DNA from: a virus
Taxonomy: Duplodnaviria > Heunggongvirae > Uroviricota > Caudoviricetes
Length of the DNA stretch: 64,000 bases
Reading direction: 5' to 3' (one strand)
Virus record (IMG/VR): IMGVR_UViG_2734482790_000004
Shown: positions 1-64,000 of the stretch, one piece after another
Layout: each line of letters begins with the position of its first letter
Position numbering within the stretch: position 1 is the stretch's first letter
Translations under genes and position numbers: made by a program
Notes under the pieces: model-generated
What the model was told of the DNA's origin: nothing
The model's input: only the letters and a program-made list of their open reading frames with translations
Database searches by the model: none

Positions 1-207
<207 letters not shown>

Positions 208-273
208 TTAATTAGAATAATTCGCATCGTGTTTGAACGGAATTTAACACTAGTCACTTGTTAAGGATTACCA

Positions 274-3200
274 ATGAACAAGCTATCTATGGGTGTGTTT
301 CGCTGTTCAAGTGTCAGCGAAATATTGAAATACATTAGGGCAATAACATCTCACCGAGCGCCGATTAAATACGGCGTGGAAAAGGTGGAAGGCAAAAGCT
401 ATGACCGACTGCGCCGGGAGGCGAATCAGAAGGCGATAGATTTGCTTAATTCGCTGGTGGACGGCGCGACACTGACAGATGAACAGCGCCAGATCCTGGC
501 CGGGTACACTGGTGAAGGCGGCATTGGCGGGTCCGTCTCCGAATATTACACACCAAAGCCTATCGCTGAAGGTGTCTGGGAGATCATGAAGCTCTACGGC
601 GCGGACGTAGGTAACACTCTGGAACCATCGGCGGGAACCGGCGTTTTTAATGAGACAAAACCGGTTGGTACGGTGATGACCGCGACTGAGATCAGCAGTG
701 TTTCCGGTCGTATAAACCAGTTGTTACACCCGGAAGACAGCGTACAGATTTCCCCGTTCGAACAGCTGGCTATAAACACGCCTAACGATTCATTCGACCA
801 TGTTGTGGGTAACGTTCCGTTCGGCGGTCGTGATAACACACGCAACATCGATAAGCCTTACGCAGAAGAAACGGACATGGGGTCTTACTTCATGCTCCGC
901 ATGCTGGACAAGATAAAACCTGGCGGATTCATGTGTGTGATTGTGCCGCCGTCCATTGTTTCAGGTTCAAACATGAAACGGTTACGCCTGCGCCTATCAC
1001 GGAAAGCTGAATTTCTTGGTGCCCACCGCTTGCCTACCGGTACTTTTGACGCAAACGGGACCAGTACAGTTGTTGATGTGGTGCTGATGCGCAAACATCC
1101 GGCAGAGATGGCTGAGAAAATCCCCCTGGTGGATGAAAGCACTCTCGAATCGGCAAATGTGCTTTGGCCAACGTTTATTTCTGGCAAGTGGTTTGAAAAG
1201 GACGGCCGCCGGTTTGTTCATGGCACCCAGGAAAAGGGCTTCCAGGGGCGTATTGAGGTTCGTGCCGACGGTCAGATTGATAACCAGGCTCTTAAAGCGA
1301 AGCTGATTCATCGTTTCGAAAGCCGTATCGACTGGTCTTTGCTCGATATGGCTGAACCGTCACCGACCGCAGACGTTGTTGGTGAAGGGGAAATGCGCCT
1401 GATTAATGGCGTATGGCAAAAATATGCTGGTGGTCGCTGGATTGAAGCTGATGCAGGGAAGGAACTTAAGATCGATGCTGCCAGTTATGGCGCGGATAGC
1501 TGGGAGGCTCTTCAGCGTAACCTGACTACAACAGAAGGCCGTCTCGGCATGACATTTACCCAGATGGCAAATGTCCGCGATAAGTACACCACATCAATCA
1601 GCGACGATATGGTGCAGCTGGTGGACTGGATTAACAGCCAGCCTGAAAAATACCGTGAACGCTTGTATCGCGGGGCGATGATTGGCCGGATGTTAATTGA
1701 ATATCAGGACATGAAGGCCGCCGGGCATAGTGCTGAACAAATCGAACAGCAGCGCCTTTCTCTGGTATCCCGTTTGCAGGCAGAGATTGACCGTTTTGGT
1801 AACCCCGGTCGCGGTCCGATAGCGAAATTATCGGGGAGCGGTGCGCGCGCCTGGTTTGCTTTCCGTGGTGCAATTAAGCTGGATGGCACTATTTCTGACG
1901 AGCTGACAGGAAAACTGGTTACGCATGATTCCAGCGCCAGTTATGACTCCACCAGCTATCAGGACACCCTGCGTTATCTCTACAGTGATCTCACTCGCGA
2001 TCCAATCCAGCTCGATGATTTCCGCCTTGCGTTTACCGGCGAACTGCCAGCCAGTGATGACGAGTTGCTTAATTTATTGGCCAGCACCCCTGGCATTGCG
2101 GTTTCACCGTATGGCGGGATTGTTCCGTTCGCCCGCGCCACCAGCGGCGACATTAACGAGATAGTGGCTCCAAAACAGGAATTCCTCGCCACGCTCCCCG
2201 ACGGTCCAGTAAAGAACAACGTCCTTAATCAGCTGGCAGCGATCGAAGAGAAGCGCATCAAGACGCCAGCAGAGAATATCCGCTTTAAGCTCAATAGCCG
2301 TTGGTTCGACCGTTCCGTCATTCTGGAGTTTTTGCAGGAAAACGGCTATCCGGATCTGCGCTATGTGCAGTCAGTGCAGCTGGAAGGCGACGAAATGGTT
2401 TCTGACACCTATCACGGTGGTGATGGCCTGTTCGTCGGGCACCGATACGGTGTCGTCCAGCGTAAGGATAAAGAAACAGGCGAGATCCGCTACGAGTGGG
2501 ACCGTAAATCAGGTGAAAACGCGACCGGGTTCCCGGCACAGCTGGAAAAGTATCTCAATGGTGCGCGTATCGGTGGCAAAGATAGCGCGACGGCGAACGG
2601 CTACCGCGAGCAGATGGCACTGCTTGAGGACCAGTTCAATAAGTGGATCAAGACGCACGATCGCTACGATGAGCTGGTTGCTAAATACAACGATGTGTTC
2701 AATAGCAATATCCCGTATGAACACTCTGGCGATCCGCTTGGGTTGAAGGGATTAAGCGGTAAGCGCCAGCCATTTGATTACCAGAATAGCGAGGTGCGCC
2801 GACTGTCCGAAGATGGGCGCGGCATCCTGGGCTTCGGCACCGGGCTGGGTAAAACCACGACCGCGCTGGCGCTTGAGGCGTTCAACTATGAGAACGGTCG
2901 CTCCACCCGTACTGCGTATGTAGTGCCTAAATCAGTGCTGGAAAACTGGTATTACGAAGCAAAAGAATTCCTGAGTGAAGAGGCATTCAGTAACTACCTG
3001 TTCGTCGGTCTTGATGTGCTGATGGATGGCGATCAGATTCGCCAGGTGCAGGTGCTCGATGAGAACGGTAAACCTGTTCTTGGTACTGATGGCACTCCAG
3101 TTATGCGCGATGCTCTTAAGCTGGCAGATGAAGCCACTATCACGGCGCGGATGAACGCGATCCCGCACTCAAATTACCGTGCAGTCGTGTTTACCAAAGA

Positions 3201-6200
3201 ACAATACGCCCGCATTCCGCTACGTGATGACACCGTAGATGAGCATGCACAGGATATGCTTTATGACTTCGTTGCCGCCGGACGCGTAGCCAGCGCAATG
3301 GACTCCGACTCCCACCGCAAAGAGGCCGCGCGTCGCCGGGTATTGTCGGAGTATTCAGATACCGGCACCGAAAAAGCAGAGAAGTATCCGTACTTTGAGG
3401 ATATGGGCTTCGATAGTGTGATCGCCGACGAAGGCCACAACTACCGCAATAGCTATAAAAATGGTCGCGAAGCGTCACAGCTAGCCTATCTGCCCACCAG
3501 CGCGGTAGCGCAATCGGCGCGAGATATGGCAATTAAAAACGCGTACCTGATGAAAAAGAATGGTGGGCGCGGGCCGGTTCTCCTGACTGCAACGCCAGTC
3601 GTTAACACCCCGATCGATGCATACAACATGCTTTCTCATGTTCTGCCGAAGGAATACTGGCAGAACATGGGGATCTACGGTCCTGATGACTTCGTTAAAT
3701 TCTTCGGCAAGACCAGGCTGGAAACGGTACAGAAAATTAGCGGTGAAGTTGAAGAAAAAATGGCGCTGGTGGGCTTTGAAAACCTTGATGCGCTGCGCGG
3801 TATATTCCATCGCTGGGTAACGCTTAAAACGGCGGAAGACGTTAAGGATACCGTGGAGATCCCGGAGCTGGACGAACACCAGCAGGATGCACCACTTACT
3901 GAAGAACAACTGGCGGCGTATGAAGAATTGCGTCAGCAGGCGGAAGCGGCGGCCAAAGCCAACAATGGCGTAACGACCTCGGTCAATGAAGACGGCGTGA
4001 TTGAGCACGAGAAAGCCCGTCCGATCTTCTCAATAATCAGGGATATGGACCGCGTATGTACTGACATGGACCTGTACTATCGCCGGATCACCTATCGTTT
4101 CCTGCCGGAGTACGCCGATGCGGTGCAGCAGCTGGCGGACAGTTTGCCTAAACAAGCCACCAGCGAAGACGACGACAGTGATGATTCAATCACGCAGCAA
4201 TCGCAATACTCCCTGATAGATAAGGGCGAGTTTATTCAGTTGCAGGTTCCGGAAGCGTTCGAGCAGGAAGTGAATAAGCGCCTGGCCAGGTTTGGCATTG
4301 ACGAACAGACCGTAACTCACCCCGTTACGCCCAAATACGCGAAGCTGATTGCCACGCTGAAGGAGTTTTTCCCGGAAGGTAAGCAAATCATCTTCACCGA
4401 TGAAAAAACGCAGCACCAGAAGCTCAAGCGCATTATCTGCAATGCTCTTAACCTTGAACCTTCAAAGGTGGGGATACTGAATGCTCAGACGGTTGCCGAG
4501 GCAGGTAAAACCGGTAAGAAACTGAAAGCGGTTAAACCGCCGAAAGAGTTACCGGATGAACCAACAGATGCACAGATAGCGAAATACAACGAGCAAATGG
4601 CTCTGTATGACGCCTATATCGCGCAGCAAAATGAAATGTCGTTGGGCGGTCTGGAAAAGATTGCAGCCGACTTCCAGGAGGGCCGGACTCCGATCATCAT
4701 CTGCAACAAAAAGGCAGAAGTGGGTATCAACCTGCATCGAGGAACGACTGACATCCATCATCTGACGTTGCCATGGACTCCAGCCAGTATTGCGCAACGA
4801 AACGGTCGCGGTGCCCGAGTTGGCTCCAACCGTGCAAGCGTTCGCGTTCACTACTACTGCGGCAAGGGGTCTTTCGATGAATACCGACTGAAGACGCTGA
4901 AGCGTAAAGCAGGCTGGATCTCCGATATCCTCCGTTCAGATAAGTCAGAAATGGAGAACGCCGACGCCAACGATATGATCGAAATGCAGATGTATACCGC
5001 GAAGGATGACGGCGAACGTCTGGCAATGATGCAGGTTCAAATGGATAAGGCGAAAGCTGCGAAACGCGCTCGCCAGAAAGAACAGGCTACTATCGACCTT
5101 CAGAACTACATCAAGGCGCAGCACGCAGCTGGTGAGGATGTGGAGGTACTTACCGCTGAATTGGAGCGAAGCAAAGCGGAACTTGAAAAGACCACCGCCG
5201 ACGTCGCCAAATTCAAACAGGCGGTAATGGCCAAAGCAGCTGATAACGCAGACTGGAAAGCCCGCTGGGGTAGCGTCCATCACACAGACCGTATGTTGTT
5301 AGCACAGTATCGCGCGTCGTTGAAAAGCGCCATTCAGCGCAAGGCTAATATCTCTCAGGCCATCTCCCGCTATGAGAAATTATTGAACCGTACTCAGAAG
5401 GCCGCGACGGATATCAAACGCCTGCGCCCGCTGGTGGAGGATGCAATAAATAAAGGCATTCTGGATGTTGATCCTGATCTGGTTAACCATGCGAATGAGT
5501 TCCTTGTTATCGGCGATCGCTCATGGCGTGTAGGCCAATACTATGATTGTGCCGGTGATATCGTTCGCATTAAGTCGCTGGACTTCGACAGCCAGCGCGC
5601 AGACGTGGAGATCATCTTTACCTTCAAAGGCACCAAATCGGGTAACTGGGATGTGAAGACGCTGGATAAACAGGTTGATGTAACTCCCGATGAAGATGCT
5701 GTTATGCAGAAAATCAGTGGTGGCGTCTCCATCGCCGGGATTAACGACATCGTTTCCTGTGACGATTTCTACCGTTTCCAGCAGCGCGGCATGATCAAAA
5801 TCACTGACTCATACGGCGTTCAGACTACAGAGTCAGGCTATAGCATTGATTTTGTTGGTACCTATACGGACCCACTGAAGCATGCGGTTTACCCGGATCG
5901 CCGTGACGGCGCGCTGAAGTCGTCAATTGCAAAATGGGTGCTTGGTATGATGTCGGAAGGGAATAACCGCCAGATCCGTTCGGCAGAAGCATTCCTGGTT
6001 GAACTGTTTGGCTCCAATTATGGCGATGTAATCGCGTCATACGGAGATACGCTATCCCCTGAAGCACTTCAGGAGAAAATAGCGGATGCGATCGCCAGAA
6101 TGCCGGAGAAAACAAGCCAGGGGGCTACTCGTAACGGGGATTCTGAACTTGAAGTCACCAATGCCATTTTCGGTACCAATGAGTTCCGGGCGTCAGATTA

Positions 6201-7041
6201 TGAGATCACCACAGCACAGTTTGGCACCATTGGCATTTACAGCAATAAAGCCGAGATCAAGCAGGCAATGGACGCAGCAAGCGCGCGCATCGCAGCAGAA
6301 CGGGAAGCCAATCTGAATCATGCAGTCGCCGCGCTGACTCAATCGTGGGTAACAGCAATCAGGGAGGCCGCCACCACAGGGAAAATCACACCTGCAATAG
6401 CGGATGTCGTAAACGACGGCTCTAAATTTATGGATGCCTATCAAATGGATGCGGTGAAGTTGCCATCAGCCTATGGTCAACTCAGCTATCGCATGACCTA
6501 CAACCTGGTATCAATGTTTTCCGACCTTGCCATCCTTGGGCTGGTGGATCTTAACGAGGTTACGCCGGAATTGCTCAGCATGCGCAAGAATCATGTGGAG
6601 ATATTGCAGAGAATTAACACGGTTCTTGCCGGGCGCACCGATGAAGAGAAACAGGCCGACGCTGATCGGATAAACCTGGCCCTTGGCAACATCACGGAGG
6701 AAGAGATTGCCGCCAGAAACGAGAAACAAGAAGAGTTATCATCAATACAGGGTGATGCCACCAGCATAGCTCAGTCTCTTGGTCTGAATTATCGCGTATC
6801 CACCGCCGACCTGAAGATGATGTACGCACCAAAATTCGCCGCTGGCGAGGTATTTGGGCTTCAGGAAGCCTCAGGCATGAAAGGCGTTCTTTTCCGTGCG
6901 AAAGACGCAATCAAGGCGAAATTCGGCGCTCGCTGGCTGCCAGCGAAGGCGAAGAACAGCGATTTCCCGGGTAACTGGTGGATTATCGAGACAAAACACA
7001 ACGTGGCGGACGTTCTGGCCGTCATCCAACAATACGCATAA
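274..7041 (+). CDS. darB: DarB-like defence-against-restriction protein, 2255 aa (methyltransferase-like region plus SF2 helicase)
   Basis: Single 6.8 kb ORF; length matches P1 DarB from memory; Walker A GFGTGLGKTT and DEGH helicase motifs; AAGGA SD before ATG. Confidence 0.8.
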   Translation: MNKLSMGVFRCSSVSEILKYIRAITSHRAPIKYGVEKVEGKSYDRLRREANQKAIDLLNSLVDGATLTDEQRQILAGYTGEGGIGGSVSEYYTPKPIAEGVWEIMKLYGADVGNTLEPSAGTGVFNETKPVGTVMTATEISSVSGRINQLLHPEDSVQISPFEQLAINTPNDSFDHVVGNVPFGGRDNTRNIDKPYAEETDMGSYFMLRMLDKIKPGGFMCVIVPPSIVSGSNMKRLRLRLSRKAEFLGAHRLPTGTFDANGTSTVVDVVLMRKHPAEMAEKIPLVDESTLESANVLWPTFISGKWFEKDGRRFVHGTQEKGFQGRIEVRADGQIDNQALKAKLIHRFESRIDWSLLDMAEPSPTADVVGEGEMRLINGVWQKYAGGRWIEADAGKELKIDAASYGADSWEALQRNLTTTEGRLGMTFTQMANVRDKYTTSISDDMVQLVDWINSQPEKYRERLYRGAMIGRMLIEYQDMKAAGHSAEQIEQQRLSLVSRLQAEIDRFGNPGRGPIAKLSGSGARAWFAFRGAIKLDGTISDELTGKLVTHDSSASYDSTSYQDTLRYLYSDLTRDPIQLDDFRLAFTGELPASDDELLNLLASTPGIAVSPYGGIVPFARATSGDINEIVAPKQEFLATLPDGPVKNNVLNQLAAIEEKRIKTPAENIRFKLNSRWFDRSVILEFLQENGYPDLRYVQSVQLEGDEMVSDTYHGGDGLFVGHRYGVVQRKDKETGEIRYEWDRKSGENATGFPAQLEKYLNGARIGGKDSATANGYREQMALLEDQFNKWIKTHDRYDELVAKYNDVFNSNIPYEHSGDPLGLKGLSGKRQPFDYQNSEVRRLSEDGRGILGFGTGLGKTTTALALEAFNYENGRSTRTAYVVPKSVLENWYYEAKEFLSEEAFSNYLFVGLDVLMDGDQIRQVQVLDENGKPVLGTDGTPVMRDALKLADEATITARMNAIPHSNYRAVVFTKEQYARIPLRDDTVDEHAQDMLYDFVAAGRVASAMDSDSHRKEAARRRVLSEYSDTGTEKAEKYPYFEDMGFDSVIADEGHNYRNSYKNGREASQLAYLPTSAVAQSARDMAIKNAYLMKKNGGRGPVLLTATPVVNTPIDAYNMLSHVLPKEYWQNMGIYGPDDFVKFFGKTRLETVQKISGEVEEKMALVGFENLDALRGIFHRWVTLKTAEDVKDTVEIPELDEHQQDAPLTEEQLAAYEELRQQAEAAAKANNGVTTSVNEDGVIEHEKARPIFSIIRDMDRVCTDMDLYYRRITYRFLPEYADAVQQLADSLPKQATSEDDDSDDSITQQSQYSLIDKGEFIQLQVPEAFEQEVNKRLARFGIDEQTVTHPVTPKYAKLIATLKEFFPEGKQIIFTDEKTQHQKLKRIICNALNLEPSKVGILNAQTVAEAGKTGKKLKAVKPPKELPDEPTDAQIAKYNEQMALYDAYIAQQNEMSLGGLEKIAADFQEGRTPIIICNKKAEVGINLHRGTTDIHHLTLPWTPASIAQRNGRGARVGSNRASVRVHYYCGKGSFDEYRLKTLKRKAGWISDILRSDKSEMENADANDMIEMQMYTAKDDGERLAMMQVQMDKAKAAKRARQKEQATIDLQNYIKAQHAAGEDVEVLTAELERSKAELEKTTADVAKFKQAVMAKAADNADWKARWGSVHHTDRMLLAQYRASLKSAIQRKANISQAISRYEKLLNRTQKAATDIKRLRPLVEDAINKGILDVDPDLVNHANEFLVIGDRSWRVGQYYDCAGDIVRIKSLDFDSQRADVEIIFTFKGTKSGNWDVKTLDKQVDVTPDEDAVMQKISGGVSIAGINDIVSCDDFYRFQQRGMIKITDSYGVQTTESGYSIDFVGTYTDPLKHAVYPDRRDGALKSSIAKWVLGMMSEGNNRQIRSAEAFLVELFGSNYGDVIASYGDTLSPEALQEKIADAIARMPEKTSQGATRNGDSELEVTNAIFGTNEFRASDYEITTAQFGTIGIYSNKAEIKQAMDAASARIAAEREANLNHAVAALTQSWVTAIREAATTGKITPAIADVVNDGSKFMDAYQMDAVKLPSAYGQLSYRMTYNLVSMFSDLAILGLVDLNEVTPELLSMRKNHVEILQRINTVLAGRTDEEKQADADRINLALGNITEEEIAARNEKQEELSSIQGDATSIAQSLGLNYRVSTADLKMMYAPKFAAGEVFGLQEASGMKGVLFRAKDAIKAKFGARWLPAKAKNSDFPGNWWIIETKHNVADVLAVIQQYA

Positions 7042-7074
7042 CAGGAGCGCCCGGTTCGCCGGGCGTCGCATAAT

Positions 7075-7515
7075 ATGGCCACACTATCTGATACAATAAA
7101 ACCGAATAAAACATATCTTGAGGCGGTACTCCGTACAGCGTTGTTAGGAAAGACAGAAGACGAATACGTTGATTTCTTCCTGTCAGGGCTACGCGGGCGA
7201 TTACTGAAAAATCCCCGCCTGTACCGCAGCTATGGTCCATACTGGCCGGAAATTAAAAAATTATTACTGGAGCGCGGTTATGGTAATTTCGGTCGTCTCG
7301 TTGACCGTGACGTTCGCAAAATTTACCGTTATGACCGCCCGGCGCTAACACTCATAGCCGCGACGCTCTACAGCCAGGAGCGTTTTGATAATGGTCAGAT
7401 ATACTCAGCCTGGCATTTACTGCCAGTGCCTGAAGAAGTTGACGACCAGGACTATGAGTTTGAGTCTTACGATTTGGAAGTTGAAGCCTTGGCACAGTCT
7501 GGAGAGAAAACTTGA
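7075..7515 (+). CDS. ulx: 146-aa protein downstream of darB (position of P1 Ulx)
   Basis: ORF directly after darB, overlaps next ORF by 4 nt; name by position only. Confidence 0.4.
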   Translation: MATLSDTIKPNKTYLEAVLRTALLGKTEDEYVDFFLSGLRGRLLKNPRLYRSYGPYWPEIKKLLLERGYGNFGRLVDRDVRKIYRYDRPALTLIAATLYSQERFDNGQIYSAWHLLPVPEEVDDQDYEFESYDLEVEALAQSGEKT

Positions 7516-7760
7516 AAAAGCGATACTACACAGTAAAGCATGGGACGCTACGAGCATTACAAGAGTTTGCTGACAAGCATAACGTTGAGGTGCGCAGGGA
7601 AGGGGGAAGTAAAGCTCTGCGCATGTACCGTCCGGACGGGAAATGGCGGACGGTCGTCGATTTCAAAACAAACAGTGTTCCCCAGGGCGTCCGCGACCGG
7701 GCATTCGAAGAATGGGAGCAGATCATCATAGATAACGCATTGCTTCTGAATGCTGATTAA
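7512..7760 (+). CDS. lxc: 82-aa protein (size and position of P1 Lxc, C1 co-repressor)
   Basis: 82-aa ORF translationally coupled to preceding ORF; name by size and position. Confidence 0.4.
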   Translation: MKKRYYTVKHGTLRALQEFADKHNVEVRREGGSKALRMYRPDGKWRTVVDFKTNSVPQGVRDRAFEEWEQIIIDNALLLNAD

Positions 7761-7765
7761 GAACT

Positions 7766-7792
7766 CTCCGGCCTAGGGAGATTAGGCCGGAG
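7766..7792 (+). terminator. Stem-loop after lxc-like ORF (8-bp stem CTCCGGCC/GGCCGGAG), weak U-tract
   Basis: Perfect inverted repeat 7766-7773/7785-7792 followed by AT-rich sequence. Confidence 0.35.
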
Positions 7793-8090
7793 ATAAATAT
7801 ACTATATAAACTTAGATACAATATCGTGAATCTGTTGTAGCGGGATATCTTCCATCTCATTCTTAATAAGAGAGCGGTTAGATGCTGTCAGTGAAGGCCA
7901 TTTTGTTTTCCAGGCTAGATATGCTCGCCATGAGTAGCCTGTTTCGTAAGGTTTATTCATATAAGTCATTGAGTGTTCAACCGCATGTATGTATTTTTTC
8001 TCAAAATTGGTTCCTTTTACTTCAAATAAACTACCGAAATAAATAAGCCATTTTGCCAGGTGTTCATACTGCTCCCATGCGCCAGGCTTT

Positions 8091-9107
8091 TTAGTAAGTT
8101 CTATTTTTTTTATCTATTATATTACAAAAAACATTTAATACATTTTTATTATTCCAGCTATATCCAGATGATGAAATGGAGGAAATGATATGATAAAAAG
8201 AATCCTCTAGCTTCAAGAACTCTATTTTATACTCTCTTCCGTTTTTTATTACCGATTTGATTGAGTGCCTCAATTTGTCTTTTATTTTTTTTGCTTCTGG
8301 AATTTTATCGTTAAGTTTTCTAAAGAAATCAGATACCTCTGTTTTATCTATAACCCTAACCCCATAGCAGGAAAAATAGTAATCTTTAATAGGTTGCAAT
8401 AGTTCCCCTCGGGAAACAAGGAAAATATTGGAGGACATTACGTTGTCCCGTGAAAATACCTTATATTCATTTATAATAGCCTTTAGGTTCGCGTCACTTA
8501 GAGAATAGCCAAGGATAACAATAGTGTTTTCATGTAGAACTGTGCTTAGTTTATTAGAAAAGTAAGAATTACCATTTATAAATCTGAAATAATCCTCGCT
8601 AGTAACAACCATGTCTGATGGGGAGTCTATAGAACCGTGAACATGGTAGACTTTAACCTCACAATTATATTTTGGAATTGGCAGGCCGGGGGTGATTGTA
8701 CACGTTCGATTCTCTCCAGCCAGCTTTTCTGCTAACTTGTCATAATTTGTCGTAATTACTTTAAATGTGTTTTCTTTGAAAAAGTCTTGAATATATTCAA
8801 TTGATGGATCAAGTTCGATTGAGGCTATGATTTTCTCAATCTCTTGGTAAATATTTTTCCCCGAAAGTATAAATTTTAGTGCAATAACCTGAGCAGCTTC
8901 TTCAAGGCTAAGGTCTTTTGCTTTTCCATCAGGAAATAATTCCTCTTTGAGTGAGTCACCATCCTTCAATAAACCGCACAGTTGCTCCAATAAAGATTGC
9001 CAACTTGGGGCTTTATCATCAGAAACAGCCTTTGAAAATCCAGTGCCTGTAAGAAAGCACAGCCTATGTGTAGCCGCTGCATAGGCAATTTCTATATACT
9101 CGCTCAT
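8091..9107 (-). CDS. SIR2-like (sirtuin-fold) protein, 338 aa, in AT-rich islet; candidate defence gene
   Basis: Ordered motifs GTGFS (aa 21-25), TTNYD (aa 119-123), HVHGS (aa 155-159); GGAG SD 7 nt before ATG; strongly AT-rich relative to flanks. Confidence 0.6.
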   Translation of the reverse strand: MSEYIEIAYAAATHRLCFLTGTGFSKAVSDDKAPSWQSLLEQLCGLLKDGDSLKEELFPDGKAKDLSLEEAAQVIALKFILSGKNIYQEIEKIIASIELDPSIEYIQDFFKENTFKVITTNYDKLAEKLAGENRTCTITPGLPIPKYNCEVKVYHVHGSIDSPSDMVVTSEDYFRFINGNSYFSNKLSTVLHENTIVILGYSLSDANLKAIINEYKVFSRDNVMSSNIFLVSRGELLQPIKDYYFSCYGVRVIDKTEVSDFFRKLNDKIPEAKKIKDKLRHSIKSVIKNGREYKIEFLKLEDSFYHIISSISSSGYSWNNKNVLNVFCNIIDKKNRTY

Positions 9108-9163
9108 TACTTACTCCATTTACTTATAGTTCTACGGAGAAGTATACCCTAATGCATTGACGT

Positions 9164-9805
9164 TTATAGATAATTTCCTTTTCCTGTTAATACTCCCTTA
9201 GGCACCTGTTTTTGTGCCAGCGTTTGGGTGCCGCGAATTATGTTAATCAGAGGGCTTAGTAACGATGGTTCCTGGCGTGCCTCAACTTCTCCAGCCATTG
9301 CCCTGATGTAGTCGGCGCTGGCAACGTTGTTGTATTCCGTCGCAAAGCAACATAGTAACGTCAGAACATGCTCTGTCGTTATTTCGCTCCAGTTGATGTT
9401 GAAAAATTCATCGCCTTTTTTATCGTGTTCGGAATCGAAGATGCTTTGGTGGAGGATGTATTTGCCGGATTCCTTGCGCGGTAACTTGATTGCTTTCTGG
9501 CGTTCCAGCTCCTTATAAATCTGCATTGCCTCAATTAGTACCGGCCTGCCGTTCATGAAGGGATCGCGCAACCTTACACGCTGGCCAACTCGACCAGTAA
9601 TAAAGCTGTTTTCCTCTTCCACCAGCACGATAAAACCCTTTTCCTCTTTTTCTCGCAATTCGCGCAGCAGCTGGAGTTCCATATCGCGGCGGCGTTCAGG
9701 GTAGCTGGTCCGCTCAGCCATTATTAGCTCATTGTTGATCCATGCAGCAGTCATTGACGCCGGTTTGCCGACGCTCATCGAAACAACGCATATTTTCTTA
9801 TCCAT
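9164..9805 (-). CDS. 213-aa protein at the position of P1 mat (particle maturation), starting at MDKKICVV
   Basis: Backbone-like GC; internal Met with AGGGGG SD chosen over the 262-aa track ORF 9164..9952. Confidence 0.4.
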   Translation of the reverse strand: MDKKICVVSMSVGKPASMTAAWINNELIMAERTSYPERRRDMELQLLRELREKEEKGFIVLVEEENSFITGRVGQRVRLRDPFMNGRPVLIEAMQIYKELERQKAIKLPRKESGKYILHQSIFDSEHDKKGDEFFNINWSEITTEHVLTLLCCFATEYNNVASADYIRAMAGEVEARQEPSLLSPLINIIRGTQTLAQKQVPKGVLTGKGNYL

Positions 9806-9994
9806 AGCGCCCCCTACAAAAAAGAAAAGCCACCAGCGGCGGCTTAGCAATACAACTGAAGGTAGCGCCCGGTACTCAGACTGTGCCGTCCATGGAATAT
9901 TTGAAAAGGGATCCATCCGTACCGGGCATGTGATGATTCTGACTGAAGTCACTTGTCAGTTGTCAATTATTTCAGATTAAAAATAATATATTTA

Positions 9995-10555
9995 TTAGTG
10001 CATGATGTTTGCCATCTCATAGGCGTCAGCCAGCAACTCCATCTCTGACTTGTTCAGCAAGGTGAATTCTTTCTTGCCTCCAACCACACCATCGGCATGA
10101 ACAGGGACCAGCCAGGGGTATTTTTCTCTTACTTCAGCCGGTGCTGCATGCTGGTGGTGCCATCTACAAAGGGGCAATTGCTTTTTGTGACAACCCGGCG
10201 CGGTACGACCGGAGATATGGTGCAGAGATACCTCTTCAGATATTACTCCATGCATGTAGCAGGCAATGCAGGGGAGAGCGCCAAGAGCATTGGCGATGCT
10301 CCGTTCCTCCGCTGTCGATGTTCGCCCCTTCAAGCCACGAGATTTTATCTTTACCGCACTTTTCCGCGTTTTGCTGGCTGGTGGGCGCTCTTTCTGTTTA
10401 GCGATACGGCGGTCGATAGAATCCCGCATTTTCTGATATTGCGATTCTCGCCAGGCGGGGTCAGCCAACTTTTCCCGTTGCCGAGCGATCGCTCGTTCTC
10501 TGGCTGCCTTCTGCCACTCGCGGCGCTGTTCAAGTTTTTGTTCGATTGTTTTCAT
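9995..10555 (-). CDS. ref: Ref recombination-enhancement HNH endonuclease, 186 aa
   Basis: 186 aa as in P1 Ref; Cys/His cluster CIACYMHG...HHISG...CHKK...CRWHH typical of HNH. Confidence 0.75.
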   Translation of the reverse strand: MKTIEQKLEQRREWQKAARERAIARQREKLADPAWRESQYQKMRDSIDRRIAKQKERPPASKTRKSAVKIKSRGLKGRTSTAEERSIANALGALPCIACYMHGVISEEVSLHHISGRTAPGCHKKQLPLCRWHHQHAAPAEVREKYPWLVPVHADGVVGGKKEFTLLNKSEMELLADAYEMANIMH

Positions 10556-10560
10556 ATGGC

Positions 10561-10588
10561 AAAAAAAAAAGGCGGCCTAATGGCCGCC
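10561..10588 (-). terminator. Rho-independent terminator-like hairpin GGCGGCC-ATTA-GGCCGCC plus U10 on minus strand, 6 nt upstream of ref ATG
   Basis: 7-bp GC stem and ten T on minus strand. Confidence 0.55.
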
Positions 10589-10655
10589 AATGATGTCAAG
10601 GAGTTAAGTAATGGCAACGTCTTCGTAGTTGACAAAAACTGCGGCTTAATTATAG

Positions 10656-10672
10656 CAATCAATTAGAGCAAT
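10656..10672 (-). promoter_or_regulatory. C1-operator-like 17-mer (consensus ATTGCTCTAATAAATTT), 14/17
   Basis: CAATCAATTAGAGCAAT; degenerate second copy just upstream. Confidence 0.45.
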
Positions 10673-10803
10673 GGTAGGTATTTTGTTAATCGCGAATCAC
10701 ATTTTTTCACTTCAGTACCTGTGTGCTATACTCCTTCTTGATTGATTGGATGCGGAATACAAACCCGCTCTTTTGTGCAGCCTGGCTCCTTGCCAGGCTT
10801 TTT

Positions 10804-11115
10804 TTATTTCATCATGGAAGCTGTTAACGCTTTGGATCTTGCTGAACTGATTGAAAGGGCATTGTTTACCTTACCCAGGAGTTCGCCAAATTCCCCCATC
10901 ACTCTAGTAAGCCCGCGCCGCGCTTCCTCCTCCGTTGCATTCATCACAAAATGTTCAGCACTCCGCATGCTTTTAACGGGGAACGCAACAGATATCGAGT
11001 CGATATCAGGCATCCTATCGCTCAACTTTACGGTGACAATGACAGATGGTGACTGAATTTGAGAGCTTACAGACAGCACCACATATTTTCCGTCTATTTT
11101 GAAATCCTTCCGCAT
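10804..11115 (-). CDS. 103-aa hypothetical protein between cre and ref (position of P1 cra)
   Basis: ORF on same strand as cre and ref, preceded by operator-like site. Confidence 0.3.
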   Translation of the reverse strand: MRKDFKIDGKYVVLSVSSQIQSPSVIVTVKLSDRMPDIDSISVAFPVKSMRSAEHFVMNATEEEARRGLTRVMGEFGELLGKVNNALSISSARSKALTASMMK

Positions 11116-11131
11116 GTGTCACCATAAATAT

Positions 11132-11148
11132 CAAATAATTAGAGCAAT
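11132..11148 (-). promoter_or_regulatory. C1-operator-like 17-mer, 13/17
   Basis: CAAATAATTAGAGCAAT between cre stop and cra-like ORF. Confidence 0.4.
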
Positions 11149-11165
11149 CAAGCGCAAATGAACGG

Positions 11166-12197
11166 CTAATCGCCATCTTCCAGCAGGCGCACCATTGCCC
11201 CCGTTTCACTATCCAGGTTACGAATGTAGTTCATGACAATATTTACGTTGGTCCAGCCGCCAGCTTGCATGATCTCCGGTATAGAAACTCCGGCGCGGGC
11301 CATATCTCGCGCGGCACCGACACGGGCACTATGTCCAGACCAGGCCAGGTATCGCTGACCAGAGTCATCTTTTGCCCCGTAAATCAATCGGTGAGTTGCT
11401 TCAAAAATCCCTTCCAGGGCGCGAGTTGATAGCTGGCTGGTGGATGATGGCGCGGCAACACCATTTTTTCTGACGCGGCAAAACAGGTAGTTATTCGGAT
11501 CATCAGCTACACCAGAGACAGAAATCCATCGCTCAACCAGTTTAGTTACCCCCAGGCTAAGTGCCTTCTCTACACCAGCGGTGCTAACCAGCGTTTTCGT
11601 TCTGCCAATATGGATTAACATTCTCCCACCGTCAGTACGTGAGATATCTTTAACCCTGATCCTGGAAATTTCGGCTATACGTAACAGGGTGTTATAAGCA
11701 ATCCCCAGAAATGCCAGATTACGTATATCCTGGCAGCGATCGCTATTTTCCATGAGTGAACGAACCTGGTCGAAATCAGTGCGTTCGAACGCCAGTGCCT
11801 GTTTTGCACGTTCACCGGCATCAACGTTTTCTTTTCGGATCCGTCGCATGACCAGTGAAACAGCATTGCTGTCACTTGGTCGTGGCAGACCGGACCGACG
11901 ATGAAGCATATTTAGCTGGCCCAAATGTTGCTGGATAGTTTTCACTGCCAGACCACGCGCCTGAAGATATAGAAGATAATCGCGAACATCTTCAGGTTCT
12001 GCGGGAAACCACTTCCGGTTATTCAACTTGCACCATGCCGCCCACGACCGGCAAACGGACAGAAGCATTTTCCAGGTATGCTCAGAAAACGCCTGGCGAT
12101 CCCTGAACATGTCCATCAGGTTCTTGCGAACCTCATCACTCGTTGCATCGACCGGTAATGCAGGCAAATTTTGGTGTACGGTCAGTAAATTGGACAT
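11166..12197 (-). CDS. cre: Cre site-specific tyrosine recombinase, 343 aa
   Basis: Translation MSNLLTVHQNLPALPVDATSDEVRKNLMDMFRDRQAFSEHTWK... recognised as Cre; loxP 420 bp upstream. Confidence 0.97.
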   Translation of the reverse strand: MSNLLTVHQNLPALPVDATSDEVRKNLMDMFRDRQAFSEHTWKMLLSVCRSWAAWCKLNNRKWFPAEPEDVRDYLLYLQARGLAVKTIQQHLGQLNMLHRRSGLPRPSDSNAVSLVMRRIRKENVDAGERAKQALAFERTDFDQVRSLMENSDRCQDIRNLAFLGIAYNTLLRIAEISRIRVKDISRTDGGRMLIHIGRTKTLVSTAGVEKALSLGVTKLVERWISVSGVADDPNNYLFCRVRKNGVAAPSSTSQLSTRALEGIFEATHRLIYGAKDDSGQRYLAWSGHSARVGAARDMARAGVSIPEIMQAGGWTNVNIVMNYIRNLDSETGAMVRLLEDGD

Positions 12198-12615
12198 TTA
12201 ACACTCAGATAATGGTTTTAAGTAAAGTGTACAGGATCGGCTCTGCCTTTACCTGTTTATGGTTCTCGTCATAGAAACGCCAGCGACCGCGCGTGCGTTC
12301 TATTTTCTCTTCACCGCGCGATAATGACAGTTGACAACTATCACGATCAAACCCTTTTGCCCGCCAGTAACCACGGTTTTTCTCAAGCTCAAGATGAGTG
12401 GACACTTTAGCAGCTGAATATCCCATTTTTCACCTCTGATTGATTGGTGGTGCTAAGTGCGCTACGCGAAATCTGGAGCACTAACACTGCCAACTTTTCA
12501 CAGATTTTACGTAGCGCAAACTTGATCAAATGATCAAGTGATCACTATTTGACCTGATAAGGTATTGAACTGTATGGATTTACAGGTAAATTGATCATGT
12601 TCAATAACCCTTAAT

Positions 12616-12649
12616 ATAACTTCGTATAATGTATGCTATACGAAGTTAT
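12616..12649. other. loxP: loxP recombination site (34 bp)
   Basis: Exact ATAACTTCGTATA-ATGTATGC-TATACGAAGTTAT. Confidence 0.97.
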
Positions 12650-12692
12650 TAGGTCCGAAGAGGAGTTTACGTCCAGCCGCGCATAAAAATCA

Positions 12693-12709
12693 AGAATTAT
12701 TAGAGCAAT
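12693..12709 (-). promoter_or_regulatory. C1-operator-like 17-mer, 15/17
   Basis: AGAATTATTAGAGCAAT. Confidence 0.55.
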
Positions 12710-12775
12710 AAAATTTGAGAGAAAAATCCCACTCCACCAACCAAATACTGGATTGTTTTTCATAGTTGTTTGACA

Positions 12776-12792
12776 ATTGCTCTAATAAATTA
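12776..12792 (+). promoter_or_regulatory. C1-operator-like 17-mer, 16/17
   Basis: ATTGCTCTAATAAATTA. Confidence 0.6.
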
Positions 12793-13030
12793 TAGTTTTG
12801 CCGCCGTTTCGTAATACGACTTTGGACTCACTACTTAATGTGTCTTCAGCGTTGTAGAGCGGCTCAGAAGGAAATGAGCAAACAGGGAAACCTTATACAA
12901 CGGCATTACCGCTATGCATTGCTCATCTTACACACAGCGCAATGTTGATAGATAACCCCAGCATGGAACATGGGTGAAACAGTAGGTCAGAGCTTCAGGC
13001 TCTGTGTTGTCAATACAGTGAGGCATAATT

Positions 13031-13240
13031 ATGGCTTTCATTCCACCAACCATCGACGATGTTAGACATTGCTCTAACGCTTTATCTGTAGACCCCGCCG
13101 AAACCGACGCTGCTCGCGCCATTGCTGAACACTACTCAAAGATATCCAATCAGGAGTACCGCATCACCCCAGACGACCTGGATGATCTCACTGACACAAT
13201 CGAATATCTCATGGCAACTAACCAGTTAGACTCACAATAA
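13031..13240 (+). CDS. coi: Coi (C1 inactivator), 69 aa
   Basis: 69-aa ORF immediately upstream of c1, as in P1 immC. Confidence 0.65.
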   Translation: MAFIPPTIDDVRHCSNALSVDPAETDAARAIAEHYSKISNQEYRITPDDLDDLTDTIEYLMATNQLDSQ

Positions 13241-13256
13241 ATGCACTAATAAATCT
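13240..13256 (+). promoter_or_regulatory. C1-operator-like 17-mer upstream of c1, 14/17
   Basis: AATGCACTAATAAATCT. Confidence 0.4.
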
Positions 13257-13350
13257 ATTATTTTTGTCTGTTCCCTCTATAATATAGGTCAGTAATGACC
13301 GGTTTTCTCAGCCGGGCGTTATTGGCCATGTCAATTCTGGAGGAGGATCA

Positions 13351-14202
13351 ATGATAAATTATGTCTACGGCGAACAACTGTACCAGGAGTTCGTCAGCTT
13401 CAGGGATCTCTTTCTAAAAAAAGCTGTTGCACGCGCCCAACACGTTGATACAGCCAGCGACGGTCGTCCTGTACGCCCGGTTGTCGTTCTACCGTTCAAA
13501 GAAACTGACAGCATTCAGGCTGAAATTGATAAATGGACTTTAATGGCGCGGGAACTGGAACAGTACCCAGACCTCAATATCCCAAAGACTATTTTATATC
13601 CAGTGCCTAACATCCTTCGCGGTGTGCGTAAGGTTACAACTTATCAGACAGAGGCTGTGAACAGCGTCAACATGACCGCTGGCCGCATTATTCATCTGAT
13701 TGATAAGGACATTCGCATCCAAAAAAGCGCGGGGATCAATGAGCACAGTGCGAAATACATAGAGAACCTGGAAGCAACAAAAGAGCTAATGAAGCAGTAC
13801 CCGGAGGATGAAAAATTCCGTATGCGCGTACACGGCTTTAGCGAAACAATGCTGCGCGTCCATTACATTTCCAGTAGCCCTAACTACAATGATGGTAAAT
13901 CAGTTAGTTACCATGTGCCGCTATGTGGCGTGTTTATCTGCGATGAAACTCTCCGAGATGGAATCATCATCAACGGTGAATTTGAGAAAGCAAAATTTAG
14001 CCTTTATGACTCTATAGAACCGATCATCTGCGACCGCTGGCCGCAGGCAAAAATATATCGCCTGGCAGATATTGAAAATGTAAAAAAACAAATTGCCATC
14101 ACTCGCGAAGAGAAAAAGGTCAAATCAGCCGCATCAGTTACGCGCAGGCGCAAAACTAAGAAGGGGCAGCCAGTAAACGACAACCCCGAAAGCGCGCAAT
14201 AG
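13351..14202 (+). CDS. c1: C1 repressor of lysis, 283 aa
   Basis: 283 aa as P1 C1; sits between coi and pacB; many operator 17-mers across window. Confidence 0.75.
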   Translation: MINYVYGEQLYQEFVSFRDLFLKKAVARAQHVDTASDGRPVRPVVVLPFKETDSIQAEIDKWTLMARELEQYPDLNIPKTILYPVPNILRGVRKVTTYQTEAVNSVNMTAGRIIHLIDKDIRIQKSAGINEHSAKYIENLEATKELMKQYPEDEKFRMRVHGFSETMLRVHYISSSPNYNDGKSVSYHVPLCGVFICDETLRDGIIINGEFEKAKFSLYDSIEPIICDRWPQAKIYRLADIENVKKQIAITREEKKVKSAASVTRRRKTKKGQPVNDNPESAQ

Positions 14203-14226
14203 TTTCCATCCGGCATGGTTAATGAG

Positions 14227-15711
14227 TTATTCATTAAGCCATGCCAGAGCTTCATCAACCTGCGCTTCGTCTTCGACGCTAAGCACTTCATCTTGGGGAA
14301 CATAGTTCGCCAACATAGCGAAACAATATGTATCCCAATGGTCCGGTGAGTGCAGGTTGAGTTTTTTCTTCATATCTTCCTTTGACATCACCTTCCATTG
14401 ACCTGCGGAATTTATCCCTACCGGTATCTTTGATGCTTCCTCTATAGTCGCAGCCCCCTTATCAAGCCTCATACGCCCTGATTTTACAGCTTCTGCCGCC
14501 TGAATATTCGCGAAAGCGCGCATATCGAAATAAAGGCTTTTATCTTCACGGCTGTGCATCTTTTTACCCCAGCGGATACGCTGGACGGTAATGCCATAGC
14601 GTTCGTACATTAGATCAGCCGTCGATTTCCCCAAGCCATCGCCATCAATAGCTATGGTTATGTTCGGGAACCGTTCTGGGTTACATTCTGCGAAAATCTT
14701 GGCGGCTAACTGCGTTTCTGTAACGTCTGTGTATTCCAGCATACGATAGTTGATTACACGGCGTTTATTTCGCTGGCCGGACACCATCATGATATTAATA
14801 ACGGACTTATCTCGTCCTGTGCCACCAGCAACGTCAACACATGCAACCCAGCCCCATCCTTTGGCAATCTTGACCTTTCGCCGCGTCGCCCGCTCAACCT
14901 CATCACGACCAAGAAGAAAGCCATCTTGAGATTTGGGAAATTCACCACGTACTTTGATCATGTACATGGGGTTATCACGACCGCCATACTCCGCAAGTTT
15001 TGCTCGTATAAATTTTGCATCTACAAGCGGAGATTCTTCACTATTCAGTATTATCGCAGTAAACAATCCATCAGGATTTCCCGGGCGAATAGCTAGTCTG
15101 TGGTGTGAATCGTAGAAATAGCCTGAAGGTCGCGTAGGCTGGGAAAGAAGCAGAATACGGTTATCCTTACCGGTCAGCGCACCTGTTATCACACTGAATG
15201 CTTTATCACTCACACCCGACGCTTCGTCGATGATATACAAGAGATGATCGGCGTGTTCACCAGCCAACGCCTCCTCATTTCCGGGGCGACAGGACTTTAT
15301 CAATATTGTCCAAACACCCTTGCCAGTCACCTCAAAAAAAGACGTTTCTGTAAGAATGAAATACTTCGACAACCACGGGAATCTGCTAACAGCAGTGGCC
15401 CAATTGCTCTTTATGTATTTGAAAATACCATCAAGGACTTGCTGTCTTTTGTTAGCGACCAGAATGACGCGAGCGCCGGGGAAAAACATGATGAAGAGTA
15501 TTGCAATGATACTCGTCATATCCGATTTACCAGTACCATGGCCGGATGTCACACTTGTCCAACTGCCGTCCTGCTGCGTGGACTCAATGATCTCATCCTG
15601 CTGCCAGGTTGGTGTCTTCCCAAACAACACATCAGCGGCCGCAATCCAGTCATAACGATATAGCGCCACCAGCTCGCGCCAACGTGGGTCCGTTACGCAA
15701 CTTCTGGCCAT
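14227..15711 (-). CDS. pacB: Terminase large subunit PacB, 494 aa
   Basis: Walker A SGHGTGKS; size matches P1 PacB; follows pacA. Confidence 0.8.
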
Positions 15712-16904
15712 TAATCATCATCCCCGTACAGTTTGCGGGTAACTTCTTCGTCTTCCTCCTCGTCTTCGTCCAGATCCTGTTCAAGCCATGCTTCGTTTGA
15801 TATGCCTTCCGCATCGACATCACCATAACCACCTGTATCGACGATATCGGCAATTTCTTCTCTACGATGCTCAATCCACAATGCCGCATCAGCGCGGCGG
15901 CTGGCGGCCCGTTCTCGCGCGATTTTATCCAGATCTTCAAGTGATGGAGCGCCAGATGCTGTTTGGTTTTCCTCATCATCGGTATTGGTCTTAGGAGCAC
16001 GCAGATCGGCTTTGATTTGCTCCAGCATCAGGGGCGGCACTTTTCCTCCATGCGCCTCGATGAATTCAGCCGCTTCCAGCACTGACCAGTTATTTTCACG
16101 CTTTCGTTCGTATGCCAGCTTAACAATGCCAGCTTGCCCCATAGATAAAGCGTGCTTTTCCGCCTCCCGGCTTTCTTTTCGATAGTTATTCCGGATGCTG
16201 TAAATGGTGTTGATCAGGCTGCTTATCTGCGCGGAACAGCTGTTTAGCATGCTCGCGATACGGTATTCAGGCGGAGTACCTTCATCATCGTCTTTTTGCT
16301 GATCTCGCATTTCCTGCACCAGGCGAATACACGTATCCCTGGCGTTCTCCAGCATAAGGAGATGAGAAAGTGACTTTTCCAGAAGAGTGGTTTCCAGAAC
16401 ATCGGCCCCGGACCGACGCAACATAGCGCGCGCGGCCTTCCGCGCTTCAATGTTATCTATCAGGTAATCGTCAGCTTCGAATTCAAAGCGTTCACCATCA
16501 TCATCCAGGGTGTCGCGTTCCAGGCGATCACGTAAGGTCCGGTGGGCGCGGGTGATCACGTCATGATCATCTGAACGATCATTTATGCGCTTATTTTGGC
16601 GCTTCGCATTCTCGACTGCGGCACTGACAACGGCATTAACTCTTTGTTTTTCCGCTGTTTCAGCCGCAATGTGATCACCTGCATGTTGATCATTAGAGTG
16701 ATCAATGATCATGCTTTTTAGAGGCTTCCTGACAGGCTTATTTGGCTTGCGGCTGTCCGCTGTCCTGGTGTCTTCTTTGAAGGCACGGAGATAACGACGT
16801 GCGGTATTAGGGTTAAGATTAAACTCGGCGGCATACTGTGCGATGGTGTAACCACCATCTCGCGCCAGGCGAGCAAAATTCTTCTTGTGATCGTCCCAGG
16901 TCAC
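15711..16904 (-). CDS. pacA: Terminase small subunit PacA, 397 aa, containing pac site
   Basis: 397 aa; internal TGATCA hexamer clusters. Confidence 0.75.
16516..16711. other. pac: pac packaging site: two clusters of TGATCA-type Dam hexamers (4 + 4) inside pacA
   Basis: Hexamers at 16516-16571 and 16672-16711. Confidence 0.6.
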
Positions 16905-16989
16905 TTATGCTTCCTTTCGTAAAAACTCTTTTTGACGCGAGGGTAACGAAAGTCACATGTCAAAAGGCCCGGAACGGGCAAGCAATCAA

Positions 16990-17442
16990 TCAGATACGTG
17001 CGGATGTGGCATTACCGTAATGACGGTGCTGACGGGCTACCTTATTGAAAAGTTGACGCGCCATTACCCAAGGCTGGTGTTCCCGGCGTTCCTTTTCGTC
17101 CTGCGTCATATAGAGTTCGTTCTGGAGTTTTTCATCAAACCGGCGCGGCGCGCGGCTGCGGCGAAAGAATTCAGGATTCAGAGAGTGGATCTGAAATCTA
17201 CGTGGGCGTGTACTGTCATCAATCAAAACAGACGAATACTTAGACACAGCGATAGCCTTTAAGCGCAGATAAACGTCGCGCTTATCGACATCCAGATGCG
17301 GGTATTCCTTTTCAAGGATTGCTGCGAGTTCTTTCGCTGATAGAAGAGATTTGGTGCGGATCATGTAATCCGCAATCTCATACGATGTTATTCGTAAGTG
17401 ATTTATTTCCATGAAGTGGCGTCCCTGCCAGTTAAGTAACAT
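16990..17442 (-). CDS. lpa: Late promoter activator Lpa-like, 150 aa
   Basis: 150-aa ORF upstream of pacA, preceded by operator-like site. Confidence 0.5.
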   Translation of the reverse strand: MLLNWQGRHFMEINHLRITSYEIADYMIRTKSLLSAKELAAILEKEYPHLDVDKRDVYLRLKAIAVSKYSSVLIDDSTRPRRFQIHSLNPEFFRRSRAPRRFDEKLQNELYMTQDEKERREHQPWVMARQLFNKVARQHRHYGNATSARI

Positions 17443-17512
17443 CCTGTCACCTACTGATTAGCCCATGTCAACTAATCAACGTGGAATATAATACCCTAGA
17501 TTAAATAAATAG

Positions 17513-17529
17513 CAATACATTAGAGCAAT
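17513..17529 (-). promoter_or_regulatory. C1-operator-like 17-mer, 14/17
   Basis: CAATACATTAGAGCAAT upstream of lpa. Confidence 0.45.
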
Positions 17530-17530
17530 T

Positions 17531-18574
17531 TTATCTAACGTTCGACGAGTGACTTGTGATAGCGCCGACTCCAAGCGCGTAATCAAAGAACAATCGTTGA
17601 TGCATCGCCAGCCTACCGTGCGTCTTCTCCCAATTATCGCGGTCACGCTCAATATCACGTTGGCATGACTGGCACAGAGGAATTGCGTAAATGTCATGCG
17701 CGCATAATCGACTATGACGAACGATATAAGGCGTAATGTGAGCGCCAGCTCCCGCCGCTCCACACCCACAGCATGGACGGGAAGCAACAAAGTCCATGTA
17801 CTCAGGTAATTTTAGCGATTGCAGTTTTGGGATTTTGAAATGCGCCATGCCAGGGTCGGAGTCAACATCCACAGGGCATACTTTTGCACGCATCGGCGCG
17901 GCGCGTTCTTCCATCATCTGAACATATGCTGTAGCGCGATCGTCATACGGGCGAATATCCGCCTCTTTCAGAGGTCCGCTATCCTGCGTTGCGGCTTTCA
18001 TCTTATTTATTGATATACGGCAAACTTCTTCCGGCATCAGGTGCATCATGTTGCGCATGAAAGCCCACCAGCACAGTTCCTGAATACTTAAATCATGGCC
18101 ATCTGAAAGCCCCATTTCCTGACGGGCGACATCCAGTATCCAGTTAACGCGATTATTATGCAGCGTTTCTTTCAGCTCATTAAAACCACGCATCCGGTAA
18201 TGGTTATCGTGATGCCAGCACAACAACACCGCGCTATTATCTCGTTCAGCGTGGACAATATGGTTGTCACACCAGCTACGATCTGCGGCCTGGCATCGCC
18301 CCTCTTTCCTGCGCAACCACGCCACCAGCGCGTCAATTCCACCAATACGACGAAACAGCTCATCGCTGTTAAAAAACGGCTGCAACGCCTCATTTGTTGC
18401 CATGGTTTGCTCGGAAACAACGAGGCCGTCGTCCATGTGCTCGATTAACTCACGCGGCACCGGCTCCATAATAAATTTACGGCCAGCCTCCACCAGCTTT
18501 CTGACTTCCTGATCCACTTTGAATGTGGCGACGCCAAGCTCTTTTTGTACAAAGGGAGTAATAATGGCTTTCAC
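17531..18574 (-). CDS. Cys-rich 347-aa protein downstream of doc (PdcB position)
   Basis: Long ORF in operon order phd-doc-66aa-347aa. Confidence 0.4.
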
Positions 18575-18601
18575 ATCACACCTTTCATCACTGATTGGGC
18601 T

Positions 18602-18802
18602 TTATCTGCTGCCCGGCATTCTCTGTTTAAGCACAACCATTTCCTGACGGCATAACACAGCAATAGCGGTCCTGGCACCAATTTGCTTACCAACCAGGTA
18701 TTGCTTTACCTCGCGGCGACTCACGCCATCAAGAAGCATCTTTAACGCTTCACGGGACAACTTGTTGTATTTACGTGCCATTAATCTACTCCGCAGAACC
18801 AT
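18602..18802 (-). CDS. 66-aa hypothetical protein downstream of doc (PdcA position)
   Basis: Small ORF, overlaps doc 3' end. Confidence 0.3.
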
Positions 18803-19166
18803 ACAATCTACGTAACGTGTCGGCGACAGAAGATACAGATATCTCGCCAGTCGCAGCGCCTACAGTAAGGTCTGCCAGTTCAGGTGAATCAAATACCTGC
18901 ACCCCGTTACGGCGTAGAAATAGCAGCGCGCTGTTTAGCGCGGTACGCTTATTGGCATCATTGAATATATGCCCTCTCGCTGTAGCCACCAGGTAGGTGG
19001 CGGAGACTTCGAAAAGGTCGGTGATATCTTCGTAGGCAACTCTGGCCTGAACTCTCCCGATAATGGCCTCTGCCCTACCCGGATCTGACATGCCCGGCAG
19101 GCCGCCGTAGCGGTTTATATTCGCATCATGAAGCGCAATAAGTTCTTCCGGTGATATATGCCTCAT
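18786..19166 (-). CDS. doc: Doc toxin (Fic-fold kinase), 126 aa
   Basis: 126 aa, translation recognised; 1-nt overlap with phd. Confidence 0.9.
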
Positions 19167-19387
19167 TATCGGTTAACCAGTTCCTTGTTGGTGGAGTCCA
19201 GGGTGTCAAACAGGGATGCAAATTCAGCATCCAGCGCCGCTTTTTTGTAGGCTTCGAAAGTAGCCTTGCTGACAATTACTGCTGGCTCACGGCCTCTGCG
19301 GGTGATTTCAACCTCTTCCCCGGCTTCAACATTGTTGAGCACTTCAGAAAGGTTGCCACGCGCGGTACGGAAGTTAATGGATTGCAT
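19166..19387 (-). CDS. phd: Phd antitoxin, 73 aa
   Basis: [41 protein letters not shown]... recognised; start taken at third codon of track ORF. Confidence 0.9.
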
Positions 19388-19396
19388 AAACACCTC

Positions 19397-19417
19397 GTGT
19401 ACTCGTTATGTGTACAC
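19397..19417. promoter_or_regulatory. phd-doc operator palindromes (GTGTAC / GTGTACAC)
   Basis: Two palindromic sites upstream of phd. Confidence 0.45.
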
Positions 19418-19563
19418 GATTATAAACTTCACAGGCATAAAGCACCAGCACTTTGCGGCTTAACAAACCTCTAGGCAGGTCATTCGTAGCCTAATGTCCG
19501 AACTGTTAAAGCATCCAAGTTGCTGTAGAATCACCGCCAATTACATAAGCCTGAAATAAGTGG

Positions 19564-21126
19564 ATGAAAATGACAAGTATTCAACAACGTGCAGAGCTTC
19601 ATCGTCAAATCTGGCAAATTGCTAACGATGTCAGGGGTTCGGTCGATGGATGGGATTTTAAGCAATACGTTCTGGGCGCACTTTTCTACCGTTTTATCAG
19701 CGAAAATTTTTCCAGCTATATTGAAGCCGGTGATGACAGCATCTGTTATGCGAAACTGGATGACAGCGTAATTACTGATGACATTAAAGACGATGCCATC
19801 AAAACCAAAGGCTACTTCATCTACCCAAGTCAGCTTTTCTGCAACGTAGCTGCGAAAGCAAATACCAATGACAGACTGAACGCAGATTTAAACAGCATCT
19901 TCGTTGCTATCGAAAGTTCTGCTTACGGTTATCCTTCAGAAGCAGACATCAAAGGTTTGTTTGCTGATTTCGATACCACCAGTAACCGCCTGGGTAACAC
20001 CGTTAAGGATAAAAATGCCCGCCTGGCCGCGGTTCTGAAAGGGGTTGAAGGGTTAAAGCTTGGCGACTTTAACGAACATCAGATTGACCTGTTCGGCGAT
20101 GCCTATGAGTTCCTGATTTCTAACTATGCCGCGAATGCCGGTAAGTCAGGCGGCGAGTTCTTTACACCGCAGCACGTCTCTAAGCTGATTGCACAACTGG
20201 CTATGCACGGGCAGACCCACGTTAACAAAATCTACGACCCGGCAGCAGGTTCCGGTTCTCTGTTATTGCAGGCTAAAAAGCAGTTTGATGACCACATCAT
20301 CGAAGAAGGTTTTTTTGGTCAGGAAATCAACCATACGACCTATAACCTGGCGCGTATGAACATGTTTTTGCACAACATCAACTACGACAAGTTTGATATC
20401 AAGCTGGGCAATACGCTGACTGAGCCGCACTTCAGAGATGAAAAACCGTTTGATGCCATCGTTTCTAACCCGCCGTATTCGGTGAAATGGATTGGCAGCG
20501 ATGACCCGACGCTGATTAACGATGAGCGTTTTGCCCCGGCTGGCGTTCTGGCCCCCAAATCCAAAGCTGACTTTGCGTTTGTATTACATGCGCTGAACTA
20601 TCTTTCGGCCAAAGGTCGTGCTGCGATTGTCTGCTTCCCGGGTATTTTTTACCGTGGCGGCGCAGAGCAGAAAATCCGTCAGTATCTGGTCGATAATAAC
20701 TATGTCGAAACCGTAATTTCACTGGCTCCGAACCTGTTCTTTGGCACCACCATTGCCGTAAACATTCTGGTTCTGTCCAAACATAAAACGGATACCAACG
20801 TTCAGTTTATTGATGCCAGCGAACTGTTCAAAAAAGAGACCAACAACAATATCCTGACCGATGCCCATATCGAACAGATTATGCAGGTATTTGCCAGCAA
20901 GGAAGATGTTGCTCATCTGGCAAAATCTGTCGCGTTCGAAGCCGTTGTCGCGAATGACTATAACCTGTCGGTGAGCAGCTATGTGGAAGCGAAAGATAAC
21001 CGCGAAATTATCAATATTGCTGAACTGAATGCAGAGCTGAAAACCACGGTCAGCAAAATCGACCAGTTGCGTAAAGATATTGATGCAATTGTGGCTGAAA
21101 TTGAAGGCTGCGAGGTGCAGAAATGA
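19564..21126 (+). CDS. hsdM: Type I R-M methyltransferase subunit HsdM (EcoR124-like, family IC), 520 aa
   Basis: NPPY motif ([10 protein letters not shown]), AdoMet motif DPAAGSGS; near-identity to remembered EcoR124I HsdM. Confidence 0.9.
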
Positions 21127-22329
21127 GCGAGTTGAGTTATCTGGAAAAATTGATGGATGGGGTTGAGGTTGAGTGGTTGCCACTCTCAAAAGTATTCAAC
21201 TTAAGGAATGGTTATACACCGTCTAAAACTAAAAAAGAATTTTGGGCGAATGGTGATATACCTTGGTTCAGAATGGATGACATACGTGAAAATGGTAGAA
21301 TTCTAGGGAATTCACTTCAAAAAAATTTCATCCTGCGCCGTAAAAGGGGGGAAACTATTTCCTGAAAATTCAATATTAATATCAACGTCGGCAACAATTG
21401 GTGAGCATGCTTTAATCACTGTACCTCATCTAGCCAATCAAAGGTTTACATGTTTGGCTTTAAAAGAGTCTTATGCTGATTGCTTTGATATTAAATTTTT
21501 ATTTTACTACTGTTTTTCTTTAGCTGAGTGGTGCCGAAAAAACACAACGATGTCCAGTTTTGCGTCTGTTGATATGGATGGATTCAAAAAATTTTTAATC
21601 CCTCGCCCCTGCCCGGATAATCCGGAAAAATCCCTTGCCATCCAGTCTGAAATCGTTCGGATTCTGGATAAGTTTACTGCACTTACCGCTGAGCTTACCG
21701 CTGAGCTTAATATGCGTAAAAAACAGTACAACTACTATCGCGACCAGTTGTTGAGTTTTAAAGAGGGTGAGGTTGAGTGGAAGACTTTGGGAACATTTGC
21801 AGATAATTTTGATTCTCTTAGAAAACCAATAACTAGTGGATTAAGGGAGACTGGAAATATTCCCTATTATGGTGCGTCAGGCATTGTTGATTACGTAAAA
21901 GATTATATTTTTGATGATGACCTGTTATTAATTTCTGAAGATGGTGCGAATCTTATTGCAAGAAATACCCCTATAGCTTTTAGCATTAGCGGTAAAACGT
22001 GGGTGAATAATCATGCTCATGTACTTAAATTCAAAAACTACACTGAACAAAAATTTGTTGAATATTACTTAAACAATATCAATCTTACGCCGTACATATC
22101 AGGAGCAGCCCAGCCAAAGCTAAATAAGAAAAACTTAGAAAGTATCCGTATTCCTAATCCATCACTAAAAGAAAAAGAGCGGATTGTTACTATTCTGGAT
22201 AAATTCGACACCCTGACTAACTCCATCACCGAAGGTCTCCCGCGTGAAATCGAGTTACGCCAGAAACAATACGAGTACTATCGTGATTTACTGTTCAGTT
22301 TCCCAAAACCTGAAACAGTCAGTAATTAA
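21123..22329 (+). pseudogene. hsdS: Type IC specificity subunit HsdS, interrupted by +1 frameshift in G6 tract (21346-21351)
   Basis: Track ORFs 21123..21365 and 21454..22329 join into one HsdS when one G is removed; conserved central TAEL repeats and C-terminal region. Confidence 0.8.
21685..21708 (+). repeat. 2 x 12-bp direct repeat encoding TAEL-TAEL in HsdS central conserved region
   Basis: ACCGCTGAGCTT x2. Confidence 0.8.
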
Positions 22330-22450
22330 TTGACCATTGCTACCGACCGGGCCACCTTAACATCCGGTCTGTATATAGACTATTTTTTACACGCTGGAAG
22401 TCGCCCTTAAAGCTCTTCCGGCCCTTGCCAGACGGCACAAAGGATGCGCT

Positions 22451-25400
22451 ATGACTCATCAGACATACACCATTGCTGAATCCAATAACTTTATCGTTCT
22501 TGATAAGTACATCAAAGCTGAGCCAACAGGCGACAGCTACCAGAGCGAATCGGACCTGGAACGTGAACTGATTCAGGACCTGCAAAATCAGGGCTATGAA
22601 TTTATACCCGTAAAATCACAGTCAGCGATGCTGGCCAACGTTCGGGAACAGCTTCAGAGCCTCAATGGTGTGATGTTTAATGACAGCGAGTGGCGGCGCT
22701 TCACGGAGCAGTATCTGGACAACCCCAGCGATGGTATTCTGGATAAAATCCGTAAAATCCATATCGACTATATTTGCGACTTTATTTTTGATGACGAGCG
22801 TCTTGAGAACATCTATCTGATAGATAAAAAGAATCTCATGCGCAATAAGGTGCAGATTATCCAGCAGTTTGAACAGGCAGGTTCTCACGCTAACCGTTAT
22901 GACGTAACTATCCTGGTTAATGGCTTGCCACTGGTGCAAATCGAACTGAAAAAGCGCGGCGTGGCGATTCGTGAGGCTTTCAACCAGATACATCGTTACA
23001 GTAAAGAGAGTTTTAACAGCGAAAACTCCCTGTTTAAGTATCTGCAACTGTTTGTCATTTCTAACGGCACCGATACCCGTTATTTTGCCAACACAACAAA
23101 GCGCGATAAAAACAGTTTTGACTTCACCATGAACTGGGCGAAATCAGACAATACACTGATTAAAGACCTCAAAGACTTTACCGCTACCTTTTTCCAGAAA
23201 CATACTCTGCTTAATGTTCTGGTGAACTACAGCGTTTTTGACAGTAGTCAGACGCTACTGGTGATGCGACCGTACCAGATTGCCGCCACCGAACGAATCT
23301 TATGGAAAATCAACAGCTCCTATAAAGCGAAAAACTGGTCTACCCCCGAAAGCGGTGGCTTTATCTGGCACACCACCGGTTCTGGTAAAACCCTCACCAG
23401 CTTTAAAGCCGCGCGGCTGGCAACAGAACTGGACTTTATTGATAAAGTCTTCTTCGTGGTCGACAGGAAAGACCTCGATTACCAGACTATGAAGGAATAT
23501 CAGCGTTTTTCGCCAGATAGTGTTAACGGCTCGGAAAATACCGCAGGTCTAAAACGAAATCTGGATAAGGACGATAACAAAATTATCGTCACCACTATTC
23601 AGAAACTTAATAACCTGATGAAAGCAGAAAGCGACCTGCCTGTATACAATCAGCAAGTGGTGTTTATATTTGATGAATGCCACCGCAGCCAGTTTGGAGA
23701 AGCGCAGAAAAACCTGAAGAAGAAATTCAAACGCTATTATCAGTTTGGTTTTACCGGCACTCCTATTTTCCCGGAAAACGCTTTAGGTTCAGAAACGACC
23801 GCCAGCGTATTTGGTCGTGAATTGCATTCGTATGTAATTACCGATGCGATTCGAGATGAAAAAGTGCTTAAATTCAAGGTGGACTACAACGATGTGCGGC
23901 CACAGTTTAAGTCTTTAGAGACAGAAACTGACGAGAAAAAACTAAGTGCGGCTGAAAATCAGCAGGCGTTTCTTCATCCCATGCGTATTCAGGAAATCAC
24001 GCAATATATTCTGAATAATTTCCGCCAGAAAACTCACCGTACCTTCCCTGGCTCAAAAGGTTTTAATGCTATGTTGGCAGTGAGCAGCGTGGATGCCGCG
24101 AAAGCCTATTATGCGACGTTTAAACGGTTACAAGAAGAAGCCGCTAATAAATCGGCTACCTATAAACCGCTGCGTATTGCGACAATCTTCTCCTTTGCCG
24201 CCAATGAAGAACAAAATGCCATTGGTGAAATTTCCGATGAAACTTTTGATACCAGCGCAATGGACAGCAGTGCTAAAGAGTTTCTGGACGCTGCAATTCG
24301 TGAATATAACAGCCATTTTAAAACTAACTTTAGCACCGACAGTAACGGTTTTCAGAACTACTATCGTGATTTAGCCCAGCGGGTTAAAAATCAGGATATC
24401 GATCTGCTAATTGTCGTGGGGATGTTTTTAACCGGCTTCGATGCTCCAACATTGAACACGCTATTCGTCGATAAAAACTTGCGTTTTCACGGCCTGATGC
24501 AGGCATTTTCCCGCACCAACCGTATTTATGATGCAACTAAAACCTTCGGTAATATCGTCACTTTCCGGGATCTGGAACGCTCAACTATTGATGCCATAAC
24601 GCTGTTTGGTGACAAAAACACCAAAAATGTGGTGTTAGAAAAGAGTTATACAGAGTATATGGAAGGCTTTACTGATGCTACTACTGGTGAAGCTAAACGC
24701 GGCTTCATGACAGTAGTTTCAGAACTGGAACAACGGTTCCCTGACCCTACCAGTATTGAAAGTGAAAAAGAGAAGAAAGACTTCGTTAAACTGTTTGGCG
24801 AATACCTGCGTGCCGAGAACATCCTGCAAAACTATGATGAATTTGCCACGCTAAAAGCCCTGCAACAAATCGATCTTAGCGATCCTGTTGCGGTAGAAAA
24901 ATTCAAAGCAGAACATTATGTGGATGATGAAAAGTTCGCTGAATTGCAAACAATTCGTCTCCCTGCTGATCGCAAGATTCAGGATTATCGTTCTGCCTAT
25001 AACGATATTCGCGACTGGCAGCGCCGTGAGAAAGAAGCTGAGAAAAAAGAGAAATCAACCACTGACTGGGATGACGTAGTTTTTGAGGTCGATTTGCTGA
25101 AGTCTCAGGAAATAAACCTGGATTATATCCTTGGACTGATTTTCGAACACAACAGACAAAATAAAGGCAAGGGCGAAATGATCGAAGAGGTCAAACGCTT
25201 AATTCGTTCAAGCCTAGGGAACCGTGCTAAAGAGGGCCTGGTGGTCGATTTTATTCAGCAAACGAACCTGGATGATTTACCAGACAAAGCCAGTATCATT
25301 GAGGCATTCTTTACGTTTGCTCAACGCGAACAGCAACGTGAAGCAGAAGCATTGATAAAAGAAGAAAATCTCAATGAAGAGGCAGCAAAACGCTATATTC

Positions 25401-25567
25401 GCACGTCTTTAAAACGCGAATACGCCACCGAAAATGGCACAGAATTAAACGAAACATTACCAAAACTTAGTCCGTTGAATCCGCAATATAAAACGAAAAA
25501 ACAGGCAGTTTTCCAGAAAATCGTCTCGTTTATTGAGAAGTTTAAAGGCGTAGGCGGAAAAATATAG
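22451..25567 (+). CDS. hsdR: Type I restriction endonuclease subunit HsdR (EcoR124-like), 1038 aa
   Basis: 1038 aa; helicase motifs GSGKT, DECHRS; follows hsdM-hsdS. Confidence 0.9.
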
Positions 25568-25645
25568 CCCAATTCGTGTTTTTCTTGCGGGTTCTTAATT
25601 AAACCCGCATGATACCATGGGGTTCCAAATGGCTAATATACTCCC

Positions 25646-25732
25646 TTACCCATGCGCGACGATGCCGCCAAAAGTGATAGAGAACAGCCAGAAATAGATC
25701 GCGGCCATAATGATTTTGAATGCCGTGTTCAT
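25646..25732 (-). CDS. 28-aa hydrophobic peptide MNTAFKIIMAAIYFWLFSITFGGIVAHG (candidate membrane toxin/kil peptide)
   Basis: AGGAG SD 7 nt before ATG; downstream of operator-like site and hairpin; below ORF-track size cut-off. Confidence 0.3.
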   Translation of the reverse strand: MNTAFKIIMAAIYFWLFSITFGGIVAHG

Positions 25733-25760
25733 ATTTTCAGCTCCTGTGATTGATTGGATA

Positions 25761-25790
25761 CATGCCGCGCCTTGCGGCATGTTTTTATTT
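25761..25790 (+). terminator. Rho-independent terminator-like hairpin (8-bp stem CATGCCGC/GCGGCATG) plus T-run
   Basis: Stem-loop followed by TTTTTATTTT on plus strand, about 200 bp after hsdR. Confidence 0.45.
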
Positions 25791-25814
25791 TCACTTTCTC
25801 TGTTTTAAAAATCA

Positions 25815-25831
25815 AGATTTATTAGAGCAAT
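25815..25831 (-). promoter_or_regulatory. C1-operator-like 17-mer, 16/17
   Basis: AGATTTATTAGAGCAAT abutting the stop of the HAD-like gene. Confidence 0.6.
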
Positions 25832-26337
25832 TATTGTTGATGAAGAAGCGCATTTTCATATTCCCTGACCATTAACGTAAGTACGCCGTGACTCCTGAAA
25901 ACACGCGCCACTTCAATCTTATCTTCCAGCGCGAACGCAATTTTACTTAGACCAATTTTCTTCAGGAGATCAATCTTTGCAGGGCCGTCATTTCTGTCAT
26001 CGGTGGCAGGACGCATAGATAGCAAAGGCTCAGCCCCATTTGTTACGTGCTTACGCAACCAAGCTCGTGTTTTATCCCTGGCTATCTCACAGCGCCCGGT
26101 TACAAACCAGAGAGTGTAAATGCTGGACAACTGGCGCACCATATCAATAACTGGAGTGATGGGAGCATCAGTGTCACAGGCAAGGTTAAACTCGTTCCAG
26201 TGCTCTGTTAATGCACCTTTGCCAGGTGGTGGAAGTAAATGCAGCCTGTCTTCCGTTGCCTCTGATATTGTTCCATCAATATCAACTATGACGATATACG
26301 GACGTTCCTGGTGTGCGTGTTTATTGAAAATACTCAA
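25831..26337 (-). CDS. HAD-superfamily phosphatase-like protein, 168 aa
   Basis: DxDGT motif (IVDIDGTIS) near N-terminus. Confidence 0.45.
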   Translation of the reverse strand: MSIFNKHAHQERPYIVIVDIDGTISEATEDRLHLLPPPGKGALTEHWNEFNLACDTDAPITPVIDMVRQLSSIYTLWFVTGRCEIARDKTRAWLRKHVTNGAEPLLSMRPATDDRNDGPAKIDLLKKIGLSKIAFALEDKIEVARVFRSHGVLTLMVREYENALLHQQ

Positions 26338-26409
26338 ATGCCCTCCTCATTGGACGAAAAAAATGCTGGTGGGCGCACTCCACCAGCATTAAAAGTGACA
26401 CTGTAACTG

Positions 26410-27672
26410 TCAGCGAACGTAAATAGTGCCGCCGTTCTCTTTTTCCCATGCATCGCTACGTGCATAGCAAACATCGAGAAGTCTTCTTGCCGCTGTTTCC
26501 TCTAAACCCAATTCGACAACCAACTGCTCATGACGGCGGGTAACCACATCAAACAACGTATGCAGCCCTTTAGTTGCCAGTTCATCAATGAATTCCGGTT
26601 CGAACGGTAGCTCTGCATCTGCCAACATAACCTCTTGCGCCCACTCGACACGGCGGACCAGTTCCGGGCGGCGGCTTTCCATCTCTTTACAGATCAATTC
26701 ATGGAAGAACTCTACCCAACCTTCCGGCTGGAACTCGCGGAAAATGGCCAACGGCTGGAAGTTTGGCATCAACCATTCGTTGATACGGATATCAATGGCA
26801 TAGCCCATGTCGCAGCAGAACTGATAAGCAAAGTCCAGCTTAGAAACGATATAAGGACGCTCGTTATTGAACTCTTTAGGCGATGAGATCCCATAAGCCA
26901 GGAGGCGCGGGAAGAATGAGATTTGCCCTAACGTCGGATGAAGTTTGCTTGCAGGGAAACGGCGCTCAGTAATGCCATACATTTCCTTCTTGAGCGTCGC
27001 AAATTTGGCATTCTCATTAACCAGCGCGGTAACCTCTGCTTTTTTATTAGCAAATGCCACGCGCGCTTCGCTTGCATCTTTAATAGTTTTTTTGAGCTGT
27101 TGGTTAAGGTCGGCGACCTGTTTACGCAGTTCCTGCCGCTCGCTTTTAGCTTTGTTATAGCGTTTCTCAAGGTTAAAAGGATCAAGTTTCATGATCTCTT
27201 TATATTGAGATTTTAGCGTTGAAATCTGTGAGTTCCGCAGTTCAACCATCGCGGTCATTTCATTGAGTTTTGTTTCCAGCTCAATGCTTATACGTTCGGC
27301 ATTATCAGCACGCTGGTTGGCGTCATGCGTCGCATCGTCGATCGCATCCTGTTGCTGGCGTTTCAAATGTTCAATTTGCAGCTGAAGCTCTTCAATTTCT
27401 TTACCCTTCAGACCGAGATCCAACTGCATATTTTCAGCTGCATCTACCAGGGAGTTATGGCTATCAGCTTCTGCGTTATAAACATCAATAAGCTGTGCGT
27501 GAAGCATCTCCGCTGACTGAACCGCATTATCAAAAAAACGTGCTGTGAGGTCATCACAACTAACGCGGCGTTGCGCGGCCCGGATGTTCTGGATAATGGC
27601 CGGGATACCGGCATTCAGGACATCAGGGATAGATACATTTTCGATTGATTGGTTTTGTGCTGAAGTGCTCAT
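26410..27672 (-). CDS. 420-aa protein with long N-terminal coiled coil and unassigned C-terminal domain
   Basis: Heptad-rich, charged N-half; no recognised motif. Confidence 0.4.
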   Translation of the reverse strand: MSTSAQNQSIENVSIPDVLNAGIPAIIQNIRAAQRRVSCDDLTARFFDNAVQSAEMLHAQLIDVYNAEADSHNSLVDAAENMQLDLGLKGKEIEELQLQIEHLKRQQQDAIDDATHDANQRADNAERISIELETKLNEMTAMVELRNSQISTLKSQYKEIMKLDPFNLEKRYNKAKSERQELRKQVADLNQQLKKTIKDASEARVAFANKKAEVTALVNENAKFATLKKEMYGITERRFPASKLHPTLGQISFFPRLLAYGISSPKEFNNERPYIVSKLDFAYQFCCDMGYAIDIRINEWLMPNFQPLAIFREFQPEGWVEFFHELICKEMESRRPELVRRVEWAQEVMLADAELPFEPEFIDELATKGLHTLFDVVTRRHEQLVVELGLEETAARRLLDVCYARSDAWEKENGGTIYVR

Positions 27673-27906
27673 TTCAAAGTTCCGTATTAGCTTGTGCTTC
27701 GGTCATTTTTCCTAAGTATGAAGGAGGAAGGACTACGCAATTTGTATCCAGTCCCTCACCTATGGCAGCCTGTAAAATTCTGGCTAAGGTGAGTCTCTTG
27801 TTGCGATACCTGGTGATGACATGCCTGATACCGCCGGTCGGCGTAACAAAGGCGATCAGCCAGTAGTGATATTTCCGTCGGAATGGCCACATAGTGCACC
27901 CTGTAG

Positions 27907-27923
27907 ATTGCTCTAATAAAAAA
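27907..27923 (+). promoter_or_regulatory. C1-operator-like 17-mer, 15/17
   Basis: ATTGCTCTAATAAAAAA. Confidence 0.5.
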
Positions 27924-27944
27924 CGTGATGAGTGTACATCACGT
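27923..27944 (-). terminator. Hairpin ACGTGATG-loop-CATCACGT followed by T5 on minus strand
   Basis: Perfect 8-bp inverted repeat between two operator-like sites. Confidence 0.5.
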
Positions 27945-27955
27945 TTCAAAAATAT

Positions 27956-27972
27956 GGAATTATTAGAGCAAT
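27956..27972 (-). promoter_or_regulatory. C1-operator-like 17-mer, 14/17
   Basis: GGAATTATTAGAGCAAT. Confidence 0.45.
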
Positions 27973-27973
27973 A

Positions 27974-28675
27974 TTATTCTGATTCTCGCTCAAAAAACGA
28001 GCTGATAAGGGGAAGCCAATCCTCTGACACTTCGCGAGGTCGCGGTTTGCCGTGGAAAAAGATTATTCGGCAGTCTTTTGGTAATGCCCCATTCCCCCTG
28101 GAGTAACGCGCGCTCGCATATTTCGAACCAGGTTCCACAACATCGGCCTTGTAACTTACAAACCATCCTGGATACAGATCCTGAAATGCTGGTGTATCAT
28201 CGCCCATAACCTTTCGTAAGAACCCCTGGTCACCCCAGCACTCAGTAGTGACACAACGAGAAATCCAACCTTCCGGATCTTGCCAGAATGAACTCCAGAT
28301 ATGCGCTTTAACACTATTTGGTATCCACAGGGCACCGCTGCCACGATATTGTGGATGGTAAAAATCCCTAAGCATGGTGAAGCTGGTTGGTGGATGCTCT
28401 AGGATTGGGCGTATATCACCGGCAATAACCGTGTCCAAATCCAGATAGAACAGATCATCGGTTATATCCGGTCGGAACAACTCGATTTTCGCCCACCAGC
28501 CACGGCACTTTTGCCACTGGTTGATCAATGGGACAACTTTGACGCCAGGTACATGTAAACGCTTCAGGTCTGTCAGGCAAATAATTTCATAGCCTTTTGG
28601 CAGTTGATTAACCAGCCACTGCACATCGGAAGCGTTATAGTCACCACCAGAGCGAAAAACTAAAGCAATCTTCAT
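27974..28675 (-). CDS. 233-aa hypothetical protein
   Basis: ORF in operon with phosphatase gene (4-nt overlap). Confidence 0.4.
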
Positions 28676-29364
28676 GCTGCACCATCACCTTTCACTTTCA
28701 TCAATGTCAGGTTTCCGCAAAATACGGCACCAGTGTCGATATACTGCTGATTCCAGAATGTCTTCGGGCTTTTCACCGGAGTGTGACCAAAGATAAAACG
28801 ATCTGCGCCCGAAATTTCGCCACCAATATCATCCATCGAATCACTGATACGCTCGCGCGCCCAGACAACGTTGAAAAGCGGCACCTCCTTACCGAATTGA
28901 TATTCATTATCCGGATAGTCGGCATGGGCTATAACGATAGTTTCTTGCCCGGTGTTCAACTCAATGATATAGGGCAGTCGTCTTACCAACTCCACCAGCG
29001 CCCTGGCTAATATTTCCTGATCAGCGTCCAGCATGAAGAACCATTGACCGCCATTCATTAGCCAGTTATTCACGTTGCCATCAGGACTTAACGCATCAAT
29101 CATCAGCCGCTCATGGTTGCCCATAACCGCTCTGAACCATGGCATCTGTAATAGCTCCAGGCATTTAACATTTTCGGTGCCGCGATCGATAAGGTCGCCG
29201 ACCGATATCAGTAAATCCTGCGCAGGGTCAAAATCCACACGATGGAGTTCGGACATCAGTCTGGTGTAGCAACCATGCAGATCACCAACAACCCAGATAT
29301 TCCTGTATTTGGTACCGTCGATACGGTGATAAATTGTTGGTGCCGTCATGTATTCTTCAGCCAT
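28672..29364 (-). CDS. Ser/Thr protein phosphatase (lambda PPase / calcineurin-like metallophosphoesterase), 230 aa
   Basis: GDLHG, GDLIDRG, GNHE motifs. Confidence 0.8.
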
Positions 29365-29972
29365 TCTTTAAGAGTCATCTGCGGAATACCTCCCATTTTC
29401 CCGCATGAAACAACGTCAATCTGTTCACGCGCAGACTGGAATAACAAAGGCAGGTGACTTAGATTTTTTGGCGTGCAGCCGGAATGAACGCGTGGTTCTT
29501 GCGTAGCGTCAACGCCCACCAGGGCTACATGTTTGAATCCGATATGGAAAGCCAGGTTCAGAGCACCATATGCACTATTGCCGCTGGCAATTTCATTCTC
29601 ATCTTCGCAAAGGCCGAAATGTGCGGACCAGCGCCACGCCCACCACTCGGGAGAATTCGTATTTTTTGGCTCCGTGCCGCGCTCAGCCACACGACGGAAG
29701 CACAGAACGCCGTCTCTGACCTCACGTTCTTTAACATCGGGTAGCGCCATGCAATAACAAACACCACGGCGACGGCGGCCACGACCAACGCGCCGCATAT
29801 TGTCTGGCGATGGATCAAGGGTGAAAAAATAAGAAGCGCGGTTAAGCCAGTCGATGGCCCCATTGACCGCTATAATCGGCACTCCGCGCGGCGCAACAAA
29901 GTTTGCGGCGCTTGGGCCACTGCCGACGATAATAACGCGATCACTGCCTCTAAATTTATTCTTGGGAAACAT
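29346..29972 (-). CDS. 208-aa Rossmann-like protein (VGSGPS ... AVN)
   Basis: Gly-rich loop; paralogous motif pattern to next ORF. Confidence 0.35.
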
Positions 29973-30532
29973 TGAATTGCACTGCTCCTACTTGCATTCA
30001 AAATATGTAAATCTGCGTGTTTTTTGCGGGTATCCAGGAACTGCTGTTGCCATTTTGAAATAGACACCTGCGTTGGATTCCGTAGGGCTTGAGGGTGCGC
30101 GCCATGCCAATGAAGGCCGTTTTGCAGAGAACAGTCATAGCCGACTAATACCACTACTTCAGCCCCTGATTCAGCAGCCAGACTGATAGCCTGCGCGCCG
30201 CTATTTACCCCTTCCGCCGGTCCACAATATCGCCTGTACTCCAACGAAAATGATTTCGCCGCCGCCAGGTTGGCTGTCACTTTGCGGAATCTCCCTCCCG
30301 GTATGGTGGATCCGTATTGCTTCCACCATGACAAATCACCGGCGTATAAGGCATAAATGTCATCGAACATCTGCCAGGAATTGTTAACCGCGATGATTGA
30401 ACAGCCAGTTTTTTCTATAGCAGCACAGTCCTCACGAGTGAGTGACGGACCGCTACCGACACAAAAAACAGTCCTAGTTGCCCTGGGTGGTATGTTCATT
30501 CTCAGCTGCAAATTCAGCCTCCAGGCGAGCAT
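29870..30532 (-). CDS. 220-aa Rossmann-like protein (VGSGPS ... AVN), overlaps previous ORF by about 100 nt
   Basis: Same motif pattern; true start may be internal Met near 30499. Confidence 0.35.
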   Translation of the reverse strand: MLAWRLNLQLRMNIPPRATRTVFCVGSGPSLTREDCAAIEKTGCSIIAVNNSWQMFDDIYALYAGDLSWWKQYGSTIPGGRFRKVTANLAAAKSFSLEYRRYCGPAEGVNSGAQAISLAAESGAEVVVLVGYDCSLQNGLHWHGAHPQALRNPTQVSISKWQQQFLDTRKKHADLHILNASRSSAIQCFPRINLEAVIALLSSAVAQAPQTLLRRAECRL

Positions 30533-30695
30533 TCATTTCAGCGATTACCGGGTCCACTACAGCATCTGCTTCCTGTTCATTACGCGGCATGATCGATGCC
30601 AGCGATTCATAATTAGCCTTGGATGACACGATTATTCTCCCGATGTTAATGTGCGCTATATCAAAGAGCACACATGCACTAATTAATTTATTATT

Positions 30696-31274
30696 TCACG
30701 TAGCGTACAACCACTTGTCACCGTTCAATACATGCTCAATAGCCTCACCCTTTTTAAGGCTCATGTATTCCAGGATGGCGGTTATCGCTTGTTCTGCACC
30801 ATACGCAAGAACGACGTAGTAACCTTCCTCTCTAAGCCTGCGCATCCAGGCGATCTGCTCTTTCGTCGGGGCTTTACCATTTGGTTCTTTAAGCTCAATT
30901 CGCATGCCGTGATAAATACCGCATGCTTTATCGAGACTCATGTCCGGATAACCTTTTTTCTGCCCTTCAGCCTTCATTTTCCCGGCGGTTGCTTTTGAAC
31001 GTTTCCCTCCGTTAGGCGTTGCATGCAACAGCTCATAGATGTCAGGGTGCTTGTGTTCGAAGTAATCAAAAATGAAAACCTGCTCGAAGTGCTCGCAATT
31101 TCCGTCGCGCAGGTCTGGGTTCTTTGCCAGTGCTGCAAGTGCCTTCGCATGTGGAGAAACTTCTTTTACCGGCGCAAGCGATAAGAATGGATCCTTTTTG
31201 GTTTTTGGCCTGGACCGCCCCTTATTTCGACGCTCACTAAAAGCCTGAAACTCTTCCTCAGTAAAGCGCAACAC
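30696..31274 (-). CDS. VRR-NUC-like nuclease domain protein, 192 aa
   Basis: C-terminal region resembles VRR-NUC (PD-(D/E)xK) signature; family call by eye. Confidence 0.4.
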   Translation of the reverse strand: MLRFTEEEFQAFSERRNKGRSRPKTKKDPFLSLAPVKEVSPHAKALAALAKNPDLRDGNCEHFEQVFIFDYFEHKHPDIYELLHATPNGGKRSKATAGKMKAEGQKKGYPDMSLDKACGIYHGMRIELKEPNGKAPTKEQIAWMRRLREEGYYVVLAYGAEQAITAILEYMSLKKGEAIEHVLNGDKWLYAT

Positions 31275-31276
31275 AA

Positions 31277-31522
31277 TCAGTCAAATCCTGCCGGTCGCAT
31301 GCCATATTTACGCTGTTTTTCGGCCTGCTCTTCCCTGTGCCATTGCGCACATTCAGCGTCACAATAAATGCCTGATTCAATCGATTCATTGCAGTAACGA
31401 CACTTCCCTGTAAATACCTGGCTCACGACCTGTGCCTGCTTTCTGATGTTATCGATGGCCATGTCTTTGAGAGCTTCTAACTGATTCATGCTCAGCTCTG
31501 CATCATCAACACGCTCTGCCAA
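31277..31522 (-). CDS. DksA/TraR-type C4 zinc-finger protein, 81 aa
   Basis: CRYCNESIESG...YCDAEC pattern. Confidence 0.5.
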   Translation of the reverse strand: MAERVDDAELSMNQLEALKDMAIDNIRKQAQVVSQVFTGKCRYCNESIESGIYCDAECAQWHREEQAEKQRKYGMRPAGFD

Positions 31523-31579
31523 TTTTGTTTCCTCATGAAGAACCTACTTAAGGGCAGAATGATACATTTCACAACCAAA

Positions 31580-31596
31580 ATTGCACTAATAATTTT
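31580..31596 (+). promoter_or_regulatory. C1-operator-like 17-mer, 15/17
   Basis: ATTGCACTAATAATTTT upstream of ORF 31669. Confidence 0.45.
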
Positions 31597-54197: not shown

Positions 54198-55787
54198 ATG
54201 TCTCAATATTCAATTCAACAGTCATTAGGTAATGCATCCGGCGTCGCGGTTAGCCCGATCAATGCCGATGCGACGTTATCTACCGGTGTTGCATTAAATA
54301 GCAGCTTATGGGCTGGTATTGGCGTATTTGCGCGTGGCAAGCCGTTTACTGTTCTTGCGGTTACTGAGTCCAATTACGAAGATGTTCTCGGCGAACCGCT
54401 GAAGCCGTCTTCCGGCTCACAGTTCGAACCAATTCGCCATGTATACGAAGCTATTCAGCAAACGTCTGGTTATGTTGTTCGCGCTGTTCCGGATGATGCG
54501 AAGTTCCCGATTATTATGTTCGATGAATCAGGCGAACCGGCTTACAGTGCGTTGCCATACGGTTCTGAAATTGAACTTGATAGTGGCGAAGCCTTTGCTA
54601 TCTACGTTGATGATGGTGATCCGTGTATTTCACCTACCCGTGAGTTAACCATCGAAACGGCAACAGCGGACAGCGCGGGTAATGAACGCTTCCTCTTAAA
54701 ACTGACCCAGACGACTTCGCTCGGCGTGGTAACGACCCTGGAGACACACACTGTGTCTTTGGCGGAAGAAGCGAAAGATGACATGGGCCGCTTGTGTTAT
54801 CTGCCTACGGCTCTGGAAGCCCGTTCTAAATATCTGCGCGCGGTTGTTAATGAAGAGCTGATTTCGACAGCGAAAGTAACAAACAAAAAATCGTTGGCGT
54901 TCACTGGCGGTACCAACGGCGATCAGTCGAAAATCTCAACCGCTGCGTACCTGCGTGCGGTTAAAGTGCTGAATAATGCGCCGTACATGTACACCGCTGT
55001 TCTTGGCCTGGGCTGCTATGACAATGCGGCTATCACCGCATTAGGTAAAATCTGTGCAGATCGCCTGATTGATGGCTTCTTTGATGTCAAACCGACATTG
55101 ACGTACACGGAAGCGATCTCTGCTGTTGAAGATACCGGTTTACTTGGTACCGATTATGTAAGCTGTGCTGTCTATCACTACCCGTTCTCCTGCAAAGACA
55201 AATGGACCCAATCCCGTGTGGTCTTTGGTCTGTCTGGCGTGGCGTATGCGGCGAAAGCTCGTGGCGTCAAGAAAAACTCTGATGTCGGCGGTTGGCATTA
55301 CTCACCGGCTGGTGAAGAACGTGCCGTCATTGCTCGTGCGTCAATTCAACCGCTGTATCCGGAAGATACCCCGGACGAAGAAGCAATGGTCAAGGGCCGT
55401 CTCAATAAAGTATCTGTTGGCACCTCTGGCCAGATGATCATCGACGATGCTTTAACTTGCTGCACGCAGGATAACTATCTGCACTTCCAGCACGTCCCAT
55501 CCCTGATGAATGCAATCAGCCGTTTCTTTGTCCAGTTAGCCCGACAGATGAAGCATAGCCCGGACGGTATTACTGCGGCTGGCCTGACTAAAGGGATGAC
55601 CAAACTTTTAGATCGCTTTGTCGCCTCCGGCGCTCTGGTGGCTCCTCGTGATCCTGATGCTGACGGTACAGAACCGTATGTGCTGAAAGTTACGCAGGCG
55701 GAATTCGATAAATGGGAAGTAGTCTGGGCCTGCTGCCCGACTGGCGTAGCCCGTCGTATCCAGGGCGTACCGCTGCTTATTAAGTAA
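54198..55787 (+). CDS. Tail sheath protein candidate, 529 aa
   Basis: Size and position in structural block. Confidence 0.45.
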   Translation: MSQYSIQQSLGNASGVAVSPINADATLSTGVALNSSLWAGIGVFARGKPFTVLAVTESNYEDVLGEPLKPSSGSQFEPIRHVYEAIQQTSGYVVRAVPDDAKFPIIMFDESGEPAYSALPYGSEIELDSGEAFAIYVDDGDPCISPTRELTIETATADSAGNERFLLKLTQTTSLGVVTTLETHTVSLAEEAKDDMGRLCYLPTALEARSKYLRAVVNEELISTAKVTNKKSLAFTGGTNGDQSKISTAAYLRAVKVLNNAPYMYTAVLGLGCYDNAAITALGKICADRLIDGFFDVKPTLTYTEAISAVEDTGLLGTDYVSCAVYHYPFSCKDKWTQSRVVFGLSGVAYAAKARGVKKNSDVGGWHYSPAGEERAVIARASIQPLYPEDTPDEEAMVKGRLNKVSVGTSGQMIIDDALTCCTQDNYLHFQHVPSLMNAISRFFVQLARQMKHSPDGITAAGLTKGMTKLLDRFVASGALVAPRDPDADGTEPYVLKVTQAEFDKWEVVWACCPTGVARRIQGVPLLIK

Positions 55788-55796
55788 GGGAATACA

Positions 55797-56612
55797 ATGA
55801 GCAAAAACTTTTTTCAATCCGGGGCATTTTTGGGGAATGGACTGTCTCGTTTCGCTTTGAACTCTGATCCTGTGCAGCTGATGGAGTCTGCCCGAGCAAG
55901 CGCTGAACCGCCAACAGATCCGGTTATTAATAATAATCCGGAACCGGCGGCACAGACTAACGATAACGTTCCATCTGCCCAGGCTCCTGAGCAAATCCTG
56001 GAAGGGAAAGACGGTAAAGAATGGACCGTCGAACAGGCGCACCAGATGATTCTGGAAGCTGCAAATCGAAGTGCTATGCAAAATGCGTTGAGTGATGCGG
56101 CCGACGCCGTTTTCGCCTGGGCTGATAGCGGTGATCTGACTTTCGACTCCCTTGATGGTTTCGTTCAGGCTATCGCTGGTATCTCTGATGACGACGACTC
56201 CGAAGTTACAGAAGAACAGGACGATGCCTATAACGAAGCATGGGCAAATGTTGCTGACTTCCTCGCAGCATGCGGTGTAGATGATGACCTGATCGAAGCA
56301 CTGGCTGACGATGAAGACGACGACGCAGCTGCTGATGTTGGTGCCTCTATCGCTGGTTTAGATAGCGACGACCGCGACGAACTGGAAGCGGCGTTTGTTG
56401 TTGCTGGCACTTCTGATGAAATGCTGACTGAAGCATTTAAGAAGGTTGTTCGTAACGGTGAGATCAAACTCATCCGTAAACGCCTGCGTAAAAAACGTCT
56501 GACTGCGGCTCAAAAATCGGCGCTGAAAAAAGCGCGTCGAAAAGCCCAGACCGGCGCGGCAAAACTTGCCCGCAAAAAGTCAATGAAACTGCGCCGTAAG
56601 CGCCTTGGCTAA
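55797..56612 (+). CDS. Structural protein, acidic centre and basic C-tail, 271 aa
   Basis: Operon context. Confidence 0.35.
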   Translation: MSKNFFQSGAFLGNGLSRFALNSDPVQLMESARASAEPPTDPVINNNPEPAAQTNDNVPSAQAPEQILEGKDGKEWTVEQAHQMILEAANRSAMQNALSDAADAVFAWADSGDLTFDSLDGFVQAIAGISDDDDSEVTEEQDDAYNEAWANVADFLAACGVDDDLIEALADDEDDDAAADVGASIAGLDSDDRDELEAAFVVAGTSDEMLTEAFKKVVRNGEIKLIRKRLRKKRLTAAQKSALKKARRKAQTGAAKLARKKSMKLRRKRLG

Positions 56613-56647
56613 AGGAGGAGGCCGGAGAACTCCGGCCTTTAACTTGA

Positions 56648-57229
56648 ATGGCACCTATTCCTTATGGGGTTTACAGCCAGGCTGACGGTGTATCGCCATA
56701 TCTGAAAGTTACTTTAACGAACTCTCAGTACCAGGTTACCGGATATATCAGCCAGGGAGCGGCAATGAACATGGCCCAGAATTGGGAAGCGCCGTTTACC
56801 GGTATGTCCATGGGATCTGTTGCTGGTGCCTTCAGTGGTTTTGCGCAGGTTGGTACTGAAACAACGTCGGTTGCCCGTTGGAACAGCTTAATGGTTTGGG
56901 AAGGGGGAACACCGCCGACTTTCACGCTGCCAGTAACTTTCATCGCTTTGTTTGACCCATTCACGGAGGTTTCAGGAGCTATCGCCGCATTGTCAGCGAT
57001 GATTAGCCCGGAACTTAAAGATGCCAGTATTGGTGGTCGAATCCCGGAGCGTGTGACGCTAAACATTGGTCGCCGGATCAACATCATTGATGTCGCTATC
57101 CAGGACATAAGTTTCGATCTCGATGCGCCCAGGGACAGCAATGGACATTTCCTGAAAAACACCGTCAACCTCCAGTTGACCGGTTCTTCGATATATAACA
57201 GCTCCGATATTGTTCGGGCGTTCCAGTAA
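56648..57229 (+). CDS. Tail tube-like protein, 193 aa
   Basis: Operon context. Confidence 0.35.
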   Translation: MAPIPYGVYSQADGVSPYLKVTLTNSQYQVTGYISQGAAMNMAQNWEAPFTGMSMGSVAGAFSGFAQVGTETTSVARWNSLMVWEGGTPPTFTLPVTFIALFDPFTEVSGAIAALSAMISPELKDASIGGRIPERVTLNIGRRINIIDVAIQDISFDLDAPRDSNGHFLKNTVNLQLTGSSIYNSSDIVRAFQ

Positions 57230-57240
57230 AAGGATTTTAT

Positions 57241-57750
57241 ATGGGGCACAATAACACTAAGGGAAACCGTAAATTTATTAAGGGCCGCTATACTGCCAAC
57301 GCGGCCAAAGGCGAACGACTGGTATCTTCTGAATTCCAGCTCACTTTTGCAGGCCATGAAGATATCAGCGTACTGGTTCGCACGTCGCAAATTCCTGAAA
57401 TGACCCGCGAGGATGTGGAGGACTATGGTCCGAATGGTGTGAAGTTCAACCAGCACGGTCCAATTCGAAACTCTGGGGAAATCCAGGTCCAGTGCGTGGA
57501 GACTATCGAAGGCGATATTCTTCAGTTCATTAAAGATCGCATTGCGGCGAAGGACTATGTTGATATCACGATGGCTGCTACCCCTGAATCCAAATCTTCC
57601 GGGGTTAACGCTGTGACAAAAGCTGCTACAACAATTGAAATGTTGGACTGCAAAATCTACAGTGATGCAATCGACTTTAGTACCGAAGATGTGACTGCCG
57701 CTGTGCGCCCGTCACTTCGTATCGTCTACAACTGGATTGAGTGGGATTAA
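57241..57750 (+). CDS. Structural protein, 169 aa
   Basis: Operon context; terminator follows. Confidence 0.35.
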   Translation: MGHNNTKGNRKFIKGRYTANAAKGERLVSSEFQLTFAGHEDISVLVRTSQIPEMTREDVEDYGPNGVKFNQHGPIRNSGEIQVQCVETIEGDILQFIKDRIAAKDYVDITMAATPESKSSGVNAVTKAATTIEMLDCKIYSDAIDFSTEDVTAAVRPSLRIVYNWIEWD

Positions 57751-57771
57751 GAGTCATCCCTTGTATTTTAA

Positions 57772-57793
57772 AGCTCCTTCGGGAGCTTTTTTA
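57772..57793 (+). terminator. Rho-independent terminator (AGCTCC-TTCG-GGAGCT plus T-run)
   Basis: Perfect stem, tetraloop, TTTTTTATTT. Confidence 0.7.
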
Positions 57794-57866
57794 TTTGGAG
57801 AGGAAAGGGTGCATTGAGGATACCTGACACACGAAGAGTGGCGAGGATCTCTCCCCGCCAGGTCTC

Positions 57867-58022
57867 TTACCTTTCAGATTCGTAGGCTGTGAAGACAGTG
57901 ACCTCCGTCTGGCCGGTTCGGATTCGTACCTCGCAGAGGTCTTTCCTCGTTACCAGTGCCGTCACAATGACGGTTAAACAGATGACGATCAGAGCGATTA
58001 ATATCGCTTTTTGCTGCTTCAT
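57867..58022 (-). CDS. hok: Hok/Gef-family type I toxin, 51 aa
   Basis: MKQQKAILIALIVICLTVIVTALVTRKDLCEVRIRTGQTEVTVFTAYESER matches Hok signature; AAGGAG SD. Confidence 0.85.
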   Translation of the reverse strand: MKQQKAILIALIVICLTVIVTALVTRKDLCEVRIRTGQTEVTVFTAYESER

Positions 58023-58080
58023 AGCCTGCTTCTCCTTGACCTTTTGGTCGGTAAGAGGCTAATCTACGTATGCTAAGCAT
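57874..58080 (-). CDS. mok-like overlapping reading frame
   Basis: 68-aa ORF in alternate frame covering hok. Confidence 0.35.
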   Translation of the reverse strand: MLSIRRLASYRPKGQGEAGYEAAKSDINRSDRHLFNRHCDGTGNEERPLRGTNPNRPDGGHCLHSLRI

Positions 58081-58356
58081 AGATATTGCCTCAGATTAAT
58101 GTTAAGCGTCTTGCAGGACGCGTAATGTTATCTGGGGCTTTCTTCTATCTGCTTTTCGGGTAATGCCTGAAGCAGATAGCCTCAAGCACCCGCAATGATT
58201 GTATCAATGTCTGGCTTTTTTTCTATAGAAATCACCGGGAAGGGTGAATATCCACATCAGAAGAAATGTTGCAGCAAACATGATCCCTAATGGCCAGACC
58301 GCGCCAAAGAAAATCCATACTGAAAACGCCAAGTGACTCCAGATTAGAGCAATCTA

Positions 58357-59202
58357 TCACCCTCTGAATCCCGCCGGTATACCCCATTGTTCGTTATCTT
58401 TATTTTTGGCTAAAACCGCATTAAGAGCTTCGTTTACCGTCATGCAATGCGGCAGATTATCGAAGTTTGATACCCCGCCAATATCAGGAGAACGCTTGTT
58501 CTTCAGGTAAGCATATTTCCGCGCTGCCGCCTCTACTTTCTGCTTGAACTCATGTTTTTGAGCGCGTTTTTTGGATAACCGCAGATTGTCAGCCTTTGCT
58601 TTTGCCTCAGCGATCCATGAAGTCAATTTTTTGAGTCTGCTCGTTCCGGCACCGCCGGAAACTGATCTTTTTGTTTTTTTAACTTGTGACTTCTTATTCT
58701 TTATTGCCACGTCATCCTGACAGGGGGAGGGGGTATCATTTTGACATGGGGGTGTGGATAAAAAATTAAATAAAGCCAATGTCTTAGCGAGAACAGCTTT
58801 AACCTTGGTTGCCGCTGAAGAGATCTTTAATTTGCTTTCAATCAGCGCATTTTTGGCTTGTTGTGCGAAGGCCAAAAAGGATGGTGTAAACCGGTACAGG
58901 TTAGCGCGACGTTCACGGTGATCGCCGATAACAATCTCTACAGACAGGATTCCTTTGTTTACAGCTTCACGGAATGCACGAACGACGGTTGATTGGCTAT
59001 AACCAGTTTCTGCCGCGATCAGGCGGTGAGGCTTGTGAATGAAGTATTCACTGGTTGTTGCCGCTAGATTTGCACATTGCGACAGGATATGCCCGGCGCT
59101 ACGGGATAGACCGGAGTGTGTTACAAAGCAGGCCAATTCATAGCCAGAAAAAGTAAAATCGCTCATCGTTATACAGCTCAGGAAAGTGACTTTAGCCAGC
59201 AT
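58357..59202 (-). CDS. repL: RepL-like lytic replication protein, 281 aa
   Basis: Size and position after kilA. Confidence 0.5.
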   Translation of the reverse strand: MLAKVTFLSCITMSDFTFSGYELACFVTHSGLSRSAGHILSQCANLAATTSEYFIHKPHRLIAAETGYSQSTVVRAFREAVNKGILSVEIVIGDHRERRANLYRFTPSFLAFAQQAKNALIESKLKISSAATKVKAVLAKTLALFNFLSTPPCQNDTPSPCQDDVAIKNKKSQVKKTKRSVSGGAGTSRLKKLTSWIAEAKAKADNLRLSKKRAQKHEFKQKVEAAARKYAYLKNKRSPDIGGVSNFDNLPHCMTVNEALNAVLAKNKDNEQWGIPAGFRG

Positions 59203-59231
59203 TACAATGCTGGTGGTTCTTACTACGTCTG

Positions 59232-60032
59232 TTAGCGCGTTGCCGCGACAGGTACCAGCACACCAGCATCAAGCAATCGCTTCATCAGCCACTGCTGACC
59301 TTTGCCGGTTATACGAGTCGTGAAAGAAATCCTGCTTCCATTGCTTGTATCGATCACGGTTTCTTTAAGGGTGAAATACCCACGGGATATGTATTCTTGT
59401 TTGGGGACGTTCCTGCGTTCACCGGTTGCGATCAGAATTCCGTTATCACGCAACCAGGTGAAGAGATAGTTTTGGCCCAGACCGAGCACTTTGGCATAGT
59501 TGCCGATTAGAACCCCGCTGGCGGTAGCAACGCGTTCGGCGAATTCGACTTTAGGTGCATCCATAAGCATTTTTTGCTCCAGCCGTTGCTTTTGCTCTGC
59601 CAGGTCGGCAGCCAAACGGAGAGCTTCAGGGAGACTCTGCGGAATAGCAGGTTGTAATCTTCCGGCTCGATAGTCGATAAATGTCTGGTTTACCTTCAGC
59701 CGAAACGCGGGAGAAATCCAGCCTGCGTACTCCACAGCGAGCAATTCATGGGCAAAAGTGCCGCCGCCACGGCCTTCGAACGAAACTATGCAATTCTGCA
59801 TAGTTTCTTTTTCAAGCTCTTCGATGAGCTGTTTGGCTGACAGCGTTCTTAGCCATTGAGCTGGCGCTTTATGGGCACCGAGTCCGCTCGCTCTGTGTAG
59901 AGCATTAAGGTTGTAACGGCCAGCGCGGTCGGTCGTAATTTCAACACCACAAATAACGGGCAGAGTGGTTGAAGGATCGACATTTTGATGAAGGTTTGAT
60001 ATATTCATATCCGCATTGAATGTTTGTTGCAT
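59232..60032 (-). CDS. kilA: KilA-N domain protein with antirepressor-type C-terminal domain, 266 aa
   Basis: C-terminal 120 aa paralogous to ant-like ORF; operator-like site upstream. Confidence 0.55.
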   Translation of the reverse strand: MQQTFNADMNISNLHQNVDPSTTLPVICGVEITTDRAGRYNLNALHRASGLGAHKAPAQWLRTLSAKQLIEELEKETMQNCIVSFEGRGGGTFAHELLAVEYAGWISPAFRLKVNQTFIDYRAGRLQPAIPQSLPEALRLAADLAEQKQRLEQKMLMDAPKVEFAERVATASGVLIGNYAKVLGLGQNYLFTWLRDNGILIATGERRNVPKQEYISRGYFTLKETVIDTSNGSRISFTTRITGKGQQWLMKRLLDAGVLVPVAATR

Positions 60033-60101
60033 TTTTTCTCCAAATTTGCATCAACCTTCAATCACCAGCTCGAAATGGTGATTCTTTGCACTTAGAAAAC
60101 G

Positions 60102-60118
60102 AAATTTATTAGAGCAAA
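60102..60118 (-). promoter_or_regulatory. C1-operator-like 17-mer, 16/17
   Basis: AAATTTATTAGAGCAAA upstream of kilA-like gene. Confidence 0.55.
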
Positions 60119-60196
60119 TTTTTCTGACTCGATCCAGATCGGGTTGGACGATCTGCTCAGAAACCTGCCAGTTTGCTGGCAGGTTTTTTTCTTTTG

Positions 60197-61231
60197 TTAA
60201 CCTATTGCTACTGGTTTTAACAAACCAGCATCAAGTAGCTTGCGAGTTAACCACTGCTGGCCTTTACCCGTTAATTGGGGCGTCAGCCGTATCTGGTAGC
60301 CATTTTCATCATCCAGCACCACTTCTTTCACCGTGAAATACCCGGCGTTGATGTACTGTTGGCGCGGTACGTTTTTGCGCGCTCCAAAAGCCATGAGAAT
60401 GCCATTCTGGCGCAACCATGAGAAAAGGGCGTTTTGCTTAAGTCCAACGACCTTTGCAAAGTTCCCGATCAGGATTCCATTGGCCACTGATACCCGGTCG
60501 GCAAAATCGACTTTAGGGGCTGCGGCCACCAGCTGTTGTTCCAACTGCATTTTCTGTTCTGCTAACTCGGCAGCCAGGCGTAGGGCTTCTGGTAATGTCT
60601 GGGGGATCGATGGGGTAGGGGAGTTTGCCTGCTGTAATTCTTCCAGTTTGTCGATCAGCGAACGGCGGACCGCTTTTGACTCGCGCGCGGCAACTCGCAG
60701 GGCTTGTTTGTAGGTCATGGTTATAATATCTATTTCTGCGCCGTTTTTTTGACCTACGAAAATTTCGTAGGTTTCTCCTTCAAGCTCATCCTTAACTCTG
60801 GCAATGAAATCATTGTTGCGAACTGGTTTTTCGCTACATAATTTCCGTGCCTCATTGACCATCTTCAACAATGTTTGGCTGTCGATTGTGTCTCCGGTGT
60901 TGGAGATGACATTCAGGGCTGGTGCTGGCGTAGCTGAAGCAACAGGTGCTGGTTTTTCAACATTTAAATTATTACCGGTCATTCTATGTGCCTCCTTTCT
61001 CATTTCTGCTGCCACTGTTGCGTAACGTAGACGTCCTTGTTCAATCAAATAATCCCTGATCTCGGCTATCAGTAGCCTGTTGATCACAGCCTTATCTGTT
61101 CGGGTATAAAAACGTCTGGTTATCATGAAATAGTTAGCAATTGCGCCGGGGATCTCCCGTGTCGGCATACAGGCAGTATGCAAGGCGATCGCTTCGGCTA
61201 TTTCATTACGGGTGACGAGAGGTGTTTTCAT
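60197..61231 (-). CDS. ant: Antirepressor Ant-like protein, 344 aa
   Basis: Shares C-terminal domain with kilA-like ORF; coupled to icd-like ORF. Confidence 0.55.
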   Translation of the reverse strand: MKTPLVTRNEIAEAIALHTACMPTREIPGAIANYFMITRRFYTRTDKAVINRLLIAEIRDYLIEQGRLRYATVAAEMRKEAHRMTGNNLNVEKPAPVASATPAPALNVISNTGDTIDSQTLLKMVNEARKLCSEKPVRNNDFIARVKDELEGETYEIFVGQKNGAEIDIITMTYKQALRVAARESKAVRRSLIDKLEELQQANSPTPSIPQTLPEALRLAAELAEQKMQLEQQLVAAAPKVDFADRVSVANGILIGNFAKVVGLKQNALFSWLRQNGILMAFGARKNVPRQQYINAGYFTVKEVVLDDENGYQIRLTPQLTGKGQQWLTRKLLDAGLLKPVAIG

Positions 61232-61449
61232 AAACCCCCCTGAACGTCGGCAGAGAAGGGGAGGCTCCAGTAACTAAGTGAATTGCGCGAGTTAGTTGAA
61301 AAACGGGCAGTAAAAATGCAGGGGCCATCAGGCAATTGAGAGCGTGCTTCGTCTTCTGTTGCTGCGATAACGAAGTGATAGTGGTGTTTTTTACAGGAAT
61401 AGAAACGCCAGATGAATTCTTGGCGTGCGCAAGGATTGGCATTAACCAT
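61228..61449 (-). CDS. icd: Icd-like 73-aa protein overlapping ant start
   Basis: 73 aa, 4-nt overlap with ant. Confidence 0.45.
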   Translation of the reverse strand: MVNANPCARQEFIWRFYSCKKHHYHFVIAATEDEARSQLPDGPCIFTARFSTNSRNSLSYWSLPFSADVQGGL

Positions 61450-61700
61450 AGTTACGGCCTCGTAAGTTGATAAACAACCTGCGACCCGCTGCTAAACAGG
61501 TGGCAGGACGTGACGGGGTTAGCAGACTGGCACTTACGAAACCAGCAGGCCGAAGCCTCCCCATCACGCCCCACCATAATTCGGGCGTAACGTGGTTTAC
61601 GGACACAAAAATACCGCAATATCGGAAATCTGCGGTTGTCCGCGTAAGTATTCAGGCTGCTAAACCCGGTCGCAGAATTTGCTACGACGGCGGAACTATA
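61450..61700 (-). ncRNA. Expected position of c4-type antisense RNA (immI), not delimited
   Basis: Non-coding stretch between operator-like site and icd. Confidence 0.2.
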
Positions 61701-61761
61701 AGCCTGAACGATTAAAAGGTCAATATGATGCGAAAAGATAGCATTCGCGACTTAAAAATAC

Positions 61762-61778
61762 AAATTTATTAGAGCATT
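61762..61778 (-). promoter_or_regulatory. C1-operator-like 17-mer, 16/17, at head of immI-like operon
   Basis: AAATTTATTAGAGCATT. Confidence 0.55.
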
Positions 61779-61874
61779 GCATGCTTAATAAATACACAAT
61801 TGGATCTAATAACCTCTTTTTTTTAAAGGCGAAAATATGTACCCTAAATGAGTTATAAGGCAGGTGAGGTTATA

Positions 61875-63669
<1,795 letters not shown>

Positions 63670-64000
63670 ACAGAATAAGTCGCAAGATTGTTTAACATAA
63701 ATGGGTAGCAATGAGCGTATTTGGGCTGTTTACAGCTTAAGCAATCGCTCTTGCTACCTTTTTTTTGTAAGAATATCAATAGGTAAAATGAGGCTATCCG
63801 GAATGTTGCTTCCTGGTTTAGACAGAGATTTTTCCTTGTTTTCATGACTGTTTAAGGGGAGAATAGCGGAATAGCATTTTGTGCCTACCTCGGTAAAATC
63901 AGGCCTCTGTTCTCACACTTGGAACAGTTAACATTGTTATTGTTTTCAGTACACTGGTAGCTGGAGAGCCAGGGGCGGTAGCGTGTTCAGAATTCAGCAT

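Follow-up and report, generated by a model that had tools for sequence, protein, structure and literature searches.

Among described anti-phage proteins, the closest to the gene reported here is DSR2 of Bacillus subtilis (PDB 8wkt, 8k98 and others), a single-gene system in which an N-terminal SIR2 NADase domain is followed by a helical region with HEAT repeats that binds the phage tail-tube protein and activates the enzyme (PMC11263360). DSR2 is about 1005 aa long, and its helical region of 700 aa comprises an HTH, a helix-bundle, six HEAT repeats and a C-terminal domain. Other SIR2 defence proteins depend on additional genes: in type I Thoeris, ThsA binds gcADPR through a C-terminal SLOG domain and requires the TIR protein ThsB, KomC (Kongming) acts with KomA and KomB, and SIR2-HerA (Nezha) and PD-T7-2 have an adjacent HerA-type ATPase gene. 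PDC-S25 (517-528 aa) is a single-gene protein with a SIR2 domain and is itself a computational candidate only. Two established anti-phage systems are relevant for their location in P1-like phage-plasmids. These are EcoP1I res/mod of P1, a type III restriction system, and CapRelSJ46, a fused toxin-antitoxin that senses the capsid protein and then pyrophosphorylates tRNA. The slot that holds res/mod in P1 has been known as the variable region RD-1 since 2019 (PMC6906374).

Here we describe a SIR2-family gene in this slot of a P1-like element, within the 64,000-nt stretch of a Caudoviricetes record (IMGVR_UViG_2734482790_000004) that we analysed, hereafter the window. The cassette and its surroundings are arranged as follows.

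7512..7760, plus strand: lxc (C1 modulator), the left backbone flank
7761..9163, no strand assigned: AT-rich cargo cassette of 1403 bp that fills the RD-1 / res-mod slot of P1-like elements
7765..7793, minus strand: terminator-like hairpin with an 11-bp stem and 7 G-C pairs, between the convergent SIR2 and lxc genes
9108..9163, minus strand: leader of 56 bp from the mat stop to the SIR2 ATG, with a GGAG Shine-Dalgarno sequence
9164..9805, minus strand: mat (maturation control), the right backbone flank, directly upstream of the SIR2 gene and in the same orientation

The initial annotation of this DNA had noted a sharp drop in composition between the lxc-like and mat-like genes, and this is borne out by a GC content of 35.6% across 7761..9163 compared with 47.7% for the whole window, and with 50.7% and 47.4% for the 2 kb on either side of the islet. 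The value of about 30% GC given there holds as the minimum over 300-nt windows (30%) and not as the mean. The borders of the islet are flush on both sides, coinciding with the stop codons of lxc and mat. The islet had further been placed at the EcoP1I res/mod locus of P1, and this placement was correct since P1 (NC_005856) carries res/mod plus an IS5 exactly between mat and lxc, making the insertion point identical to that of the SIR2 cassette. In RCS47 the site is empty, with only 39 bp, and homology to the window ends at the lxc stop and restarts at the mat stop. In SJ46 the slot holds a gene in the same place and orientation as the SIR2 gene that matches PDB 7ztb over residues 1-373 (E = 1.4e-250), which we take to be CapRelSJ46, a validated defence gene (PMC9712102). 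Its cassette has the same insertion point and the same one-gene layout of leader, gene and hairpin. The SIR2 cassette lies between the mat and lxc stops, is AT-rich and is absent from some relatives, as expected of cargo in this slot, and the comparison of P1, RCS47 and SJ46 supports the proposal that one defence cassette has been exchanged for another. Both EcoP1I and CapRelSJ46 are unrelated to the SIR2 protein, as proteins and in mechanism. SIR2 is a third type of cargo in a slot already known for these two, which suggests that RD-1 of P1-like elements is a defence hotspot worth systematic mining.

The gene inside the cassette differs from its first description. A 338-aa ORF does exist at 8091..9107 on the minus strand, but it had been read as a complete single gene and a possible minimal effector, and it is instead the frameshifted front of a gene for a 434-aa two-domain protein.

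7802..9107, minus strand: SIR2-family gene, 434 aa if intact, with a +1 frameshift in the window (pseudogene or truncated allele)
8091..9107, minus strand: 338-aa ORF with the SIR2 domain at aa 1-256, followed by a linker helix, the opening helices of the C-terminal domain and 5 out-of-frame codons (NRTY, stop)
8637..8747, minus strand: catalytic core, with the codons of Asn121 (8745..8747), Asp123 (8739..8741) and His157 (8637..8639) each checked
8285..8292, minus strand: second A8 homopolymer, at codon 272, intact in the window and the site of a -1 frameshift in NC_017653.1
8104..8111, minus strand: A8 homopolymer at codon 333, the frameshift site, A7 in intact copies
7802..8103, minus strand: out-of-frame remnant whose translation corresponds to residues 335-434 of the intact protein

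The islet differs from the nearest plasmid copy, NZ_CP122597.1, by a single base, T8 vs T7 at 8104..8111 (A8 vs A7 on the coding strand), which indicates that the real gene fills the islet from 7802 to 9107. Deleting one base from the A8 run yields a protein of 434 aa identical to WP_064669538.1 of NZ_CP122597.1. In the window the frame is shifted at codon 334 and the last 100 residues are lost, and a 55-aa ORF at 7802..7969 represents the tail of the intact C-terminus. All 117 aligned homologues (obvious fragments left out) are about 431-465 aa long, and the remnant holds 12 positions that are invariant (W344, Q346, W353, S379, M383, G390, S392, Y396, W399, W403, N410 and R411). Given the loss of these 12 positions with the last 100 residues, the extra A in the A7 run would most likely have inactivated the window copy, leaving it disabled or crippled. 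The stretch of about 150 aa in which no motif had been recognised is the rest of the SIR2 fold (to about aa 256) together with the start of the helical domain.

The exact 338-aa product (WP_244461805.1) is present in 3 contigs by cluster table and in 4 by contig look-up, compared with 161 contigs (cluster table) for the intact 434-aa sequence. Two separate read-set assemblies, SRR2239624 and ERR1619089, also carry the A8 allele, the latter with one extra SNP. This rules out an error of one assembly as the source of the frameshift and suggests a real minor allele. Further, the A8 version was found in none of the 59 complete E. coli genomes carrying the stretch, and the 58 best copies lack one base, consistent with A7, ruling out programmed frameshifting as a conserved feature.

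The two A-runs might still serve as slippage-prone switches that tune a costly abortive-infection gene, either by phase variation or by slippage during transcription that yields some full-length product again. Long A or T runs are prone to RNA polymerase slippage, this 1.3-kb gene contains two of them with independent one-base indels (codon 333 in the window, codon 272 in NC_017653.1), and C-terminal fragment ORFs of the family are so frequent that they make up clusters and a PHROG of their own. However, the shifted copies are only a small minority, the NC_017653.1 indel may be a homopolymer sequencing error, and the tracts code for Lys-Lys, a common pair in this lysine-rich protein. A-runs are also expected from composition alone in a gene of 35.6% GC, and we consider it unlikely that these runs act as switches.

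The intact protein is predicted from sequence profiles and its structural model to contain a SIR2 domain of the defence NADase type. The sirtuin-fold motifs GTGFS (aa 21-25), TTNYD (aa 119-123) and HVHGS (aa 155-159) occur in the ORF at the positions initially reported, and the fold itself was recovered by Foldseek and by the Pfam profile SIR2_2 (PF13289), which scores 84.8 bits over aa 117-253 against a gathering cut-off of 24.5, with the same result for the 434-aa form. Residues N121, D123 and H157 are invariant in the 117 homologues and fall on the TTNYD and VHG motifs when the protein is aligned with ThsA and DSR2. The structures closest to the SIR2 domain of the intact protein are KomC, ThsA, DSR2 and Avs5, placing the fold nearer the defence NADases (the ThsA / DSR / KomC / Avs5 / SIR2-HerA clade) than the deacylase sirtuins.

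A second alternative is that the protein works as a genuine sirtuin, a protein deacylase or ADP-ribosyltransferase, and does not deplete NAD+. It would then modify host or phage proteins to the advantage of the P1-like element, with lysogeny or maintenance as possible settings. The SIR2 fold and catalytic His are common to deacylases, RefSeq applies the label 'SIR2 family NAD-dependent protein deacylase', and the gene lies immediately downstream of mat with no terminator found in the gap. The zinc-binding module of canonical deacylase sirtuins, made of two CxxC pairs, is absent from a protein that contains no CxxC motif at all. Its cysteines are at positions 17, 44, 136, 149, 247 and 328, and only C17 is invariant. 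Deacylation or ADP-ribosylation as the main activity appears improbable to us.

The remainder of the intact protein is an all-alpha solenoid, a HEAT-like alpha-helical domain of about 175 aa, although the HEAT-like match is generic (5-12% identity) and says little about what the domain binds. We identified no SLOG, Macro or other ligand-binding domain in the intact protein, whose C-terminus is a helical repeat. A profile search with the C-terminal domain for fusions to other effectors (TIR, nucleases), run as a word-index search of limited sensitivity, returned only fragments of the same family, so that domain shuffling lends no support to a modular-sensor role.

The architecture is most reminiscent of DSR2, whose structures are the top Foldseek matches and whose N-terminal domain has the same TTNYD and VHG motifs and is alignable over residues 10-257. 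However, the large helical region that forms the tail-tube binding cavity in DSR2 has no equivalent in the 175 helical residues of the SIR2 protein, and the C-terminal domains of the two have no detectable sequence similarity. The NCBIfam model for DSR2 (NF041819) gives 29.9 bits against a cut-off of 1400, over the SIR2 region 117-212 only, and that for DSR1 (NF041818) gives 21.6 bits against a cut-off of 1400. Among the PADLOC v2 models there is none that spans the full protein. The top PADLOC match, PDC-S25 (E = 4e-25 to 1e-28), is limited to profile positions 127-283 (up to 326) of 517, and the C-terminal halves of the two proteins, which differ in length by about 90 aa, do not align. The PADLOC ThsA profiles match the SIR2 part only, and unlike ThsA the SIR2 protein has neither a SLOG (STALD) domain nor an adjacent TIR gene. 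It also lacks partner genes of the KomA/KomB kind in the contexts examined and an adjacent HerA-type ATPase gene. The PD-T7-2 SIR2 protein of Vassallo et al. belongs to another family and is part of a two-gene SIR2+ATPase system. In the literature searched we found no experiment on the 434-aa SIR2 family and no description of it, or of SIR2 cargo in P1-like elements. The protein had been called possibly undescribed, which is accurate with respect to PADLOC v2 and NCBIfam models and the literature searched, but not to databases, where it is listed in RefSeq (as 'SIR2 family protein / NAD-dependent protein deacylase') and as PHROG 7567, with no function assigned there.

The protein belongs to a widespread family of 430-470 aa. 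PLSDB lists the gene in about 120 P1-like plasmids, against about 600 of its records that match the flanks, and about 2.5% of complete E. coli genomes carry it, ETEC, STEC, O55:H7 and O26 strains among them. Being this common in plasmids and E. coli, the gene could affect phage-therapy host ranges and competition among resistance-spreading phage-plasmids. Two alleles occupy the same P1 slot across the roughly 120 plasmids and are 59% identical, with identity falling from 63% in the SIR2 domain to 50% over the C-terminal region. The gene was found in records filed as plasmids, while a search of phage genomes with the islet (DNA and protein) returned only the flanks and, as protein matches, distant SIR2 proteins of Gram-positive phages. 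Elsewhere, homologues lie in neighbourhoods rich in defence genes: one is in an E. coli lambdoid prophage, at its integrase end, others adjoin a type I R-M system plus GmrSD, Hachiman HamA/DEAD plus an integrase, NERD-UvrD or Mrr, and another lies within an island with HNH, HsdR_N, DUF87 and STAND genes. The neighbours differ in all contexts examined and none is a conserved partner gene. The islet contains no second gene, so the initial view of a single-gene unit stands. Genes of 207 aa and 179 aa upstream of the Pseudoalteromonas and Halomonas homologues were considered as partners, but they share no Pfam family and do not occur in the P1, prophage or other contexts, and we rejected them.

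Taken with the slot, the fold and these neighbourhoods, we think it probable that the cassette is one-gene anti-phage cargo of RD-1 that encodes a DSR2-like SIR2 plus helical domain protein and is disabled in the window. By analogy with DSR2, of which it would be a miniature in build, the intact protein is most likely a single-gene anti-phage protein that depletes NAD+. The leader, gene and terminator form a cassette in the RD-1 slot of a P1-like phage-plasmid, where relatives carry other anti-phage genes: P1 has EcoP1I res/mod and SJ46 has CapRelSJ46. The helical domain would keep the SIR2 enzyme off, and its binding to a protein from an infecting phage would let the SIR2 domain, probably upon oligomerisation, hydrolyse NAD+. 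The loss of NAD+ would abort the infection and thereby protect both the population of lysogens and the P1-like element resident in it. If it does act as an anti-phage NADase, the intact protein would make a very compact and tractable sensor-effector (434 aa, one gene, a confident structural model), useful for learning how a SIR2 enzyme can be gated by a short helical-repeat domain. The gene in the window is broken, and the A7 allele encoding 434 aa is the form suited to experiments. The database entries for the protein and the variability of RD-1 were already known. A far bolder version holds that this is the smallest self-contained sensor-effector SIR2 immune protein described, in which 3-4 HEAT-like repeats sense a phage protein directly and trigger NAD+ depletion, the two alleles confer different phage specificities and the A-tracts are off/on slippage switches, with the window as an 'off' variant. 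We regard this full combination as doubtful.

A third alternative places the gene in competition between mobile elements, as a means of excluding P1-like or plasmid elements, as a selfish addiction-like module or as a counter-defence enzyme acting on NAD-derived immune signals. The P1 res/mod genes in this slot also contribute to plasmid stabilisation (PMC6906374), two alleles alternate at one locus, and the ThsA-like or KomC-like SIR2 fold comes from systems under nucleotide-signal regulation. Against this, there is no antitoxin-like partner or second gene, the protein has no domain of the SLOG or Macro kind to bind a ligand, and its chromosomal homologues sit among classical anti-phage genes, so we give a role in such competition a low probability. 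Least plausible is that the 338-aa product itself works as a minimal stand-alone SIR2 effector, for example as a deregulated or constitutively primed NADase: the ORF retains the entire SIR2 domain with its catalytic residues and the allele, present in at least two read sets one SNP apart, has been inherited, but the family is conserved to the C-terminus with 12 invariant positions past the break, the truncated form is rare (3 contigs vs 161 intact, and 0 of 59 complete genomes), and the break is a one-base homopolymer slip, the commonest kind of inactivating mutation.

With regard to expression of the anti-phage cargo that we favour, no sigma-70 consensus upstream of the gene passed our promoter scan, and the SIR2 gene may be transcribed by read-through from mat. 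The P1 mat promoters are C1-repressed or late, making such read-through a poor fit with constitutive protection of a lysogen. Comparison of the two SIR2 alleles shows just 1 difference in the 56-bp leader, vs 59% identity of their proteins. At the other end of the cassette, the hairpin at 7765..7793 lies directly past the true SIR2 stop and is specific to the window's cassette, and the hairpins that allele B and the SJ46 CapRel cassette have in the same place are different ones.

The window is a P1-like phage-plasmid in which an AT-rich islet lies between the lxc and mat genes, in the following order:

274..7041, plus strand, darB
7075..7515, plus strand, ulx
7512..7760, plus strand, lxc, left of the islet
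7761..9163, islet, between lxc and mat
9164..9805, minus strand, mat, right of the islet
9995..10555, minus strand, ref
11166..12197, minus strand, cre

The initial annotation had described a sharp GC drop here, and along the window GC does fall from ~0.50 to 0.30-0.39 across 7700-9200, the mean being 0.356 for the islet (7761..9163) versus 0.477 for the whole window. Its placing of the P1 res-mod genes at this point was also correct, as NC_005856 has res and mod (IS5-interrupted) exactly between mat and lxc. The 338-aa ORF it reported at 8091..9107 (minus strand) is present with all three SIR2 motifs, GTGFS (aa 21-25), TTNYD (aa 119-123) and HVHGS (aa 155-159), and scores 84.8 bits against Pfam SIR2_2 (cut-off 24.5).

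However, its central claim of novelty, a minimal 338-aa effector, proved to be a frameshift artefact. The nearest plasmid, NZ_CP122597.1, carries a 1305-bp gene whose 434-aa product (WP_064669538.1) is named 'SIR2 family NAD-dependent protein deacylase' in the database. The two islets differ at one position, where the window has T8 (8104..8111) and the plasmid T7; on the coding strand this is A8, at codon 333, and deleting one base from it yields a 434-aa protein identical to WP_064669538.1. At the sequence level, the 338-aa ORF is a truncated form of this 434-aa gene. The last part of the original frame persists as a 55-aa ORF (7802..7969), and residues 335-434 are lost through the frameshift, including 12 family-invariant positions (W344, Q346, W353, S379, M383, G390, S392, Y396, W399, W403, N410 and R411). 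Aligned homologues (n = 117, obvious fragments left out) are ~431-465 aa long and conserved up to the C-terminus.

The exact 338-aa product is found in public databases as WP_244461805.1, with 3 contigs in the cluster table and 4 in a contig look-up; the same table has the exact 434-aa sequence on 161 contigs. The SRR2239624 assembly has an islet 100% identical to that of the window, A8 allele included, and the ERR1619089 assembly has the same truncated allele with one extra SNP. An error of a single assembly is ruled out as the source of A8, since two separate read-set assemblies carry the allele, which is thus a genuine minor one. A conserved or programmed frameshift is likewise ruled out because 59 complete E. 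coli genomes contain the stretch and none has the A8 version, the 58 best copies being one base shorter, as for A7. A second A8 tract (8285..8292, codon 272 of the SIR2 gene) is one base short in NC_017653.1, which splits the gene; this inactivation is independent of that in the window, provided that the missing base is not a sequencing error in the homopolymer. The record is E. coli O55:H7 RM12579 plasmid p12579_1, with split SIR2 ORFs of 274 aa and 137 aa. Such A-tract slips may stem from counter-selection of a costly gene, from phase variation or, in some records, from sequencing error.

AlphaFold2 modelled the 434-aa form with confidence (pLDDT 85.9, pTM 0.84), in three parts:

aa 1-256, Rossmann-type SIR2 domain
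aa 258-289, long helix
aa 295-431, all-helical domain

The SIR2 fold first proposed from motifs was recovered by both structure and profile searches. With Foldseek, the top matches of the SIR2 domain are DSR2 (E 8e-11) and ThsA. In a sequence-profile comparison, residues 10-257 align with ThsA (E 1e-11) and DSR2, TTNYD and VHG lining up with the catalytic motifs of both. The protein has no CxxC zinc-ribbon motif, so 'deacylase' in the RefSeq name is probably a generic label. No defence-system model spans the whole protein: PADLOC v2 matches, the best being candidate PDC-S25, are limited to the SIR2 domain, and the NCBIfam scores are 29.9 bits for Dsr2 and 21.6 bits for Dsr1 (cut-offs 1400). 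The PHROGs entry for the family, phrog_7567, is labelled 'unknown function'.

As a guide to mechanism, DSR2 offers the best parallel. C-terminal to its SIR2 domain (residues 1-298) lies a helical region of HEAT repeats, which binds the phage tail-tube protein and thereby switches on NAD+ hydrolysis (PMC11263360). The window SIR2 family has the same logic at ~40% of the DSR2 length, although the defining sequence and architectural tests exclude it from DSR2. Because this logic of a SIR2 domain followed by a helical domain is shared, we propose that the C-terminal helical domain may sense a phage protein, that sensing would release or assemble the predicted SIR2 NADase, and that the enzyme would then abort infection. 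A deregulated toxic form seems unlikely for the window allele since at least two isolates have inherited the truncated allele stably; rather, having lost most of the proposed sensor/regulatory domain, it is most likely inactive.

The slot itself has been named RD-1, an AT-rich variation hot-spot of P1-like plasmids (Venturini et al. 2019, PMC6906374). At the empty site of RCS47 the lxc and mat stop codons are 39 bp apart, and alignment shows the window and RCS47 to be homologous up to the lxc stop codon and again from the mat stop codon onwards. The cassette comprises:

9108..9163, 56-bp leader with a GGAG Shine-Dalgarno
7802..9107, SIR2 gene
7793..7765, strong hairpin between the convergent SIR2 and lxc genes

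We found no sigma-70 consensus upstream of the SIR2 gene and no terminator between mat and the SIR2 gene, so the gene is possibly read through from the mat promoters, which in P1 are C1-controlled and late (NC_005856). The 3'-terminal ~60 nt of mat, beside the cassette, are noticeably more diverged from RCS47 than the remaining flank (window 9164..9260), which would fit cassette exchange through recombination within the mat 3' end.

In phage SJ46, the same slot holds, in the same orientation, a 373-aa RelA/SpoT protein matching PDB 7ztb over residues 1-373 (E 1.4e-250), which we take to be CapRelSJ46, the fused toxin-antitoxin that defends by sensing the capsid (Zhang et al. 2022, PMC9712102). 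RD-1 is a defence hotspot, and in further relatives it is filled by one or two uncharacterised genes. Phage JL22 (1323..2273) has a 316-aa slot protein partially matching PADLOC candidate PDC-S34, and two further phages (L016 and L017; 1300..2925) have a divergent pair of ~230-240 aa and ~200-230 aa, neither gene of which gave hits; all of this cargo may represent additional defence candidates. A second SIR2 allele, WP_023156640.1 (435 aa, 59% identity), occupies the slot in other P1-like plasmids. Identity between the alleles is 63% in the SIR2 domain and 50% in the C-terminal region. Comparing NZ_AP023222.2 (3445..4854) with the window (7761..9163), the 56-bp leaders have 1 mismatch and the downstream terminator hairpins are unrelated; set against the 59% protein identity, this pattern suggests that the cassette 5' end contains either a regulatory element under conservation or a breakpoint of recombination. 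Near-full-length SIR2 copies occur in ~124 PLSDB plasmids, and the islet is matched in 133 of 5426 complete E. coli genomes (69 full-length).

Searching 1.84 billion cluster representatives with a profile, we obtained 96 clusters at E <= 1e-30, and many further 430-470-aa proteins matched full-length. The family's homologues lie in surroundings characteristic of defence genes and mobile elements:

E. coli, integrase end of a lambdoid prophage, beside the ccm operon
Marinobacter, with type I R-M and GmrSD
Idiomarina, with Hachiman (HamA and DEAD helicase) and an integrase
Stutzerimonas, with NERD-UvrD
Delftia, with Mrr
Halomonas, in an island with HNH, HsdR_N, DUF87 and STAND genes

Only the Pseudoalteromonas context was uninformative, and no conserved neighbour gene was found across the contexts examined. 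The RD-1 hotspot and SIR2 NADase defence are already known and the gene is already annotated in databases. The compact single-gene SIR2 and HEAT-like family, on which literature searches found nothing, appears undescribed as a defence candidate, as does its occurrence in the P1 RD-1 slot as two alleles.

The E. coli chromosomal homologue (P0088, 55% identical; GCA_900460945.1, 7001..8311 of the locus) lies at the extreme prophage end adjoining ccm. Some strains have an AIDA-type autotransporter gene inserted immediately past it, and this prophage end is a further variable 'moron' site. Elsewhere in the window, a different variable region of the P1 backbone carries a complete-looking type I restriction-modification locus (19564..25567):

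19564..21126, hsdM (N6_Mtase and HsdM_N)
21123..21365 and 21454..22329, hsdS (specificity), apparently split into 80-aa and 291-aa ORFs, with Methylase_S domains in the latter
22451..25567, hsdR (HSDR_N, SWI2_SNF2 and EcoR124_C)

Because of this apparent split, hsdS may be disrupted too. The hsdS region (21001..22500, GC 0.37-0.40) is the only low-GC patch of the window besides the islet.

Follow-up and report, generated by a model that had tools for sequence, protein, structure and literature searches.

The window, the whole 64,000-nucleotide stretch of IMG/VR record IMGVR_UViG_2734482790_000004 analysed here, very probably harbors an EcoR124-family restriction cassette inserted in the known phd/doc-Op88/pap variable slot of a P1-like phage-plasmid, with a frameshift in hsdS that most likely leaves the element r-m-. 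The features on which this reading is based are as follows.

18786-19166, minus strand: doc of the P1 addiction module, backbone on the left flank (ORF; PGAP annotation of a near-identical plasmid)
19166-19387, minus strand: phd of the P1 addiction module, backbone on the left flank (ORF; PGAP annotation of a near-identical plasmid)
19464-25642, plus strand: type IC hsd cassette, 6179 bp, without P1 homology (blastn against P1, NC_005856)
19564-21126, plus strand: hsdM, intact, 520 aa (ORF; EcoR124 HsdM match; Pfam)
21123-22329, plus strand: hsdS, frameshifted pseudogene (ORFs; Pfam of the repaired protein; EcoR124I alignment)
21319-21325, plus strand: A7 run, site of the +1 insertion (alignment to intact alleles, which have A6)
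21685-21708, plus strand: TAELTAEL in hsdS, a pair of TAEL repeats within its central conserved region (EcoR124I HsdS alignment)
22330-22450, plus strand: hsdS-hsdR intergenic region with one promoter-like match, 22357-22386 (consensus scan)
22451-25567, plus strand: hsdR, intact, 1038 aa (ORF; EcoR124I HsdR match; Pfam)
25760-25792, plus strand: hairpin followed by UUUUUAUUUU, terminator-like in the hsdR direction (-17.5 kcal/mol, z = -4.0)
25815-25831, minus strand: C1 operator, equivalent of P1 Op88/OpmgT (16/17 consensus match)
25831-26337, minus strand: pap (3'-phosphatase), P1 backbone on the right flank (ORF; PGAP; P1 homology)

Type I families are groups with interchangeable subunits that are near-identical outside the target-recognition domains (TRDs), and type IC systems typically have their genes in the order hsdM-hsdS-hsdR, hsdS being coupled to hsdM and hsdR set off by its own intergenic region. 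The cassette displays this order, which it shares with the type IC prototype EcoR124I/EcoR124II (plasmids R124 and R124/3); the hsdM stop and hsdS start overlap in ATGA (21123-21126) and a gap of 121 bp precedes hsdR. HsdM is identical to EcoR124 HsdM (chain 7bst_D) at 517 of 520 residues (99.4%; 1160 bits, full length) and contains the Pfam domains N6_Mtase (7.9e-121) and HsdM_N, with the DPAAGSG and NPPY motifs legible in its translation; PGAP places the hsdM start at 19570 rather than at the ORF start, 19564. HsdR aligns with EcoR124I HsdR (chain 2w00_A) over residues 1-1038 with 2278 bits and ~98% identity (16 differences in residues 1-1010) and is composed of HSDR_N, SWI2_SNF2, T1R_D3-like and EcoR124_C (1.9e-71) domains. 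These data bear out the initial annotation, which had matched the sizes of hsdM and hsdR to EcoR124I and had proposed a database search with both proteins; that search returned the IC family. Judged by its sequence, the locus is thus an EcoR124-family (type IC) hsdM-hsdS-hsdR cassette, and because its HsdM and HsdR are near-identical to their EcoR124 counterparts, its subunits would very likely complement those of EcoR124I, EcoDXXI or EcoprrI. By contrast, EcoKI HsdM (type IA) scored just 67 bits against the HsdM encoded here. It is therefore vanishingly improbable that the locus belongs to another type I family (IA, IB, ID or IE) or is a novel defence locus that resembles EcoR124; nothing was found in favour of such an assignment, and the full-length EcoR124 HsdM and HsdR matches refute it.

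The boundaries of the cassette are sharply defined by the P1 backbone. Homology to P1 (blastn, NC_005856) has 98.1% identity up to 19463, where it ends, and resumes at 25643 on the pap side, with 96.4% identity. The junctions correspond to P1 positions 87970 and 84481, each within 1 bp of the flank homologies that are annotated for EcoDXXI and R124/3 in the P1 record, and the cassette stands in place of the 3488-bp pmgT-humD block of P1. The absence of a type I system from this position in canonical P1 and the 176-bp distance between hsdM and phd had both been stated previously, and both agree with our analysis: the P1 record has humD, lxr, hot, upfO/N/M and pmgV/U/T at this position, and the hsdM start lies 176 bp from the phd ATG (19387). 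No direct or inverted repeat of at least 8 bp is shared by the two junctions, and a transposon-like insertion was rejected on these grounds.

The terminator and C1-operator-like site that had been described as following the operon are both present. The hairpin at 25760-25792 has no T-run after it on the minus strand. In the window, 17 sites match the C1 consensus with at most 3 mismatches, versus 0.32 expected by chance, and the site at 25815-25831 maps, via the blastn offset, to the annotated OpmgT at 5625-5641 (coordinates of P1 locus L004). However, since P1 homology resumes at 25643, both features lie outside the acquired segment and, on the basis of this homology, are ancestral elements of the P1 backbone and not part of the cargo. 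In P1, OpmgT overlaps promoters that drive pmgT leftwards; the promoters at the operator here are presumed to face the 3' end of hsdR in antisense orientation. The promoter-like match at 22357-22386 is presumed to be a separate promoter for hsdR, for which it is weak evidence because the consensus scan gave fewer matches in this region than expected by chance. The same scan found no match upstream of hsdM (19464-19563), and promoter positions therefore stay presumed.

The arrangement between phd/doc and pap is an ordinary one that is already known. EcoR124 loci, like the locus here, have P1-derived sequence 3' of hsdR, and Tyndall et al. 1997 (Mol Microbiol 23:729), cited in PMC12707154, describe in their title type IC hsd loci flanked by P1 DNA. 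In PLSDB, 471 plasmids cover 80% or more of 19000-26400 at a single location, against 4 that cover 80% or more of the block found in canonical P1. Thus, among sequenced P1-like plasmids, the phd-pap slot usually holds the hsd cassette and only rarely the content of canonical P1. The cassette, which had been taken for a second acquired defence locus, is therefore no unusual acquisition: the arrangement has been known since 1997, and the GenBank record of P1 itself annotates it. The E. coli plasmids NZ_AP027903.1 and NZ_CP080135.1 and the phages phi456 and vB_EcoM-673R5 carry their cassettes in the same phd-pap slot with the same flanks; DNA identity with these P1-like phage-plasmids is 96-97% outside the TRDs, while the TRD2 modules differ. 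Among P1-like phage-plasmids with hsdMSR in this slot, most hsdS genes are intact and some are disrupted by ISEc68 or ISApl1. Chromosomal copies of the hsdS allele found in the window adjoin homologues of P1 humD (86%) and hot (90%). The only feature specific to the copy in the window is its pseudogenised hsdS.

The hsdS gene is split into an 80-aa reading frame (21123-21365) and a remainder in the +1 frame that continues as far as 22329. The insertion sits at codons 65-67, within TRD1, and the shifted frame terminates at the stop at 21363-21365, leaving a stub with 66 native residues that is devoid of most of TRD1 and of the dimerising helix. Deletion of one A from the A7 run yields a 401-aa HsdS ORF with two Pfam Methylase_S domains. 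Alignment to the K. pneumoniae plasmid CP094899 contains a single gap (A7 versus A6), TRD1 being otherwise identical, and the intact alleles at loci L006, L008 and L011 likewise align with one gap and zero mismatches over TRD1; no second, compensating indel is present in hsdS, as the alignment has one gap only. The run is A6 in L001, L002 and L006-L009 and A7 in the independent assembly L005, and PGAP annotates hsdS of a near-identical plasmid as two separate CDS. The initial annotation named an hsdM-hsdS-hsdR operon; our analysis shows that it is not intact: an open frame in all three genes is needed for an active member of the family, not for homology, and hsdS is broken.

A single-base homopolymer difference is the commonest type of long-read error, and the intactness of hsdM and hsdR would also fit a wholly intact, functional operon to which sequencing or assembly had added an A. 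This explanation is nevertheless very unlikely. In a collection of independent public assemblies, 133 index blocks contain precisely this 80-aa stub, all 24 stub-containing contigs that were read have the same neighbourhood, and one of these, a Logan assembly, matches the window at 100% identity over 5966 bp. The frameshift also occurs in plasmid unnamed2 of E. coli GmM062, whose sequence departs from the window at other places, and the 291-aa downstream hsdS fragment (P0048) is recorded on 61 contigs. Given the 133 index blocks and at least two further assemblies, sequencing error was rejected as the cause of the frameshift; the occurrence of the A7 allele in independent assemblies means that it is a real circulating mutation.

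The three conserved regions of HsdS (N-terminal, central and C-terminal) are identical to those of EcoR124I HsdS (chain 7bst_A), including TAELTAEL, in agreement with the initial annotation. PMC12707154 lists the targets GAA(N6)RTCG for EcoR124I and GAA(N7)RTCG for EcoR124II, with a footnote on four extra residues, and gives EcoDXXI and EcoprrI a central region that is four residues longer and N7 spacers. As the HsdS here has two TAEL repeats, like EcoR124I, a 6-bp spacer in its target would be predicted by analogy. By contrast, neither TRD could be aligned in register with the EcoR124I TRDs, and an intact allele would therefore have a different target. The earlier observation that both TRDs are unlike those of EcoR124I is thus upheld, but the different specificity that had been deduced from it is probably unexpressed because hsdS is frameshifted. 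No PLSDB record at 80% coverage or above has the same TRD combination; among complete E. coli genomes, 1322 of 5426 match this hsdS query and a single record has the same TRD combination, frameshift included. No characterised enzyme with these TRDs was identified, the source naming only a "restriction endonuclease subunit S", and a scan of IMG/VR for the TRD1 tract with either A6 or A7 gave 0 matches and is uninformative.

In an intact system, HsdS and two HsdM subunits form an M2S methyltransferase that deposits m6A on a bipartite target, which in this case would be specified by the two TRDs and a 6-bp spacer. With HsdR added, the complex becomes an endonuclease that translocates at the expense of ATP and cleaves incoming DNA that is unmodified. 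The change from A6 to A7 truncates the specificity subunit to its 66 native residues, and without HsdS the element would be r-m- although hsdM and hsdR are intact. Because methylation and restriction both need HsdS, the element is most likely r-m-, with its restriction cassette probably switched off. The absence of decay in hsdM and hsdR would allow for an hsdS mutation that is recent, reversible or partly bypassed. The C-terminal part of hsdS is still open: an ORF of 291 aa begins with the TTG at 21454, and an ATG at 21550 lies in frame immediately ahead of the central conserved region. A C-terminal fragment could in principle be produced. A chromosomal type IC system of the host could also provide HsdS in trans.

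A rival reading is that the A-run works as a switch, or that the frameshifted hsdS retains activity. Three routes are possible: replication slippage may toggle A6 and A7 in ON/OFF phase variation, transcriptional slippage may yield a little full-length HsdS, or, like the truncated HsdS of EcoR124I, EcoDXXI and NgoAV, a half-HsdS made up of the central region, TRD2 and the C-terminal region may dimerise to create a new palindromic specificity. Truncated type IC HsdS proteins are active with altered specificity, as described for EcoR124I-delta, GAA(N7)TTC, and EcoDXXI-delta, TCA(N8)TGA (PMC12707154), and for NgoAV (PMC7383803); the in-frame ATG at 21550 directly precedes the central conserved region, and hsdM and hsdR are still intact in a widely sampled lineage. 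Taken jointly, however, the three routes are unlikely. The A7 run (A6 in intact alleles) falls short of the 9-base threshold for mononucleotide phase variation in hsd genes (PMC7383803). In NgoAV from Neisseria gonorrhoeae, a change in homopolymer length shifts the hsdS frame, as it does here, but the tract is a poly-G of variable length (PMC7383803). Known hsdS switching tracts sit between the TRDs (PMC7383803), and a truncated product of the NgoAV type therefore keeps a whole TRD and helix and stays active. The A7 run is instead located inside TRD1, which does not fit the position of a phase-variable hsdS, and its stub, with little of TRD1 and no dimerising helix, is too short to be functional. 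Moreover, the internal ATG has no Shine-Dalgarno-like sequence in front of it, and the remaining start candidates are TTG or ATT codons. All A6 copies of the allele that were found lie in chromosomal loci, with hsdM and hsdR 3-4.5% diverged from the window, and none was found in the same plasmid background; A7 was found only in the P1-like plasmid context. It is thus quite improbable that the A7 allele acts as a low-rate reversible switch, limits expression through slippage or provides a dimerising C-terminal half-HsdS with a new palindromic specificity. If it did, this would explain why hsdM and hsdR have stayed intact, and a switch or slippage would keep restriction low in a phage-plasmid that must enter new hosts repeatedly.

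Under the preferred reading, that of a cassette inactivated by the hsdS frameshift, the locus should be labelled an EcoR124-family (type IC) hsd cassette containing an hsdS pseudogene and be left out of any count of active or newly acquired defence systems. The importance of this finding beyond annotation is small. However, hsdS has been knocked out repeatedly in P1-like cassettes, by a frameshift here and by IS insertions elsewhere, and the number of active systems is therefore overestimated where hsdM and hsdR alone are scored, a point that, together with the occupancy of the phd-pap slot, is useful to those who catalogue the defence genes of phage-plasmids.

The initial annotation had described an EcoR124-like type IC hsdM-hsdS-hsdR operon beside phd/doc; this holds for the most part, with the exception of hsdS, and the family assignment proved correct. 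The genes of the region are arranged as follows:

18786-19166, minus strand: doc, left of the hsd cassette
19166-19387, minus strand: phd, left of the hsd cassette
19564-21126, plus strand: hsdM, a 520-aa ORF
21123-21365 and 21454-22329, plus strand: the hsdS position, two ORFs of 80 aa and 291 aa in different frames
22451-25567, plus strand: hsdR, a 1038-aa ORF
25831-26337, minus strand: pap, right of the hsd cassette

The phd and hsdM ATG codons are 176 bp apart, as had been stated. HsdM matches EcoR124 HsdM (PDB 7bst_D) from end to end with 1160 bits, differing at 3 of 520 residues, while the score against EcoKI HsdM (type IA) is 67 bits. HsdR likewise shows an end-to-end match to EcoR124I HsdR (2w00_A) with 2278 bits and 16 differences within residues 1-1010. 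The Pfam domains are N6_Mtase and HsdM_N in HsdM, and HSDR_N, SWI2_SNF2, T1R_D3-like and EcoR124_C in HsdR. Because of these full-length matches and domain contents, the cassette can be securely assigned to type IC.

The operon is, however, not intact, since hsdS is frameshifted at a run of seven A residues (A7, 21319-21325). Alignment of window 21100-21800 with CP094899, a K. pneumoniae plasmid whose hsdS carries the annotation of an intact gene, contains one gap in 701 columns, at which the A7 of the window faces A6; the remainder of the first target-recognition domain (TRD1) is identical. Translation from the hsdS start yields 66 native residues and then 14 out of frame before it stops at 21363-21365, and deletion of one A restores a 401-aa ORF with two Methylase_S domains. 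The repaired HsdS is identical to EcoR124I HsdS in its N-terminal 20 residues, its central region (TAELTAEL) and its C-terminal region, but neither TRD aligns in register; TRD1 covers about residues 21-150 and TRD2 about residues 225-330. Thus, both the EcoR124I-like conserved regions with TAEL repeats and the difference in both TRDs claimed in the initial annotation are borne out, in the repaired protein.

The frameshift is real and is carried by several independent records. The exact 80-aa stub is present in 133 index blocks of a public assembly collection, and one neighbourhood recurs in all 24 stub contigs read: lpa, pdcB, pdcA, doc, phd, hsdM, the stub, the 291-aa fragment and hsdR. One of these, an ERR7420927 contig, contains the A7 run and shares 5966 bp with the window at 100% identity. 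E. coli GmM062 plasmid unnamed2 (NZ_JCANKX010000003.1) is also 100% identical across hsdS, with two S fragments annotated by NCBI PGAP; elsewhere it is 99.5% identical over 9975-47835 and has other content around 7760-9975. The window, a P1-like phage-plasmid whose genes include darB, ref, a cre-like integrase, c1, pacAB, lpa, pdcAB and doc/phd, is near this plasmid and not identical to it, being another member of one lineage.

Between darB (274-7041) and ref (9995-10555), the slot that holds res/mod (EcoP1I) in canonical P1, the window encodes a 338-aa SIR2_2-domain protein (8091-9107, minus strand; Pfam 7.8e-24; PADLOC PDC-S25 3.9e-25 and ThsA 5e-18). GmM062 unnamed2, the closest complete plasmid, has other genes at this position, and no family match was found for the neighbouring 262-aa ORF (9164-9952).

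Three intact 401-aa proteins (P0001-P0003) are ~100% identical to the repaired HsdS, and their loci are all chromosomal and all A6. In the chromosomal A6 loci the DNA of TRD1 and TRD2 is the same as in the window save one base, while hsdM and hsdR differ by 3-4.5%; such shared TRDs on diverged hsdM/hsdR read as the usual modular TRD exchange. No A6 copy of this hsdS allele was found in a P1-like plasmid background. Chromosomal type IC loci are common in E. coli, where the hsdS query matched 918 chromosomal places, and those with this hsdS allele adjoin metG/mrp and are flanked by homologues of P1 humD and hot. In L008 (1351-2090) and L011 (1332-2071), E. coli chromosomal contigs with the intact allele, humD-like (86%) and hot-like (90%) P1 genes precede it, and homology to the window begins exactly at 19465, the left end in the plasmid, and ends at the hsdR stop codon (25567).

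Homology to P1 (NC_005856) ends at window position 19463 and restarts at 25643, delimiting a non-P1 cassette of 6179 bp (19464-25642), with no repeat of at least 8 bp found at its junctions. The junctions correspond to P1 87970 and 84481. On the doc/phd side, a P1 GenBank note records a match of 98% identity to the "sequence upstream of EcoDXXI hsd locus", with its end at P1 87969; on the side of Op88, the C1 operator near pap, two matches end at P1 84482, one of 96% identity to the "sequence downstream of EcoDXXI hsd locus" and one of 98% identity to the "plasmid R124/3 sequence downstream of hsdR gene". Judged by these boundaries, the window cassette is the EcoDXXI/R124/3 cassette in the same location. 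The block that canonical P1 has at this location, pmgT-humD, counts among the eight variable regions listed when 54 representative P1-like phage-plasmids were surveyed (PMC9603915).

The hsd arrangement (window 19000-26400) is present at 80% or more in one place in 471 PLSDB plasmid records and in two phage records, phi456 and vB_EcoM-673R5. The canonical P1 segment from phd to Op88 reaches at least 80% in one place in four PLSDB plasmids, and 77% in a few more. Among P1-like plasmids sequenced so far, the form that carries hsd is the rule. Type IC hsd loci flanked by P1 DNA, the arrangement met here, were reportedly described by Tyndall et al. in 1997. The suggestion of a notable second acquisition is therefore unsupported, as this configuration was already known in 1997 and occurs in these elements more often than any other.

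Downstream of hsdR, a hairpin at 25760-25782 (-17.5 kcal/mol, z = -4.0) resembles a terminator for transcripts running the same way as hsdR, because UUUUUAUUUU follows it on the plus strand; no T-run follows it on the minus strand. An operator-like site (25815-25831, minus strand), of a kind strongly enriched across the window, agrees with the C1 consensus in 16 of its 17 positions and coincides exactly with the annotated P1 Op88/OpmgT. The terminator and operator noted initially are thus present after hsdR, but they are not part of the acquired cargo, as both fall within the P1 backbone to the right of the junction at 25643. The P1 promoters overlapping Op88/OpmgT drive pmgT leftwards; with C1 inactivated, their counterparts in the window (about 25787-25830, minus strand) would be predicted to read via a small ORF (25646-25780) antisense into the hsdR 3' end. 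This ORF (minus strand, 44 aa, PGAP WP_001312275.1) belongs to the P1 backbone, with Op88 on one side and the cassette junction on the other, and is without annotation in P1. It stops at 25646, 3 bp into the backbone from the 25642/25643 junction, and an internal ATG after GGAG would yield a ~28-aa hydrophobic peptide. A second hairpin (25588-25609, plus strand, GCGGGTT...AACCCGC; -17.3 kcal/mol, z = -3.2) is located 21 bp past the hsdR stop within the cassette-specific 75 bp, with no T-run after it on either strand.

Other copies of the same cassette have hsdS interrupted by ISEc68 (NZ_CP089136.1, PLSDB match H34), ISApl1 (CP100027.1, PLSDB match H42) or IS1 (chromosome NZ_CP141736.1, match H81). 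Together with the frameshift, these IS-split copies suggest that hsdS of type IC loci has been inactivated repeatedly. In the P1-like phage vB_EcoM-673R5 (ON470615.2, L012, 2069-8020), the annotation divides hsdM into two pieces and hsdR into three, reflecting either locus decay or poor sequence quality.

For the intact allele, the expected target would be bipartite with 6 bp between its halves, because its HsdS has two TAEL repeats, as in EcoR124I (GAA(N6)RTCG), and lacks the four extra residues of N7 type IC members. Type I systems need HsdS in the M2S methyltransferase and in the R2M2S endonuclease alike (PMC12707154); as hsdS is broken here, the plasmid is most probably r-m-. It is improbable that the break instead acts as a switch or that the open C-terminal HsdS fragment is active. 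The latter retains a low probability because activity is known for truncated HsdS proteins of type IC. The fragment offers two candidate starts, TTG at 21454 and, in frame and immediately upstream of the central conserved region, ATG at 21550; neither has a convincing ribosome-binding site. As for switching, A7 is shorter than the 9 bases used as the criterion for calling an hsd gene phase-variable through a mononucleotide tract, and hsdS switching tracts known elsewhere lie between the TRDs, where the truncated protein keeps a TRD and helix (PMC7383803), whereas the window tract falls within TRD1 and leaves a stub too short to function. The sole point specific to this locus is a circulating hsdS frameshift allele, which most likely silences the system.

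Follow-up and report, generated by a model that had tools for sequence, protein, structure and literature searches.

A one-base expansion of an adenine run probably inactivates hsdS in the EcoR124-type cassette of a P1-like phage-plasmid

The viral record IMGVR_UViG_2734482790_000004 contains a 64,000-nucleotide stretch of DNA, hereafter the window, in which an otherwise complete type I restriction-modification (R-M) cassette carries an hsdS gene split between two reading frames. An earlier note on this stretch placed the break in a G6 homopolymer and saw in it a possible ON/OFF or specificity switch, a possible source of half-S subunits or, just as possibly, a sequencing error. The locus thus raises the question of where exactly hsdS is broken, whether the break is real, and whether what is left of the gene can still serve the system. 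The features on which the answer depends are the following:

19465..25567, plus strand: self-contained type IC R-M module made up of hsdM, hsdS and hsdR, and the one part of the window with a match to the non-P1 loci L005, L007 and L008
19570..21126, plus strand: hsdM, intact, 518 aa, matching the EcoR124II M protein (7bst_D) with 1155 bits over residues 1-518
21123..21365, plus strand: 5' fragment of hsdS, 80 codons (67 native and 13 out of frame) followed by TGA
21319..21325, plus strand: A7 run, the true frameshift site (A6 in the wild type) and the only indel relative to intact hsdS
21326..22329, plus strand: rest of hsdS in the +1 frame, comprising the remaining TRD1, the central conserved region, TRD2 and the C-terminal conserved region
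21346..21351, plus strand: G6 run named in the earlier note, of wild-type length (G6 in intact genes)
21363..21365, plus strand: premature TGA of the shifted frame
21685..21708, plus strand: two 12-bp ACCGCTGAGCTT repeats, read from the sequence, which encode TAEL-TAEL in the central conserved region
22451..25567, plus strand: hsdR, intact, 1038 aa, matching EcoR124 HsdR (2w00_A) with 2278 bits, residues 1-1038 against 1-1038

The lesion was located by aligning the window with the intact hsdS genes of the E. coli AZ155 chromosome (L002) and of plasmid pTB222 (L003). A single indel separates them, one extra A in the run that begins 11 bases upstream of the region delimited in the earlier note (which started at 21330) and 27 bases upstream of the G run; the G run itself is G6 in both intact genes. 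The tracts were also read out with a regular expression in the window and 19 fetched loci. A7 together with G6 is found in the window, in GmM062 (L001/L010) and in the assembly of run ERR7420927 (L004), and the other 16 loci matched by the pattern have A6 or AAAGAA followed by G6 or GGGGGA, with the exception of L011, which combines AAAGAA with G5. The pTB222 locus falls outside the regular-expression pattern and was assigned A6/G6 by alignment and by a separate reading of its tracts. G6 is present in the intact L002, L003 and L005-L009, metagenome contigs have G6 or GGGGGA, and in all nine intact copies whose tracts read as uninterrupted runs (9/9) G6 is the wild-type length. The earlier note was thus right that one extra homopolymer base breaks hsdS, that the N-terminal frame stops at 21365 (the TGA at 21363..21365 closes the 80 codons) and that a G6 run lies at 21346..21351; its placement of the extra base in that run does not hold, since the lesion is A6 to A7 and not G5 to G6.

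With one A taken out, hsdS of the window encodes a 401-aa protein, GNSLQKISSCAVKGGKLFPENS, whose identity to the database proteins P0016-P0018 is 100% at the rounding of the search output. The mechanical ORF of the downstream frame (21454..22329) belongs to an hsdS frame that is collinear with these intact 401-aa proteins. As the earlier note stated, deleting one G also restores a continuous reading frame into the 21454..22329 ORF, but it yields eight non-native residues, NFILRRKR in place of ISSCAVKG. The true HsdS reads ...LQKISSCAVKGGKLFPENS... and not ...NFILRRKRGKLF..., the intact AZ155 and pTB222 proteins carry ...GNSLQKISSCAVKGGKLFPENSILISTSATIG..., and the RKRGKLFPENS junction proposed earlier is non-native, intact genes corresponding to a repair at the A run. 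The repair at the G tract was dropped because the intact homologues are G6 and differ solely at the A run. Shifting into the -1 frame at the A run leads nowhere, as that frame closes after 10 codons. The case shows that a frameshift need not lie in the nearest conspicuous homopolymer and has to be placed by comparison with intact homologues.

The identity of the cassette is clear from all three genes, which are co-oriented in the order hsdM-hsdS-hsdR. The hsdS ATG at 21123 overlaps the hsdM stop codon (ATGA), a feature of translational coupling, and is preceded by a GAGG Shine-Dalgarno motif. The hsdM product is labelled subunit M in the GmM062 record, and PF12008 (EcoR124_C) is recorded for the L004 gene product identical to the window HsdR. 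When the repaired HsdS is aligned with the EcoR124 S chain (7bst_A), the conserved N-terminal, central and C-terminal blocks match almost residue for residue, the stretch FTALTAELTAELNMRKKQ is identical, and FTALTAELTAEL with its two TAEL repeats is common to the window HsdS and the solved EcoR124 S chain; neither TRD matches. These HsdR, HsdM and HsdS similarities bear out the earlier type IC assignment, and on sequence grounds the system is a member of the EcoR124 family with TRDs unlike those of the prototype. As written, with the A7 frameshift and a stop after 80 codons, the locus lacks the complete S subunit of a type IC system; it is EcoR124 family by descent, and a disrupted copy. Compared with EcoR124I and EcoR124II, the prototype type IC systems of plasmid R124, the window has matching HsdR and HsdM, the conserved regions of HsdS and the same gene order, but both TRDs, and thus the specificity, differ, a P1-like phage-plasmid takes the place of a conjugative plasmid as carrier, and hsdS is frameshifted. 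The number of TAEL repeats fixes the spacer length of the type IC recognition sequence (PMC3874165). The 12-bp TAEL repeats vary among relatives that share TRD1, with three in the AZ155 chromosome and two in pTB222 and the window; such a difference in type IC alters the recognition-sequence spacer by 1 bp, and amounts to natural spacer-length variation between alleles.

Is the extra A real? Single-base homopolymer indels are the commonest error of long-read assemblies, and A7 is found in one of 5426 complete E. coli genomes; the earlier note held an error to be equally possible, in which case the real plasmid would be A6 with an intact hsdS. However, the same A7 occurs in three independent assemblies: the window, the separately assembled GmM062 plasmid and the Logan assembly of ERR7420927, the latter being 100% identical to the window over 6301 nt of hsdMSR, A7 included. 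The 80-aa frameshift product (P0001) is recorded on 93 contigs from NCBI, ENA, Logan and UniRef (it is indexed in 133 blocks), and all of the contigs read with this product (24/24) have the same P1-like neighbours, lpa, pdcB, pdcA, doc and phd, followed by hsdM. The window and GmM062 are set apart by mosaic differences at 0.2-7.8 kb and 8-12 kb and are thus two separate plasmids, whereas from 12 to 47.8 kb (about 36 kb) they show 7 mismatches and no indel, homopolymer indels included, so neither assembly is prone to homopolymer errors. Matches covering at least 80% of a 431-nt TRD1 query were found in 101 complete E. coli genomes, the 39 best of them, self-match aside, being 430 of 431 bases long. 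A 74-nt query spanning both tracts found 101 complete E. coli genomes; among the 60 matches listed, 58 aligned over 73 nt, which is in frame, and one, a G5 case, over 72 nt. The A6 run is evidently read correctly in other genomes, and GmM062 alone among the 101 was identical to the query and has A7. The recurrence of A7 in independent assemblies, with the product on 93 contigs in one and the same context, excludes a sequencing error for practical purposes, and we regard an assembly artefact as scarcely credible. The A7 allele is inherited within one P1-like plasmid lineage.

A real length change in a homopolymer could still be a reversible one. Slippage between A6 and A7, or in the G tract, would then toggle the R-M system within populations, as in NgoAV hsdS. 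Homopolymers are prone to slippage, this TRD1 has been frameshifted more than once (A7 here, G5 in L011 and the 84-aa P0004 on 9 contigs), and NgoAV, from Neisseria gonorrhoeae, is also type IC and switches through a poly-G tract (PMC7383803). The precedents cited in the earlier note, type IC half-S subunits and homopolymer switching (poly-G in NgoAV), are indeed sound (PMC3874165, PMC7383803). However, a survey of simple sequence repeats in type I genes of REBASE counted mononucleotide tracts of at least 9 nt, with G7 the shortest documented (PMC7383803); the tracts here, A6/A7 and G6, are 6-7 nt and fall short of that length. Neither is kept as an uninterrupted homopolymer among homologues either: the A run is interrupted as AAAGAA (Lys to Arg) in L011, L014 and L016, and the G run as GGGGGA (synonymous) in L012 and L018. 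Because relatives interrupt the runs by substitution, there is no selection to keep them as homopolymers.

The distribution of alleles points the same way. No tract-length polymorphism was found within the lineage, the 24 P1-context contigs that were read, GmM062 and the window all being A7. A metagenome scan of the tract region with both runs variable returned 10 contigs, 10/10 in frame, and the same scan of IMG/VR, with both runs left variable, returned no match. Intact hsdS genes with the same TRD1 and TRD2 are represented by three proteins (P0016-P0018) encoded on five contigs; each time the locus is a non-P1 one, and outside 19465..25567 its flanks have nothing in common with the window. 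An intact copy of the same hsdS in a P1-like context was sought among PLSDB plasmids and phage records, neither of which yielded a match to 80% or more of the gene, and no A6 copy or revertant was found in that context in PLSDB, the phage records or the protein collection. The OFF product would also lack both a complete TRD and the conserved helix, and could not provide an alternative specificity, unlike NgoAV. The likeness to NgoAV is that a type IC hsdS is cut by a one-base homopolymer change (PMC7383803, PMC3874165); the difference is that the truncated NgoAV protein is active as a homodimer and changes in its tract switch specificity, whereas the window is shifted at codon 67 within TRD1, in an A6/A7 tract, leaves an 80-aa stub and shows no length variation in its lineage. 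The short tracts, their interruptions, the uniform A7 and the lack of an A6 copy in P1-like contexts argue against a contingency locus and fit a fixed slippage mutation. The phase variation proposed earlier thus finds no footing in a lineage that is uniformly A7, and we consider a switch very unlikely.

Other frameshifts were seen in the same TRD1. In the E. coli Z1323PEC0010 chromosome (L011, 3022..3075) it is the G run that breaks it, AAAGAA being followed by G5, and hsdS is annotated as two CDSs. P0004 is a G5 product of 84 aa ending ...KGGNYFLKIQY, and P0009 has a one-base deletion in GGGAATTC. The frameshifts of L011 and P0004 may be either real mutations or long-read errors; taken as mutations, such repeated frameshifts (L011, P0004, P0009) are recurrent decay rather than regulated switching.

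Another possibility raised by the earlier note is that the part of hsdS downstream of the lesion is translated from an internal start and yields the central region, TRD2 and the C-terminal region, which would homodimerize and confer a new palindromic specificity like that of EcoDXXI deltaN. The candidate start codons, with the pairing energy of their upstream region to the anti-Shine-Dalgarno, compare as follows:

21123, ATG: native hsdS start, -7.2 kcal/mol, coupled to hsdM
21454, TTG: in frame, -3.4 kcal/mol, 89 nt beyond the stop codon
21550, ATG: in frame, -2.8 kcal/mol
21787, TTG: in frame, -6.3 kcal/mol, with a GAGG about 14 nt away, which is too far
22451, ATG: hsdR start, -5.4 kcal/mol, for comparison

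The material for a half-S subunit is present in part: type IC C-terminal halves can act as homodimers (EcoDXXI deltaN recognizes GAAY N5 RTTC; PMC3874165), the downstream frame is open and undamaged from 21454 to 22329, hsdM and hsdR are intact, and the three in-frame starts listed above exist. Against this, Shine-Dalgarno pairing is weak at TTG 21454 and ATG 21550, the GAGG before TTG 21787 is too distant, the first canonical start lies 89 nt beyond the stop, a poor arrangement for reinitiation, and products initiated at 21454 or 21550 would keep a partial TRD1 and would likely misfold. The PGAP CDS call at 21397 relies on an ATT codon and is no evidence of translation. The upstream product does no better. 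By alignment with the EcoR124 S subunit, its native part breaks off at residue 67, within a TRD extending over about residues 20-150, so the 80-aa product stops inside TRD1; it is the sole fragment with a credible start, and a half-S subunit comprises a complete TRD with the conserved helical region. The active N-terminal halves of EcoR124I(delta50), EcoDXXI deltaC and NgoAV retain an entire TRD together with the central helix (PMC3874165), and the 80-aa product is not comparable to them. The undamaged downstream frame does hold the same parts as EcoDXXI deltaN, the C-terminal TRD and the conserved helices, but EcoDXXI deltaN and deltaC and EcoR124I(delta50) were engineered with expression signals, whereas the C-terminal part in the window is without a convincing start or Shine-Dalgarno motif. 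No second hsdS able to use HsdM and HsdR was found in the window. Translation signals for the C-terminal half thus appear weak but not impossible; with the upstream product stopping within TRD1 and the downstream starts poorly paired or badly spaced, the half-S route has little to commend it and is, in our view, highly improbable.

The frame might instead be corrected at low frequency, by RNA polymerase slippage giving A6 transcripts or by a +1 slip of tRNA-Lys on CAA-AAA-AAU, and so supply native full-length HsdS at a low level, leaving the R-M system attenuated. The native ...LQKISS... is regained exactly if one A is lost or if the tRNA moves by +1 from one AAA to the AAA that overlaps it, and the rescue of frameshifted genes at A/T runs is documented (PMC1088944). 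Productive transcriptional slippage, however, is linked to runs of about 9, or of 8 in a few organisms, and not 7 (PMC1088944), the run has no stimulatory element such as an upstream Shine-Dalgarno motif or, in the A site, a rare codon or a stop codon, and the -1 frame is a dead end. We see only a slight chance of such leaky correction. More broadly, the A7 allele may be other than null, either by frame correction or through the weak internal start of a TRD2 half-S, with low-level or altered-specificity type IC activity as the outcome; this we hold to be quite unlikely. If it were true, the widespread P1-like lineage would keep hsdM and hsdR intact because the attenuated system is still useful.

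We propose, with good though not complete confidence, that a fixed and stably inherited loss-of-function frameshift, A6 to A7, has inactivated hsdS of an EcoR124-type cassette on a P1-like phage-plasmid. By replication slippage, the run at 21319..21325 would have grown from A6 to A7, which places the insertion at codon 67/68, midway through the N-terminal TRD. Ribosomes starting at the coupled hsdS ATG would end at the TGA at 21363..21365 and release an 80-aa fragment devoid of any complete domain. With no S subunit, neither the M2S methyltransferase nor the R2M2S endonuclease could assemble, and the plasmid system would be r- m- despite intact hsdM and hsdR. We infer this null phenotype from the fact that M and R require S for DNA binding (PMC3874165); the system is probably left unable to restrict or modify. 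The mutation would have arisen once, become fixed and been inherited vertically in one plasmid lineage.

Decay of the cassette has not progressed beyond this step, since no other lesion affects hsdM, hsdR or the 3' part of hsdS, and three assemblies agree at 100% identity over the 6.3-kb region. Such an undecayed cassette may be compatible with residual function. Subunit complementation is the classical criterion by which type I families are defined. By that definition, a type IC S subunit encoded elsewhere by the host could recruit the plasmid HsdM and HsdR.

Genes of the P1-like phage-plasmid that carries the cassette include c1, pacA/pacB, lpa, phd/doc, ref and those for a cre-like integrase and a darB-like methylase, and in P1-like elements the cassette adjoins phd/doc. 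Related cassettes of pTB222 and of Punavirus vB_EcoM-673R5 occupy the same phd/doc-pmgS locus, and their hsdM and hsdR are 96-97% identical to those of the window; pTB222 also shares TRD1 and has an intact S subunit of its own (422 aa). The C-terminal TRD differs from that of the window. The genes annotated as fragmented in vB_EcoM-673R5 (L022, 3472..9423) are hsdM, in two pieces, and hsdR, in three, rather than hsdS, which reflects either further cassette decay or assembly errors. A search of the literature on type I systems in P1-like phage-plasmids found nothing relevant.

Outside P1-like elements, the cassette is 96.5-96.9% identical to the loci with an intact gene (L005, L007 and L008). 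Homology to these non-P1 loci begins some 100 nt before hsdM and extends precisely to the hsdR stop codon, and hsdS is 99.3% identical, compared with 95.5-97% for hsdM and hsdR. This pattern suggests that the whole cassette may move en bloc, with recombination inside it exchanging hsdS or the TRDs. In L007 and L008, the intact allele lies beside genes for a 129-aa S24 peptidase and an 83-aa protein of the DNA polymerase III theta type, which may resemble P1 humD and hot. These two genes adjoin metG and an mrp-like gene, genes for DUF3927, TerB-like, RNase H and Dam proteins follow downstream, and the region may be an integrated element.

Elsewhere in the window, the darB-like gene for a 2255-aa N6-methylase is about 1.5% divergent from its GmM062 counterpart (patch at 264..7760), and the integrase/ref region (8000..12000) is a mosaic in which 2 kb contain 154 mismatches as well as several indels. 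Judged by sequence comparison, these divergent patches look like recombination in a clonal backbone. The window is identical or nearly so to GmM062 at the three pseudogenes annotated in that record, all of them partial:

32151..33353, plus strand: DNA adenine methylase without its N-terminus
42101..43225, minus strand: tail protein without its N-terminus
43314..44039, minus strand: DNA cytosine methyltransferase without its C-terminus

Three tRNA genes lie at 34029..34182 and 36183..36258, called by ARAGORN as Asn-GTT, Thr-TGT and a tRNA with a CAT anticodon that it takes for Met; in the annotation of GmM062 the third is given as Ile, i.e. a lysidine-type tRNA-Ile2.

The split genes of this lineage have already been deposited and annotated, and the phenomenon is one of routine R-M decay. 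What the present analysis changes is how these records are to be read. The two S-subunit CDSs that they contain are one frameshifted gene, with the lesion, A6 to A7, at 21319..21325, and tallies of defence systems or predictions of methylation motifs for P1-like phage-plasmids should count the type IC cassette of this lineage as probably non-functional.

Follow-up and report, generated by a model that had tools for sequence, protein, structure and literature searches.

The question raised by this locus is whether a 28-codon open reading frame (ORF), lying between pap and a convergent hsdR gene and preceded by an operator-like site and a hairpin, is a gene, and what kind of product it would specify. 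The first-pass annotation had likened its product in design to type I toxins and to phage kil or holin peptides. The window analysed, a stretch of 64,000 nucleotides, represents a P1-like phage-plasmid with a punavirus backbone, which up to the stop codon of the ORF is 96-99% identical to P1, P7, SJ46 and RCS47. On comparison with these genomes, the unit is the Op88 C1 operator with its promoter, the hairpin and an unannotated 28-codon ORF for a predicted membrane peptide. Op88 and its promoters are known; the feature represents no new kind of system and adds a detail to the picture of a familiar phage. Few phages have been studied as thoroughly as P1, and about one-tenth of complete E. coli genomes contain P1-like phage-plasmids (the unit is present in 564 of 5426). 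Copies number roughly 870 in PLSDB and 900 in RefSeq. The features are located as follows.

25831..26337, minus strand: pap (3'-phosphatase/polynucleotide kinase-like; PF25109 HAD_PNKP), the upstream backbone gene
25831->25815, minus strand: C1 operator ATTGCTCTAATAAATCT, matching the consensus ATTGCTCTAATAAATTT at 16 of 17 positions
25802..25830, minus strand: promoter P2pmgT, base-for-base equivalent to regulatory features of AF234172; predicted, not mapped
25787..25815, minus strand: second predicted promoter, P1pmgT, transferred from the P1 annotation
25760..25792, plus strand: GC-rich hairpin followed by the T-run TTTTTATTTT (terminator scan: 10 pairs, 6 of them GC)
25741..25745, minus strand: Shine-Dalgarno (SD) sequence AGGAG, 8 nt upstream of the ATG
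25646..25732, minus strand: ORF of 28 codons and a stop (ATG at 25732, TAA at 25648-25646), product MNTAFKIIMAAIYFWLFSITFGGIVAHG
25640..25648, minus strand: mosaic junction located at the stop codon or immediately after it, where P1 homology ends and the hsd module begins
19469..25645, plus strand: inverted EcoR124-type (type IC) hsdM-hsdS-hsdR cassette, replacing P1 pmgT..humD
22451-25567, plus strand: hsdR, convergent with the small ORF

Operator and promoters

The operator begins with an A that doubles as the final base of the pap stop codon; it is identical to the protein_bind feature OpmgT (former Op88) of the P1 record AF234172, and the P7 record names the same operator Op(hea). Matches to the operator consensus with at most three mismatches number 17 in the window, compared with 0.32 expected. 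The site proposed in the first-pass annotation as C1-operator-like is thus a genuine one, namely P1 Op88 with its overlapping predicted promoter. The hexamers TTGCTC and TAAAAC, the hairpin, AGGAG and the ATG also lie where they had been placed, the operator and both hexamers coinciding with AF234172 features.

P2pmgT comprises the -35 hexamer TTGCTC (25830-25825), located inside the operator, a 17-nt spacer and the -10 hexamer TAAAAC (25807-25802); it scored nothing in a generic promoter scan. P1pmgT has the -35 hexamer TTGATT (25815-25810) and the -10 hexamer GAAAAT (25792-25787), the latter within the A-tract that forms the T-run of the opposite-strand terminator. The overlap of the operator with a predicted sigma-70 promoter would allow a block by C1. 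In a lysogen, C1 bound to the operator would cover the -35 hexamer, so that the unit would be silent. Once C1 is lifted, transcription may start from P2pmgT, roughly 15 nt before the hairpin, or from P1pmgT, at the hairpin base, and the Op88 transcript would carry the hairpin as a 5' stem-loop.

The operator, both predicted promoters, hairpin, SD, ORF and position after pap are the same at P1 Op88/OpmgT and P7 Op(hea). In P1 and P7 the unannotated ORF heads pmgT-pmgU-pmgV, whereas in the window the operon body pmgT..humD is replaced by the inverted type IC hsd genes. The syntenic position after pmgS-pap in the punavirus backbone is retained.

The 28-codon ORF and the mosaic junction

The ORF has a start codon and an SD at functional spacing, the latter kept in all recovered loci, and its frame is open in relatives. 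The peptide contains one predicted transmembrane helix (GRAVY 1.30; best 19-aa window 2.1), so that its first description as a hydrophobic, single-helix product preceded by AGGAG, 8 nt and ATG stands. Among 544 ATG-started ORFs of 20-45 aa in the six frames of the window, GRAVY reaches at least 1.30 in ten and a 5-mer SD is found in three; both properties are combined only in this one. The ORF is identical in P1, P7, SJ46 and RCS47, and is absent from the curated P1 (AF234172) and P7 annotations and from PGAP calls. Small single-pass membrane proteins are typically missed by annotation pipelines.

A longer, 44-aa reading starting at ATG 25780, as given in the SJ46, JL22 and phi456 records, was rejected. 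Its start codon is part of the hairpin stem and has no SD, and two variants disrupt the frame, a common CCG->TAA change at the third codon and an insertion of 2 nt in the loop. These variants leave the 28-aa frame untouched.

In P1 the ORF has its ATG at coordinate 84392 and ends with TAAGGGGGATGCATG, a sequence that also contains the ATG of pmgT; the TAA falls within the pmgT SD, 8 nt before that ATG. This arrangement indicates that the peptide gene heads the non-essential pmgT-pmgU-pmgV operon and is probably coupled to it translationally. The window contains no pmgT start and no pmgT-pmgU-pmgV continuation, the hsd cassette being in their place. In megablast, the P1 alignment breaks off at window position 25643, and P1 homology resumes at about 19469, before phd/doc. 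Pfam matches include HsdM, HsdS and Doc, and HsdR aligns with EcoR124I HsdR (PDB 2w00) at 2278 bits over 1038 aa. With pmgT..humD replaced by hsdMSR, the ORF is the sole remaining cistron and the unit is stranded. The reported non-essentiality of pmgT, pmgU, pmgV and pap (PMC10695390) fits their replacement here.

Four unrelated downstream modules join within about 6 nt of the stop codon of the ORF. The continuations after CATGGGTA are pmgT, the hsd 3' flank, an Ead/Ea22-DUF4752 module (TAT...) and a DUF551 fusion (TAC...). Joins at the stop of an ORF are the expected gene-boundary pattern of mosaic phage genomes, whose module-boundary linkers the unit resembles as a conserved stretch flanked by interchangeable cargo. 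The unit forms the left edge of the pap-lxr/humD hot-spot of P1-like plasmids (PMC6906374, PMC9603915), a variable region already described as RD-5 (PMC6906374) and as region 8/H (PMC9603915). Both papers treat it at the gene level and mention neither the ORF nor the stop-codon junction. The stop codon of the ORF is the exact left border of a hot-spot that swaps restriction systems and other accessory genes. The first-pass annotation had noted neither that the unit is the head of the P1 pmgT operon, cut off from its body, nor that the stop codon is a mosaic junction.

The interpretation we favour, with somewhat more confidence than doubt, is that the feature comprises the control region of the C1-repressed early operon Op88 (OpmgT, 'hea') together with the small cistron that opens it. 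After derepression, the strong SD would direct synthesis of a micro-protein of 28 aa that crosses the membrane once. In the window, the operator, promoter, hairpin and ORF would constitute an orphaned stub left by the hsdMSR replacement.

Conservation and coding potential

Conservation of the frame in related elements, the lack of which the first-pass annotation had listed among the refuting observations, is borne out: of 136 related loci, 134 have an intact ORF, with neither frameshift nor nonsense variants seen. Nucleotide diversity reaches its minimum between the hairpin and the ORF (0.003-0.014, compared with 0.02-0.10 in pap and 0.14-0.29 in pmgT). In pmgT-type loci, nucleotide diversity (pi) by codon position is 0.0009 / 0.0009 / 0.0234, the peptide is identical in 85 of 88 loci, no replacement is recurrent, and recurrent variants number none at codon positions 1 and 2 and three at position 3; these figures derive from few variant sites. 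In hsd-type loci, to which the window belongs and of which the plasmid NZ_CP122864.1 is an example, the corresponding values are 0.042 / 0.015 / 0.031, with the canonical peptide in 19 of 47 loci and six recurrent replacements. The relaxation in the hsd type is significant against pap third positions, pap polymorphism serving as internal clock and control for diversity comparisons (Fisher p = 0.009; pap control odds ratio 1.0), bearing in mind that the sequences are related and the variant counts consequently not independent. Read from these substitution patterns, the ORF shows codon-structured constraint where pmgT-type genes follow it and appears to drift neutrally in hsd-type elements. Taken as a whole, the ORF probably represents a genuine P1 early-operon gene for a small membrane protein, and in this window is probably vestigial and of limited functional consequence.

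An alternative that appears unlikely is that the ORF is fortuitously open and that the conserved segment of about 150 nt acts as RNA or DNA, as a non-coding leader or module-boundary element. It could provide a stabilising stem-loop in the 5' UTR, a terminator that shields pap/pmgS from transcription running leftward out of inverted cargo, and a homology arm for cargo swapping. When all loci are pooled, variants are distributed 5/7/6 over the codon positions, which is not codon-structured, and the 6 silent and 12 replacement variants agree with the 6.8 and 10.5 expected under neutrality from the mutation spectrum; an excess of silent change is seen in pmgT-type loci and is absent in hsd-type and pooled loci. 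The non-coding stretch from the hairpin to the ATG is as conserved as the ORF. Silent sites of the ORF are less variable than pap third positions, and constraint at the RNA or DNA level, or a recent sweep, could therefore contribute. The position of the segment exactly at the edge of the known recombination hot-spot, its well-structured plus-strand fold (z = -3.7) and the omission of the ORF from the curated records and PGAP calls are also consistent with a non-coding element. Against it stand the concentration of pmgT-type variation at third positions, with near-uniform peptides despite common silent polymorphism, the ideally spaced strong SD combined with a hydrophobicity unique among the small ORFs of the window, the junctions of all four modules, which respect the last sense codon, and the lack of an Rfam family. 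A search of Rfam with both strands gave nothing at threshold, the best match being GcvB (20 bits, gathering score 42).

It is rather improbable that the ORF is a regulatory upstream ORF, in which the act of translation matters, for coupling to pmgT or for excluding Rho from the 180-nt leader, and the peptide is a by-product. The P1 stop codon within the pmgT SD is arranged as such a model would predict, the peptide is an orphan, and the constraint on promoter, leader and ORF together relaxes in the absence of co-directional genes downstream (compared with pap third positions, the unit gives an odds ratio of 0.31, p = 0.0002; recurrent variants, 0.43, p = 0.05). However, replacements are strongly depleted relative to silent changes in pmgT-type loci, and pure coupling would not constrain residues. 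In addition, in other module types the ORF reads through into the cargo (TAT/TAC variants) or the cargo starts about 30 nt later, with no overlap.

Homologues and possible function

The peptide matched nothing in Pfam, NCBIfam and PHROG at E <= 10 except phrog_27041 (E = 0.16). No homologue outside punaviruses was found in a word-indexed search of 5.8 billion protein clusters or in an exhaustive HMMER search of 1.84 billion representatives; these searches, together with phage tblastn, returned only punavirus copies at least 92% identical. The earlier failure to match Hok, Ldr, TisB, Ibs, ShoB or DinQ was confirmed, as no homology to known toxin families (Hok/Gef, Ldr, TisB, Ibs, ShoB, DinQ, ZorO) was detected in Pfam, NCBIfam or two protein searches. 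Literature searches on Op88 and pmgT yielded nothing on the ORF, and none of the searched texts contains the peptide string.

Homologues of Pap in other phages are at most 41% identical and occur in unrelated contexts, with no positional conservation beyond P1. Upstream of PmgT homologues in (lambdoid) prophages of Klebsiella, Edwardsiella and Pantoea, soluble proteins of 73-146 aa are encoded and no hydrophobic peptide. Domain searches with PmgT, PmgU and PmgV returned only PHROGs of unknown function.

Our best guess is that the peptide is an accessory membrane factor acting with the pmgT-type module in early lytic development. In size (<50 aa), single helix and lack of a cleavable signal peptide it resembles KdpF, YohP, PmrR, MgtS and AcrZ. 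It differs from these proteins in having no homology to them and no known partner, and is restricted to punaviruses. If real, the gene would extend the P1 gene list modestly, by a small membrane protein encoded at the head of an early operon under repressor control, and the ORF is a concrete candidate for small-protein studies.

A more specific role, that of a previously unrecognised C1-controlled membrane effector of P1-family phages, possibly of the 'kil' type and disturbing the host membrane or cell division at the onset of lytic growth, is improbable. In hsd elements it would be accompanied by antisense transcription into hsdR and reciprocal silencing. If so, the derepressed promoter firing antisense into hsdR would couple prophage induction to a shut-down of the type IC restriction subunit, and the hsdR 3' UTR would reciprocally silence the peptide in the lysogen. 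A holin or lysis role was also considered and no evidence for it was found; the P1 lysis genes are located elsewhere on the P1 map.

The hairpin and the opposite-strand terminator

The arms of the hairpin are CATGCCGC (25781-25774) and GCGGCATG (25768-25761), with the loop AAGGC, and pairing extends to 9-10 pairs over 25782-25760. Among the 136 loci the stem is kept and the loop is variable. A GC stem followed by a U-run, as in intrinsic terminators, is present on the plus strand only; in the minus-strand direction TATCCAATC follows the stem, and the hairpin is accordingly no terminator. The hairpin is the sole terminator-like site on the plus strand within 18500-25900, and hence the only one downstream of hsdR. 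The first-pass annotation had suggested that the hairpin could be the site of an antisense or translational control. Scans found no sigma-70-like promoter on the opposite strand in the conserved segment or hsd flank, and a hexamer-by-hexamer reading of the plus strand (25568-25760) gave a best promoter match of 7/12. The hairpin is better read as a plus-strand intrinsic terminator facing the convergent hsdR, and also as a stem-loop located at, or immediately beside, the 5' terminus of the Op88 transcript, which it may stabilise, than as an antisense target. In the hsd arrangement, the hairpin with its T-run would serve as the hsdR terminator. P1 has the same plus-strand terminator without a convergent gene, and hsdR termination is therefore not the sole purpose of the hairpin.

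These elements bear on the type I toxin-antitoxin-like or kil-like model, in which a membrane-damaging peptide is held in check by an antisense RNA or the hsdR 3' UTR, in addition to C1; the antisense RNA would have its 3' end at the opposite-strand terminator that shortly precedes the SD. The design is reminiscent of Ibs/Sib, ShoB/OhsC and TisB/IstR in that the product has fewer than 30 aa, nearly all in one helix. The wider set of enterobacterial type I toxins (Ibs/Sib, ShoB/OhsC, TisB/IstR-1, Ldr/Rdl, DinQ/AgrB, ZorO/OrzO, Hok/Sok) is comparable in size (19-50 aa), single helix, structured leader and an opposite-strand terminator near the translation start. Here the canonical opposite-strand terminator is located 28 nt upstream of the ATG, the SD and AUG are partly paired with codons 14-17 in the predicted mRNA fold (z = -2.5), and the hsdR transcript, if it ends at the terminator, would in the window be complementary to the ORF and SD over their full length. 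However, of the components of such systems only the small hydrophobic ORF and a terminator are present. An antisense or trans-acting sRNA gene with its own promoter is missing, since promoter-like sites are absent from the plus strand of the conserved segment and the hsd flank, and P1-type elements have no convergent gene as a source of antisense RNA. The peptide has no sequence relation to these toxins and no Pfam, NCBIfam or PHROG family match, and lacks the charged C-terminal tail common among them. Its promoter is under phage-repressor control instead of being constitutive, amino-acid replacements including G22D and L16Q are in circulation, and IncF plasmids lose or truncate the unit without consequence. 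With homologues confined to punaviruses and no positive evidence for a toxin, kil or holin function, the type I model is very improbable.

Relation to plasmid-borne type IC cassettes

The HsdR protein is near-identical to those of the type IC systems EcoR124I/II and EcoDXXI, encoded on R124 and pDXX1. The P1 annotation notes 96-98% identity of the segment to sequence downstream of the R124 and pDXX1 hsdR genes. On IncF plasmids only nucleotides 8-87 of the ORF are left, cut by IS1, whereas the window carries the complete unit in its phage context. The IS1-cut remnant beside hsdR traces the EcoR124-type cassette of IncF plasmids to a P1-like element.

Organization of the operator-to-ORF interval

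A small hydrophobic ORF, encoding a 28-aa peptide with one predicted transmembrane helix, is located on the minus strand of this P1-like phage-plasmid, downstream of a C1 operator, a predicted promoter and a hairpin. The coordinates in the first-pass annotation are all correct when read on the minus strand.

Features upstream of and within the interval
26410-27672, minus: pmgS; in P1 orientation it precedes pap and then the operator/small-ORF feature
25831-26337, minus: 168-aa ORF (pap), in P1 gene order; its last codons open the interval
25831-25815, minus: 17-mer ATTGCTCTAATAAATCT of the window sequence, C1 operator, containing TTGCTC
25807-25802, minus: TAAAAC, 17 nt after TTGCTC
25781-25761, minus: hairpin CATGCCGC-AAGGC-GCGGCATG, extending to 9-10 pairs over 25782-25760
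25745-25741, minus: Shine-Dalgarno (SD) sequence AGGAG, 8 nt before the ATG
25732-25646, minus: small ORF, ATG at 25732, 28 codons, TAA at 25648-25646, product MNTAFKIIMAAIYFWLFSITFGGIVAHG

Among the 544 ATG-started ORFs of 20-45 aa in the six frames of the window, 10 are equally hydrophobic and three have a five-base SD; only the small ORF combines both. A 32-aa hydrophobic plus-strand ORF (25710-25808, MILNAVFIFSAPVIDWIHAAPCGMFLFSLSLF) that overlaps both leader and small ORF in antisense and lacks an SD is probably a mirror effect of the opposite hydrophobic codons. The C1 operator consensus, allowing up to three mismatches, has 17 matches in the 64 kb against 0.32 expected, several of them paired (e.g., 12693/12776, 27907/27956, and 33344/33355), which fits the many C1-controlled operons of P1.

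The region is 96–99% identical to phages P1, P7, SJ46, RCS47, and JL22 and, to the same degree, to about 870–1000 plasmids, mostly of E. coli. The curated P1 record (AF234172) lists the 17-mer as [quoted passage not shown] and TTGCTC and TAAAAC as the -35 and -10 boxes of the “predicted sigma 70 promoter P2pmgT,” followed by a second predicted promoter, P1pmgT (TTGATT/GAAAAT); the P7 record names the operator Op(hea). The operator-like site and the -10-like hexamer recognized from the sequence are thus both already known, the promoter as a prediction.

The 28-codon ORF itself, present as an identical copy in P1, is annotated neither in P1 nor in P7, nor by PGAP in a plasmid with 100% identity over 201 compared bases. 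Three GenBank records (SJ46, JL22, and phi456) contain a 44-aa version (25780-25646, minus) called “membrane protein” or “hypothetical protein.” This longer start is wrong, since its ATG lies within the hairpin stem without an SD and the extension is broken by population variants: the third codon is TAA in a common variant, and the 2-nt loop insertion of another shifts the frame. Neither variant touches the 28-aa frame.

Downstream context

In P1 the ORF ends in ...CATGGGTAAGGGGGATGCATGAAAGGC..., where its TAA lies within the pmgT SD and the pmgT ATG follows 8 nt beyond, making it the first cistron of the pmgT-pmgU-pmgV operon. The unannotated small ORF is probably a genuine member of the P1 early operon that encodes a small membrane protein.

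In the window, P1 homology ends at 25643 and returns only near 19469, just ahead of phd/doc.

Features downstream of the small ORF
19469-25645, plus: type IC (EcoR124I/II-type) restriction-modification cassette lying between the small ORF and phd/doc, in inverted orientation to the P1 backbone
22451-25567, plus: hsdR, EcoR124I-like
~21454-22329, plus: hsdS
19564-21126, plus: hsdM
18789-19166, minus: Doc

Since the gap is filled by plus-strand hsdMSR, the inverted cassette has replaced pmgT-pmgU-pmgV-upfMNO-hot-lxr-humD. Judged by its match to PDB 2w00 (2278 bits across all 1038 residues), HsdR is essentially that of EcoR124I. The replaced region corresponds to hot-spot RD-5, “between pap and lxr” (PMC6906374), also described as variable region 8/H (PMC9603915), and pSvP1 carries a “type I restriction modification ... 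substituting pmg genes” (PMC6906374). The genes pmgT, pmgU, pmgV, and pap are dispensable for P1 (PMC10695390). The replacement leaves the small ORF, in this element probably a relic, as the sole cistron under Op88, convergent with hsdR.

A second hairpin with a perfect 8-bp stem (TGCGGGTT-CTTAATTA-AACCCGCA, 25585-25610), 20 nt past the hsdR stop, belongs to the hsd 3' flank and is kept in IncF copies; with a T-run before it and none after, it does not qualify as a canonical terminator in either direction.

Conservation of the small ORF

A total of 136 loci were collected without the small ORF as bait, either Pap-anchored, from IMG/VR and genomes, or, for the remainder, from metagenomes by a 21-base exact match across the spacer and SD just 5' of the ATG. 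The reading frame is conserved in related elements, as expected of the peptide gene proposed in the first-pass annotation: 134 of the 136 loci have the intact 28-codon frame, in the other two foreign DNA takes over after codon 19, and no frameshift or nonsense change occurs in any of them.

Pooled substitutions in the ORF look neutral, with 6 silent and 12 replacement variants against 6.8 and 10.5 expected, plus 0.7 stops, under the observed mutation spectrum, and a distribution over codon positions of 5/7/6 (28/14/76 in pap). The picture differs when loci followed by pmgT-type genes are separated from those followed, as in the window, by the hsd cassette.

Polymorphism of the small ORF and pap in the two classes of loci
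Canonical peptide: pmgT-type 85/88; hsd-type 19/47
ORF pi at codon positions 1/2/3: pmgT-type 0.0009/0.0009/0.0234 (77 loci); hsd-type 0.042/0.015/0.031 (41 loci)
Recurrent ORF variants, positions 1+2 vs 3: pmgT-type 0 vs 3; hsd-type 6 vs 3
pap third-position pi (internal clock): pmgT-type 0.106; hsd-type 0.102

The recurrent hsd-type replacements are N2S, A10T, S18F, G22D, G23S, and G28R; the copy in the window has kept the canonical peptide. As a clock, pap runs equally fast in both classes, and pap positions 1+2 vs 3 give an odds ratio of 1.0 for recurrent variants. Relative to pap third positions, the classes differ in ORF replacement variants (Fisher p = 0.009) and across the promoter-leader-ORF unit as a whole (p = 0.0002 with all variants, 0.05 with recurrent ones). 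Given small numbers and related sequences, this contrast is suggestive but falls short of proof. It is most simply explained by purifying selection on the peptide at the head of a co-directional operon, and by drift after the hsd cassette has displaced that operon. Nucleotide diversity reaches its minimum between the hairpin and the end of the ORF (0.003–0.014, vs 0.02–0.10 in the flanking pap and 0.14–0.29 in pmgT), so RNA- or DNA-level constraint may also contribute, as may a recent sweep across this short stretch.

The stop codon is in addition a mosaic junction: after ...CATGGGTA, related loci show at least four different continuations.

Continuations after the last codons
AGGGGGATGC-ATG: pmgT or P7-type allele
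AGGGGAGTATATTAGCC: hsd 3' flank
TTCGAGTTTC: Ead/Ea22, DUF4752, DUF551 module; TAA changed to TAT, peptide longer by 10 residues
CTGGGTTGTC: in-frame fusion with a DUF551 fragment

Junctions with unrelated modules lie about 6 nt or less from the last sense codon, as expected for a real gene boundary in a mosaic phage but also for a conserved homology arm, and are therefore supportive, not decisive. In some P1-like elements (loci L088-L092, about 5001-5200; proteins P0009-P0013) the stop is TAT or TAC, extending the peptide by 9–37 residues into differing cargo, once a DUF551 fragment; these elements carry their cargo as a lambdoid-style block with Ead/Ea22, DUF4752, and DUF551.

Hairpin and the toxin hypothesis

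The hairpin is most likely a terminator of the opposite strand. On the plus strand the stem is followed by TTTTTATTTT, and the terminator scan gives 10 pairs, six of them GC; it is the only plus-strand terminator-like site in 18500-25900, i.e., downstream of hsdMSR. In the minus-strand direction TATCCAATC comes next, and the hairpin is thus no terminator for pap or Op88 transcripts. The latter, judged from the annotated -10 boxes, would start either about 15 nt ahead of the stem or at the stem base, which would place a stem-loop at or next to the mRNA 5' end; we infer that it may stabilize this mRNA. The stem is kept among loci while the loop varies (AAGGC, AAGAC, and AAGGGGC). In P1 the terminator is retained though no gene converges, and its T-run doubles as the P1pmgT -10 region. 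A weak Rfam match to GcvB (25705-25788, plus; 20.3 bits, gathering score 42, E = 0.031), spanning the terminator hairpin and a U-rich stretch, is below the gathering score and was taken as a chance, terminator-driven hit.

As for the initial suggestion that the hairpin could be a site of antisense or translational control, a plus-strand terminator fits it better than an antisense target, and scans of the conserved segment and hsd flank found no promoter-like site on the plus strand. The scan result also weighs against a type I toxin, which is a very improbable reading of the peptide. The resemblance in design seen at first pass stands, codons 14–17 partly pair with the SD and AUG in the minimum free energy fold of the predicted mRNA (z = -2.5), and any hsdR transcript of the window that stops at the hairpin would be complementary to the entire small ORF and SD. 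However, this convergent gene is absent from P1-type elements, the promoter is under repressor control and Rfam returned no family at threshold. Consistent with the initial failure to match known toxins, family searches found no similarity of the peptide to any protein family, and no relatives beyond punaviruses were found among 5.8 billion clusters or 1.84 billion representatives.

Relatives of the flanking genes

PmgT homologues of 60–73% identity, some listed at NCBI as “ASCH domain-containing protein,” occur among early-left genes of lambdoid prophages of Klebsiella, Edwardsiella, and Pantoea. They are never preceded by a hydrophobic micro-ORF; soluble proteins overlapping by 4 nt are found instead. 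The peptide is an invention of the punaviruses. PmgT itself (P1 3365-4291, locus L001; relatives P0036-P0141) is listed in P1 as “putative morphogenetic function.” Its homologues in lambdoid prophages, which number in the thousands across Klebsiella, Citrobacter, Edwardsiella, and Pantoea, adjoin recombination, kil, xis, and int genes, a context that favors an early accessory over a morphogenetic function.

On IncF-type plasmids, such as pC405_NDM5 (LC521844.1; locus L087, 6001-6083), hsdMSR is followed by only nt 8–87 of the small ORF, 98–99% identical and cut by an IS1 terminal repeat. Such remnants occur in about 280 plasmids from PLSDB and in about 320 of the 5426 complete genomes of E. 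coli, and their position beside hsdMSR indicates that the EcoR124-family cassette of F-like plasmids originated in a P1-like element. The P1 annotation already records identity to the stretch that follows hsdR in R124/3 and EcoDXXI.
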